Positions 1 through 64,000 of a stretch of DNA of 64,000 bases are shown in pieces. The DNA is taken from contig OZ024747.1 of the NCBI GenBank assembly GCA_964016885.1, positions 31,744,001 to 31,808,000 of the forward strand. The letters are read 5' to 3'. Below the pieces are notes generated by a model that was given only the letters and a program-made list of their open reading frames with translations, ran no database searches and was not told the DNA's origin. The DNA comes from Eledone cirrhosa (Eukaryota). Within the stretch, counting starts at the first letter, position 1, and every line of letters begins with the position of its first letter. Made by a program: the position numbers and the translations under genes.

Positions 1-580
1 CTACCTCCCCATGAGACACGATGGGATAGCTAGAACCATCTGGAATGCACTTCGGAAAACAAAATTAACAACAAACGAGGAAGAATATATTGAGACAGAT
101 GGCACTAAGGAATACTGGTGGAACCTGAAAATAAAAAGTGCCACCAAATTAAAGCACAACCGGCCTGATATTGTTGTTTGGGACCACACATTGAAAACGT
201 GTTCTGTCGTGGAGATCAGCTGCCCACTTGATGTAAACGTTGTCAGAAAAATACAGGAGAAGGAGGACATCTACGGACCATTGATGAGGAGTTTACAAAT
301 CCAGTATCCAAGATACACCTTTAGCTTCATACCCATCACTATTGGAGCTACGGGTTATATACCAACCCGCTTGGACCAAAGGATGACTGAACTTGGATTT
401 GCGGACAAAAAGCGCAGCTCCCTAATTCATAGTCTACAAATGGCTGCGATAGCTGGTATCTTCAAAATTTGCAATACATTCTTGCGATTCAAGGGATGAC
501 AATTTCTTTTCTTTTACAACCTTGCCACCACGAAGGTGGCCGGTCAAACAAAATATACTCGAAATTAAGAGAAAGAGATA
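1..580 (+). mobile_element. 3' end of an RLE-type non-LTR retrotransposon (R4/Dong-like); ORF 11..499 encodes the restriction-like endonuclease domain
   Basis: ORF 11..499 has RHD...YWWN...KHNRPDIVVWD...VEISCP...K...Y..L...IPITIGATG, the RHD / PD-(D/E) motif set of REL endonucleases. The ORF runs off the window start; a short 3' UTR ends before a (CATA)n tract. Confidence 0.8.
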
Positions 581-825
581 ACACATACATACATACATCC
601 AAATACATACATACACAAGCATATATAAAAGGCGAGGAAGTAAACACAATGATAATAATTATTAGAATTCATAAAGAAAATGTCACTGGTAGTGGATGGT
701 TGAGCTGAAAGTATTTAGAAGTGGCAATCACTTTGAACAGTTGTACCATCTATTTCAAGTAAAGTGTATAATATAAGAGGTGATGGCAGGAAAATAATTA
801 TGACAATGGTTTGTATGTGTGTATA

Positions 826-3230
826 TCATCATCATCATCATCATCATCATCATTTTACGTCCACTTTTCTCTGCTTGCAAGGGTGGGACGGGTCTTATTC
901 AGCACAGCATCTCTCCACTCGTCACAGTCCCTCGTCATCTCCACCGTGAGCTTGATTTGAGGTCTGTTCTCACCACCTCCGCCCATGTTTTTCGTGGTCT
1001 ACCTCTACCACGTCTTCCTTCAACTGGCAATTCCTGGCACTTCTTCACCCATCGGTCATCCTCCATGCGCATCACATGTCCATACCACCTCAGTCTCCTC
1101 TCCCGTACACTACATTCAGACACAGTTTCTCTCTCAACACATTTATGCTGGATCGTTCACGCACATTTACACTGCACATCCAACGGAGCATGCTTGCCTC
1201 ATTTCTCTCCAGCCGTCGCATATCCTCTGCAGTTGCTGCCCATGTCTCACTACCATGCAACATCGCGCTCCTCACACAGGCATCATACAACCGGCCTTTC
1301 GTACGCAGGAAGAAACCCTTCTTCGTCAACAGAGGAAGCAGCTCCCTAAACTTCTTCCAACCCGTCCTTATTCTAGATAATATGGCCTCGGAACACCCTC
1401 CTCCCATGCTAATCTGATCTCCTAGGTACCGGAAGCTATCCACCACTTCTATAGCGCCCTCTTGCATTTGAAAAATGTGTCTATCAGTGCGACTTCTACT
1501 GTCTAATTTCCCTGTACATCTACTGCATACATATTTCTCCCTACCTGTTAGTTTGCCTGCTATCCCACTACATCTCTTGTGTACCCAGGATCTGCATTGT
1601 GTGCATTTTATAGAATTTATGCCAGTTCCTTTTCTGCATATCGAACATGGCCATTTCCCTGACGGAATCAGGGTTTTGTCCTCTTTTCTACTCATCAACA
1701 CTTTTGTCTTAGCTAGATTCACTCTCAGTCCTCTTGCTTCCAACTGCTGTTTCCATAGCCAGAATTTATTCTCTAGCTCCTCTACTGATTCTGCTATAAG
1801 AACCAGATCGTCAGCATAGAGAAGTTCCCATGGACAGCCAGTCTTAAACTCCTCTGTTATGGCTTGGAGGACTATAATGAACAAGAGCGGGCTGAGGACC
1901 GAACCCTGATGTACTCCTACTTGTATCTGGAATTCCTCACTAAACTCCATTCCTACCCTGACTTTACTGAGAGTACCTCTGTACAAAGTTTGCACTATCC
2001 TCACAAGCCATTCCTCAACACCTAGCTTCCTTAGGGACCACCAGATGACAGATCGGGGTACCCTATCAAAGGCCTTCTCTAGGTCAACAAAGGCTAAGTA
2101 TAGTGGCTTATTCTTCTCTAAGAACCTCTCTTGCAATTGTCTCACCAAGAAGAGGGCATCTGTTGTACTCTTCCCAGGCACAAAACCAAACTGCATCTCA
2201 TCTAGTTTGAACCTTTCTCTAATTAGTTGTGCTAAAATCCTTTCTGCCACTTTCATAACCTGATCTATCAGTTTTATACCCCTATAATTGCTCCTCTCCA
2301 AAGCATCCCCTTTACCTTTGTAGCAATTTATGAGAATACTGCTGCACCAGTCTTTGGGTATGACATCACCATATATAGCCTGATTGATGATGCGTGCAAC
2401 CAGTTTAGTGCCTACGTCCCCTGATGCCTTCAGCATCTCAGCAACTATTCCTGATGGTCCGGCCACCTTACCATTTTTCATTTCCCTAATCGCCTCTTGG
2501 ACCCTATATTCGTCAATCTCAATAGCTGGTCCCTCTGTCGGATCTACCAAGGGTAATTTCTCTCTCTCCCATTCGTTCTCCACATTCATCAGTCTCTCAT
2601 AATGACATTTCCAGGCCTCCTTTTTCTGATCATTCGTGACACTAAGTACACCGGCATCATCCCGGACACATTTATCTCCAACAACATCCTGATTTGCATT
2701 GACACACTGCCTTGCAATGTGGAACACCGCACGCCTCTGATCTTCCCGTTACAGAACATTGGCAAACCTCCTACTCTCTGCCTCCCTGCGTGCTAAGTAC
2801 ACCTGACGTCTAGCTTCTCTCTTAGTGGCTGTATATTCTTCCCTACTCCCACCCTTTTTCCAAGCCTTCCATGCTAGTCTTTTGTCTCTAATAGCCTTAT
2901 CTACTGTGCTGTTCCACCACCAGGTCACTCTCTGTCTGGTTGGAGCTCTGCTCCAGCCACAGGTTTCATCAGTAGCCTGCAGCAAGTTGTCACGTAAGAA
3001 ATTCCAGTTATTATCTATGTCATACGTCTCTAAATCGTCTTCTTTTTCGTCATATACATCTTGAAAGGCTTTCCTAAATTTGTATTTTAGTGAAAGGTCT
3101 TTTAGCTTCCAGACCTTTCTTCTCCACACCTTCCTATATGTCTCATTCCATCTCTTGCTTACTGAGATATCACTAACAACTAACCTATGCTGTGGGGTAC
3201 ATTCTGTGGGGTACATTCTGTGGGGTACAT
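826..3230 (-). mobile_element. RTE-clade LINE, 5'-truncated (RT plus Cys/His PHD-like finger), with a premature stop and a 3' frameshift
   Basis: ORFs 2749..3216 and 1090..2727 are in one frame, split by TAA at 2749-2751 (CGA in the copy at 14 kb). RT motifs NYRGIKL, QFGF, FVDLEKAFD, GVHQGSVLSPLLF, LYADD. C-terminal RLRWYGHVMR...GRPRKTW in 935..1123. (CAT)n tail at 826-852. Confidence 0.95.
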
Positions 3231-3253
3231 ATAAATATATATATATATATATA

Positions 3254-3414
3254 TATATTTGAAAAAAAGGAAAATAATGACTTCACTTGTAGTGTTAAAT
3301 AATTTGATTTAATATTATAATATATTATACAATTTTATGTTATAATATTATAAAATTAAATCAAATTATTTAACACTACAAGTGAAGTCATTCTTTTCCT
3401 TTTTTTCAAATATA
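3254..3414. repeat. Fold-back inverted repeat, about 60-bp arms
   Basis: 3254-3313 (tatatttgaaaaaaaggaaaataatgacttcacttgtagtgttaaataatttgatttaat) is the reverse complement of 3355-3414 with one mismatch. Confidence 0.9.
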
Positions 3415-3469
3415 CCTAACTGTACCAAGGATCTCAAACATTTTCCAATGTATATATATATATATATTT

Positions 3470-3770
3470 GTTTTGCGAGGTTTTTTATATGAAATCCTGT
3501 GTCGAAACAAATATTGTTATACTTGGGGAGGGTCATATTGTTGTAATAATATTGCCAGAATTAATAACAGAACACACTCACTGTTTGGTTGGTTTTCGCT
3601 TCTGTATCTTTTATATCAGTTAATTCATTCGGTCCTCAATGTTTACCATTGACTGACCAACGGTCAAAAATACAGATATAATATAGATATAAACACATAT
3701 ATATAGTCTAATAAAGTTCTTTCGTTGCACATCTGCAACATCGTCAGTGGTGATATCTACGCCATCTTTA
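3470..3770 (-). mobile_element. Probable PLE pseudo-LTR fragment with an HHR-like motif (3713-3750), between (TA)n tracts
   Basis: Homologous to 6516-6720, 7170-7405, 13283-13443, 19160-19428 and 23620-23795. Minus strand reads CTGACGA-t-gttgca-gatg-tgcaac-GAAA-gaactt. Confidence 0.65.
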
Positions 3771-3795
3771 TATTTATATATATATATATATATGC

Positions 3796-3829
<34 letters not shown>

Positions 3830-3938
3830 GTGTATATATGAAGTAATTCCATCGGAAAAGTCCAGGAAAAAAGAGTGCTCTATGTAAGCAACAGAGCTTA
3901 ATTATTATTATTATGTAATAAACAACATGAGGCAATTA

Positions 3939-3998
3939 TTCCATTTACCAGTGGTTTCTTAAAAGCAAAAGGTTTTGCTTTCAATCCTCAGAATGAAA
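3939..3998 (-). ncRNA. Type I hammerhead ribozyme (antisense copy in the palindrome arm)
   Basis: Exact reverse complement of 4019-4078. Confidence 0.8.
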
Positions 3999-4018
3999 AA
4001 TCCTGGTAAACCAGGATT

Positions 4019-4078
4019 TTTCATTCTGAGGATTGAAAGCAAAACCTTTTGCTTTTAAGAAACCACTGGTAAATGGAA
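4019..4078 (+). ncRNA. Type I hammerhead ribozyme (copy 1)
   Basis: Stem I tttcatt/aatggaa; core CTGAGGA; stem II ttgaaagcaaaa-cc-ttttgcttttaa; GAAA; stem III cc-act-gg; GUA cleavage triplet, cut predicted after 4071. Confidence 0.85.
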
Positions 4079-4441
4079 TAATTGCCTCATGTTGTTTATT
4101 ACATAATAATAATAATTAAGCTCTGTTGCTTACATAGAGCACTCTTTTTTCCTGGACTTTTCCGATGGAATTACTTCATTTATACAGCTCCAACCGGGAT
4201 TGATCGCAGCATATTCGATATTACATATACGATTAGCACTTTCCAGCCCGATTAGTTGAGCACTCTACAGTTTTCAGGAATTTAACCAACATACACCATG
4301 GACCTTTATGATTTGGATTATTCTATCAAAAACATACCCACTCCTTCCAACACAACATACACCAAAATCCTCATTGATAAAATCGAGCAAGTCGTTAAAA
4401 GAATGAGATGGAAGGCAATGGTTTAAAGGAAAACCAGGATT

Positions 4442-4501
4442 TTTCATTCTGAGGATTGAAAGCAAAACCTTTTGCTTTTAAGAAACCACTGGTAAATGGA
4501 A
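4442..4501 (+). ncRNA. Type I hammerhead ribozyme (copy 2)
   Basis: Identical to 4019-4078, one repeat unit downstream. Confidence 0.85.
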
Positions 4502-4863
4502 TAATTGCCTTATGTTGTTTATTACATAATAATAATAATTAAGCTCTGTTGCTTACATAGAGCACTCTTTTTTCCTGGACTTTTCCGATGGAATTACTTC
4601 ATTTATACAGCTCCAACCGGGATTGATCGCAGCATATTCGATATTACATATACGATTGGCACTTTCCAGCCCGATTAGTTGAGCACTCTACAGTTTTCAG
4701 GAATTTAACCAACATACACCATGGACCTTTATGATTTGGATTATTCTATCAAAAACATACCCACTCCTTCCAACACAACATACACCAAAATCCTCATTGA
4801 TAAAATCGAGCAAGTCGTTAAAAGAATGAGATGGAAGGCAATGGTTTAAAGAAAACCAGGATT

Positions 4864-4923
4864 TTTCATTCTGAGGATTGAAAGCAAAACCTTTTGCTTT
4901 TAAGAAACCACTGGTAAATGGAA
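4864..4923 (+). ncRNA. Type I hammerhead ribozyme (copy 3)
   Basis: Identical to 4019-4078, in the third partial unit. Confidence 0.85.
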
Positions 4924-4952
4924 TAATTGCCTTATGTTGTTTATTACATAAT

Positions 4953-4996
<44 letters not shown>

Positions 4997-5047
4997 GTGT
5001 GTGTATATATGTATATTTATATAATATATATATACAAATACACACAC

Positions 5048-5142
<95 letters not shown>

Positions 5143-5228
5143 GTAAGTTATTCCGGGTCGAATTGGAGGTAACCACAGTAAGTAAGGTACTCAATACATA
5201 GCAGAGTATAAAAGTTTTAATATAGATG

Positions 5229-5279
5229 AGATTCTACAGGACTAGAACTGTTTCATTCTTGAGAAATCATCAGGAATCT
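5229..5279 (-). ncRNA. Type I hammerhead ribozyme, second family
   Basis: Minus strand: agattc-CTGATGA-t-ttc-tcaa-gaa-t-GAAA-cag-ttctagtc-ctg-TA-gaatct. 6-bp stem I, GUA triplet, CTAG palindrome in loop 3. Confidence 0.75.
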
Positions 5280-5501
5280 GACTGTCCAAGTAAATATGGT
5301 GGTATTTATATCTTTTCAGGAGGTAGGAGAGGGTGGGGAGTGGGATGGGTGGAGGTCACCCAGAAAAGGGAATTCATTAAAAGCTAATTCTTTAAGGCTA
5401 TAATTTATATTTAGAGTGACAAAGGCAGAAAGAATTCTATAAACAAGTTCAGAATGGGGTGCCACTCCTTATTTTTAAGTTTCCCTTAAGCTAACAATTC
5501 C

Positions 5502-5764
5502 TATATTTCAGGTGTCTATAAGATGGTTGTGGGTCGGGCATGGTTGATGGATTTAAAGAAAAGGGAAATTCTTTAAAAGCTAATTCTTTAAAGTTCTACT
5601 TAGAGTGACAAAGGCAGAGAGAATTCTATAAACCAGTTCAAATATTGGGTGCCTGTCATATCATTATTGTCATATTTCTCTTAAGCTATATTCCAGGTGT
5701 CAACAGACACATTCACATACACACACACACATATATAAATATAAACATATACAAACATATACAA

Positions 5765-5860
<96 letters not shown>

Positions 5861-6112
5861 ATATGTGTTTGTATATGTTTGTATATGTGTATATTTATAT
5901 ATATGTGTGTGTGTGTATGTGAATGTGTCTGTTGACACCTGAAATATACCTTAGAGAAACATGACAATAAGGACAGGCACCCAATATTTGAACTGGTTTA
6001 TAGAATTCTCTCTGCCTTTGTCACTCTAAGTAGAGCTTTAAAGAATTTCCCTTTTCTTTAAACCCATCAACCATGACTGACACCCAACCATCTTATAGAC
6101 ACCTGAAATATA
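5502..6112. repeat. Imperfect inverted repeat (about 280-bp arms) centred on a (CA)n(TA)n(TG)n tract
   Basis: tatatttcaggtgtctataagatgg...ggtgtcaacagacacattcac (5502-5720) mirrors gtgaatgtgtctgttgacacc...ccatcttatagacacctgaaatata (5919-6112). The flanking microsatellite variants are mirrored too. Confidence 0.9.
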
Positions 6113-6203
6113 TATATATCCGGGACTATCCGGGAGCTTCCAACAGAAATGGTCGCATTTTTAAGGGTATGTCAATATTTATTTATAAAACTGATCTATA
6201 TTA

Positions 6204-6268
6204 TATTTTATCTGAGGAAAGCGCACCATAATTTGATTTGGTGTCCTTGAAATATGTATAATGAAATA
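6204..6268 (+). ncRNA. Type I minimal hammerhead ribozyme, third family
   Basis: tattttat-CTGAGGA-aag-c-gcacca-loop-tggtgt-c-ctt-GAAA-t-atgt-a-TA-atgaaata; homologous to 62540-62600. Confidence 0.7.
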
Positions 6269-6309
6269 AATATGGTTTTATAAATATAGTTTCCATTTGT
6301 TAATATATC

Positions 6310-6382
<73 letters not shown>

Positions 6383-6445
6383 CACACATATATATATATA
6401 TGTATATGTATATATATACATATATATATATATATATAAACATAT

Positions 6446-6512
<67 letters not shown>

Positions 6513-6515
6513 TAT

Positions 6516-7405
6516 ATTGTTATGCTTTGGGAGCGTCATGTTGCCAATTAGAAACGCACGCACCAGTTGCTTTCACTTCAATTTATTATAAATTAAATTT
6601 ATAAATTTAGGAATTTATAAATTTCCAGTTGGTTGATTGGTTGGTTCCATAACCAGACGATTATTCATATATTGTCAAAGTTCTTTCGTCACACATTCTG
6701 TGACCTCTTCAGTGACTGGGGATTCTTTTCTTCGTTTTTGTGCCTCTCCTTTGTTCTGTCCTACGCCATCTTGTTTTTGTGTGTGTTGTGTGCTTAGTTT
6801 GCGCTTGTGTTACATCCGGGTGTCTGTGTGTGTTTATATTTGTTTATTTATTTGTTTATTTACATGTTACTGGTTGGTTGTTTGTTCTATGTGTGTGTGT
6901 ATTTTCATTTTGTCCTTAATTGTTAGTTGTGATGTTGCATGAATGGAACAGCAACATCACAACTTACAATTAAGGACAAAATGAAAACACACACACACAT
7001 AGAACAAACAACCAACCAGTAACATGTAAATAAACAAATAAATAAACAAATATAAACACACACAGACACCCTGATGTAACACATGCGCAAACTAAGCACA
7101 CAACACACACAAAAACAAGATGGCGTATGACAGAACAAAGGAGAGGCACAAAAACAAAGAAAAGAATCCCCAGTCACTGAAGAGGTCACAGAATGTGTGA
7201 CGAAAGAAATTTGACAATATATGAACAATCCTCTTGTTGTGGAACCAACCAACCGGAAATTTATAAATTTAATTTATAATAAATTGAAGTGAAAGCAACT
7301 GGTGCGTCTGTTTCTTATTGGCAACATGACCCTCCCAAAGTATAACAATATCGGTTTCAACACACATTTTCAGATAAAGAATCTTGCTAAACAAATTCAG
7401 AAACG
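6516..7405. mobile_element. Inverted pair of probable PLE pseudo-LTR fragments (about 400-420-bp arms, centre about 6945), each with an HHR-like motif (6674-6716 minus, 7173-7215 plus)
   Basis: ORFs 6637..6942(+) and 6923..7252(-) are near-identical translations, showing the inversion. The right arm continues into [27 protein letters not shown], which is also seen at 43318..43521. Confidence 0.75.
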
Positions 7406-7407
<2 letters not shown>

Positions 7408-7478
<71 letters not shown>

Positions 7479-7529
7479 CATATACACACACATATACACA
7501 CACACACATATATATACATATACATATAC

Positions 7530-7574
<45 letters not shown>

Positions 7575-7935
7575 CATATATACATATATATATACATATA
7601 TATACACATACACATGCATATATATATACATATATACACACAAATATACATACGCACACACACAAATATATATACACATATACACACATACATACATACA
7701 CACACACACACATACATACATTCATATACACATAAAAGTATACATACATACATATATATACATATATATACACATACACATGCATATATATACATATATA
7801 CACACAAATATACATACGCACACACACAAATATATATACACATATACACACATACATACATACACATACACACACACATACATACATATATACACATAAA
7901 AGTATACATATATATATATAAACACACATACACAC
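7408..7935. repeat. Compound (TA)n/(CA)n microsatellite; similar tracts at 4958-5140, 6310-6515, 24870-25370, 25548-25780, 28440-28730, 30870-31348 and 32730-33125
   Basis: Direct dinucleotide runs; source of the [12 protein letters not shown] ORFs. Confidence 0.95.
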
Positions 7936-8227
7936 CTTTCTCATTTAATTAATTTCTATCTAGGACAATAGAATATTTATTCTATTTTACCTTTTAAAAT
8001 CTGTCAGAGCATATTGGCATGAATGAAGTTTTAAAACGGAAATGTTCTTAGATGAGAAATGGCTGTGTTCTTTTGTGTGTATATGTGTGGGTGAGTGTGA
8101 ATTGAAATATGTGTGTCTTTTTGTGATAGCATGAGTGTGTATCTATAAGCATATAAATTTCACAGTTAAATTTCAACAAATATGTGCATGTGTCAATATA
8201 TATTTGTATATGTATCCACAGGTGTAT

Positions 8228-8268
<41 letters not shown>

Positions 8269-8737
8269 GTGTATGTATGTATGCAAAATAATGCATGCAT
8301 ATATATACATAAGCATGCATATGTATAGGCGAATTCAAATATGGTAGATTGCAAGCGTTATCATGAACAATATTAGAGTAATCAATACTTATATTAGAGT
8401 GAAATATTAATCAAATTGAGTTTACCAGTAAGAACAATAATTTAATAAATGCACATATGAATATATGCAAATGCAGATATGTATATATATATGTGTGTAA
8501 GTGTGTTTGCCTATATGCATATATTATGCACATATATATTACATACAATGTATATATGTGTGTGTGTATATATACATAAGTGTGTGTGTACATATATTTG
8601 CATATCTCTATATACACAAATACATTGTACAGTTATACACATGTATACTTAACCCAATTGCTTGTAGCACATGTGGAGAAGAAATATAGAATGTGTTCCT
8701 TGGTTCTCCTGCATTTATCTATTTAATTGATGTGGAT

Positions 8738-9300
8738 ACTTCATGGCCTAATGGTTAGAAGTTTGATTCACAATCACAAGGTCTCAGGTTCAATCCCAAT
8801 GCATGGATTCTAGAACATGTATCATTTACCATAGTCTCGGGTTAACTCATGCCTTGTATGAGAGACTGAGGTTCTAGAAACTGTTTGGAAACCTCTCAGG
8901 TGGACTGAACCTGTAATTGAATGGACCAGCCTGGTTACGTACTGTGTCATGCTGAATCTCCCTGCCAACTACATTAAGGGTTCATATGTCTGTGGAATGC
9001 TCAGTCACTTACACATTAAATTTCATGAGCAGGCTGTTTTGTTGATCAAACAACTGGAATACTCTGTGTCCTGCTGAATCCCCTTGAGAACTACATTAAG
9101 GGTTCCTGTGTTTGCAGAATGCTCTTTCATGCATTAATTTCACGATGGATATACGTTTGATTGAGCAAATGGAACACTGTGTTATGCTGAATCTCCCTGA
9201 GAACTACATTAAGTGTACACATGTCAGTGGAATGCGCAGTCACTTACTCATCTATGTCATGAACTGGCTGTACTGTTGATCAAACAACTGGAATACATAT
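8738..9300 (+). mobile_element. Old tRNA-derived SINE-like element with three internal repeats of about 120 bp
   Basis: A/B-box-like head (tggcctaatggttaga...ggttcaatccc). The block ctgtgtcatgctgaatctccctg..aactacattaagg repeats at about 8942, 9065 and 9177. Confidence 0.55.
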
Positions 9301-9696
9301 TATCTTTCAATGCCATTCCAGTGAGTGTGTATGTGTTAGTGAATATGTATGTCTGTATATGTATGTTTATGTTTAGGTAGATGTGTCTATGTTAATGAGA
9401 GTGCATGTATCTGTACATGTGCAATAGTGAGTGCATACATGTATGTATGCATTTGTGTGTCGGTATGTGTTTGTATGAGCATGTGTTAATGTGACTCAGT
9501 GCATATGTCTATGTGTGTGTTTGTGTGTGCACGTGTGTGTGTATGAGTGTGTTTGTACTATATCTCTATATGATCAGTATGCATCTCTATATATGTGTCA
9601 GTGCATATATGTCTGTATCTGAGTGTTTATTTGAGTCAGTGAACATATACATGGCCTCAGCCGGATGGCTGCAACAGGTAAAACAGTCAAAGAGTA

Positions 9697-10115
9697 ATCA
9701 TCATCATCATCATCACCGTTTTACGTCCGTTCTTCCCCGCTAGGATGGGTTAGACGGGGTGTCCTGTTGTGGGCAGTGTCTGGTCGGCTGACTTTGTCTT
9801 GCTCATACAGGAACTGATTCTGGCTTGATTTCTACAGCTGGATGCCCTTCCTAACACCAACCTCATTTACAGTGAGTGGTGGGTGCTTTTTTTCTGTGAC
9901 GCCTACACGTCCACTTTACAGTGTGGGCTGGGTGCTTTTTTTCCGTGGCGCCTACATGTCCAATTTGCAGTGTGGGCTGGGTGCTTTTTTTGCCATGGCA
10001 CCTCCACGACCACTTTGCAGTGGGAGGGTGTGGAGGCATATTGTCTATATGCTTCAGCTTCTACCCATGGGCGGTCGGGTACTGTATTACTGCGTGCCGC
10101 CAGAGGTCACGGTCA
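9697..10115 (-). mobile_element. RTE 3' UTR/tail fragment
   Basis: (CAT)n followed by caccgttttacgtccgttctt...; same sequence as the 3' end of the RTE at 37138-37450. Confidence 0.7.
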
Positions 10116-10764
10116 TGTGTGCATGTAATATATATATATATCATCATCGTTTACATACATATATATATTATATACATACATATATATACATATACACACA
10201 CGTATATATATATACATACATATATATATACACACGTATATATATATATACATTTAAATATATACACATACATACACACGCACATATATGTATGTCTGTA
10301 TATGTGGTTGTATGAGCATGTGTTTATGAGTCAGAGCATATACATACACACACATATATATATATATATCTGTATGCATGTGTTTGTGTTATTTCTCTAT
10401 CTGATCAGTAAAGCAATACTAAATTAGTTTATATGCATACTAATAGAGTTACAGCTGCAGCAGTAACCCAACTATACATACCAACAGCAGCCTAATGATG
10501 ATATGTTCGCAAGAAACATCCATATACATCAGCATGCTGGAGATTTAGATTAAAAGTTCATGCTTTCTTCCTCATCTTTTTTCCCCTCCATCTTTACTTT
10601 GTATTTTAATTTTTCTTGAACTTTATATTTTTATATTGATTGATTTAGTCTTTTTTTGTGGTTTATTTTATTTTATTTTTTGGGTTTTTGGTTTTTCCTT
10701 AATCTTTTCATCTCAGATATTCCTGTTGGAACATTTCCAGATTAATTAGAGCAAGCATCAGATA

Positions 10765-11007
10765 CTGCTACTACTGCTGTTGTCAATGTTGCTACTGTTG
10801 AGCTGCTGTTGCTACTACTACAACTTCTAATGCTACCATCACTACCACCACTAGTACTACTATTACTACTAATGTTACCACCACTCCTACTACTGTTGCT
10901 ACTACTACTACTACCACCACTACCACCATCACTACCACCATCACTACTACCACTACCACCACTACCACCATCAACAGCACCACTACCACCACCACAACTA
11001 CTACTAT
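10765..11007. repeat. (ACT/ACC)n trinucleotide low-complexity tract
   Basis: Runs of actact/accacc; the ORFs here are poly-V and poly-L/P. Confidence 0.9.
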
Positions 11008-11329
11008 GATGATACTTTCTCCATTTCCTTACATTAGAACAGGATCACCTAAGTATGGCAGAGATAATGTTCCATATATTTTAGAAATGAAATAGTTTAT
11101 TAAACTGAACTCTGTCCTCATATAGGGCCTTATTTTATTGACCCTTGGCAGCAGGATGACAGGCAAAACAACCACAGTGGGGTTTGAACTCAAAATATAA
11201 AGGGCTGAAACCTAGTATAGCCAGTAATTTAATACTCCATTTTACCAATAATAAAAATAATGCTGATCTATTTAAATTTTAATTTCATTTCATATTTAAT
11301 ATACTTCAAATTTCAATAGTAATATTAAA

Positions 11330-11512
11330 AAATAATTTCTACTATAGGCACAAGGCCAGCAATTCTGGGGGGGGGGGGGGGGAAAGTCAATTGAATTGAC
11401 TCCTGTACATTACTGGTGCTTTATTTTATCGACTCCATAGGGATGAAATGCTAACCTCGGCGGGATTTGAACTCAGTCCATAAAGGACCTTAATTCTATG
11501 ATGCAAAGCATA
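11330..11512 (-). mobile_element. tRNA-derived SINE (main family), degenerate; further degenerate copies at about 11110-11230, 12350-12480, 20010-20200, 20392-20455, 21375-21460 and 36355-36515
   Basis: Shared core ttctactataggcacaaggccagc...actggtactttattttatcgac...gatgaaaggcaaagttaacctcggcgggatttgaactcag. Confidence 0.75.
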
Positions 11513-12569
11513 ATAATGTATAATTTAGAAAATGATATATTTAAGGCTAAGACAATGCAAAATGGACAGTAAAATGAAGACAATGAAAAAGTTTGTTACC
11601 TGGTACCTAGTTTATAACAAAAGTTCCCCAATAGGGGAGAACAGTACTGAGGAAATTCTGGTAAACACATAATAGGGGTAGATTAGACAGGACCAATACT
11701 CTTTCTGATTTGAGAAAGCCAATATAGTTTGGCAAGAGCCATAGCACTGTCCCCAACACCTAAGGGCCAGAACCCTTTCAGATTTGAGAAAGCCAATACC
11801 TAGCCTAGAATGAAGTCATCTCTATAGCAACTCAAGATCATTGTGGCCTGTCTGCCAAAAATTTCAAAAAAAATGTTTCTTAAATAAAGTGCAACAACAA
11901 AATAGAGCACACATCTCAAATGGCTGCAGTTTATGGTTTCTGAAGAAATCACAAAACATGAATTGATTGTGTGGTTTGGGTATATCAAGGTAAGGGTTGG
12001 CATGACGGGGTCATGAATCTTGGGTAGTGACCAAAAGAATATGATCATAAATATAAGTGGTTAAAATGAGGTCCTTTCAAAGGGTTACTTGATAGAGTGC
12101 ATAGTTCATTGATCAGAAAGTCACTACAGATAGAGCCACTACTTCTCCAAATTGCAAGATCACAGCTCCGATATTATGGGCAGGAAGAGGAGGGTGCCAT
12201 AATGATATATGGCATTACTAAAGCATTTTTTTAAAAACCTGGTGGAGTCCAATCCTCTTCAGATCTGAATACAGCAGATTTCTTCCAGAAAAAGAGAGAG
12301 TGAAAGAATGGAAATGAGAAAGAGATACAGAGAAAGAATTGACCACAGTACTAGACTGGTACTTTTTTTTTTATTGACCTCGAAATGGATGAAATGCAAA
12401 GTTGAACTCAGCACAATTTGAACTCAGAGAGCGGAAAGTTGAAACAAATATCATAAAGCAGTGTACCTGACTTTCTAATGACTGTCAATTTTCGGGCTCA
12501 AATTCTCCCAATAATGTATTTGAAAATATGGATGCAATGCGTAATGTGGTCTTTGATATAAAAAAGACA

Positions 12570-12772
12570 CTTTCAGAGTTGTATAGCAGAATTCTTTCTA
12601 CCCAAGGCCTTGAAAATTTTCAGTTTTCTGTCCTTGCTAGATCTCCATATTTTGTCTATCTGATTTATTGCAGACCATGCCAGTCCTTTCCTCAAATTAA
12701 AATCAACCTTGCTTTCTGGGATATAACCACAATAATATTTAAATTGTTCCACCCAATTAATGATTTGACCAA
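12570..12772 (-). mobile_element. Degenerate RTE-like LINE fragment
   Basis: ORF 12573..12785 (VEQFKYY...RKGLAWSAINQIDKIWRS...KLKIFKA) resembles the post-RT region of 60470..61045. Confidence 0.55.
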
Positions 12773-13257
12773 TATATGTATGCAAGTATATGTGACTGTG
12801 TGTGTATGTGTGTGTGGAATGGTGTTAATCAACAAAACTAAAACTATCTTGCAGTATTTAGATATTGATTTATGCTAAGTAGGGTTTAACCAATCAATAA
12901 ATAGTATGATCAAAAAATTTAGTTCAAGAGCTGAGTTTAACACAACCAACCAAAATCACCTTTGAAGATTGTATGCCAGTCTGCTCATAATCTAAAGACT
13001 GAAAGTAGTTGAAGAATAAAAGAAAGAGAATGCTCAGATGTTAATAAACTTGCTAAAAGCATAACTAACACAAGTTAACTTCAGTTAAGTTTCAGTACTC
13101 TTTCAAGTAGCCATGGTTATGTGTTTAAGAAGTTTGTTTGCTTTGCAACCATAGATTCAATGCTACAGCTACAGTACTGTTAAGTGGTTCTGCCATATCA
13201 TCATTTTGACCAATATATTTTGAGTGGAGTTTGGTAGAATGGATATTGTGTGGAACC

Positions 13258-13290
<33 letters not shown>

Positions 13291-14086
13291 ATTTGAGGAG
13301 GGTCATATTGTTATAATATCACCAGAAATAATAATAAAACACAGTCACTGTTTGGTTTGGATTCGTTTTCACTTCTGTATATTTTATATCCCTATAGTTA
13401 ATTTAGCTGGCAATCAATGTTTATCATTAGTTGACCAACGGTTATATATATATATATAAAATTGAAAAAGTGAAGAATAACAGGGTCAACAGTACCATCA
13501 AGGGAATTTATTTACAGTCTAACAATTGTTTCAATGATTGAGTTGTCTAAAAATTGCTAAACACTAATCGGATTACCTACAACAATATCTTGTTATCCTA
13601 TATATCTGTGAATATATATATACAGTCTATCACAGTTCTTTCATCACATACCTGTGACATCATCAATGGTACTATTATTACGTTTTCTCCCCTTTATTTT
13701 ATCGACTCCTTATGGGGTCGATAAAATAAAGTACCAGTAATGCACTGGGTAATTGCTGGCCTTGTGCCTAAAGTAGAAACAATTATGTTTTCTCCCCTTG
13801 TATTGTAATTCTATTGCATTTTCATTTATATTTATTTATTTATTTATTCTTGTCTCTGCTTGTGCATGTGTTTATGTGTGTGCATGTGTTTATGTGTGTG
13901 TCTGAGTCTGTGTGTGTGTTTGTATTCTATCTTTGTTCACTAGTGTGTGTTTATGTGTGGTTGTAATTGTACCTGCGTATATTTATTTATATTTATCTTA
14001 GATCACTATGTGTGTTTGTGTATGGTTGTTGTTGTTGTTGTTGTTATTCCATTCATTTTTTATGTTTAACTTTGGTTTTCTTAGTT

Positions 14087-16053
14087 CTAAGAGAGAAGCT
14101 AGACGTCAGGTGTACTTAGCATGCAGGGAGGCAGAGAGTAGGAGGTTTGCCAATGTTCTGCGACGGGAAGATCAGAGGCGTGCGGTGTTCCACATTGCAA
14201 GGCAGTGTGTCAATGCAAATCAGGATGTTGTTGGAGATAAATGTGTCCGGGATGATGCCGGTGTACTTAGTGTCACGAATGATCAGAAAAAGGAGGCCTG
14301 GAAATGTCATTATGAGAGATTGATGAATGTGGAGAACGAATGGGAGAGAGAGAAATTACCCTTGGTAGATCCGACAGAGGGACCAGCTATTGAGATTGAC
14401 GAATATAGGGTCCAAGAGGCGATTAGGGAAATGAAAAATGGTAAGGTGGCCGGACCATCAGGAATAGTTGCTGAGATGCTGAAGGCATCAGGGGACGTAG
14501 GCACTAAACTGGTTGCACGCATCATCAATCAGGCTATATATGGTGGTGTCATACCCAAAGACTGGTGCAGCAGTATTCTCATAAATTGCTACAAAGGTAA
14601 AGGGGATGCTTTGGAGAGGAGCAATTATAGGGGTATAAAACTGATAGATCAGGTTATGAAAGTAGCAGAAAGGATTTTAGCACAACTAATTAGAGAAAGG
14701 GTCAAACTAGATGAGATGCAGTTTGGTTTTGTGCCTGGGAAGAGTACAACAGATGCCCTCTTATTGGTGAGAAAAATGCAAGAGAGGTTCTTAGAGAAGA
14801 ATAAGCCACTATACTTAGCCTTTGTTGACCTAGAGAAGGCCTTTGATAGGGTACCCCGATCTGTCATCTGGTGGTCCCTAAGGAAGCTAGGTGTTGAGGA
14901 ATGGCTTGTGAGGATAGTGCAAACTTTGTACAGAGGTACTCTCAGTAAAGTCAGGGTAGGAATGGAGTTTAGTGAGGAATTCCAGATACAAGTAGGAGTA
15001 CATCAGGGTTCGGTCCTCAGCCCGCTCTTGTTCATTATAGTCCTCCAAGCCATAACAGAGGAGTTTAAGACTGGCTGTCCATGGGAACTTCTCTATGCTG
15101 ACGATCTGGTTCTTATAGCAGAATCAGTAGAGGAGCTAGAGAATAAATTCTGGCTATGGAAACAGCAGTTGGAAGCAAGAGGACTGAGAGTGAATCTAGC
15201 TAAGACAAAAGTGTTGATGAGTAGAAAAGAGGACAAAGCCCTGATTCCTTCAGGGAAATGGCCATGTTCGATATGCAGAAAAGGAACTGGCATAAATTCT
15301 ATAAAATGCACACAATGCAGATCCTGGGTACACAAGAGATGTAGTGGGATAGCAGGCAAACTAACAGGTAGGGAGAAATATGTATGCAGTAGATGTACAG
15401 GGAAATTAGACAGTAGAAGTCGCACTGATAGACACATTTTTCAAATGCAAGAGGGCACTATAGAAGTGGTGGATAGCTTCCGGTACCTAGGAGATCAGAT
15501 TAGCATGGGAGGAGGGTGTTCCGAGGCCATAGTATCTAGAATAAGGACGGGTTGGAAGAAGTTTAGGGAGCTGCTTCCTCTGTTGACGAAGAAGGGTTTC
15601 TCCCTGCGTACGAAAGGCCGGTTGTATGATGCCTGTGTGAGGAGCGCGATGCTGCATGGTAGTGAGACATGGGCAGCAACTGCAGAGGATATGTGACGGC
15701 TGGAGAGAAATGAGGCAAGCATGCTCCATTGGATGTGCAGTGTAAATGTGCGTGAACGACCCAGCATAAATGTGTTGAGAGAGATAGAATGTAGTGTACG
15801 GGAGAGGAGACTGAGGTGGTATGGACATGTGATGCGCATGGAGGATGACCGATGAGTGAAGAAGTGCCAGGAAATGCCAGTTGAAGGAAGACGTGGTAGA
15901 GGTAGACCATGAAAAATATGGTGGAGGTGGTGAGAACAGACCTCAGATCATTGAAGCTCACGGTGGAGATGACAAGGGACTGTGACGAGTGGAGAGATGC
16001 TGTGCTGAATAAGACCCGTCCCACCCTTGCAAGCAGGGAAAAGCGGACGTAAA

Positions 16054-16085
<32 letters not shown>
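14087..16085 (+). mobile_element. RTE-clade LINE, 5'-truncated, nearly identical to 826-2825 in inverted orientation
   Basis: ORF 14008..15696 has the full RT motif set and CxxC...CxxC...HxxC...CxxC. Premature TGA at 15694-15696; (ATG)n tail at 16053-16085. Confidence 0.95.
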
Positions 16086-16087
<2 letters not shown>

Positions 16088-16089
16088 CA

Positions 16090-16970
16090 GTTGCTTCTCT
16101 CATTTGTCTACCTGTTGAGTCATTTCTATGTTTAGATATTATTTTAATTTCTATGTTGTCTATATTACCACCATGTCTTTATCTGGCTTGTTCATATAAT
16201 ACCGAACCACCTTTTTGCCCTTTCAGCCCCCCCCCCCCCCCCCGTGTTGGTCTATCCTCTCCCCTATGCTACAAGCTGTCTCACCTATGTATGTCATCGT
16301 CATGTTTCTGCAAGTACCCTCTGTACATCTTATGCTATAGACTATATTTCTAGTTTTACAATTTATTTGTGGATTTATTCTACATATAACACATTTCCTA
16401 TTAGTACAGTGGGTTTTCTTAAAGGGGTATGTATGTCTTGCTGATCAGGGATTTTATGGTAGTTCATGGCTTTTCTACCACCTTAATCTTTAGATGGATC
16501 TTTCTTTTGGCCTTTCTAAATTGGTTAGCTAATTCTCCTCCAGGTGTTGCATCCACGAACATGACACTCTGGTATCCCTGATTGTTTTACCATGAAGTGG
16601 TTTTCCCTATCTTATGTTTAGTCCTATCTAAGCTATTCCATGATTTGTTCCTGTACAATGGGCAAATCCCTTTCATGTCCATTTCTATGGCTCCTTTGTA
16701 TACTCTGATTCTGTCTCTTTGGTTGTAGCCAGAGAACTGCATGTGATTGATGAAGTGTTGTATGTGTCATTCCAGTTCAGTTGGATTGCACATGCGGGAC
16801 ACATTCATCATCACTCTTCCCAAGTCTGCGATCAGAGTATTAAACTTAGCACTATTGGACATTGCTGAGTTTTTGTGTATAAGGTATTTGGAGGCCATGA
16901 GTTTAGCATAATGTGATTGGAAAATTTGGGTTTTCTCATTTATAGTGTTTAACCAGAGTCCAGTGTCTAA
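16090..16970 (-). mobile_element. Penelope-like element 3' fragment (RT thumb, linker and GIY-YIG start), degenerate
   Basis: Minus strand gives SHYAKLMASKYLIHKNSAMS...QFSGY...CPLYRNKSW...SVMFVDATPGGELA...IKVVEK, then C..RKCVIC...NCKTRNIVYSIRC...TYIGETA (GIY-YIG). Confidence 0.75.
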
Positions 16971-16980
16971 TATATATATT

Positions 16981-17150
16981 ATCATCATCATTTAATGTCT
17001 TTTTTCCCTGCTAGCAAGCTTTGGATGGGTCTACATAGACCAAGTTGATACTGAAGCAGGGCTGCTGACTTCCCAGACAGGCCAAGTGTTCTGTATCCTG
17101 CTTATGTATGTCCATAGTGAGTGCAGAGAAGTTGTCATGTTTTTTGTCAT
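16981..17150 (-). mobile_element. RTE-tailed retroposon fragment; second copy at 50373-50535
   Basis: atcatttaa(c/t)gtct..tttccctgctagcaag..ttggatggg...cccagacaggccaag...tgtatcctgctta is shared by both loci. Confidence 0.6.
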
Positions 17151-17169
17151 AAATGAGATGATGTTTTTT

Positions 17170-17400
17170 GTCATAAACTATATGTAAGAAGAATCAGAAG
17201 TAGTGTGCAAGAGAGAAGAGGGCGCTGGTATGGATATGTGATAAATATAGAAGCTAACAGCCGTAAAAAGAAGGGCGGAGTTCTAACAGTAAATGACAGC
17301 TATTTTGAGATAAATTGTGACATCAAGAAATCAAATTTCATGACAGAGATGATATAGGACTATGATAATTGACAGCATACAGTGCTGGAGATGAACCCTC
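17170..17400 (+). mobile_element. Degenerate RTE 3' fragment
   Basis: gtagtgtgcaagagagaagagggcgctggtatggatatgtgata resembles SVQERRLRWYGHVM. Confidence 0.55.
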
Positions 17401-17586
17401 ACAGTAGTATAAGCTTAGTGCTCAATATGCAATTAATCCCACCTGTACCTATCGTATTATCGGCATCATTCTTTCATCACACTTACACCTCTTCCATATT
17501 TATTGATTCCTCTGTGTACTCTCCGCTCACCCACCCCCACATCATGTAGCTAATTCATACACGTTCTCTTGCTCATTATTACTATA

Positions 17587-17780
17587 GGGGGCTGGATTGG
17601 CAGTATCGGTATAGGGTCTGACGCTATGCTTTGCAGTAAAGAGTTACAGCCCTTTATGGTCTGAGTTCAAATCCCGCCAAGGTTAACTTTGCCTTTCATC
17701 CTTACGGGGTCGATAAAATAAAGTACCAGTAATGTACTGGGTCATTGCTGGCCTTGTGCCAAAAGTAGAAACGATTATTA
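17587..17780 (+). mobile_element. tRNA-derived SINE (main family), full length; other copies at 36814-36997(+), 53688-53878(-), 56978-57112(+), 59500-59725(-), 59740-59960(-) and 61376-61566(-)
   Basis: tggattggcagtatcggtagagggtcgg (A-box-like)...gagttcaaatccc (B-box)...ggggtcgataaaataaagtaccagt...gccttgtgccaaaagtagaaacaattatt. Confidence 0.9.
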
Positions 17781-18258
17781 CTATCACTGTGCCTTTATCA
17801 CCATCACCCTTCACCTATTCACATATCTCCTATCTCTCATATGTCGACATTAACATAAAGATATGCATATGTCTTGCTCAGATTTGGTGCCATGACCATC
17901 ATCCTCCATTGTCAAACTATAGCACCATCATTTTTTCTCCTCCATCGCACAGGAATGACAACTACCACTCCCTATTATAAATTCCTGTTGATATCCATCC
18001 ATAACTCTACCTTCTCTATGCCTCTCTTGCAAGTGTCTACTCAAGGCCTTAACAACAAACAAATATGTAGCCTCTAAACACTCTCTCTTCCAAGATATCC
18101 TACTATCTGAGTGTATCTAGGGAAAATAGTGCCTATGGTAAGCATTGAAATGAAACCACTGCCCAGAACTGTACTTTTACCTCTTCTAAATTGGAGACAC
18201 ACAGCTATATATATATATATATATATATATAGCGTAATCTCTAAATAATGTACACAAT

Positions 18259-18595
18259 GGAAGCACATGGCTTAGTGGTTAGAGCATTGGCCTTGCAATC
18301 GAAAGGTTGTGAGTTCAATTCTCAGACCGGGTGATGTGTTGTTTCCTTGAGCAAGACACTTTATTTCACATTGCTCCAGTTTACTCAGCTGTAGAAATGA
18401 GATGATAGGGACTGGGGTCCCTATCATTCCACTGCAAAGTGGTCGTGGAGGTGCCACGGAAAAAAAGCACCCAGCACTCACTGTAAATGAGGTTGGTGTT
18501 AGGAAGGGCATCCAGCTGTAGAAATCAAGCCAGAATCAGTTCCCGTCCCACCCTTGCAAGCAGGGAAAAGCGGACGTAAAATGATGATGATGATG
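18259..18595 (+). mobile_element. Second tRNA-derived SINE family with an RTE-derived 3' tail; copies at 53914-54310 (full) and 21672-21862 (5'-truncated)
   Basis: Head tggcttagtggttagagc...gagttcaattctc. Tail cccacccttgcaagcagggaaaagcggacgtaaaa(tga)n is identical to RTE 16020-16085. Confidence 0.85.
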
Positions 18596-18997
18596 AATGC
18601 AAATCTTGGGTATACAAAATATGTAGTTTGATAATGAGTAGATTAACAGGAAAGAACATTGCATATAGAAAATGCACAGGAGAAATCAAGAAGAAGAGTG
18701 CCAATGATATATACCTTTTCAAGACAGAGGCAGGATCCATAGACGTGGTTGATAGCAGAGGCTATCAATCACATTTAAAAATATAATCACTGTATAAGAA
18801 TATAATCATAAATAAATAACAAAACAAAGATATGTGTATGACTTCAGTTTGTATTATACTTCAGGCCATATTGAATGTATTTAATGAAGTATAAACAATT
18901 GACAACTTCGATAATTTCCATTATTTGCAAGCAACAATCTTGCTGACTCTTCTTCCATCCTCTCTACCTCAAACGATACAAAGAATACACACACGCA

Positions 18998-19033
<36 letters not shown>

Positions 19034-19420
19034 CATACATACATATACACACACACATATGTGTATATATATAAACACATCTATACATATATATACATAC
19101 ACACACACAAACATATATAAAAATGGCGTAGACATACAACACAACAGGAGGAACAATGAATATAACACCACTGACGATGTTGCAGATGTGCAACGAAAGA
19201 TTTATGTAAATTATGTAAACTATATATATGTGTTTGTGTCTATATTGTATCTGTATTATTTTTGACCGCCGGTCAGTCAATGGCAACATTGAGGACCGAG
19301 TAAGTTAGATCGCAGATATATATATATAAAAGACAGCGAGAAGCGAAAACCAACCAAACAGTGAGTGTGTTCTGTTATTAATTCTGGCAATATTACACAA
19401 ATATGACCCTCCCCAAATAT

Positions 19421-19452
<32 letters not shown>

Positions 19453-19497
19453 GTTTATCCCGGGGTCAATCAGTGGTAATCACATAGCAGGGTATAA

Positions 19498-19595
19498 ATA
19501 TTTAATATAGAAATGGCTTCTACAGGACTAGAACTGTTTCATTCTCCCGAATGAAACAGTTCTAGTCCTGTAGAAGCCATCTCTATATTAAATAT
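19498..19595. repeat. Fold-back palindrome built from the 3' half of the second-family HHR
   Basis: ...ctacaggactagaactgtttcattc-tccc-gaatgaaacagttctagtcctgtag...; about 47-bp arms with one mismatch. Confidence 0.9.
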
Positions 19596-20934
19596 ATATA
19601 TATATATATATATATAGTTAAAAGAATAGAGGTGTAACACACAAGTTATTATATATTGGATCAGAGCAAACAGCACGGACACTCTATCTCAAAATTATTT
19701 TTGAAAAGCATTTAGAAATGCGCAACCGGTAAAAATTTAAAAACTTAAAACCACAACTGAATACTAACCCATACAATCACTAATACTCTTTTATTCCTAA
19801 TTAAACCATTTTTCAACTGTGAACAATTTGTCAGCATTTTCTATTCCGTTTACCAATATATATATATATATATATACATGTGTGTGTGAGTCTGTATACA
19901 TAGGCTTTACATATTCAAGTAGATATACTACAAAGTTAAGTGTACTCAATATGTCTAGTAGAGTCAATATATTATTGATAAAGATGAATAATTTTACATG
20001 ATAAGATATAATATTGGTTTCTGATTTAGGTACAAAGCCAACAACCTGGAGGAAGAGGAAAGCTGATTAAACCAACCCCAGTACATTACTGGTACTTTAT
20101 TCTATTGACCCAGTAAGGATGAAAGGCAAAGTTAACCTCAACAGGATTTGAACTGAGATTGTAAAGTGCCATAACTCTAGGCCATAAAGCTTGTTGTCCT
20201 ACACTTCATCAATACTAACAATCCACAGTATTAACAAAGGTATTTGTCCAATTCTAGTAGAATCATCATTGGTTTTTCAACAGGTATGTCTATTAGCATT
20301 GAGTTTATATATAACTATTCCTTCCATATACTGTCCCGATTGTGTTGTTATTTCTGTTTACCTTTTACACACACATATATAATAATAGTAATAACTGTTT
20401 CTACTTTTGGCACAAGGCCAGCAATTACCCAGTGCATTACTGGTACTTTATTTTATAATAATAGTCATAACGAAAGATATATACTATATATCTTTCGTTT
20501 ATTACTATTATTATTATAAAAATACTCCGGATGAATATATAACGTTGAGTGCTTGGCATCTGTTATATATATGAGTCAGTTGATTACAAATCAACTGACT
20601 CTTATATATAACTTTTTTCATTGATTTATATAGATATATATATACGCATATACATATACATATGTACGTATGGGTTATATCAAACATTAACAATAATATT
20701 TGATTCATTTGTAAACAAATGGCCCATTTAAAGCTGTGCCATGCTGATGACAAATTATCATCTGTTTGTTCAACAATTAAAATGTTTCTGGGTCATTACC
20801 CTTCATCAGCACTGTATACCTCTGACAATCTGTTGAATGGTTGAAAATATACAGTATTTTCTTAAGTACGTATCGGCTGAGTAACCTTATTTGCATACGA
20901 GCAAGTTACAGCTGGCCTTGCCAAAAGTTGTCTG

Positions 20935-21178
20935 TATTGTCATCGTGAAGAATCCAATTCTACAGCTTCACAGATACACTTGCTTTCACCAAATGTTCCC
21001 CCTCAAACACCTCAAAACGTTGGAGTAGAACTATCAATTGACAGTCTGGCCCTGGGGAATGATTTCTTGATGCAAAATACCATGGATGTCAAAGATGAGC
21101 TTGTGCTTGATTGAGCTGCAGCTCTGTCATGCTTTCTTTGGTCAGGGAGATGAGGGGCTTTTCCACTATGTTGAAAAG
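20935..21178 (-). mobile_element. Mariner transposase fragment (degenerate)
   Basis: Minus strand reads roughly QWKSPSSP*PKKA*QS...IFDIHGILHQEIIPQGQTVN..FYSNVLRCLR, the mariner region between the first and second catalytic Asp. Confidence 0.75.
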
Positions 21179-21206
21179 CACACAATTATAGAGTTTTAGT
21201 AGTATA

Positions 21207-21234
21207 CTAGACCACCCGTGACCCGTTGGGTCAT
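21207..21234 (-). mobile_element. Helitron-like 3' terminus
   Basis: Minus strand: hairpin tgaccc-aac-gggtca, 8 nt, then CTAG followed by T. Confidence 0.5.
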
Positions 21235-21880
21235 GTTCATGTAAAAATAATTTTTAAATAATTAAAATATACAGAGACATCTAAACTATAATAAAGTAAG
21301 AAGCACGGGACTGTGTACGGTTTATAATTTTTTTATTCCATTAGTAAAATAAGTTGGATTACTTTGAATTAATAATTATTTCTACTTTTAGGACAAGGCC
21401 AGCAAATCACCAGTACATTACTGGTACTTTATTTTATCGACCCCGAAAGGATGAAAGACAAATTTATAATGAATAAATATTACATAATTTATCTACTAAA
21501 TTATCTACCACTGGCTGTTCATTAAATATATTTTATTATTTATTTAAAAATTCACTTCTTTAAAATTTTCAAATGCAACACTTCCGGTGGCAATCACTTA
21601 AATAAACATTAATTTTCTGTCACTAATTTTCTCCTAATGCAGTTTATATATAATATCGTTTTTTTTAAAAATGGACTGGGGTCCATATCATTCCACTGCA
21701 AAGTGGTCGTGGAGGTCCCACGGCCAGAAAGCACCCAGCACACACTGTAAATGAGGTTGGTGTTAGGAAGGGCATCCAGCTGTAGAAATCAAGCCAGAAT
21801 CAGTTCCTGTCCCACCCTTGCAAGTCGGGAAAAAGCAGACGTAAAATGAAATTATGATGATGAATAATGATATCTATATA

Positions 21881-22760
21881 ATGTATAACGGTGAAAGAGA
21901 TAGAGGGCTAAACAATGCAAAATGAGGTAACAAAAAGTAAAAGTTACCGGGTAATCTTTGTTTTGTTGTTGTTCTTCTTCTTTTAGCTATCCGCAAAGAA
22001 GGACTGGACATACAGTTAGCACACTCCGGCACTTCACTGCGTGGATATCTGTCTCAAAAGCAATCCAGAGACAACAACAATCAATGCTAAACTGACGAAC
22101 TGCTCTATACAGGTATGTGTCAACAGACACATGTGGTATACCGGATTGAATGCAACAAATGTAAGAAGTTCTACATTAGTAGCTCGACTCGAGTAATCCA
22201 CACTCACATTAAAGAAGACCGCAACACGTGCATCCTCATTCAAAAAACACATCGACAAATGTAGAAACATTAACCAACATATTACCGTTACCATCAAAGC
22301 CAGTGATAGAAATGTGGGCAATTTAAGAATTAAGAAAGCGTTGCTCATACGTAGATGAAATAAATAATAGATTAGAACTCAGCACTCAGTACCTGACATA
22401 AAATGACACACCCACTGGCATACAAACTAAACATCTCATACAAAAAAGAAATACTATATTGGCAATTGATGTCATTTACGTGGAAAGCGAAGTAACCAGC
22501 GAAAAATGCTTCAAAATGACAGAGAAAAAATTTTAATCAAAATCAAAATTTTATCCCAAAAAGAAAATTGGAACGTTATTAACTAAAGGTTTATTAAACC
22601 CTGATGAAGGGACTCTTAGGTCCCGAAATATTGGACAGATAATTGAACAACAACAACAACAAAACAAAACAAAGATTACCAGGTAACGTTTACTTTTCGT
22701 TACCACTTCTTACAATCCATTTTGCATTGTTTGGCCTTCTATCTCTTTCAACGTTATATA
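21881..22760 (+). mobile_element. PLE 3' fragment (GIY-YIG) with an HHR-like core at 22601-22628, bounded by inverted pseudo-LTR copies (21881-21975 / 22645-22760)
   Basis: Plus strand HVVYRIECNKCKKFYISSSTRVIHTHIKE...FKKHIDKC...NLRIKKALLI; CTGATGA-a-gggac-tcttag-gtccc-GAAA-tatt; the termini are imperfect reverse complements. Confidence 0.75.
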
Positions 22761-22860
22761 TTACATACAATGCTTCAAGCAAACTATAACATTTATTATA
22801 TATATGCATATATATATATATACGTAAATATGCATACGTACACACATATATATATATATA

Positions 22861-23171
22861 CACACATTGTATTGCTTCCGCACCCACCCTATTTGCAAGA
22901 TTTAGCACCTGCGAACTTCCATCTCTTCTCCAAGATGAAGATGCAGCTCAAAGGTTGCCCTTCTAACACTGTTGCCAAGATCCAGAGCGAATCACAGAAG
23001 GTCAATGATTTGCTTATGGAAAACAACTTCCAGGCCGGATTCCAAAATTGCCTGGAATGGTGTATTGTTGTGCAAGGTGACTATTTAGAAGATAATATTA
23101 AAACTTAGCTATATATATATTATTTTCTTTTAAACGTAACTAGTCCGGCAACTTTTTGATACCACCTCGTA
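22861..23171 (+). mobile_element. Mariner 3' end: transposase C-terminus plus TIR ending in TA
   Basis: LPHPPYLQDLAPANFHLFSKMKMQLKG (YSPDLAP motif) ...WCIVVQGDYLE; terminal aactttttgataccacctcg-TA. Confidence 0.85.
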
Positions 23172-23212
23172 TATTATATATTATATATAAATTTATATAT
23201 TATATCTTATTT

Positions 23213-23530
23213 TTAGAATCTTCCGCGTCGTTTGGCGCATCGAGCAGTAAGTACGCGCCAACGGTCACGATCAGCGGCAACTTTTTCGAGACCGTGCCAG
23301 GTGATGTTGACTGCCATCAGGTCCTTCCGGAACGTTCGTCGCCAGGTGATCATTGGGCAACCCCTCCTCCGTTTACCGCCAGGCGAAGTCCAGTTCATCG
23401 CTTTTTCGAATGCCGTTCATTTGGCAGACGCAGAATATGGCCAGCCAGACAGCACCAACACTCCGTCACCACTCTCTGTAGTGTCCTCGGCTCTCCGCAA
23501 GATCTCATTTCGCACTCAGTCGTGCCAGGA
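23213..23530 (-). mobile_element. RTE-like LINE 3' fragment (different family)
   Basis: LAGHILRLPNERHSK..MNWTSPGGKRRRGCPMITWRRTF...AADRDRWR. Confidence 0.75.
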
Positions 23531-24174
23531 CACACGCATATATATATATATAGAGAGAGAATATGAATATGTGTGTGCATGCGTGTGTAATAATATAGGT
23601 AAGACAGAACAAAGAAGGGACACAAAGTAACAAAAAAGTAGTCACTGGGAAGGTCACAGAATGTGTGATGAAAGTGCAACGACCAAACAACTATCTGGTT
23701 ATTAAACTAACCTACTAGGAAATTATAATAATAATTTGAAGTATATACCAACAGGTGCATGTGTCTTTTATTGGCAGGATGACCCTCCCAAAATATTAAA
23801 AAACTGTACTTATGATTTTCAAATATTTTCGAATATTGTTAGAATTTGGGAGGATTTATGAAATGACTTTTTCATGAAGCTCGTGTTTTAAAAATCTCTT
23901 ACACAAAATTAAAATGGAAGGACTTTAGATAGGATTTTAAATACAATCTTGCCAAACAAAGGGTTGAGAGGACCCTCAATAGTGTCAAAGGCATGACAAA
24001 CTCTCCCGAGCACTCGATGGAACGTGACAATGTACATAACCACACAAGTCCCTGGCCTACCTGGGAGATCTGTGACACCACTTCAGTACTGACTTAGTGT
24101 CAGCCAACCCTTGCTATCTGGGAAAGCAAATGTTAAAACGACAATCATGATGATGATAATATATACATATATAT

Positions 24175-24375
24175 ATATAAAGGCTCCCAGTCCACACTGT
24201 AAATGTGGTTGGTGTTCGGAAGGGCATCCAGCTGTAAAAAACCTGCCAGAGACACTTCCGTACAAGCGAGGCATGGTCTCCCGACCATTTCCGCATCAAA
24301 TGGAACAAAACCGTCTAACCCATGCTAGCGTGGAAGACGTACATTAAACAATGATGACGAAAATTATGATGACAA
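24175..24375 (+). mobile_element. RTE-type 3' tail fragment
   Basis: cccagtccacactgtaaatgtggttggtgttcggaagggcatccagctgta...cccatgctagcgtggaagacgtacattaaac(atg)n. Confidence 0.65.
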
Positions 24376-24487
24376 TGATATATATTTATTATAAGAACAG
24401 ATTAAAGTTTAAGCAAAGAATAGCTGCTTTCACCCTTAACAGGATCTTCTGAAACTTTTTGATACGGGCTCGTATATTATATATACA

Positions 24488-26100
<1,613 letters not shown>

Positions 26101-26176
26101 CATATTATATATTATATAAAAATTTATATATTTTATATACACACACATATATCGAGAGAGAATATGAATATGTGTG

Positions 26177-26615
26177 TCATCATCATCATCATCTTCATCA
26201 TAAATTTCATTTAACATCCATCTTCCACGCTAGCATGTGTTATACAGGAGTTGTCCCACTTAAGGCAAGGTTGGTCGGGTGACTGTGTCTCACTCATATA
26301 GGACTATCTGGCAGGTTTTCTATGGCTGGATGGCCTTCCTAGCACCAACCACATTTACAGTGTGGACCTGGGAACTTTTTACCGTGTTACCTACTCGACC
26401 ACATTACAGAGTGGACTGTGTGTTTTTTTGTCGTGATACCTACACGATCACAATCTCATTATCTCATTTATTTGGACTGGATGTTGTGGTACCAATTTAT
26501 AGAGAGAGGGTGGTGTTGGGGGAGTGGGAGGATAGGGTAGGAGTAGTGGATTGGGTGTATATTTGGTTAATAGGTGCCTACTGACTAGGTTTCGCTTTGT
26601 ACATAGGCAAGGCGG

Positions 26616-26617
<2 letters not shown>
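26177..26617 (-). mobile_element. RTE 3' UTR copy (subfamily of 26857-28415); another copy at 30115-30565(-)
   Basis: Reverse complement of 28068-28410 (gtacaaagcgaaaccta..gtcagtaggcacc...caagtgggacaa). Confidence 0.75.
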
Positions 26618-26648
<31 letters not shown>

Positions 26649-26856
26649 CACATAGATTAATTTATATTACAGCTAAAGAGAGAGTCTTGTACTGTGGAGA
26701 TTCACTTGTTTATCACAGGCCATCATATGATAAACAGGTGAATCTCTTGAGTAACAAGACTCACTTAGCCTTAAAATAAATTAATATTTTAAACTCTACT
26801 TCAGTATTGAATACTTTTTTCTCTCAGCCGGCAACCCCATATGGATATATATATAT

Positions 26857-28415
26857 ATAAACCCCTATACTTAGCTTTCGTTGACTTGGAGAAAGCCTTT
26901 GACAGAGTCCCATGCCCCATTATCTGGTGGGCTCTCAGAAAACTAGGTGTTGATGAATGGCTTGTGAGAGCTATACAAGCCATGTATAAAGAAACAGTCA
27001 GCAAGGTTAGAATTAACAACGAATATCGTGAAGAGTTTAGCGTAAAAGTTGGTGTGCATCAGGGCTCCGTCCTTAACCCCCTCCTATTTATTATCACCCT
27101 CCAGGCTATAACAGAGGAGTTCAAGACTGGCTGCCCATGGGAACTCCTATACGCAGATGATCTAACGCTCATAGCTGAACTAGAGAAGAAATTCCAAACA
27201 TGGAAGCATGGCCTAGAATCAAAAGGCCTTAAAATTAACTTGTCTAAGACTAAAGTTCTAATATGTAGGAAGTAAAATAGGGCACTGGTCCCATCTGGGA
27301 AATGGCCATGCTCAGTGTGTAGGAAAGGAGTAAGCAGAAACACCGTTTTATGTCCCAAATGCAAAGTATGGGTGCATAAAAGATGTAGTGGGATCACAGG
27401 TAAGGTAACTAATAACATAGATTTTATAGGTGGCCGGTGCTCAGGTGCAATAAGTAGCAGCACATGCCCACAGAATACTAGCTCATTCCACTGCCCAGAT
27501 GGTTCTTTAGAAATAGTGGACACCTTCCGTTACCTGGGTGACAAAATCAGTAGTGGCGGAGGGTGCTCCGAAAGTACTGTAGCTAGAGTCAGAATGGGAT
27601 GGAAAAAGTTCAGAGAGCTTATACCACTATTGGCCGCTAAAGGTTTCTCTCTAAAAATGAAAGGCAGGCTGTATGATGCCTGCATACGAACAGCAATGTT
27701 ACATGGCAGTGAGACATGGGCCTTGTGTGCAGAAGATCTATGCAGACCTGGAAAAAACGAAGCTTGCATGCTCCGTTGGATGTGTAATAGTAATATACGC
27801 GAACGGCAAAGCATAAACGAACTAAGGGAAAAATTAGAAATAAGAGGGATCAGATGTTGTTTACTCGAGAGAAGACTACGTTGGTATGGTCACATGATGC
27901 GCATGAAAGACGACAGCTGTATAAAAAAGTGCAGGGCGATCAAAATAGACGGTAGCTACGGAGTAGGTAGACCCAGAAAAACCTGGGACGACTTGATAAA
28001 TTCCGACCTCACACACTTACATCTCTCCAAGACAATGTCACTAGACCGAGATCTTTGGCGCTACGCCTAAGTACAAAGCGAAACCTACAGTCAGTAGGCA
28101 CCTCTTAACCAAAATACACCCCCGTCCCACTATCCTACCCCCACCCCCATCTACACCACCCCTTTAGATGTAAAGTTATGTTGGTACCACAACATCCAGT
28201 CCTAAATAAATGAGGTCGTGTAGGTGTCACGACAATAAAAACACACAGTCCACGCTGTAATGTGGTCGTGTAGATAACACGGTAAAAACCTCCCAGTCCA
28301 CACTGTAAAGGTGGTTAGTGTTAGGAAGGGCATCCAACCATAGAAAACCCGCCAGACAGTCCTGAGCAAGACAACCAATCTTGCCTCAAGTGGGACAATT
28401 CCCATCCAGACCCAT
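26857..28415 (+). mobile_element. RTE-clade LINE, older subfamily, 5'-truncated, with stops
   Basis: ORFs 26841..27275 (FVDLEKAFD, GVHQGS, LYADD) and 27315..28070 (Cys-rich finger, RLRWYGHMMR, GRPRKTW). Confidence 0.9.
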
Positions 28416-28451
28416 ATAAAAATACACACCTACACAAAACACACACACATG

Positions 28452-28491
<40 letters not shown>

Positions 28492-28839
28492 CACATAAAT
28501 ATATACATATATATATATACATACACATACATATATATATAAATATGCATACATACAAACATATAAACAAAAATGTGCATATTCACGCACAATACATTCA
28601 CAAAAGCACACACACATATATATACATATACATATATAATATATATATACATATATAAATATATATATATATACATATACATACACACATATATACAAAC
28701 ACATACGCACATATACATACATACACACAAAAATAAAGATCTATATATAAAAAAGGTGGGTGTGTAAAGGGTAAGGTAGAAGGTAGGGGGAATAGGGAAA
28801 ATAAATAACATACGAAAAAAATATATATATAAATATAAG

Positions 28840-29570
28840 AGGAGATGAAGGAGAAAAAAAAATTATATAAATATAAGAGGAGATGAGGGAGAAAAAGAAT
28901 ATATGGGTACAGAATGTGAGTTCAGAGAGTAATAATAATCGTAGTGGATGTAAGGCGTAATGAGTAAAGAAGAGTTCAAGGTGATTGAGTCATCGTAGGA
29001 ATGTCAATCCAGTTACAAAGTAGATGTGATTTCAGATGAGGACAACATCTGAAGATGCAAGTGGAAGTGGCTTTCAAATTTTGGAGAATTCTAAATTTTT
29101 CCGTGGTGCACAAAGAACAATTCTTTGTGCCCCTTTGGTATTCTCTAGAATGGTCCAAAATAGACGAATCGATAGTGTACAGAGCCGTTGCTGTTCTTTT
29201 ATCACAGTGTTTAAAAGAAGCGACATGTGCATAAAACCTGGTTTTGAACCTGTCCTGAGTCATGCCAACATATCGTTCACTCTTGGCTGGCTGGTTGTTA
29301 ATCAACGGTGTCAATTTGGCCTCATACACAACGGCTTTAGTATTACATTTGCCCTGTAATGGGAATTCTTCCGGCTTCCTGCAACTGCATCCTGGATTTA
29401 CTCTCGTACGATTAGAGTTGGTAATTTTAGTCTTCATTAATGGACAGTAAGAGTAACTGATTTTGACTATATTTCTATTAAAAATTTTATATCTATGATT
29501 AGGGGGAAAATGTTTGTCTAGGAGGTCAAGGAATTTCCTTCCTACATTAGTTTTGAGAGTTAGAGAGTAG
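28840..29570 (-). mobile_element. Penelope-like (Neptune-type) 3' fragment with GIY-YIG endonuclease
   Basis: ORF 28976..29437: CSCRK...PLQGKC...VVYEAKL...YVGMTQDRFKTRFYAH...CSLCTTEK; upstream TNVGRKFLDLLDKHFPP. Confidence 0.85.
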
Positions 29571-29856
29571 GAAGGAAATTCCTTGACCTCCTAGAAAAAC
29601 ATTTTCCTCCTAATTTCTAATGTTTTTCAAAAATAATTTTGAGATAGAGCGCTAGTGATGTTTGCTCTAATCAGATTAGAGCACTCTATCTCAAAATTAT
29701 TTTTGAAAAGCATTAGAAATGCGCAACCGGTAAAAACTTAAAACTAAAACTGAATACTAACCAATACTTATTACTAATTTATACTTATTCCTAATTAAAC
29801 TATTTTTCACTGGGAAAAATTTGTCAGCATTTTCTTTTCCTTTTTACTAATATATG

Positions 29857-29946
29857 TTGGAGACGCAGGACATGGCAGCGATAATGAGGGACAGAGACCA
29901 CTGGAGAGAACTCGTCCATGGATCTCGGGAATTTTACCCACCTTAG
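29857..29946 (+). mobile_element. Short 3' end of the LINE family at 60405-61045
   Basis: ttggagacgcaggacatggcagcgataatgagggacagagacc...ttttacccacc matches 60957-61045. Confidence 0.8.
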
Positions 29947-29991
29947 ATAGATATATATGTGTGTATATATATGTAAATATGTATGTGTATG

Positions 29992-30026
<35 letters not shown>

Positions 30027-30860
30027 GTATATGTGTGTATTTTTATATTTTGTGGTGATGTATATGTATGTATGTGTGTGTGTGTATATGTGTATGTATA
30101 TAAATATATATATATCATCATCATCATCAATGTTTAACGTCCGTGTTCCACGCTTGCATGGGTTTGGACGGGGGTAGTCCCACTTGAGGCAAGAGTGATT
30201 GTCTTGCTCGCATAGGACTGTCTGGCAGGTTTTCTACAGTTGGATGCCCTTCCTAACACCAACCACATTTACAGTGTGGATCTGGGAGGTTTTTACCGTG
30301 TTGCCTACACGGCCACATTACAGCGTGGACTGTGTGTTTTTTGTCGTGACACCTACACGATCTCATTTGTTTCGGCCTGGATGGCGCGGCACCAACATAA
30401 CTTTACATAGAACGGGGTGGTGTGGATGGGGTGGGGGTGGTGGTGGTGGGACGGGGTGTATTTTGTTAGAGATGCCTACTGGCTGTAGTAGGTTTTACTA
30501 TGTATTTAGGTAAGGCGGGTCTTCTCTGTTACTGAGTACCGCCAAAGGTCTCAGTCCAGTGACATATATATATATAAATGTAACTGCTCGGAAGAGCCCC
30601 TTCCTGGAGCTTAATTATTGTAAACGACTGAGAGTTTATTCTCAAAATATAATATAATATATATATATATATATTTATGTATATATATATATATATATGT
30701 GTGTATGTATGTGTGTATATATATAATTATTTACAAAGATATTAAACATTTAATATCATATTTACTCCAGGAAATTGTTGAGTGCTCTACTTTAGTTATA
30801 AACATTTATATTTTTAATTATATTTGTATTTCCAACCCTTTGAATACCCCTTCCACCTTT

Positions 30861-30910
<50 letters not shown>

Positions 30911-31164
30911 AAATATATATATATATATTTATATGAGCATGCGTATGTATGTGTATGTATGTATATTTTTTATAAGTATTTATTTATATATATATGTATG
31001 TGGTTGTATGTATTTTTTCTCATGTATATGCGTGTGAATGTATTTATTTATATATTTTTTTATATATGTATATACACCTACATTTGTATATATGTACCTA
31101 TACGTGTGGTTGAGAGTATATGCGCGCGTACGAGTGTGTATGCATGTGAGTATGTACATGTGTG

Positions 31165-31207
<43 letters not shown>

Positions 31208-31307
31208 TTATGTATTTGTATGTATATACTTTTCTGTGTATATGTTTGTATTGTATATATACTTGTGTATATATATTTCTATGTATGTGTGTGTGTATAT
31301 GTATTTA

Positions 31308-31348
<41 letters not shown>

Positions 31349-31351
<3 letters not shown>

Positions 31352-32283
31352 TCAGATATATTTTTTATGTGGGCTGACAGTAATTGATTAAGGAACTGCA
31401 GAAACCCAAAAAGCTAGAATTTAACATCCTTCTAGCGGGTTCGGGTAAGATTTTAGACTCATTTAATTTATTAACTTATTAATTGTATGACCCGAATTTT
31501 CCTGGTCGTTTTTTCGGCTGTGCGAATGATTTTAAGCATTGTCTCTATGTGTTGGTATTTAAACGATAGTTATAGCTCTGGCTTATCCAAACTTTGCCAT
31601 GCATTTCGAAGATTGTGTTTTGTTATTTCGTGGGCCGAGATTCCGATTCTCGATAATTTATTTGTATTTATCTCCAGTCTTTAGCTATTGACCAGTTAAT
31701 TTTATTGATTTTTTTAGTTGATCTTATTGACTGATGAATAGCTCTTGTTAACTTTAACCCGTCTGTTGAGAACTCTAATTCGATATGTGATATTTTGTAT
31801 TTTTACAAAAATATACACACTACTGAATTCATTCGCCTAATATAGGGGTTCCCTCCCTTGCTGGACCCCACGTGCGTTTAGTAACGGGTGCCTCTGTATT
31901 TTTGAACGAAATGCCTGCTGAGAGAGCGGTTTCCTCGTTCATCTCTTTGCCAGAAGTCAGATATATTTTTTATGTGGGCTGACGGTAATTGATTAAGGAA
32001 CCGCAGAAACCCAAAAAGCTAGAATTTAACATCCTTCTAGCGGGTCCGGGTAAGATTTTACATTCATTTAATTTATTAATTTATTAATTTATTATTTGTA
32101 TGACCTGAATTTTCCTGGTCGTTTTTTCGGCTGTGCGAATGATTTTAAGCATTGTCTCTGTGTTGGTATTTAAACGATAGTTATAGCTCTGCTTTATCCA
32201 AACTATTGAGCCCTTTGTCATGCATTTCGAAGATTGTGTTTCGTTATTTCGTGGGCCGAGATTCCGATTCTCGATAATTTATT

Positions 32284-32288
<5 letters not shown>
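31349..32288 (-). mobile_element. About 605-bp unit present as roughly 1.5 tandem copies between (TA)n tracts; possible PLE-related 5' region
   Basis: 31349-31667 is repeated at 31954-32288. The minus strand has broken Lys/Arg-rich frames (MLKIIRTAEKTTRKIRVIQL); the family assignment is tentative. Confidence 0.5.
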
Positions 32289-32356
<68 letters not shown>

Positions 32357-32640
32357 GTATTTATTTTGTGCTTTTACTTACCACGTGTGTTTGTTTATTT
32401 ATTTTTATATATTTATTTATATATGTATGTATATTTATACATGTGTGTGTTTGTGTATTTATGTGAATGTGTATGTATATTTATGTGTATATGTACATAT
32501 AAATGTATATGTATGTGTGCGTGTGTGTGTGTTTATATACTTATACATTTATTATCTTTTTCTTTTCTTTCTTTTGCCTCTCTTTCATATTCCTTAAATT
32601 TTTGTTTTCAAATCCACATTCAATAAAAACACCAGGATTT

Positions 32641-32700
32641 TTTCATTGTGATGACTGAAAGCAGATTTGTTTGCTTTCAAGAAACCACTGGTAAATGAAA
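32641..32700 (+). ncRNA. First-family HHR copy with a mutated core (GTGATGA), probably inactive
   Basis: tttcatt-GTGATGA-c-tgaaagca...tgctttca-a-GAAA-ccactgg-TA-aatgaaa. Confidence 0.55.
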
Positions 32701-32741
32701 TAATTATCTTATGTTGTTTATTACATAACTATATATATATG

Positions 32742-32775
<34 letters not shown>

Positions 32776-32961
32776 TATATATATATGCATACATACCCAC
32801 ACACACACATATATATGCATACATACCCACACACACACATATATATGCATACATACCCACACACACACACATATATGCATACATACACACACACATATAT
32901 ATATGCATACATACACACACACATATATATATGCATACACACACACACACATATATATATG

Positions 32962-33128
<167 letters not shown>

Positions 33129-33458
33129 ATATACGTATAAATAAACACAGTAAATTTCGAGCTTGTTTAATTGCAGTGTATCAATATGAGTTAATAACTC
33201 TGTATTTTATTTGTATATATATATATACACAGACACATTGTAGGTCGCTTTAACCCGTCTTTTATTATTCAAAAAACTTCTTGCAAATAAAGATTAACCC
33301 TTTGTGCGCCATTCATCTAACTGTAGACCAACAAATACCAAGTAAACAGGGCGTTTAATAATACCGAAGTAAACAGGGCGTAATAATACCGAACAACGTA
33401 CTGCTGGTCACTCCTTCCTCCAAAAGCCGTACAAAGCATCTCTTTAATCTGTTCTTAT

Positions 33459-33494
<36 letters not shown>

Positions 33495-33499
<5 letters not shown>

Positions 33500-34085
33500 A
33501 TAAATTTGAAGACTAAAATCCAAAGAGGGCTCGATAAGGATAAATATATATCAAATATATAAGAACCGTAGAGCAAATATTTATTAAAATAACAGATTAA
33601 ATTTAAGCAAAAAATCGCTGCTTTCCCCCTTAACGAGAAGATCCCGTTAAGGGTGAAAGCAGCGATTCTTTGCTTAAACTTTAATCTGTTATTTTAATAT
33701 GTGTGTGTGTGTTATAAGAACAGATTAAAGTTTAAGAAAAGAATCGCTGCTTTCAACATTAACGGGATCTTCTGAAACTAAAAAATTTAATCTGTGAACG
33801 CAGAAGTAAATATTTCGAGAAACGTTGCAACCAAAGGAAAACAGGATGACGATATTTTGGTTCGTGAAGACGTTCCTTGGTAATGAACGAAAAAAAAGCG
33901 AGTATAATACGTCGTTATGTGGACCGAGAAGAACAATTTCATGCAAAGACAAGACCAACTTTTGGGTATAAATGGAGTCGTTAGACTAATATTCCATTTA
34001 AAATAACAGAATGATTTCCAGCCGCGGAGTTTAAGAATGATGTAAATAAAATTGAAAACGAAAATGACAGAGGTTATTAAAATAG
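33495..34085 (-). mobile_element. Repeat family also at 62850-63320 and 24388-24456, including a fold-back at 33582-33699
   Basis: ORFs 33355..33576 and 33725..33958 match 62745..62936 and 62964..63203; carries an HHR-like variant CAGAAGA...GAAA. Confidence 0.7.
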
Positions 34086-34174
34086 TAAAGATTTAGGCCA
34101 GTATGCCCCGACGGACATACACATACATACGTACACACAAATACATACACACACACACACACACACACACGTGC

Positions 34175-34614
34175 GCGTATGTATAAACCTTATGCATTTC
34201 TACAGTATTTTCACCAAACTTAAGACATAGGTTACTTATGTATTCCGGATGGTCATGGGCACCTCCATTTTTCCAGATATTGATTATAGGGCCTCCCGGC
34301 AGATAACCCCCTTTAACCACTTCCTTGGAGTCGATTGAAGAACTGCAGTGCAATGCAACAAAACGTGATAACTTCTGCAGTTCGCAACCGATTTTCCCAA
34401 AACTTGACACATGGGCTACGTTTGTCCTACAGATGAATGTGAACTCTCAGAATTGGCACATATTGAGTAGGGGACTCCTGGGGGCAGGAACCCCCTTTTG
34501 GAAAAAGCCGATGATTTTGTAAAAGTATAGTTTTCGAAGCAGCACTGAAGTATTAACATAAATGGTATACACAACTGCTATTTAATACCCGAGCAACGCC
34601 GGGTACCTTTGGTA

Positions 34615-34616
<2 letters not shown>
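34175..34616 (+). mobile_element. Non-autonomous Helitron-like element
   Basis: 3' hairpin tacccg-agcaacgc-cgggta followed by cctttgGTAG-t (CTAG-like end). Internal ttttcaccaaactt / ccgattttcccaaaacttgacaca repeats are typical of such elements. 5' boundary uncertain. Confidence 0.55.
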
Positions 34617-34676
<60 letters not shown>

Positions 34677-35075
34677 TGGCCACTTGAACTGTATAGATTC
34701 ATAAAATGACAGACATGGTACCAGATGTAAATATTGAAAATGTTAAATGCTGATGATAGTGATTTTAAATAAACACACAGAAAGAAATAGATTTGACATA
34801 TAAAGTTGTTTGTCACTTTGCCCATATACAGCACAGTGCCGAGGCGGGGGGGGGGGTCTATTTGAATATGGCTTTGATTTTGTAGCAAGAGTTGCCTCCC
34901 AATATAAAGGATTAAATTGAAATCACAACATAAGAAAAATATAACATAAGCATGAGACAACTTAAGTATAACAACAGCTTAAATATGAAACATAATGGAC
35001 ATGAAAACATAAAAAAATAAAAACAGATAATCCATCGTATTGGTGGAGCGGGATTGTTTATCTCTTAGTGGCAAT

Positions 35076-35110
<35 letters not shown>

Positions 35111-35514
35111 GATAAAAAGTTAAAAAACATGAGGAAAATCCTTTGCTAAGAATGAAACAGGGGGTGAGGGTAGATTTTGAAAACAAATGGAATTAAGTTA
35201 AGTTCTTTTAAACAAAGAAAGTGTTTAAGGAATGTTTTTTTAAACAGAATATAATAAGGGGTGTAAGAAGACAATAATAATGTTGCTTAGTAAATTATTG
35301 ATTAGAATAAAGGATGTTTTGAATAGATAGAGATAAATACTTAGGTGAATACAGATACAGTTATAAGTATATATATATAATGTGAGTGTGGATGCACAAA
35401 CACAAAGAAGCAAATAGCAAATATATAAAATTATAAAATTAGGTGAGTATATATATAAAGAGAGATGTAGAGGAGAGAGAAAGTTAAAGAGAAAAGGTAA
35501 TAGTAGAGAGCCAA

Positions 35515-35556
<42 letters not shown>

Positions 35557-37137
35557 ACACACTTATATATACATGCTTACATGATTATCATAAGAATGCT
35601 GGAACTGTCCCGTTAAGGATGAATAATAATCTCTCTGTGTATAGTGATTCGATTTCCATGGAGGTCACTATGGGTGTATATAGTGTATATAAATTGTTTC
35701 ATACTCCACTCCCTAAATCTTAATTATTGCTCAATATTAGCAGAAATATATGAATGACTAACAGTCGAGATGTTAGTTTTTCTCTATAGACAATGTGTTT
35801 ATGCATATGTTCACATGTCTGTCTGTTTGTATGTACATATGTGACTGTGTATGTATATGTCTGCGTATGTATGAATGTAAGTGTGTGTGTATGTATATAG
35901 GTAGATAAGTTGGTATCTGTGTATGAGAGCACGTGTCAATATATTATTATATACATATGTATTATATATATGTTTTTCTATGAATATATGTGTGTGTGAA
36001 GTAAGTGAGCATGTCTGTAAAAATATCTATATCTGTATGTTTTCACGTGTGTATTATGTATATGTTTTCATGTGTGTATTATATATATGTTTTCATGTGT
36101 GTGTGTATCATATACATGTTTCATGTATGTGTGTGTGTAGGGAGGGAGAAGCATATGAGCAGGTAAAATAATAATCAGTCAGATGGAAAGTTAGAAAGAT
36201 ATATAAGCTTATTGATTAAAACAACACGCACTTGCAGGAAAACCTATATAAAGAGATAGACATAGAAAGAGAGAGAGATGCTAGATAGAAATATAGATAG
36301 ATATGTGGATTTTACAGTCCATTTGTTTATCTAAATACCTCATTTTGTTTCAGGTGGAGAACAGACAGAGTCGTTAGGAATGCTGGACTGAATGTTTTGT
36401 GATATTCTTTTTGGCTCTTTGCACTCTGAGTTCAAATCCCACAGAGGTCAATTTTTGCCTTTCATATATATCTTGAGTTCGATGAAAATAAGTACCAGTC
36501 AAGTGCTAGGGTTGATATTTTTATCTATATCTCACTCATTTCTTCTCTTTCTCACTCTCTTTCCTTCTCTGTAAGAAATTTTGTGTTCAGACCTGGAAAG
36601 GGATAATTCTTGCTAGATTTGAAATGCCCAAGAAAAGCCATATTTCACTATGGTGCCCCTATGTTTTATTTGGAAATTATGGGTTCTTAGATATATTCAG
36701 TTTCTCTTTTTGGTTATATATAATTATTATTTTGCAAATGTATGTTTTACATATGAAGGCTGCAGTTCGCAGGACTAAGAGGGCCAGAACAAATAATGTC
36801 TCATTATGTCTCTGTGGATTAGCAGTATCGGTAGAGGGTCGGGCGCCATGCTTTACAGCAAAGTTACGTCCCTTTACGATCTGATTTCAAATCCCGCCAA
36901 GGTTGACTTTGCCTTTCATCATAACGGGGTCGATAAAATAAAGTACCAGTAATGCACTGGGTAATTGCTGGCCTTGTGCCTAAAGTAGAAACAATTATGT
37001 CTCTGTTATCCAATACATTTGCCTTTTTACCATGATGATGATGATAATGCTTGTATGGCACCAGGTTCACTAATTCCTTGGGAGTAGAATTTGGTAGACA
37101 GATGCTGTAAAGGTTTATTGTATCTGTTTATATATAT

Positions 37138-38677
37138 ATCATCATCAACATCACCGTTTTACGTCCGTTCTTCCATGCTAGCATGGATTAGACGGGTTGT
37201 CCTGTTGTAGGCAGTGTCTGGTCGGCTGACCATGCCTTGCTCATACAGGAACTGATTTTGGCTTGATTTCTTTTTTGCTGTTTCTGCCCTTCCTAGAGTG
37301 TGGGCTGGGTGCTTTTTTGCCATGGCACCTCCAGGACCACTTTGCAGTGGGAGGGTGTGGCGGCATATTGTCTATATGCTTCAGCTTCGGCTTGTACCCA
37401 TGGGAGGTAGGGTACTCTGTACTACTGCGTGACGCCAGAAGTCACGGTCGTGTGTCATCACCTTTGAGAGGTGTAATTGGGTAAGGTCGGCTTTTATCAC
37501 TTCATCCCAGGTTTCCTGGGTCTCCCCACTCTGCGGTTTCCATTGACTTCTAGTGCTCTGCACTTTTTTATGCAGCTGTCATCCTTCATACGCATCACAT
37601 GTCCATCCCAACACAACCTCCTCTTCTGCACACGGCATTTGATTCCTCTTATGCTCAGTCTCTCTCTCAATTCATTTATGCTTTGTCGTTCGCGTATATT
37701 ACTAATTAGACACCCATCGGAGCATGCAGGTTTCGTTTCTTTCTAATCTACGTAAGTCTTCCACCTTCAGCGCCCAGGTCTCACTACCATGTAACATTGC
37801 TGTTTGCATACACACATCATACAGTCTGCTTTTCATTTTGAGGGAAAAGCCTTTTGCAGCTAGCAGTGGCAGTAGTTCCCTGAACTTCTTCCATCCCGTT
37901 CTTACCCTAGTTATTGTACTTTCTGAACACCCACCTCCGCTGCTACATTCTTAATTAATCTTCCTGAGATCCCGCTACATCTCTTGTGTACCCATTGTTC
38001 GCATTTGGGGAAGAGAATGGAGTTCCTACCTACACCTTTCCTACATACTGAGCAAGGCCATTTCCCTGAGGGGATCTGGGTTCTGTTTTCTCGTCTACTT
38101 ACAAGGACCTTATCTTTGTCAGGTTGACTTTGAGACCCTTTCTTTCTAGTCCCTGCTTCCAAGGAGTTCCCATCCGGTCTTAAACTCCTCCGTTATTGCC
38201 TGCAGGACTATGATGAACAGGAGAGGGCTAAGAACAGAGCGCTGGTGGACACCGACCTGTGCGCTAAATTCCTCGCTATACTCATTGCTAATCCTAACTT
38301 TGCTGACTGCTCCCCTATACATGGCTTGTACAGCTTTCACAAGCCATTCATCTACTCCTAGTTTTCTAAGAGCCCACCAGATTATAGCACGTGGAACTCT
38401 GCCAAAGGCTTTCTCCAGATCGACGAATGCCAGGTAGAGTGGTTTACATTTAGCTAGGTACTTTTCCTGTAACTGCCTCACAAGGAAGAGGGCATCAGTG
38501 GTGCCTCTTCCTGGTACAAACCCAAATTGTATCTCATCTAGTTTCACCCGGTCCCTAATAAACTGTGCTATAACTCTTTCTGTTACTTTCATGACCTGGT
38601 CCATAAGCTCTATAGTTTCCTCTATCTAGTGCATCACCTTTACCTTTGTAGCAGTTGACAATGATGCTACTGCACCA

Positions 38678-38682
<5 letters not shown>
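37138..38682 (-). mobile_element. RTE-clade LINE, 5'-truncated, frameshifted, with internal deletions
   Basis: ORFs 38146..38604 (QFGF, FVDLEKAF, GVHQ.SVLSPLLF), 37911..38162 (WPCSVC...WVHKRCSG) and the 3' tail at 37138. Confidence 0.9.
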
Positions 38683-38709
<27 letters not shown>

Positions 38710-38951
38710 GGAACAAGTAAGACCCCGACGGCTGAGCTCAAGCCGTTTCAACGGCTAATTCTGTACTCTCGATATACATATATATATATACCTCGATATA
38801 TATATATATATATCGATATATATATATATATATACCTATATATATATATATATAGATATGTGTGTGTGTGTGTGTCTGTATCCGGGGTTCAATTGAGGGT
38901 AACAACAGTAAGTAAGGTACTCAATACATAGTAGAATATATACAAAAGCCC

Positions 38952-38998
38952 TTTCCTGATGATTTCTTTCGAATGAAACAGTCCTAGTCCTGTAGAAG
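38952..38998 (+). ncRNA. Type I hammerhead ribozyme, second family
   Basis: tttc-CTGATGA-t-ttc-tttc-gaa-t-GAAA-cag-tcctagtc-ctg-TA-gaag. Confidence 0.7.
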
Positions 38999-39078
38999 CC
39001 ATTTCTATATTTATATATATATATATTTTTGCGAGTGTAAACTCAGCCGAAGAAGAAGATATATATATATATATATGA

Positions 39079-39123
<45 letters not shown>

Positions 39124-39399
39124 AATAATTACAACAGTGACATAAACAAGTACTCAAGTTTCGTTGGTTTTTGGGCCCCAATTCATTCAGCCTATCATGA
39201 GAAAAATAAAAACAAAGATGGTCGCCTATGGTTGATTGTGCTTTCGCTATAGGAATATAACAAAAGAGTTTACACAAGGGCTGGTAATTTAGAAAAATGT
39301 ATAGAAAAAGGGGTTATTTTTAAAAAATAGGCTAAGATAGAAGGGAGGTAATTCTTGAGAGACCACAGTCAATTTTGAATGAAAATAGCAGCACAATAA

Positions 39400-41245
39400 T
39401 TTCTTCTAGTTGACTCCAAAGATCCAATTTCACTGAATTACAATATAGTCAGTAAATCAAAAGATATTTCTGGACCTGTTAGTCAGGCCTAACCCATTTA
39501 TCCAAAATATATTCTTCACATGAGGACAACCACCAAAACAATCCAGCCGTGTGTTGAGGCAGTGCTTATCCAAAGCTAATTGTGAGAGTATCCCCCATTT
39601 TTCATAATTACAAAGCTGACAAAATTTTGACCCATTTACGTAGGCGGTAGATCTTTCCAAAATACGACATTTGATGGAAAAGGGCGTGCCATTGTTCTTA
39701 AGACACCATACATGGTTTGTGAGCTGGGTGGTATGTTTTTTTATCAGGATATCTGAATGTTGTTTCATGATTCAAGAACGGGTTTTTAAACTGGCTCTTG
39801 GACATACCAACATAGGTCCAGGCTTCAGTTTGGTGGTTCTGGTTGGTGGAGGTAACCTCTGCTTGGTATATCACAGCCGGAGCGTTGTACTGTACGGTGG
39901 AGGGCTTTTGTGTTTGCCAGTGATATACATTTTTACATTGTTGATGCAAGAGTATCCTATTTTTACTGTATGGTGATTAAATATCTTTCAGTATTTATGG
40001 TAAGAATGTTTTGCCTACATTTATTTCACATTAAGTGAGAATGGTGGTGCAAACCATGTGACATCTTTATGTCTAGGTTTTTTTCTTATTAGATGTAGGG
40101 TGGTGATCTGGAGAGTATGTGATATTTTCAGATAAGCCATTGTTCTTCAGCACTAAATTATAGAAGGGTGCTGCCCTATCAAAGATGGCTTTGCTGGAAG
40201 AGAGGTTGGAAACCCTCTTGCTAATGCTGTTAATGAGGTTTTTAAAAACTATAGGTGGGTAGCTAGAGTCCTTATGGATGTACCAAAATTTCTCATGTGT
40301 GTGTCTGTAGGTCTAAATTAACATGTAGAAAGTTGACATTAGTGAGATTAGTGGCTATTTTAATTTTTAAACCTAAGCTGTTAAGTTGGTGATTAAGTTT
40401 TCCCTAATGGTGTCCAGGTCATGGCCGCTTTTGTGGCTGGATAAAGCCAGACCGTCATCGCGATATACGCCCATATGGAAATCAGGAAATTTGTTCTGTA
40501 TGCTGTCTAGAATAAATAGTTCCACCAAATCACATATATCTGCACTGTCCAATGATCCCATTGGTACATTGAATAGGCCATTGGTGGTTGATTTTTTTTA
40601 TCCAAGGGTCGCCGTTGCTAAAGAGGATGGTTTCCCTGCAGTGGATATGACTAAATGGTCCGAATCATCTACGTTAGTAAATTTAGTAGCGAAATCAAGG
40701 GACTTATCAAGTAAGGTCCTGGATATCGAGGGATATTGTGTAAATCTTAAATCTAGATTTCTTAGTGTGTCTGAGAACATTAAACCAATCTATAACTGTT
40801 TGAGTATTATTCCACTGGTTACGGTTGGACTGTTTCCTAATGGCTATATTAATTTTCCTGAGTATGTCCTTACTAACAAGACCTAGCTCTGTTTTAGCAG
40901 GGTTTATAAGTCTACAGATTGGTTTGTTAGCAAAGTCATCCTTATGATCCTTGAGGGTGATATAGGCCTCTGTCCTAGCCAGGCATTCCAATTTCTTCCC
41001 TTCTCCAATGGTGGCAGCTCCATCCTTAGCGTCAGTATTAATGGCATAATAGGTGGCAGGGTCAGCATTTTTGTATTTAGCCTGTATGGTTTTGCTAAGG
41101 AGTTGGTTATAAGTAGGCTGATCTAATTCATATAGGTTGTTGGTTTTATTAGATAGGATGAATGTTCTATTAGAGCATCTGAAGTTTTTAATGTCTCTCG
41201 TCCTATGGACTAAGTACCCTTACTCTTGGTTATTTCCACTTAACT
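39400..41245 (-). mobile_element. Near-full-length, degenerate Penelope-like element (Neptune-type RT plus GIY-YIG)
   Basis: Fragments AYITLKDHKDDFANKPICRLINPAKTELG...NQWNNTQTVIDWF; YPSISRTLL; MGSLDSADICDLV...GVYRDDGL; AVIYQAEV...YVGMS; CQLCNYEK...CLNTRLDCFGGCPH. Confidence 0.9.
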
Positions 41246-42545
41246 TTTACTTCAGTATATATATATATGCGTGTGTGTGTATGTGTTTATGTCCCGATGG
41301 TGCTGGTAAAAAAAAAGAGATCAATGAAGTACCAAGCCTTAAAGGTCAAATACTGGAGTGAATATGATCGAATGAATATATCTTTAAAGTAGTGCACCAG
41401 CATGGCCAAAGTCAAATAACTGAAACTAGCAAAAAGATAAAGAAAAAAAATATATATAGACATACACACACACATATACACATACATTTATGCATACAAA
41501 CAGACACATACACACAAATGTACATACACCTACACGCATAAAAATATGCATACACACAGATATTGGGATTTATTAACAGCTGTTATATATGGTGGGAAAA
41601 ATCGATATTGAACAAAGGGGAGGAATGAAATATAAATGTAGAAATTGAAAGAAATGAAATACTAAACAGGGATTGGGTTTTGGTTTTATTTTACAATGAG
41701 TCAAAACTGCTTGTGAGAGGGGAAAGGGAGGAGAGAGAGAGAACAAGTGAGAGAGAGACAGATAGTTAAAATGATAGACGGATGATAGATAAATGGATGG
41801 TTAAACTAGACAGTCAAAAGGAAAGAAATATAGGTGTGTGAGTGTATATATATATGTATAAATATATATATATGTGTGTGTGTATGTGAGTGTATGTATA
41901 TGTATAAATATATATACATGTGTGTGTGTGTAAATATATATGTATATATATACATAAAACAAAGACAGTGTGGTAAGAAACCAGGTGGACGCACCAGAGT
42001 ACTCGATACTTAGGGTAGTCGAGTGGGTAAAAGGAAAAGAGTCAGGACCCTGACGGCTGAGCTCCAGCCGTTTTGACAGCTAGATCCCTTCGGATCCTGA
42101 CTCTTTTCCTATATAATATATACATATATATACACATCATTGATATACTCCTCAAATGTGTGGACTCAATCTTAACATTTATATTTATGAATGAAAAAGA
42201 GTGTTGCTATGTGGGTGAAAAATATTCCGTTAGCTTCAATGGCAACACTTGATAAAAAGATAGTATCAGAAGATGCTGATCTCCAGTTGACAACTGATGT
42301 AAGGAATATCCTGCAGTTCAAATTGTGTGCATATATATGTAACATACACTCCCATAGACACACATACACATAGACACACACACACATATATACATACACA
42401 TACATGGTAAAAGTATCTGCAGGAGAGCATGTATGCTAGTTATTATGTGTGTAATAGTGGACATTGTCCATGCATGTATCTATGCATATATTCAATGTAT
42501 TTGTGATATGTATACTGTGTGTGTTTGTGTGTGTATTTAAATATT

Positions 42546-42576
<31 letters not shown>

Positions 42577-42938
42577 ATATGTGTGTGTGTAGATATAAAT
42601 TTATTGGGATGTTACTATTTCTTTTTTTCTTTCTCAGTGATGCTAATCACTCAACTGAGAAACAGAAGCAATAACTCTGTTAAAGTCAAATGACTGATAT
42701 AAACAGTGTATTGATATCTTATGTGTAGATACACAAATAACAACTTACAATCCTTACCATAGAGACAGAAGTTAGTTTTCTGCCAAGGCTCTATCAGTTT
42801 AACCTTTTTGATATCAAACTGCCTAAGACTGCACGGGAGAAGAAAAATAATTTTACTCAATATTTATGAAAAATACCTTGGTTTAATGGATTTCAAAATG
42901 TATTTTTTACCTTGCCCAATAAGTCTTCATAAATATTC

Positions 42939-42975
42939 ACTTACCTGTAAAATAGAATAAAAAGTGGTTAGAAGA
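42939..42975 (-). promoter_or_regulatory. Juxtaposed 3'/5' splice site (recursive-splicing-like ratchet point)
   Basis: Minus strand: ttctaac (branch-like)-cactttttattctattttaCAG|GTAAGT; junction 42945/42944; non-repetitive context. Confidence 0.5.
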
Positions 42976-43309
42976 AAATAAAAGTGTTAATAACAAACTA
43001 GTAGAAATTGAATACATTTTATAAAAGTAAATATTATATAAACTAAGAAGACATGACATAATATCAAATCCATTAAATTGTTAAACCATTGTACAGTAAA
43101 CCCTTGATTTAGCCCTTTTGATACCAAACTATCTCAACTGTCTCTGGTTCTATGGTACAAAGCTGTTTGTTTTATGGTGTTTATATTTATATAAAACACT
43201 TCAAGCATAAGATAATATGATGTAGCAGATTAAGACAAGAAAGAAGGCGAGGCTCTAATGAGATGAAATAACTTTGAATAACTAGTAGTAAAGATAAAGT
43301 GAAAATCAT

Positions 43310-43600
43310 ATGGATATGTGTTTCTTTTGATTGGGAATACTATCAACATTACCAACCCTGAATATAACAATATCGGCTTCAACACACAATTTTACATCAA
43401 GAATCTTACAAAACAAATACATAAATGTAAAAACATAAGTCCCAGCCAGACTAGCAAAATGCTGAAAATCACCATATTTGGTTGTATAAGAAAATCAATA
43501 ACAGCCCAATGTTTACACTAACAGGAATTCAAACATAATTTCATGAAAGAACCATCGTTATGTTCCAAATGCCAGTTTAATAATGAAAAGGTTAGTTATA
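43310..43600 (+). mobile_element. Degenerate 5' ORF fragment of the repeat family at 7170-7405 (probable PLE N-terminus)
   Basis: [21 protein letters not shown] matches [21 protein letters not shown] at 7340-7405. Confidence 0.6.
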
Positions 43601-44582
43601 TCACTCAATACCTTAAAATTGTTGATTATTTCCAAAATGATTTGGAAATTATAAGTAGTGTCTTTCATTAGAAATATTGAAGCAAAAGAGTTAATGCTAA
43701 AGGTTGATGCTGAAAGACCATTAAATTAAAGGTAGCAATTTTAGATTTTTAAAAAAGCTTTAACACAATATACAAAAGTATATAGTATAGAAATATTCGA
43801 CTAAGATCTGCTGCCTGCCAAGCTGAATAGGGCAAACTGTCCAAGAATCAGCTGTGCACTGGTAGGTTTGTGGAAACTTCCAGTGTTCTTGGCCCATGGA
43901 CCACATCTCCACTCCCTGCTATTCGTGTGGAGTTAGCTGCCCACAGGTGCAAGCCCTGCGAAGTGTAATAGCTATTCCAGGTTGTCATTCTTGCCATCCT
44001 CCAGGGCAAGGCATTCTTTATCCTTTTGCCTGGGATCCAGAAGCTGAGGATACTCATTTCGACATCACACATTTACATATACTTTATAATTGTGATTTCA
44101 TATCTGGCAAGCTAGTCAGAAACATGAAGTTTTCAAAACTGTCTTAAAAAGAGGAAAATTAGATTGGATAACATAGCAATCTGAACTTCTCTTTTGACAG
44201 TGAAGTTAAAGGCCATTTTACCATTATCATAGTGCTAGTACAGTATTGTATTATTTGGTCTATTAAATCCCAAATTCGCTGAATCAGTGTCCATTTACCT
44301 GGGTGTTTGCTATATCTATTTTTATTCCTCTTTCTAAAACCAAAGGAATAACTGCAAACCTATATGAGTAACAAATGTTATCAAAGTGTTGTATAGAACT
44401 AATATTTGTGTCTTCTGTTTGTTGAATTATTTATGTGTTACAGTGTGTATTTTGCTTCTATTTAATGCTCTAAGGCAAGCCATCTACAACGTTATTAAAT
44501 CATGACTTTTTTATTTAGTAGAAATGTGTTGTGAGAACCTGTTGGTAAAATAAATTGGTTGTGTCATTATTTTAAAATGACA

Positions 44583-45268
44583 GAGAGCAGTGGATTGGTA
44601 GAATCTTTAGAGCATTTGTTCAGGCTCTTTACATTCTGAGTTCAAATCCCATTGAGGTTAGCTTTGCCTATCATCCCTACGGAGTCGTTAAAATAAAGTA
44701 CCAGTTACGTACTGGTGTTGATTTAATTCATTTTCCAATCCCCCCAAATTGTTGACCTTGTGCCTAAATCAGAACCATTATTTTAATATGACAAGTACCA
44801 GTAATGCACTGGGTTTTTGCTGGCCTTGTGCCTAAAGTATAAACAATTATTTTAATATGACAAGGAGTGGATTGGCAGTATCGGTAGAGAGTCGGACACC
44901 ATGCTTTGACGCATAGAGTTACGGCCCTTGCCATTCTGAGTTCAAATCCCGCCGAGGTTAACTTTGCCTTTCATCCTTACGGGGTCGATAAAATAAAGTA
45001 CCAGTAATACACTGGGTTATTGCTGGCCTTGTGCCAAAAGTAGAAACAATTATTTTAATATGACAGAGGCGATGAATTGGCAATATCGGTAGAGGGTTGG
45101 ACGCCATGCTTTCCAGCATAGTTACGTCCCTTTACGGTCTGAGTTCAAATCCTGCCAAGGTTAACTTTGCCTTTCATCCTCATGGGGTCGATAAAATAAA
45201 GTACCAGTAATGTACTGCGTATTTGCTGGCCTTGTGCCAAAAGTAGAAACAATTATTTTAATATGACA
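44583..45268 (+). mobile_element. Head-to-tail cluster of main-family SINEs (three full copies plus one tail)
   Basis: Copies at about 44585, 44793 (tail only), 44864 and 45066, each ending in attattttaatatgaca. Confidence 0.85.
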
Positions 45269-45974
45269 GAATTTTTCTGCATGGTTATTATTAAATTTTT
45301 AATTTGTGCATTTGGCTTTAAATGTACAATCACAGAGGTTTATTTTTCGCAGCAAAATTTGCAATAACCAGTAAATAATGACCCTAAGGCTAGAATATAA
45401 AATAAAATAAAAATTCTCAAATTTATTTGTGACCCTCAGTTTGGGGAAGTTTATAGATTTGGTAGATGCCAGCTTAAGTATGCTACAGTGAAAACAGATT
45501 TCTAAGTGATCTAAGTAGTGTTGGAGTATTTACGCATCAGTGTCTAGAGAATGGTGAAAAAATTTGAGTTTGTGTCATCTGTGTATGCTTTATATAAGCA
45601 GAGATTTGTTGGGGGACAGAGGGGGCCTCTGGGCAATCCTTGTCAAACAGTGACCCCTCTAGGAACAGCCATGTCCCCCACCACCTAACCTGCACTGCCC
45701 TGGGCCCTGAAAGCTGAACTGGCCCAAGGTGTAGGTTTTAATGTGTGGGAAAAAAGATGGAACACTTTTGACCCTCAATTTGAGAAATTGCAGATCAGCT
45801 TAGTGTTGTAGAATGTAAGCCAGTATGTTGTGTTGGTTTTTAAACTCTATTGATATCAATGGTAGTTAAAATGTTATGTGCAAGAGATCTTTTGCTGTTG
45901 AAACCATTTGAGTGTAAAGATCTAAAATTGTGTGATTTAGTGAAGGCAATGCCTGAGTTAATGATGTAAAGCAT

Positions 45975-46495
45975 TCATCATCATCATCATCATCAACATC
46001 ATTTTACATCCGCTTTTCCCTGCTTGGAAGGGTTGGATGGGTCCTATTCAGCACAGCATCTCTCCACTTGTCACGGTCCATCGTCATCTCCTCCATGAGA
46101 TTTAGCAATCTGAGGTCTGCGCTCACCACACCCGCCCATGTTTTCCGTGGTCTTCCTCTACTGCGTCTTCCTTCTACTGGGATTTCTGGGCACTTCTTTA
46201 CCCAGCGATCATCCTCCATGCGCATCACATGTCTATACCATCTCAGCCTTCTCTCCTGTACACCACAACTTATCCCTCTTATACCCAGTTTCTTTCTCAA
46301 CTCGTCTATGCTTGGTCGTTCGCATATCGAACATGGCCATTTCCCTGACGGAATCAGGGTTTTGTCCTCTTTTCTACTCATCAACACTTTTGTCTTAGCT
46401 AGATTCACTCTCAGTCCTCTTGCTTCCAACTGCTGTTTCCATAGCCAGAATTTATTCTCTAGCTCCTCTACTGATTATGCTATAAGAACCAGATT
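45975..46495 (-). mobile_element. RTE fragment with a large internal deletion
   Basis: ORF 46004..46429 joins ...SGKWPCSIC directly to ERPSIDELRKKLGIRGISCGVQERRLRWY; (CAT)n tail. Confidence 0.9.
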
Positions 46496-49195
46496 GTTCG
46501 ATAATATATTCACAAGGGAGCGGTTATTGTACAGCGTCGGGCATGTATACCAAACGTGGTGGAGGTGGGGTGGGTGGGTGTGAAGTGAGAAGGAAATATG
46601 GCTATACGCACAAATTTAAATATTAACATTCACATCACATATACATACACATATATACATACATATATATATATACATATATATATACATCTATAATAAT
46701 TGTTTAAAGACATGCATAAGAGAGTTCTGAGACTGAAAAACATTCATTTAGGTTTGTGTTGGGCTTGGAATTGTTATAATTTTTCCCATCTTCTAAATGT
46801 ATCTGTTAGTGTGTGCAGGGACTGAAACATGCCATGGGTGCTTTTGGTGAATATTTCAAATTTTGTGTAGCCTCAAGGCTTTTGATGTTTTTAAATTTTC
46901 CTATTGATGTTCTTTGTGTCTGATGAAATGAAGGATTTAAAATCATGATCTGATTAAGGAGAGGGGAGTGCATATTCTTAATTTTTGATTCCTGCCTTCA
47001 TTGTATGAACTTTGATGTTAACACAATGAAGTAAAGAAAATATAAAGCATTATAAGAGACAATAATTTAGCTGATTACCACAAAGATAGTGTCTGCATTT
47101 AAATATTTTTTTAAAATTAATTTTATACAATCTAACTAACCACAATTCCAGTTATGTTAAATGCTATGATTCTATCCATTTAAGAATCTCTCTGTGATAT
47201 ATATATAAATGTAAAAGGTTAACAGAAATAACCAAGTAAATGACACAGTACAATGAAGAAATATGTTAGTTTAACACTTGATATAGTAGGGAAAAAGTAT
47301 TTACGTTTCAGACACTAGTCCTTCATCAGAAGAGCGATTGAAAAATAAAAGATGAAATAGAAAGAAAGATAGTGAGAAGAGGGAGGAGCAGAAAAGAAAA
47401 GAATTGAGAAAAACACACGTGTATTCAATTAGTCATGTTGGATATGCGTATATGGATTTGCATGTGTTTGTGTGTGTGTGTGTGAGTAATTTTCTTAAAG
47501 TTTGTATCACAATCACCCTTATGTCTGACTATGCGGCTTCAGCATATATATTTTCCACAATTACATTACATGCATTATGTGAGGGTATTTTTCTTAATGG
47601 CAAGATGCTGTTATAATATAGTTGAAATAAGAAATAAAATTAAGTGTGTGCAATATATATATATTTATATATACACACACATATATATACACATATACAT
47701 GTACGTATATATACACACATATACATATATATATAGATGTATATATTCATATATATATAGAGATGTATATAGTCATGTGTGTGTGTGTGTGTGTGTGTGT
47801 GTAACCCACAAAACAGAAATCTATAAAAACACTTTACCATTAAAACTGGTTATTTCAATAAAAGTACATATTAGAATATTTTCCAAGTGCAGCTCATTAA
47901 AAGAACCAGAGCCCTCTGCTAGTGCTTTAGTTTGTTAGGAATGTGTAATGTTTATAGAAATCATTACCACTCATGACTCATATATATATAGATTAGTAAT
48001 GGGATGGTAGGATTCAAGAATTGGTAAAATTAGAGGCCTAGCTTTCAGACAGTTTGTGTAACTCCTGGTTACAAGCGTTGTATTTGAACACAGTACACTT
48101 ACACACGTACATATATACATACATATATGTATATACACACACTTACATCCATCCACACATACATTCACACAAACATACATACACATATATTGCACACTCA
48201 TATGGACACAATGAGGTTTGTATATAAATATCCTTGAAATCTCGCATGCTAATATCTTTGTTTAAAAAAAGGAAAAACATATTTGATAATGTAGACATAA
48301 ATGTACTATGCTTGAGTAAAGAAAGCAAACAAAACTAGATGATCACAGTTGGAAGGGGTTTAAACAGAATTTGCTTGATCAGAGTTTGACTGAGGGCTAA
48401 ATATAACAACAACAAGTATTTCCCAGTGGAAATACAGAAACAAATGTTAATAGGAAATACAGTGTGATAGAAAATTAAATTATTGCATCACATAATTTAA
48501 TTAGAATAGAACAACTTGTTTAATTGTGAAAAAGTTCATGAAGTGAAATAAACTAAGCTTCCCCAAGGAAGAAGATAAGACATCTAATTTTTTGTATTTA
48601 TTATTTACTGTCCTTGGCAATTATTAGCTCATTCCCACTCCAGTCCATCCCCAGTTTCTAATGTGTCACATTCTGTAAACATTAAGTCTATAGATCTCCT
48701 CATGAGTCAGACAGTAAGAGAATTCCATAAATACACTGAAACAATATGGTTGAAGATGACCTTTTGGTGACCCAATACTGGAATTGGTTTGCTCAGCCTG
48801 CTAGAAATAATCGCCATATCTTCCTCATATATATATATTAAACCCTTACTGTCTTCAAAAAATGAAGGTTACATTGACAGTATGATAATCTTTGATGTAC
48901 TAAAAAGAAAAAAATGGTAACTGCTTGAATGTCTTTGATCATAGCGCTGGATGGAGTTAAATATAACAACAGACCTAACAATAGGTTTTTCTCTCTGTAC
49001 AAAGGGCACATATGGAGGTGCGAGGCCTAGTGGTAAGGGCTCTTACCACCTTCGTTTTCCTAGACCTTCTTCTATGCAGCTAAAAAAAAACCCTGTGTAC
49101 AGGAGAGCCAGCTATGTTAGTATGGGTGTATGATAATACCTTCATGATAGAAAGGAAGATGGGAAAAGACCTGGGAATATATGCGAGGTTTGGAT

Positions 49196-49613
49196 TGTAG
49201 TGACCTACATTCCGCGGGCTCACATACATTCTCTGTGCGTGATTTGGCTCAGCTCAGCCAATCAGCGTCAGTAGAAGAGGATGTATCCCTACGCGTTCTG
49301 AGGGAGAAATAGCCTGCAAAGATTTGAGGACGCTATGACACTTCCAGGCTCGACCGTGCTAAGGTAAACAACCATTTTTCTTGCGCCGTGAAACCACTAG
49401 CCAATATGTAACACAACAATTTAACCACGGCCTGGCAACGCTTCTCTCAGCCTGTAGCCCGTGTCTTTCTGGAATCTTAATTCGTTTGTTTAATTTCTCT
49501 TGGCATGCCAGCTCAATCTCTGTTAATAAATAATGTAAAACCAAGCTAAAAGTCGTTGTCGATATTCCTATTATATCTTTCTACCAAACCTGGTTCCTCG
49601 TGGCAACATTACA
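49196..49613 (+). mobile_element. Probable solo LTR
   Basis: TGTAGTG...CATTACA termini, CpG-richer than the surroundings, CCAAT (agccaatcag) and AATAAA near the 3' end. No TSD found. Confidence 0.45.
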
Positions 49614-49769
49614 ACTTCTGAAATATACTTCTCCACTAAATTGGAATTTACATCTTCAACCCAATTGGTGACTTATACACAACAAAGAGAAACACATAAC
49701 TTTCCTTTAGGATTATCAAAATGGTATGGCATGATGGATAAAATGAAACGGTAATGGGGTGGGGGCATG

Positions 49770-50162
49770 TCATACAATATTATTGGTGGCAGTGGTGTTT
49801 GTATAGGTGGTGGAAGTGTTGGTGTTGGCAGTGGAGGTGGGAGTGGTACTAGTAATGATGATGGTGGCATGAGTTTTGATGCTGGTGATACTGCTTCTGA
49901 TTATGATGATAGTGGTTGTGATATTAATGGTGATGAACTTGATAAGGAGATGATGATGATGATGTTAATGATGATATTGATAATGAGGCAATAATGATGT
50001 GGATATTGATAATGAACATGATGTATCTGATGATGATGATACTTATAATTTAATGAGGATGTTGATGTAGATGATAATGACAATGTTGATCATGATGTTG
50101 ATGTAGATGATCAGGATGAGGAGATTAGGATGTTGATGATGATGATGATCATGATGATTGAT
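49770..50162. repeat. (GGT/GAT)n low-complexity tract
   Basis: Runs of ggt/gat trinucleotides. Confidence 0.9.
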
Positions 50163-50330
50163 ACATAATTTGTTTCCCAATAGCCATTATTCAGTATTTA
50201 TCTATTATACATACTGAATAAGGGTTACAAGATATACATTGCAAATATTGGAGATCTAAAAACTACCATTTGAATATTTAAAAATTCTCTGATGTAATAA
50301 AATCCCAGTGATAAGAAACTACCACCTTAC

Positions 50331-50372
<42 letters not shown>

Positions 50373-50532
50373 ATCATTTAACGTCTGCTTTCCCTGCTAG
50401 CAAGGGTTGGATGGGTGTACATAAACCAAGACAATACTAAAGTGGGGCTTCTGACGTCCCAGACAGGCCAAGGAGGTCTGTATCCTGCTTACACATGGTC
50501 ATTATCGAATGCAGAGAAGTAGTCATGTCTCT

Positions 50533-50576
<44 letters not shown>

Positions 50577-50578
<2 letters not shown>

Positions 50579-51534
50579 TGTTGTGTTGAGGCAAATAACT
50601 ATGTGTATACTCTGGTAATGTATCTTACATTGCCCATTGAGTGCACTGAGATACAACCGGTACTGGCATTGATAAATATGCTGGGTCCGTCAACCCTTAT
50701 TATTATTATCTCCCAACTAGCGGAATATTGAGAGTAAGTTAAACAATTTATCACTTTTTATTGTGGTTTTTGTTTTGATATGCGCTCTAATTCCTGCTAT
50801 TAATTTTATCTCTCACTCTTTTAAGTTGTGAATTAGACTGGTTATCTACGCACGTGGCTGCCACATTTCAGCTTGCTACTATATTGGTATATAATGGATG
50901 ATCGCATTTAAAGTCCATTAAAAGTTCTTGGCACTACCATTGTTACCATCGCTTTCCTCTAGCCATGGGGCTTGGAGACATGAACCGAATGCTACCATAT
51001 ATCAATGTGAACTGCTATTTCTAATAGCCATCTTTTCACCCCTTGATAATTTGTGTGTGAGACACGTTGGCCGAGTGCTTCCGACAGGAACTAATAGATT
51101 GATTCCTTTTAGCTTCCCGTCCCCACGTAAAATTTGTAAATCAGTGGCTAGTTGAGAGATAGAGTCCTATCAGTTGCCAGTTGCTAATCGCTTTACCATG
51201 TCGGTTGTCACAAACAGTCATGACCGGCATGGGCCAGTGTTTGGATTATGTCGATCGATTAGTTATTGATTAGGCGATACCCGCTGATGAAGCCGCATAA
51301 GCCAATTGTGCATTGTTGCATAATATATGCAGACAGATGGTGCAGTGCACCTTACTGCTGCATTAGTAAAGCAGAAACTCGAGTCCGGGAACCTTATAGG
51401 CATCCGTTTTACATGTGTTGTGTTGAGGCAAATAACTATGACTATACTCTGGTAATGTATCTTACATTGCCCATTGAGTGCGCTGAGATACAACCGGTAC
51501 TGGCATTGATAAATATGCTGGGTCCGTAAACCCT

Positions 51535-51540
<6 letters not shown>
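50577..51540 (+). mobile_element. Non-coding, HHR-containing insertion: 837-bp unit plus about 127-bp terminal direct repeat, between (TA)n tracts
   Basis: 50577-50703 is repeated at 51414-51540; HHR at 51280-51389. Confidence 0.75.
51280..51389 (+). ncRNA. Type I hammerhead ribozyme with an 83-nt stem II insertion
   Basis: cccg-CTGATGA-[83 nt]-GAAA-C-TCGA-G-TC-cggg; palindromic loop 3, GUC triplet. Confidence 0.65.
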
Positions 51541-51585
<45 letters not shown>

Positions 51586-52427
51586 TTTTTAGAATAGGTA
51601 CTGTGTATTCTTACATGTCATAAGAGTCTATTAAAAGGGTTGGCAACAGAAAGGGCATCTGGCTGTAAAACATTGTCCAAAACCATCCCATTCAACCCAT
51701 GCCCATATAAAAAAAGTGGATATCAAAAATATGATGATATAGAGTGAGATTGAGTGAGAACTAGACATATAGTCAGCAATACAATTAGAACAATTGCGAG
51801 ATCAATTAATTAGGAGATTAGTAGGCTGATCTTCATATGAACCATGCCAATTTGATAGATATGTGTAAGTATATGTTTTGATAGCTTTATAAATCAGAGA
51901 TACCAATTCCCCTTGTAATACAAGAAATAACAACAGTGGAATGTTTATCTATTGGCATGTTAACACTGATCTTTTAATGAGCCAACTAGGGAACTTCTAT
52001 GAAGTTGATCAGCCAGCTATAAATAGCAACTAAATCTTCAAATCAGCCCCTATCATCATCAACATCACCACCATTTAGCATCCATTTTACCATGCTTCCA
52101 TGGGTTAGATCCCCTACTAAGAATACATTGGATAATATAGTCCTCAATTAGTGAATAAATAGAATTGTTAGTGTATCAGATAGAATGCCATGCAATATTC
52201 ATTCCAGTTATCTGCACTTCAAGTTCAAACATAATTGAGATCAATTTCAATTTTATGCATTTAGGATCAATAAATAAAGCACTACCCTATATACTTGAAT
52301 ATAAGCTAAGGAATATGAGACCAAAAAATTGATGATAAAATGGGAGGTTGGCTTATATATGCGTTGATTAGGATTTGAAGGATCAAGGAAGGAATATTTC
52401 TAAATTCACTGTATCTGAATAATAAAT

Positions 52428-52760
52428 CTGAAGGCCCCTGCTCATATGTCTTTGATCATAAGACTGTTTGCTCAGATGTGACCTTGGGCTAAACATCAGC
52501 AGAATCTAGTCTATATAGGAAAATTACAAGAGCTAGTTCATGTATTCTTTTAAGCCATTATTTCAGTATTCTTTTAAGCCATTATTTCAAATAGGCCTCT
52601 TCGTGTGAAGGTCCCTGCTCATATGTCTTTGATCATAAAACTGTTTGATCTTAGCTGACCAGGGGCTAAACAAAAACAGAAGCTAGTTCATTAAGGAAAA
52701 TGCACAATAGCTAGTGCATGTATTCCTTTGTGCCATTATTTTAAAGGAGCCTCTTCATTA
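52428..52760 (+). repeat. Diverged tandem duplication (about 178-bp period)
   Basis: tgaagg(c/t)ccctgctcatatgtctttgatcataa at about 52430 and about 52606. Confidence 0.75.
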
Positions 52761-54407
52761 GTCATGGATAATCTAAGAGACTTAGATGACCTGTGGGCCT
52801 TTGTGACTTTTTGTAGGAAACTTGTAATGTAAAAATGATATTAATAATAACTTATAATAGTAATTTTATAACAATGCTTAGGTCTGATTGTTCAATATCA
52901 TCACTATTATATGTCTGCTTTTTTTCATGTTTATATGGGTTGAACAAGACTTTTTGAGTCAGTTTTCTATGACTAAATTCCCTTCCTTATGTAAGAGGTT
53001 ACCAAGATAAATACAAAATCAATGAGAGAAAAGTAAAGGAAAATAGTGGGTGAGAGCTGATATTTTTACTATAAATTTTCTGATAAAAGAACATCTAGAA
53101 TAATGATAATTATATGCAAATTTTTCAATATTATATGAATAATTTTGTAACATTTTGGTATATAGTTTCATCATTTATAATAAAATCTTTAGAGGAACCA
53201 TTAAACTGTTTAGTATTACAGGTGAACATGGTTACCATTGATTTAGTGTCAGTATACTTAAATACAGAACTATATTGAAGACATAATTGAGATTGTAAAT
53301 AGTTTCATTATCAAATACTTCTGGTTTTTAAATACTAACATTATTGGATGTCAAAATAAATTAAAAAATAATCAATAAGGATAACAGAAACGAAAAGTGA
53401 TAAACATTACTCAGAAATATAGGTTGAAACACTGTCAAATACAACACCAGTAATTGAACCAAATAATTGATCCTGCATGAATTGAAAACTAATGTACTTT
53501 GGAAAATAACCTTCACTAAAGTGCTGGTGTGTCATGTTTGTTATTTCAATGATATTCATCATTCTCGATATATATGTTTGTATTGGGAGAAGTAAAATAT
53601 TCAATACTGAAAGTATTTAAAGAATAAAAGTATACAATAACGAAAGTATTCAAAGGATAAAAATATTCAATAATGAAATTATTTAAATAATTGTTTCTAC
53701 TTTTGGCACAAGGCCAGCAATTATCCAGTGCATTACTGGTACTTCATTTTAGCGACCCCGTAAAGATGAAAGGCAAAGTTAACCTCAGCGGGATTTGAAC
53801 TCAGAATGGCAAGGGCCGTAACTCTATGCGTCAAAGCATGGCGTCCAACCCTCTACCCATACTGCCAATCCACTGCCTTAATAATAAAAATCCACTTAAA
53901 TAATAAAGTATTTGGAGGAACATGGCTTAGTGGTTAGAGCATTGGCCTTGCAATCGAAAGGTTGTGAGTTCAATTCTCAGACCAGCTGATGTGTTGTTTC
54001 CTTGAGCAAGACACTTTATTTCACATTGCTCCAGTTTACTCAGCTGTAGAAATGAGATGATAGGGACTGGGGTCCCTATCATTCCACTGCAAAGTGGTCG
54101 TGGAGGTGCCACAGCAAAAAAAAAAAACACCCAGCCCACACTGTAAAGTGGATGTGTAGGCACCACGGAAAAAAAGCACCCAGCACTCACTGTAAATGAG
54201 GTTGGTGTTAGGAAGGGCATCCAGCTGTAGAAATCAAGCCAGAATCAGTTCCTGTCCAACCCTTGCAAGCAGGGAAAAGCGGACGTAAAATGAAATGAAA
54301 TGATGATGAAATGATTTGATAATGAAATTATTTATATTCTTGATTACATCTTCAGTATCCTTCTATAGCAGTGCTCTCATTACTGTTTTGGGGTTGGAGA
54401 GGCTTAA

Positions 54408-54615
54408 CCCTTTAGCATTGAAACCAGCCATATCCAACCAGAATTCTCTCACCTCTATCTGTTCAAACTGGCCATAACCAGCTGCTCATACTTATGTTAA
54501 GGTATTGTTTGCAAAATAAGTAATATCAAAATCTCATAAATTTGATATTATGTCAGATAAAACCTTTACTGTGAAAATATAATAGTAAATATAGAGTAAT
54601 TTAAATGCTAAAGGG
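54408..54615. mobile_element. piggyBac-type MITE
   Basis: TTAA-ccctttagcatt...aatgctaaaggg-TTAA: 12-bp perfect TIR with TTAA target duplication. Confidence 0.8.
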
Positions 54616-55847
54616 TTAAATATATATACTGCACATGTGTATTATTATTATTATTAGCTAACGCTTTTTTATCACCAATGTGAGACTAATAAAGAAATTA
54701 AAAACATGATCATACTAACATATTTAGAGTCAAATGAAAATCAGTGTAATAAAAACCAAAGCACAAGTATATTGAAACAAATTATTTTTAACTAACAAAA
54801 CTTTAAGATAATTCAACAAGTTTCTACATTATTGGGGAGGGGGGGGGGCTTAAGCCCCAAAAGCCCCTTAGTGCTGGAAGGCTTGTATAGTTTAGGTTAA
54901 TGACATTAAATCAATGAAACATGTTTGTCGATTAGTACCAACCATTCAATGGAGCAATAAAAATATCAGTTGAAATGCTGTCATTTGTGACAGCAAAAAT
55001 GTCTGCATGTTTATGTGTTGTAGCCCATTATTTTCAGCAGGAAGTGGGTACTATTACATTTATAAATTATTGGGTCTCTGCTTTATGTCTCAGACAAATG
55101 TAAAATATTTTGGTATTGAATACCAAGTGTGATGTCTGTAAATAAGAAATTTATCGAAGGTTTCACCTATAATTTTGAACAGATACCCAATTCTTTGTAA
55201 TTAATAAAACTATTATTATTTTCGATGACACAGGTACACATGTCCTACTTCATCAATTTTTGTACATTATAATGTCGCTAAAGATGCAAGGATAGTAAGA
55301 AATTAGGGATTACAGTAAATTAATTAAATGCTCAGATTGTAGTAAATATATTTATGTCTATATAATAAATGTAGCTTAAACAAATTCATCGCTATTCTCT
55401 TATTTGATATTCTTTCTTATTGAGATATGTGTAAGATTAATATATATCAGTATAAACTAGTAAGACCATTATTCAACTGAGTACTCAATACTTGTGATAG
55501 TAGACCATGACTATATTAGAAAGTGTCAGGGAAATCAGCTGTTGAAATGGCAAGAGCTCAGCTGTTGGGTCCTGACTCTCTCTAATATATATATATATAT
55601 ATTTAATTAGAAAGTGAACAACACAGTATATGACTACTCCAAAGGTTTCAGGACCCTAGGCAATATTAATATACATCTAGATCGTTCATCAGACAGCTCT
55701 GTTCTATAGATAGAGCACTCTTTTTTCCTTTGCTTTTTCTTTGAAATTACCTAACACACACACACACACACATCTATATATATATATAACAGTTGGTAGC
55801 AGGGAAAGCAGACATTAAAATGACAATGATGATGATAATGATTATGA

Positions 55848-55919
<72 letters not shown>

Positions 55920-57799
55920 CTGGTATATGCATGTTTATGGTAGGGACAATAACAACGTTGGAACTACATGTAGTCTTCAGGAAATAATTCCAAGATCAAA
56001 TGATGACTGTCAGTGCTTTTGTAGTAAGTTTTCATCATAAAATATTCCATTGTGCATTCTAAAGAAGCTACAGATTCATATATTATCAATGCTAACAGTT
56101 CACTTGTGAAAGTTTTGCCAATAAGAGAGAGAGAGAGAGGGGGGGGAGATCTTTTATTTAATATGATTTAGGCTGCACAGAAGAAGGAAAATCAAATTTA
56201 TCAAGATAAAATACTCAAATGGAAAAAATAACAAACAAAACCTAAATGTTAACAGAAAAGACATAAAGCAAATCTTTTATTTACAAAGGGCTCCTCCTTC
56301 CTCTTCAATAATTCTTGAAGCATTCAATGTACATCCTACTCATTAACTTTACACACTCCCATCAGGACTTCCTGACCCACTACCAAAATCAACTACCTGA
56401 ACTGTAAAATTTGTCCTGCTTTATGGACCAAAAACATCATCACCAAACCACAATTAATAACTCCAATAACAACAATGACAACAATATCACATATATATAA
56501 GGAAATGAATAAAAAAAAAATGAATAGCACATGAAATTTAGAAAAATAAATATGGACCAAAAACCTAAAAAACTACAATAACTCAAAACAACAACGATGA
56601 GTAACAATAACAGATAAATAAATAAATATGTAAATGAAAAGAAAAATATGAATATCAAAAGAAATTTAGAAAAATAAATATGGAAAGTAAATAATGAAAT
56701 AAATCAATGCTTGTGTGACAGCTGAATCATGAAGTAAAGTGTGACAAACCAGTCACTGCATGTTAATAGAAAAGGGAATTTAGGAGCTCATAAATAGTTG
56801 TCAGAGGTTGTGTTTATTTTTATGGGATATAGTTTTATGTTATATTTTGTTTGCAGTGCAATTAGTCAGTTGACAGGCAGTGTTAGGGATTAAATTATTC
56901 AAATGCTAATTGAATATTTAAAAACAGCTGAAATCAAATACCAGTAACTAATCATCTGTTTACCTCTGTACAGGTAATACGGCCCTTTACAGTCTGAGTT
57001 CAAATCCCGCCGAGGTTAACTTTGCCTTTCATCCTTACGAGGTCGATAAAATAAAGTACCAGTAATGCACTGGGTATTTGCTGGCCTTGTGTCAAAAGTA
57101 GAAACAATTATTTTCTTCATAGTTTGTCTATCCATTATTTAAGATATTTGTATATACATGTATCTACATGTGTATATACATGTATCTACATGTATATACA
57201 TATGTATGTAAATAGGAGAAAGGCATACGTGTAGACATGGTAGTGTGTTTAAGAAGCTCACTTTGCAACAAACTAATGTTGGTTTTGATTCTGCTGCTTG
57301 CAGGCCCATGCAAAGTTGGTAACAGACACAACCAAAATTTGAAATGCAGGCTACATTCATTATTTATTTATTTAATCAATTTAAAAGTCTGTACAGAGCT
57401 AGTAAGACAAGACAGGCTAACAGAAGTATTTAGAACTTCTTACTCTTGAGAAATAAGATATACCAAGATGAACGAAATATTTTTAAAAAAATTAGATTTA
57501 AAAAAATATTACCATAAAACGAAATAAAATAAAATGGCATTTTAGCAATTGATTTTAAATATGTAAATAAGATTTAAGTCGGGGTTACAAAACAGAATGG
57601 AAGAAGTGTGATTTGAGGCAAGTAGGCTTACTCAGAATCATAGATCTTCACTAAAAGGCTTTGCCTCAAATCAAACCCGATTGCACTACATCTTAAGCAA
57701 ATGTTTATCTCAATTTCAGGCTGATGGGTTTTGGTTGTATGTTTTATCAAACTGTTATTTTGTTGCCAGGCAGATAAATTTATTTTACTATCATAGGCC

Positions 57800-58118
57800 C
57801 CCCCATTGGTCATGAAACCATGGTTTTGCACCTGGAAAGTTCCCCTTGGAGGTACAAGCCTGGACAAGGTGTTTTTGTGGAAGTCGCCCATACATACCAG
57901 TCTCACCTCTCCATGCCACCAATGTTGTCCAAGGGAAAGGCAAAGGTTGATATAGCTTGGCACTACTGATGTCGCAATTCATTTCTACAGTTGAGTGAAC
58001 TGGAACAACCTGAAATAGAGTGTTTTGCACAAGAATACAACACACCACCCTTCTGGGATTCGAACTAACAATCTTATGATTGTGAGCTCAATGCTCTAAC
58101 CACTAAGCCACCTGCTTT
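57800..58118 (-). mobile_element. Older tRNA-derived SINE related to the 18259 family
   Basis: Minus strand ggtggcttagtggttagagcattg...ttcgaatccc...ttcttgtgcaaaacactctatttca..ttgttccagttcactcaactgtagaaatg. Confidence 0.65.
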
Positions 58119-60404
58119 TACAATTTAGATGGGACAATAAACCATTCCAGTGATAGTTCTGAGCAATAGACAAATACAATTAAGTGGAACTTACTAGATA
58201 ACCTGCTGGATGTAACTCCAAATATGATGATGATGATATATATATATATATATACACATTGAGTATATAGACATGTAAACATCAAATGTTATGTATCAGT
58301 AGTGACTGTAACACTCTGGCTAGTGAGGCTTAGATGGAATAACCAAATTATTGTTATCTCAGAATAGTATGTTTACTCTTGTCTTTAGCAGTCAGACTGA
58401 TAAATTCTAAACTAAACTACTTACAATAAAATAATCCCAAATGGTTTTAATTAAATATTCAAGAAAAATGTAGCTTTGTTTCAACATTATAACATTAATA
58501 TCAACAACATTTCATTTATCAGCTCAAGCTTCCAAAACTTGCACAATAAAAAATGACAGAGCTATAATGAAAAGGTTGAGTTCAGTATTGTGTAAGTTTT
58601 AGATATTTCACCATCATGTAAATTATATTGATGAGATGTGTGATGTGTATACTGTGCAGTCATTTGTGTTGGTACATACATGTGTACAAAAATCTGTAAT
58701 GGTTTTAATTCCCTAATTTTCAAGAAATATAACTTTGCTTACAACTTCCTAACAATTCTTGTTCATAAAATGTATATATGTATTTATTAATGTATGCTTA
58801 GGGAAGTAAATGAAATCCACATGCCACCAGCATAAATGAAAGTTAAGGGTCAGTTGACCTTGACAGGATGAAGATGACATTGCCCTGGATAATGGTGAAG
58901 GAGACATGCTAGCACTACATGGGGCTTGCACCTGCAGGCAACCAACACTGCTTTGATAGCAGTGAGTAGGGATGTCATCCAGGGGTCAAGACCTCCAGAA
59001 TTCACCTAACTAAAAATGATGGTTTGAATAAATTTGAATAATAATATATGAATAAACTTTTCTGATCTGAACCTTGGAATCAGAAAATGTTGCTATTTAA
59101 ATTGAACCAACTTTCATATAAAACATTTCAGTCTAAGATACTTTTATAACAATGGAGGATGAGTAGCAAAATATGTTTTCTGATTTTAAAATAATCTGGA
59201 TGATGGAGCAGCTATAACAACAGGCGATCACCATGAGATACAAACAAAATTGAAGGAGAAAAGGTTTAAATATGGCAATTTTATTCATTTTGTGTACATA
59301 AACTTAATGTAGTTTTGAAATGCACTTTTCAGATTTCCTTGTAAACCTTTTATGTCTGACACCATTCTGAATCAATAGCAGCACATTGTGTCACACACTG
59401 ATGGAATGCTGATAATATAATCTCTAAAATCAATTTTCTGCTTTGTATTTCAGGATGTAAGTTTAAAACAGCATAAATGAAATAAAAATACATAATAATA
59501 ATTATTTCTGATTTATGCACAAGGCCAATAATTTTCTTTGTTCTTGGGGATGGAAAGTTGATTAAAGCGATCCCAGTGAATTACTGGTACTTTATTTTTT
59601 CAACCCAGTAAAGATGAATTGCAAAGCTAACCTCAGTGGGATTTGAACTCGGAATATAAAGGGTCATAACTATATGCTGCAAAGCATGTTGTCTGATGCT
59701 CTACCAATACTGCCAATCCACTGTCCTTTAATAATAGTAATAATTGTTTCTACTATAGGCACAAGGCCAGCAATTTGAAGGGGAGGGGAAAGTCTATTAA
59801 CTCAATCCAAGTACTTACTGGTACTTTATTTTATCAACCCCGTAAGGATGAAAGGCAAAGCTAACCTTGGCGGGATTTGAACTCAGAACATAAAGGGTTC
59901 TAACTATATGCTACAAAGCTTGTTGTCTGATGCTCTGCTGACATTGCCAATCCACTGCCCTTTCATTATAATAAAAATAATAATGATAATAATTTAACTC
60001 TATTGACTTTCTCAACAGTTTTCAACCTGTAATAGAATTCTAGAATTCCTAAGATGCACAATGAGCAAAGAATGGTTATCATCACTTCTATCAGGAAACT
60101 GATACTTGTTATTTTTTTTATTTTAACAACAAAAATTGTGATACGATATTAAAGGAATTTGTGTTGAAATTTATGTTTAAATAAAGTGTTTATTTCTTAT
60201 AAGAATTCATACATTTAAATTTTGTATGTTCTATTCCAGTGTCCGGGCATTGCTATTCAAAGTTTCATAGCTGTGTCCAAACATTCAAGATGAATCACAC
60301 GCAAACATATACATCACTATATATTTATATATATAGTGATGTATATGTGAATATATGTAGAGCATGTATATGTGAATGTATATGTAGAGAATATATGTAG
60401 AGAA

Positions 60405-61045
60405 AATATCTGGTAGAGACTGTTGAGAAGCCAGAGAGGATCACTAATGTAGGCGGGAAGCCGCTAGAATTGGTTGAGGACTTCCTGTATCTGGAGGCAA
60501 AGATTGGGAATACGGAAGATGTGGTTGAGAAGAAGAGCAAAGCCTGGGCGGTGTGCCACAGCTTGAGATCAGTGTGGAAGTCGGACCTTCGTAAAGACCT
60601 GAAAATCCGCCTCTTCATTGCTGTAGTGGAGTCTGTGCTGCTGTACGGGTCTGAGACTTGGACACTGACCAAGAAACGCACTCAGATGGTGGATGGGTGC
60701 TACACGGGAATGCTGAGGATGGCTCTGAACATTAATCAGTATACACTGAGGATGAAGAACTCAGAGCTGTACGGGAGCCTCCCAAAAGTCAGCTCAAAAG
60801 GGACACAGAGGAGACTGAGGTTAGCTGGACATGCTCACCGACATCCAGAGTTGACACTGCACTCAGTGCTCCTGCGGGAGCCCCTACATGGACACACTGG
60901 AAAAGGAGGACCAAGGTTAACGTATGTTGATGCCCTAAGGACTGACACTAGTCTGTTGGAGACGCAGAACATGGCAGCGATAATGAGGGACAGAGACCGC
61001 TGGAGAGAACTTGTCCATGGATCTTGGGAATTTTACCCACCCTAG
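60405..61045 (+). mobile_element. RTE-like LINE 3' fragment with an open frame
   Basis: ORF 60470..61045: VEDFLYL...LKIRLFIAVVESVLLYGSETWTLTK...RLRLAGHAHRH...MRDRDRWR. Confidence 0.85.
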
Positions 61046-62539
61046 AATATATATATATATATATATATATGCATACACAAACGTGAATATTGATTCATCT
61101 TTATAATATGAATACGATGAATACGTACAGACAGATGTACATATAAACAAATCATTACACATTTATATTCATGAGTTCAGTTTAATCTTAAGAATAAATG
61201 CCTACATATATTCACATATATCATTAATATTAATAAATGGAAAATATCTTTATAAAACCATATTCATTTTATTATACGTATTTCAGGGGTACTAATATTT
61301 TAGTAAATTATAAATATTGTGAAATGTTCTGGAGAATCGATGCAAACAAGAATTAAATATTTCCTACTTTTTTTAAATAATTGTTTCTACTTTTGGCACA
61401 ATGCCAGAAATTACCCATTGCATTGCATTACTGGTACTTTATTTTATCGACTCCGTAAGGATGAAAGGCAAAGTCAACCTCGGCGGGATTTGAACTCAGA
61501 TCGTAAAGGGACATAACTATGCTGGAAAGCATGGCGTCCGACCCTCTACCGATACTGCCAATCTACTTTTTTAATAATATTACCAAGATAGGTAATTATA
61601 TGAAAGATTTCTTCAATACAGAATGACAAATTCTTGCTTATATCTACTACTATGAATATAGCCCAAAATATTACTAGAATTAATAATAGGAATTTAAAAT
61701 TAACACTAGAGTTATCTTCCCCTTAATAAAAGTTTGTTTACGAGACATTCAAATTTTACATAAATGCTTAAATTTATATTACTAACCTTATACAATAATA
61801 GATTAAACATAATACTTTACATCTTTATTTTAAAAAAATATAATTTCTTTCACATTCTTAAGGTATATATAAAAAATACATATATATTATCGCTTGATAT
61901 ATCTTACGCTCATTTATAATTCTATGTCTATAGATAAGATATAGATTCGATTTAGATTCACGCATAATTATTTATGTACTAAATAATTTTTTTAATAACG
62001 ATATACAATAATGTCTTATACTGCAATACATTATATTTATAACTGCACTCATCACAATATTGAAATATATGTGTAAAATATATCCATCCATATATCTAAA
62101 TACAGGGTATATTTCACATTATATTGTAATTACTTTAATAAATTAACAGTTCTAATCTAATACATTACTTTATAACTCTCACCTAAATGTTATAAATACT
62201 TCCATATTCTTAAAATATATTATAAAAATAAATAAATAACTAAATATAATTATATCACTCTTTCTATACCCATGTAAATATGTTTGGGTGTATATATGCA
62301 TATTTCTATAAATAATCCTAAATTAACTTTACAATATTTTTTCAAATTTTATAGCAAACTCTTAAAAAGATTTTAGATAAATATTTAAAATCTATCTAGT
62401 GTCTAAACTTAACGGTCCTTTTCAGTTTTAACGTTCTCCTCATTAGCATATTTCCCCTGAGTTTTGAAAAATTATATTCACTATCTTCATAACATGAAGT
62501 TCACATGAAGATATGTCACTATCTTTACACCAATTATTC

Positions 62540-62600
62540 TATTTTATCTGACGAAAGCGTACTAAAATATTAGTACCGTTGAAATACGTATAATAAAATA
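62540..62600 (+). ncRNA. Minimal type I hammerhead ribozyme with palindromic loop 3
   Basis: tattttat-CTGACGA-aagc-gtactaa-aata-ttagtac-cgtt-GAAA-T-ACGT-A-TA-ataaaata; 8-bp stem I. Confidence 0.8.
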
Positions 62601-62772
62601 AATATGGTTTTATAAAGATATTTTCCATTTATTAATATTATTGATATTAATGATACTCCAGATAAAACCGTTGAGTGCTTCTAGCCTGTTGTAAATTAAC
62701 TTTGTTGAATAATCAACAAACCAAATAACTCATTGTTTATACATTCATATATATGTAACTGTTGTGTTTCTA

Positions 62773-62853
<81 letters not shown>

Positions 62854-63582
62854 ATAATAATAAATTTGAAGACTGAAATCCCAAAAGGGCTCGATAAGAA
62901 TAAATATATATCAAATATATAAGAACCGCAGAGCAAATATTAAATATTTATTAAAATAACAGATTAAAGTTTAAGCAAAGAATCGCTGCTTTCACCCTTA
63001 ACGGGGTCTTCTGAAACTAAAAAAATAAATCTGTGAACGCAGAAGTAAATATTTCGAAAAACCTTGCAGCCGAAGGAAGACAGGAAGACGATACTTCGGT
63101 TCGTGGAAACGTTCCCTGGCAATGAACGAAAAAAAAAAAAAAACGAAGATAATACGTCATTATTTGGAGCGGAGAAAACAATTACACGCAAAGACAAAAC
63201 CACGTTTATGGTATAACTGAAGTCGTAGACTAAAATTCTATTTAGGAAACAGAATGATTCTCGGATTCAGAGTTAAGAATAATGTAAATAAATTACAGAG
63301 GTAATTGAAATCAACAAAAATTAAATATAAACATGCACGCATCCATATATGTACATACACATGCATACGCGAAAACACCCACCATGGGTATGCAAATACA
63401 AGCACATACACCAAAAAATACGCACGCACATACACAACCCACGCAACGCCTGTACCCACACACATACGAACGTATACACCAAATTCACATAAAATATATA
63501 TATACAAAAATATATATATATATGTGTGTGTGTGTGGGTGTATACATATAATTATATAAACGTATATAAATATACACACAGT

Positions 63583-64000
63583 TATACCATAAACGTGGTT
63601 TTGTCTTTGCGCGTAATTGTTCTCCCGCATCACATAATGACGTATTATCTTCGTTTTTTCCGTTCATTGCCAGAGAACGTCCATGAACCCCCTAATAGAA
63701 TATTAGTCTACGACTTCATTTATACCATAAACGTGGTTTTGTCTTTGCGTGTAATTGTTTTCACCGCTCCAAATATTGACGTATTATCTTCGTTTTTTTC
63801 GTTCATTGCCAGAGAACGTCCATGAACCCCCTAATAGAATATTAGTCTACGTCTTCATTTATACCATAAACGTGGTTTTGTCTTTGCGTGTAATTGTTTT
63901 CACCGCTCCAAATAATGACGTATTATCTTCGTTTTTTTCCGTTCTTTGCCAGGGAACGTCTCCACGAACCAAAGTATCGTCTTCCTGTCTTCCTTCGGCT
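63583..64000. repeat. Tandem repeat (138-139 bp, three units) that is the inverted copy of about 63066-63240
   Basis: tataccataaacgtggttttgtctttgcg at 63583, 63721 and 63860; reverse complement of the repeat family at 62960-63240. Confidence 0.9.

Follow-up and report, generated by a model that had tools for sequence, protein, structure and literature searches.

Head-to-head Penelope-like insertion with tandem hammerhead motifs in Eledone cirrhosa: a plausible retrozyme precursor

We analysed a stretch of 64,000 nucleotides from Eledone cirrhosa (contig OZ024747.1, 31744001-31808000, in the 3.0-Gb assembly GCA_964016885.1), hereafter the window, in which TRF reports a tandem array at 4008-4959 with a period of 423, 2.3 copies and 99% matches. 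This agrees with a preliminary description of the same DNA, which had noted about 2.25 near-identical tandem units. With u1 set at window position 4010 and u numbers running along the parent Penelope-like element (PLE), the array contains 2.25 units of 422-423 bp, each made up of u1-u416 of the parent followed by a purine filler of 4-5 nt. Unit starts lie at 4010, 4433 and 4855, spaced by 423 and then by 422. Counting the only 2 nt of parent sequence present upstream of each u1, the plus-strand units 1 and 2 extend over 4008-4425 and 4431-4848, and a partial unit 3 (4853-4959, plus strand) covers u1-u105 and closes at the usual short 3' end of the family. The filler at joint 1 (4426-4430, plus strand) reads AAGGA and is absent from the parent; that at joint 2 (4849-4852, plus strand) reads AAGA, one G shorter. 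Within a unit the order is ribozyme, terminal 'tail' of the element, leader and ORF start. Hammerhead, leader and ORF start had been recognised before, but the layout had been given in the wrong order, as the ribozyme precedes the 'tail' and is not preceded by a PLE 3' end. Units 1 and 2 each hold the 42-codon start of the 710-aa PLE ORF (4298-4426 and 4721-4849, plus strand), which ends at the unit junction as had been described. The first filler base completes its stop codon, turning the parental TAC into TAA. What had been proposed as an encoded 42-aa micropeptide does not differ from the N-terminus of the PLE protein and is cut short by this filler-made stop, and there is no sign of a function.

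Head-to-head with the array and 2 nt from its start lies an inverted, 5'-truncated arm on the minus strand (3831-4007; 177 bp, 99% identity), which the preliminary description had overlooked. It corresponds to u1-u177, the pLTR with a 70-nt tail, and a fourth hammerhead lies in it, also on the minus strand. None of the three forward passes, nor the arm, starts more than 2 nt from u1, and the outer ends of the insertion are u177, inverted, on the left and u105, forward, on the right. The whole insertion measures 1.13 kb and is flanked on both sides by (TA)n runs reported by TRF (3769-3839 and 4957-5141), the left one being the likely target. Two positions, u79 and u226, distinguish unit 1 from unit 2, and the two joints differ by the one G. 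A226 is unique to unit 1; the rare C79 is common to unit 1 and the inverted arm, whereas units 2 and 3 carry the parental T. Over u1-u416, unit 2 aligns without any difference to one parent copy, L005. Two source RNAs behind C79 and A226 were considered and found unsupported, as A226 occurs in unit 1 only and C79 is found elsewhere in 13 matches, to copies that are older and diverged.

The remainder of the window is rich in repeats. An AT-rich near-perfect palindrome of ~160 bp (3262-3420) is perhaps another head-to-head mini-insertion, and two further tandems, at 44793-45270 (203 bp x 2.4) and 63582-63960 (139 bp x 2.7), contain no hammerhead in our motif scan. By eye, broken ORF fragments at 28979-29590 and 39460-41219 (both minus) resemble the same PLE clade, and LINE-type RT frames occupy 1090-2748 (minus) and 14002-15693 (plus). 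Among the longer frames of the window we recognised by eye only transposon fragments and no host genes.

Each unit contains, in order, CUGAGGA, helix II, GAAA, CCACUGG and UA, and the type I hammerhead core (CUGANGA, GAAA, UH and helices I-III) is complete in all of them. On the plus strand the three hammerheads span 4013-4087, 4436-4510 and 4858-4932, with cores at 4026, 4449 and 4871 and predicted cuts after 4071, 4494 and 4916; the motif scan returned the same cut coordinates as had been predicted earlier. It identified seven hammerheads in the window, and 20 shuffled versions gave none. Outside the insertion, motifs lie at 5273 (minus), 6212 (plus) and 25948 (plus), the last resembling an older copy of the same PLE family and the other two differing in sequence and likely belonging to other families. 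Across fetched copies, position 7 of the core varies between G, A and U, a variation expected at that position, the other core bases being fixed by the scan requirement. The earlier label of a canonical type I hammerhead in each unit holds for the complete cores, but 'canonical' overstates the rest: instead of a 4-bp helix II with G10.1-C11.1, helix II has 11 bp and opens with U-A, helix III has 2 bp, within a palindrome, and the window gave no match to the Rfam hammerhead families at the gathering score. At E<=10, Rfam again listed no hammerhead in 3800-5000: what matched the palindrome was of miRNA type and driven by its hairpin, and the other matches were weak. The ribozyme call is therefore based on the motif.

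Folding predicted pairing of 0.78-1.0 for helix II, <=0.014 for helix I in the monomer and <0.09 for helix III, and the two helix-III strands of a dimer are predicted to pair with -9.6 kcal/mol. The ribozyme is predicted to need a dimer for cleavage; weak monomer helices I and III together with a dimer helix III fit the dimer-dependent PLE hammerheads described by Cervera and de la Pena 2014 (PMC4209133). Shared with the minimal and variant PLE hammerheads of that description are the short palindromic helix III, the enlarged helix II and the predicted dimeric cleavage; different is the 11-bp helix II without G10.1-C11.1, a pair called highly conserved there. If transcribed, the tandem ribozymes could, on this model, pair up as a dimeric hammerhead, whose cleavage would free monomers of 422-423 nt. 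No RNA data set was among the sequencing runs listed, which carries no information on expression. In the predicted fold of a read-through RNA, hammerhead 1 is fully sequestered by the inverted arm. Among animal retrozymes, Li et al. 2026 (10.64898/2026.07.22.740005) report cleavage in 1 of 9 tested dimers.

A genome search with unit 1 listed 43 matches (40 of 2586 candidates being scored), 4 at the present locus and 39 elsewhere. Among the listed outside matches, 37 of 39 end at u416. Beyond u416 all 28 outside loci that were read continue into the ORF, and an intact ORF of 710-711 aa with the same ATG is present in 10 of 20 long loci; the PLE origin claimed earlier for the units is borne out. 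The element is ~4.1 kb long (in the reference copy, successive u1 positions are 4143 nt apart). By eye, its protein carries RWK, DKT, YRDD, CxCx5C, CxxC and CxH motifs plus a GIY-YIG-type region at the C-terminus, and no CCHH. A Pfam scan of the protein gave no significant match, and 1339 homologues were found at E<=1e-20 among 8000 scored, one of them carrying PF01541. As the protein motifs match the clade marks given by Craig et al. (PMC8557442), the parent is, judging from its sequence, a young Hydra-clade PLE. Its structural marks include a single ORF with an RT, a pLTR with hammerhead, tandem and inverted insertions, a tail and a (TA)n target. With the Hydra-clade PLEs of that paper it shares the protein motifs, the GIY-YIG-type C-terminus, the absence of CCHH, the (TA)n targets, the pLTR hammerhead, the partial tandems, the inverted 5'-truncated arm and the tail at one end, the one-sided tail and inverted arm being described PLE features (PMC8557442). 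The parent differs from the account given there in its tail (~70 nt versus 30-40 bp), its length (~4.1 kb versus mostly <3 kb) and a second hammerhead in its 3' region, and the tandem at the present locus repeats a 416-nt 5' fragment instead of a 3'-anchored partial copy. This second hammerhead lies after the ORF (~2870-2960 in L045) in most of the long loci L031-L050 and shares ~82% identity with the first. Nearly all copies listed carry G at its position 17, giving UG instead of UH, so that it is likely non-cleaving.

Exact copies in the assembly number 3729 for u44-75, 1863 for u71-100 and 39 for u181-206, a 26-mer from the leader, and young family copies are 99.0-99.5% identical to unit 1. 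In the 96 pLTR copies recovered from the first 100 matches listed, all 3' ends fall at u102-110 (50) or u169-177 (46) and abut (TA)n or (CA)n(TA)n runs. The insertion's own ends and its (TA)n site follow this ordinary family pattern, which upholds the earlier view that a greater-than-unit insertion was produced here by PLE machinery. At the other end, 55 of the 96 extend beyond u1 by >100 nt upstream. The remaining 41 have their start in the range u-60 to u64, many of them as head-to-head pairs with one 3' end of each kind; the short copies cluster at ~u-32 to u27. We dropped u1 as a universal family start, as just 3 of the 96 begin at u-5 to u1. Ten of the 41 short copies start at u-27 to u-25, and several copies, L287, L199 and L174 among them, start at u-27 with an extra G, possibly marking a capped start site in the pLTR. 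At L096 (1386-1658; C1703), three copies of u61-97 between TA runs form a local duplication starting at the predicted cut site. Rare variants are shared between arms in 3 of 65 pairs, present locus included, a sharing that does not separate fold-back copying from later conversion.

The joint pattern has two exact matches in the 3.0-Gb assembly, both at this locus. Among the 39 copies of the leader 26-mer the only same-strand pair <4 kb apart is the present one, and no same-strand pair <3 kb occurs among the first 100 matches listed for u71-100 or for u44-75. The joint is private to the locus, and so this assembly holds no daughter or parent locus. The preliminary description had suggested that the units may be a retrozyme being born from a PLE and had named a genome-wide junction search as one check, with a junction confined to this locus as a refutation; that is the result obtained with respect to a dispersed retrozyme, and, the 39 leader copies including a single close pair, the spread of a retrozyme is not supported. 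Multiple dispersed copies are a feature of retrozymes as set out by Cervera and de la Pena 2020 (PMC7229834), and because the joint's two matches both lie here we do not file the locus as a retrozyme. As to the absence of protein coding in retrozymes, the units hold only the 42-codon stub of the parent ORF: no functional protein, while coding sequence remains. The resemblance to non-LTR retrozymes (PMC7229834; 10.64898/2026.07.22.740005) nonetheless comprises tandem units in the range of 150-450 bp, low GC, a type I hammerhead per unit and PLE pLTR ancestry, Li et al. deriving animal retrozymes from PLE pLTRs by phylogeny. The locus also fits the tandem-plus-motif part of their working definition (10.64898/2026.07.22.740005), as judged by our own motif scan. 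It differs from these non-LTR retrozymes in being one locus, known from sequence alone, rather than many. In further contrast to them, it keeps the leader, the 42 codons and the inverted-arm architecture of a PLE and is still ~99.5-100% identical to its autonomous parent.

It is quite improbable that the array is an assembly artefact in which one unit was falsely duplicated, for example from two haplotypes. In its favour are the three differences between units 1 and 2 and the difficulty that palindromes and tandems cause in assembly (Craig et al., PMC8557442). Records bridging the joint were also found in none of 7 sequencing runs, which is weak evidence as these runs (6 of one species label) are other samples, contigs or reduced-representation reads. 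However, the locus lies within a 94-Mb contig, the joint and both ends require a real insertion, and the same kind of joint occurs at other loci.

We lean towards a single head-to-head PLE insertion in which the reverse transcriptase, within one integration, went back twice to the same short linear 5' RNA. That one integration event made the locus is indicated by the ordinary family outer ends, the (TA)n site and the private joint; re-entry on a linear template, by end complementarity at u416, passes aligned at u1 and fillers that differ. The template would have been a 5' fragment that begins 2 nt upstream of u1 and stops at u416, and its two ends could pair (AAACCA with UGGUUU). The enzyme would have primed at u105, run off the 5' end of the template, added a few bases and jumped to u416, and done so twice. 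On its third arrival the product would have been joined to, or folded back into, the u177 arm; priming for the two ends would have been at u105 and u177. R2-type enzymes are known to jump between templates after adding untemplated bases. As in serial template jumping by such enzymes and in concatemer synthesis by DRT2, repeated re-entry on one RNA would yield head-to-tail cDNA with no need for a covalent circle. The enzymes are different ones, and at the present locus the outcome is apparently a rare accident whose repeated frame is closed by a stop. The literature consulted yielded no demonstration of template jumping by a PLE enzyme, and a search of main texts outside subscription journals found no paper that describes PLE tandems built from short 5' fragments.

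The unit ends one base after TGGTTT (u410; 4419-4424, plus strand), the only such hexamer in the 4143-nt element and complementary to AAACCA at the unit start. Only 3 of 3963 possible breakpoints fit end complementarity of this kind, and end pairing is predicted at 0.31-0.40 for an RNA ending at u416 versus 0.0003 for one ending at u700. At both joints G-A directly precedes AAACCAGG. Among distinct starts of the AAAACCAGG type, drawn mostly from a search that selects for a non-parent base, 11 of 14 follow G, two of the 11 being the present locus; 9 of the 12 other AAAACCAGG starts follow G, and 3 of these 9 are explicable by the opposite arm. On one reading, the G before AAACCAGG would be derived from a cap. 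Back-splicing is out as a source of the joint, since GTTTA is kept after the only nearby GT and the landing is not on AG. In a further, very improbable reading, end-to-end ligation independent of the ribozyme turned a tailed 5' RNA fragment into a covalent circle that was then copied 2.25 times. Such a circle would draw on the predicted end pairing and on purine-rich fillers that resemble RNA tails, and one other locus, L286, has an identical joint in both arms; but it gives no reason for stopping at the joint, the fillers differ, and G-A before AAACC is found also at inversion centres, where a circle is unneeded.

A ribozyme-made circle had been the earlier choice of template: a 423-nt RNA cut by its own ribozyme, ligated and copied by rolling circle. 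Its source would be a two-ribozyme progenitor absent from this assembly. We consider this origin improbable. It accounts for the greater-than-unit length, the near-identical joints and the normal PLE ends; the unit contains both family end sites; circular templates for PLE tandems have been proposed (Cervera and de la Pena 2014, PMC4209133); and templates do traverse the cut site, as the copies reaching >100 nt upstream of u1 indicate. A full-length circle of the kind proposed in PMC4209133 would, moreover, explain the many long copies that exceed one unit. The starts, however, point elsewhere, as the passes and the arm begin within 2 nt of u1 and not at the cut site, u63. The two fillers differ, both cDNAs come to a halt within the few nt, of 423, that make up the joint, and the assembly contains no progenitor or sister locus. 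The low predicted pairing of monomer helix I and, weakly, the lack of bridging records in the 7 runs also count against it. The 5' ends of family copies are no commoner at the cut site than in the control: the counts are 11 among the first 30 of 75 hits and 11 among the first 30 of 71 control hits. This finding is neutral on ribozyme activity because a ligated circle leaves no such end. Of the rolling-circle proposal, the greater-than-unit PLE product therefore stands, while the ribozyme-cut circle is disfavoured by starts at u1 instead of u63 and by unequal fillers.

The fillers also provide an argument against two separate re-entries, as AAGGA and AAGA are nearly alike while the fillers at the centres of 14 other palindromes vary widely, which suggests that one joint was copied from the other. 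This could have happened in DNA: one jump, or an internal deletion of a full-length copy, would give a two-ribozyme mini-element at integration, and later unequal exchange between its 105-bp direct repeats would add a second 423-bp unit. The near-identity of the joint fillers is what this unlikely course of events would produce, local DNA-level repeats of family fragments exist (the three u61-97 copies of L096), and local amplification has been invoked for PLE termini by Li et al. 2026 (10.64898/2026.07.22.740005). Yet the insertion is very young, with unit 2 equal to the parent copy, and no same-strand pair <3 kb was listed among the first 100 matches in either search. If C79 was already there, T79 in unit 2 would also place the crossover within the last 26 of the 105 bp. 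A further point against two re-entries is that the 3 differences in ~1.1 kb can be explained by age, since young family copies are 99.0-99.5% identical to unit 1, so that the one-G change need not date from integration.

The pattern has counterparts elsewhere in the family. Among the 293 loci fetched, a redundant and not randomly chosen set, 7 others carry private jump-back joints of their own, leading from u128, u261, u302, u305, u314, u323 and u1030 to between u-27 and ~u50. Five of their fillers are purine-only, one is TC and one joint is an overlap; at L287 the ends are complementary too (AAAAA and TTTTT). All 42 hits of the search that selects for a non-parent base were read, and small re-start duplications at u1 are present in 2 of 14 palindrome centres elsewhere (L077 and L176). 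Three same-strand ribozymes are found only at the present locus among the jump-back loci. At L286 (1870-2356; C13, 17.628 Mb) an identical joint from u302 to ~u52 lies in both inverted arms, one of which is longer than a full 251-nt turn. This fits a templated joint, as from a circle, as well as two jumps. We rejected the L286 joint as a dispersed mini-element, as its 2 matches both lie within that single insertion. In an older-subfamily copy, L248 (C1, 102.24 Mb), u38-314 is joined to u-19..175, forming a short partial tandem with one whole ribozyme.

Overall, the locus behaves like a PLE insertion and resembles a retrozyme dimer. In the best explanation, re-entry during a single integration, the tandem ribozymes are passengers of an integration accident. 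The locus is most likely a one-off accident and a plausible retrozyme precursor rather than a retrozyme family. That it is already a competent retrozyme precursor, made in one step when the PLE enzyme re-entered a short 5' RNA, is distinctly unlikely. If true, the tandem units would unite a likely start site, the ribozyme and both end sites, and could be transcribed, cut as dimers, circularised and mobilised by intact copies of the same genome. In that case the private jump-back joints of the seven other loci would represent a running birth process for animal retrozymes, and the jump-back set would allow a direct test of circle versus template jump in PLEs, with L286 as a good test case. Craig et al. 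(PMC8557442) call for an in vitro system to explain PLE insertions, and Li et al. 2026 (10.64898/2026.07.22.740005) describe the mechanisms of retrozyme origin as still to be worked out. With 3729 exact copies of a pLTR 32-mer, intact ORFs and eight short-jump-back loci, this young family provides a sequence record of one candidate route.
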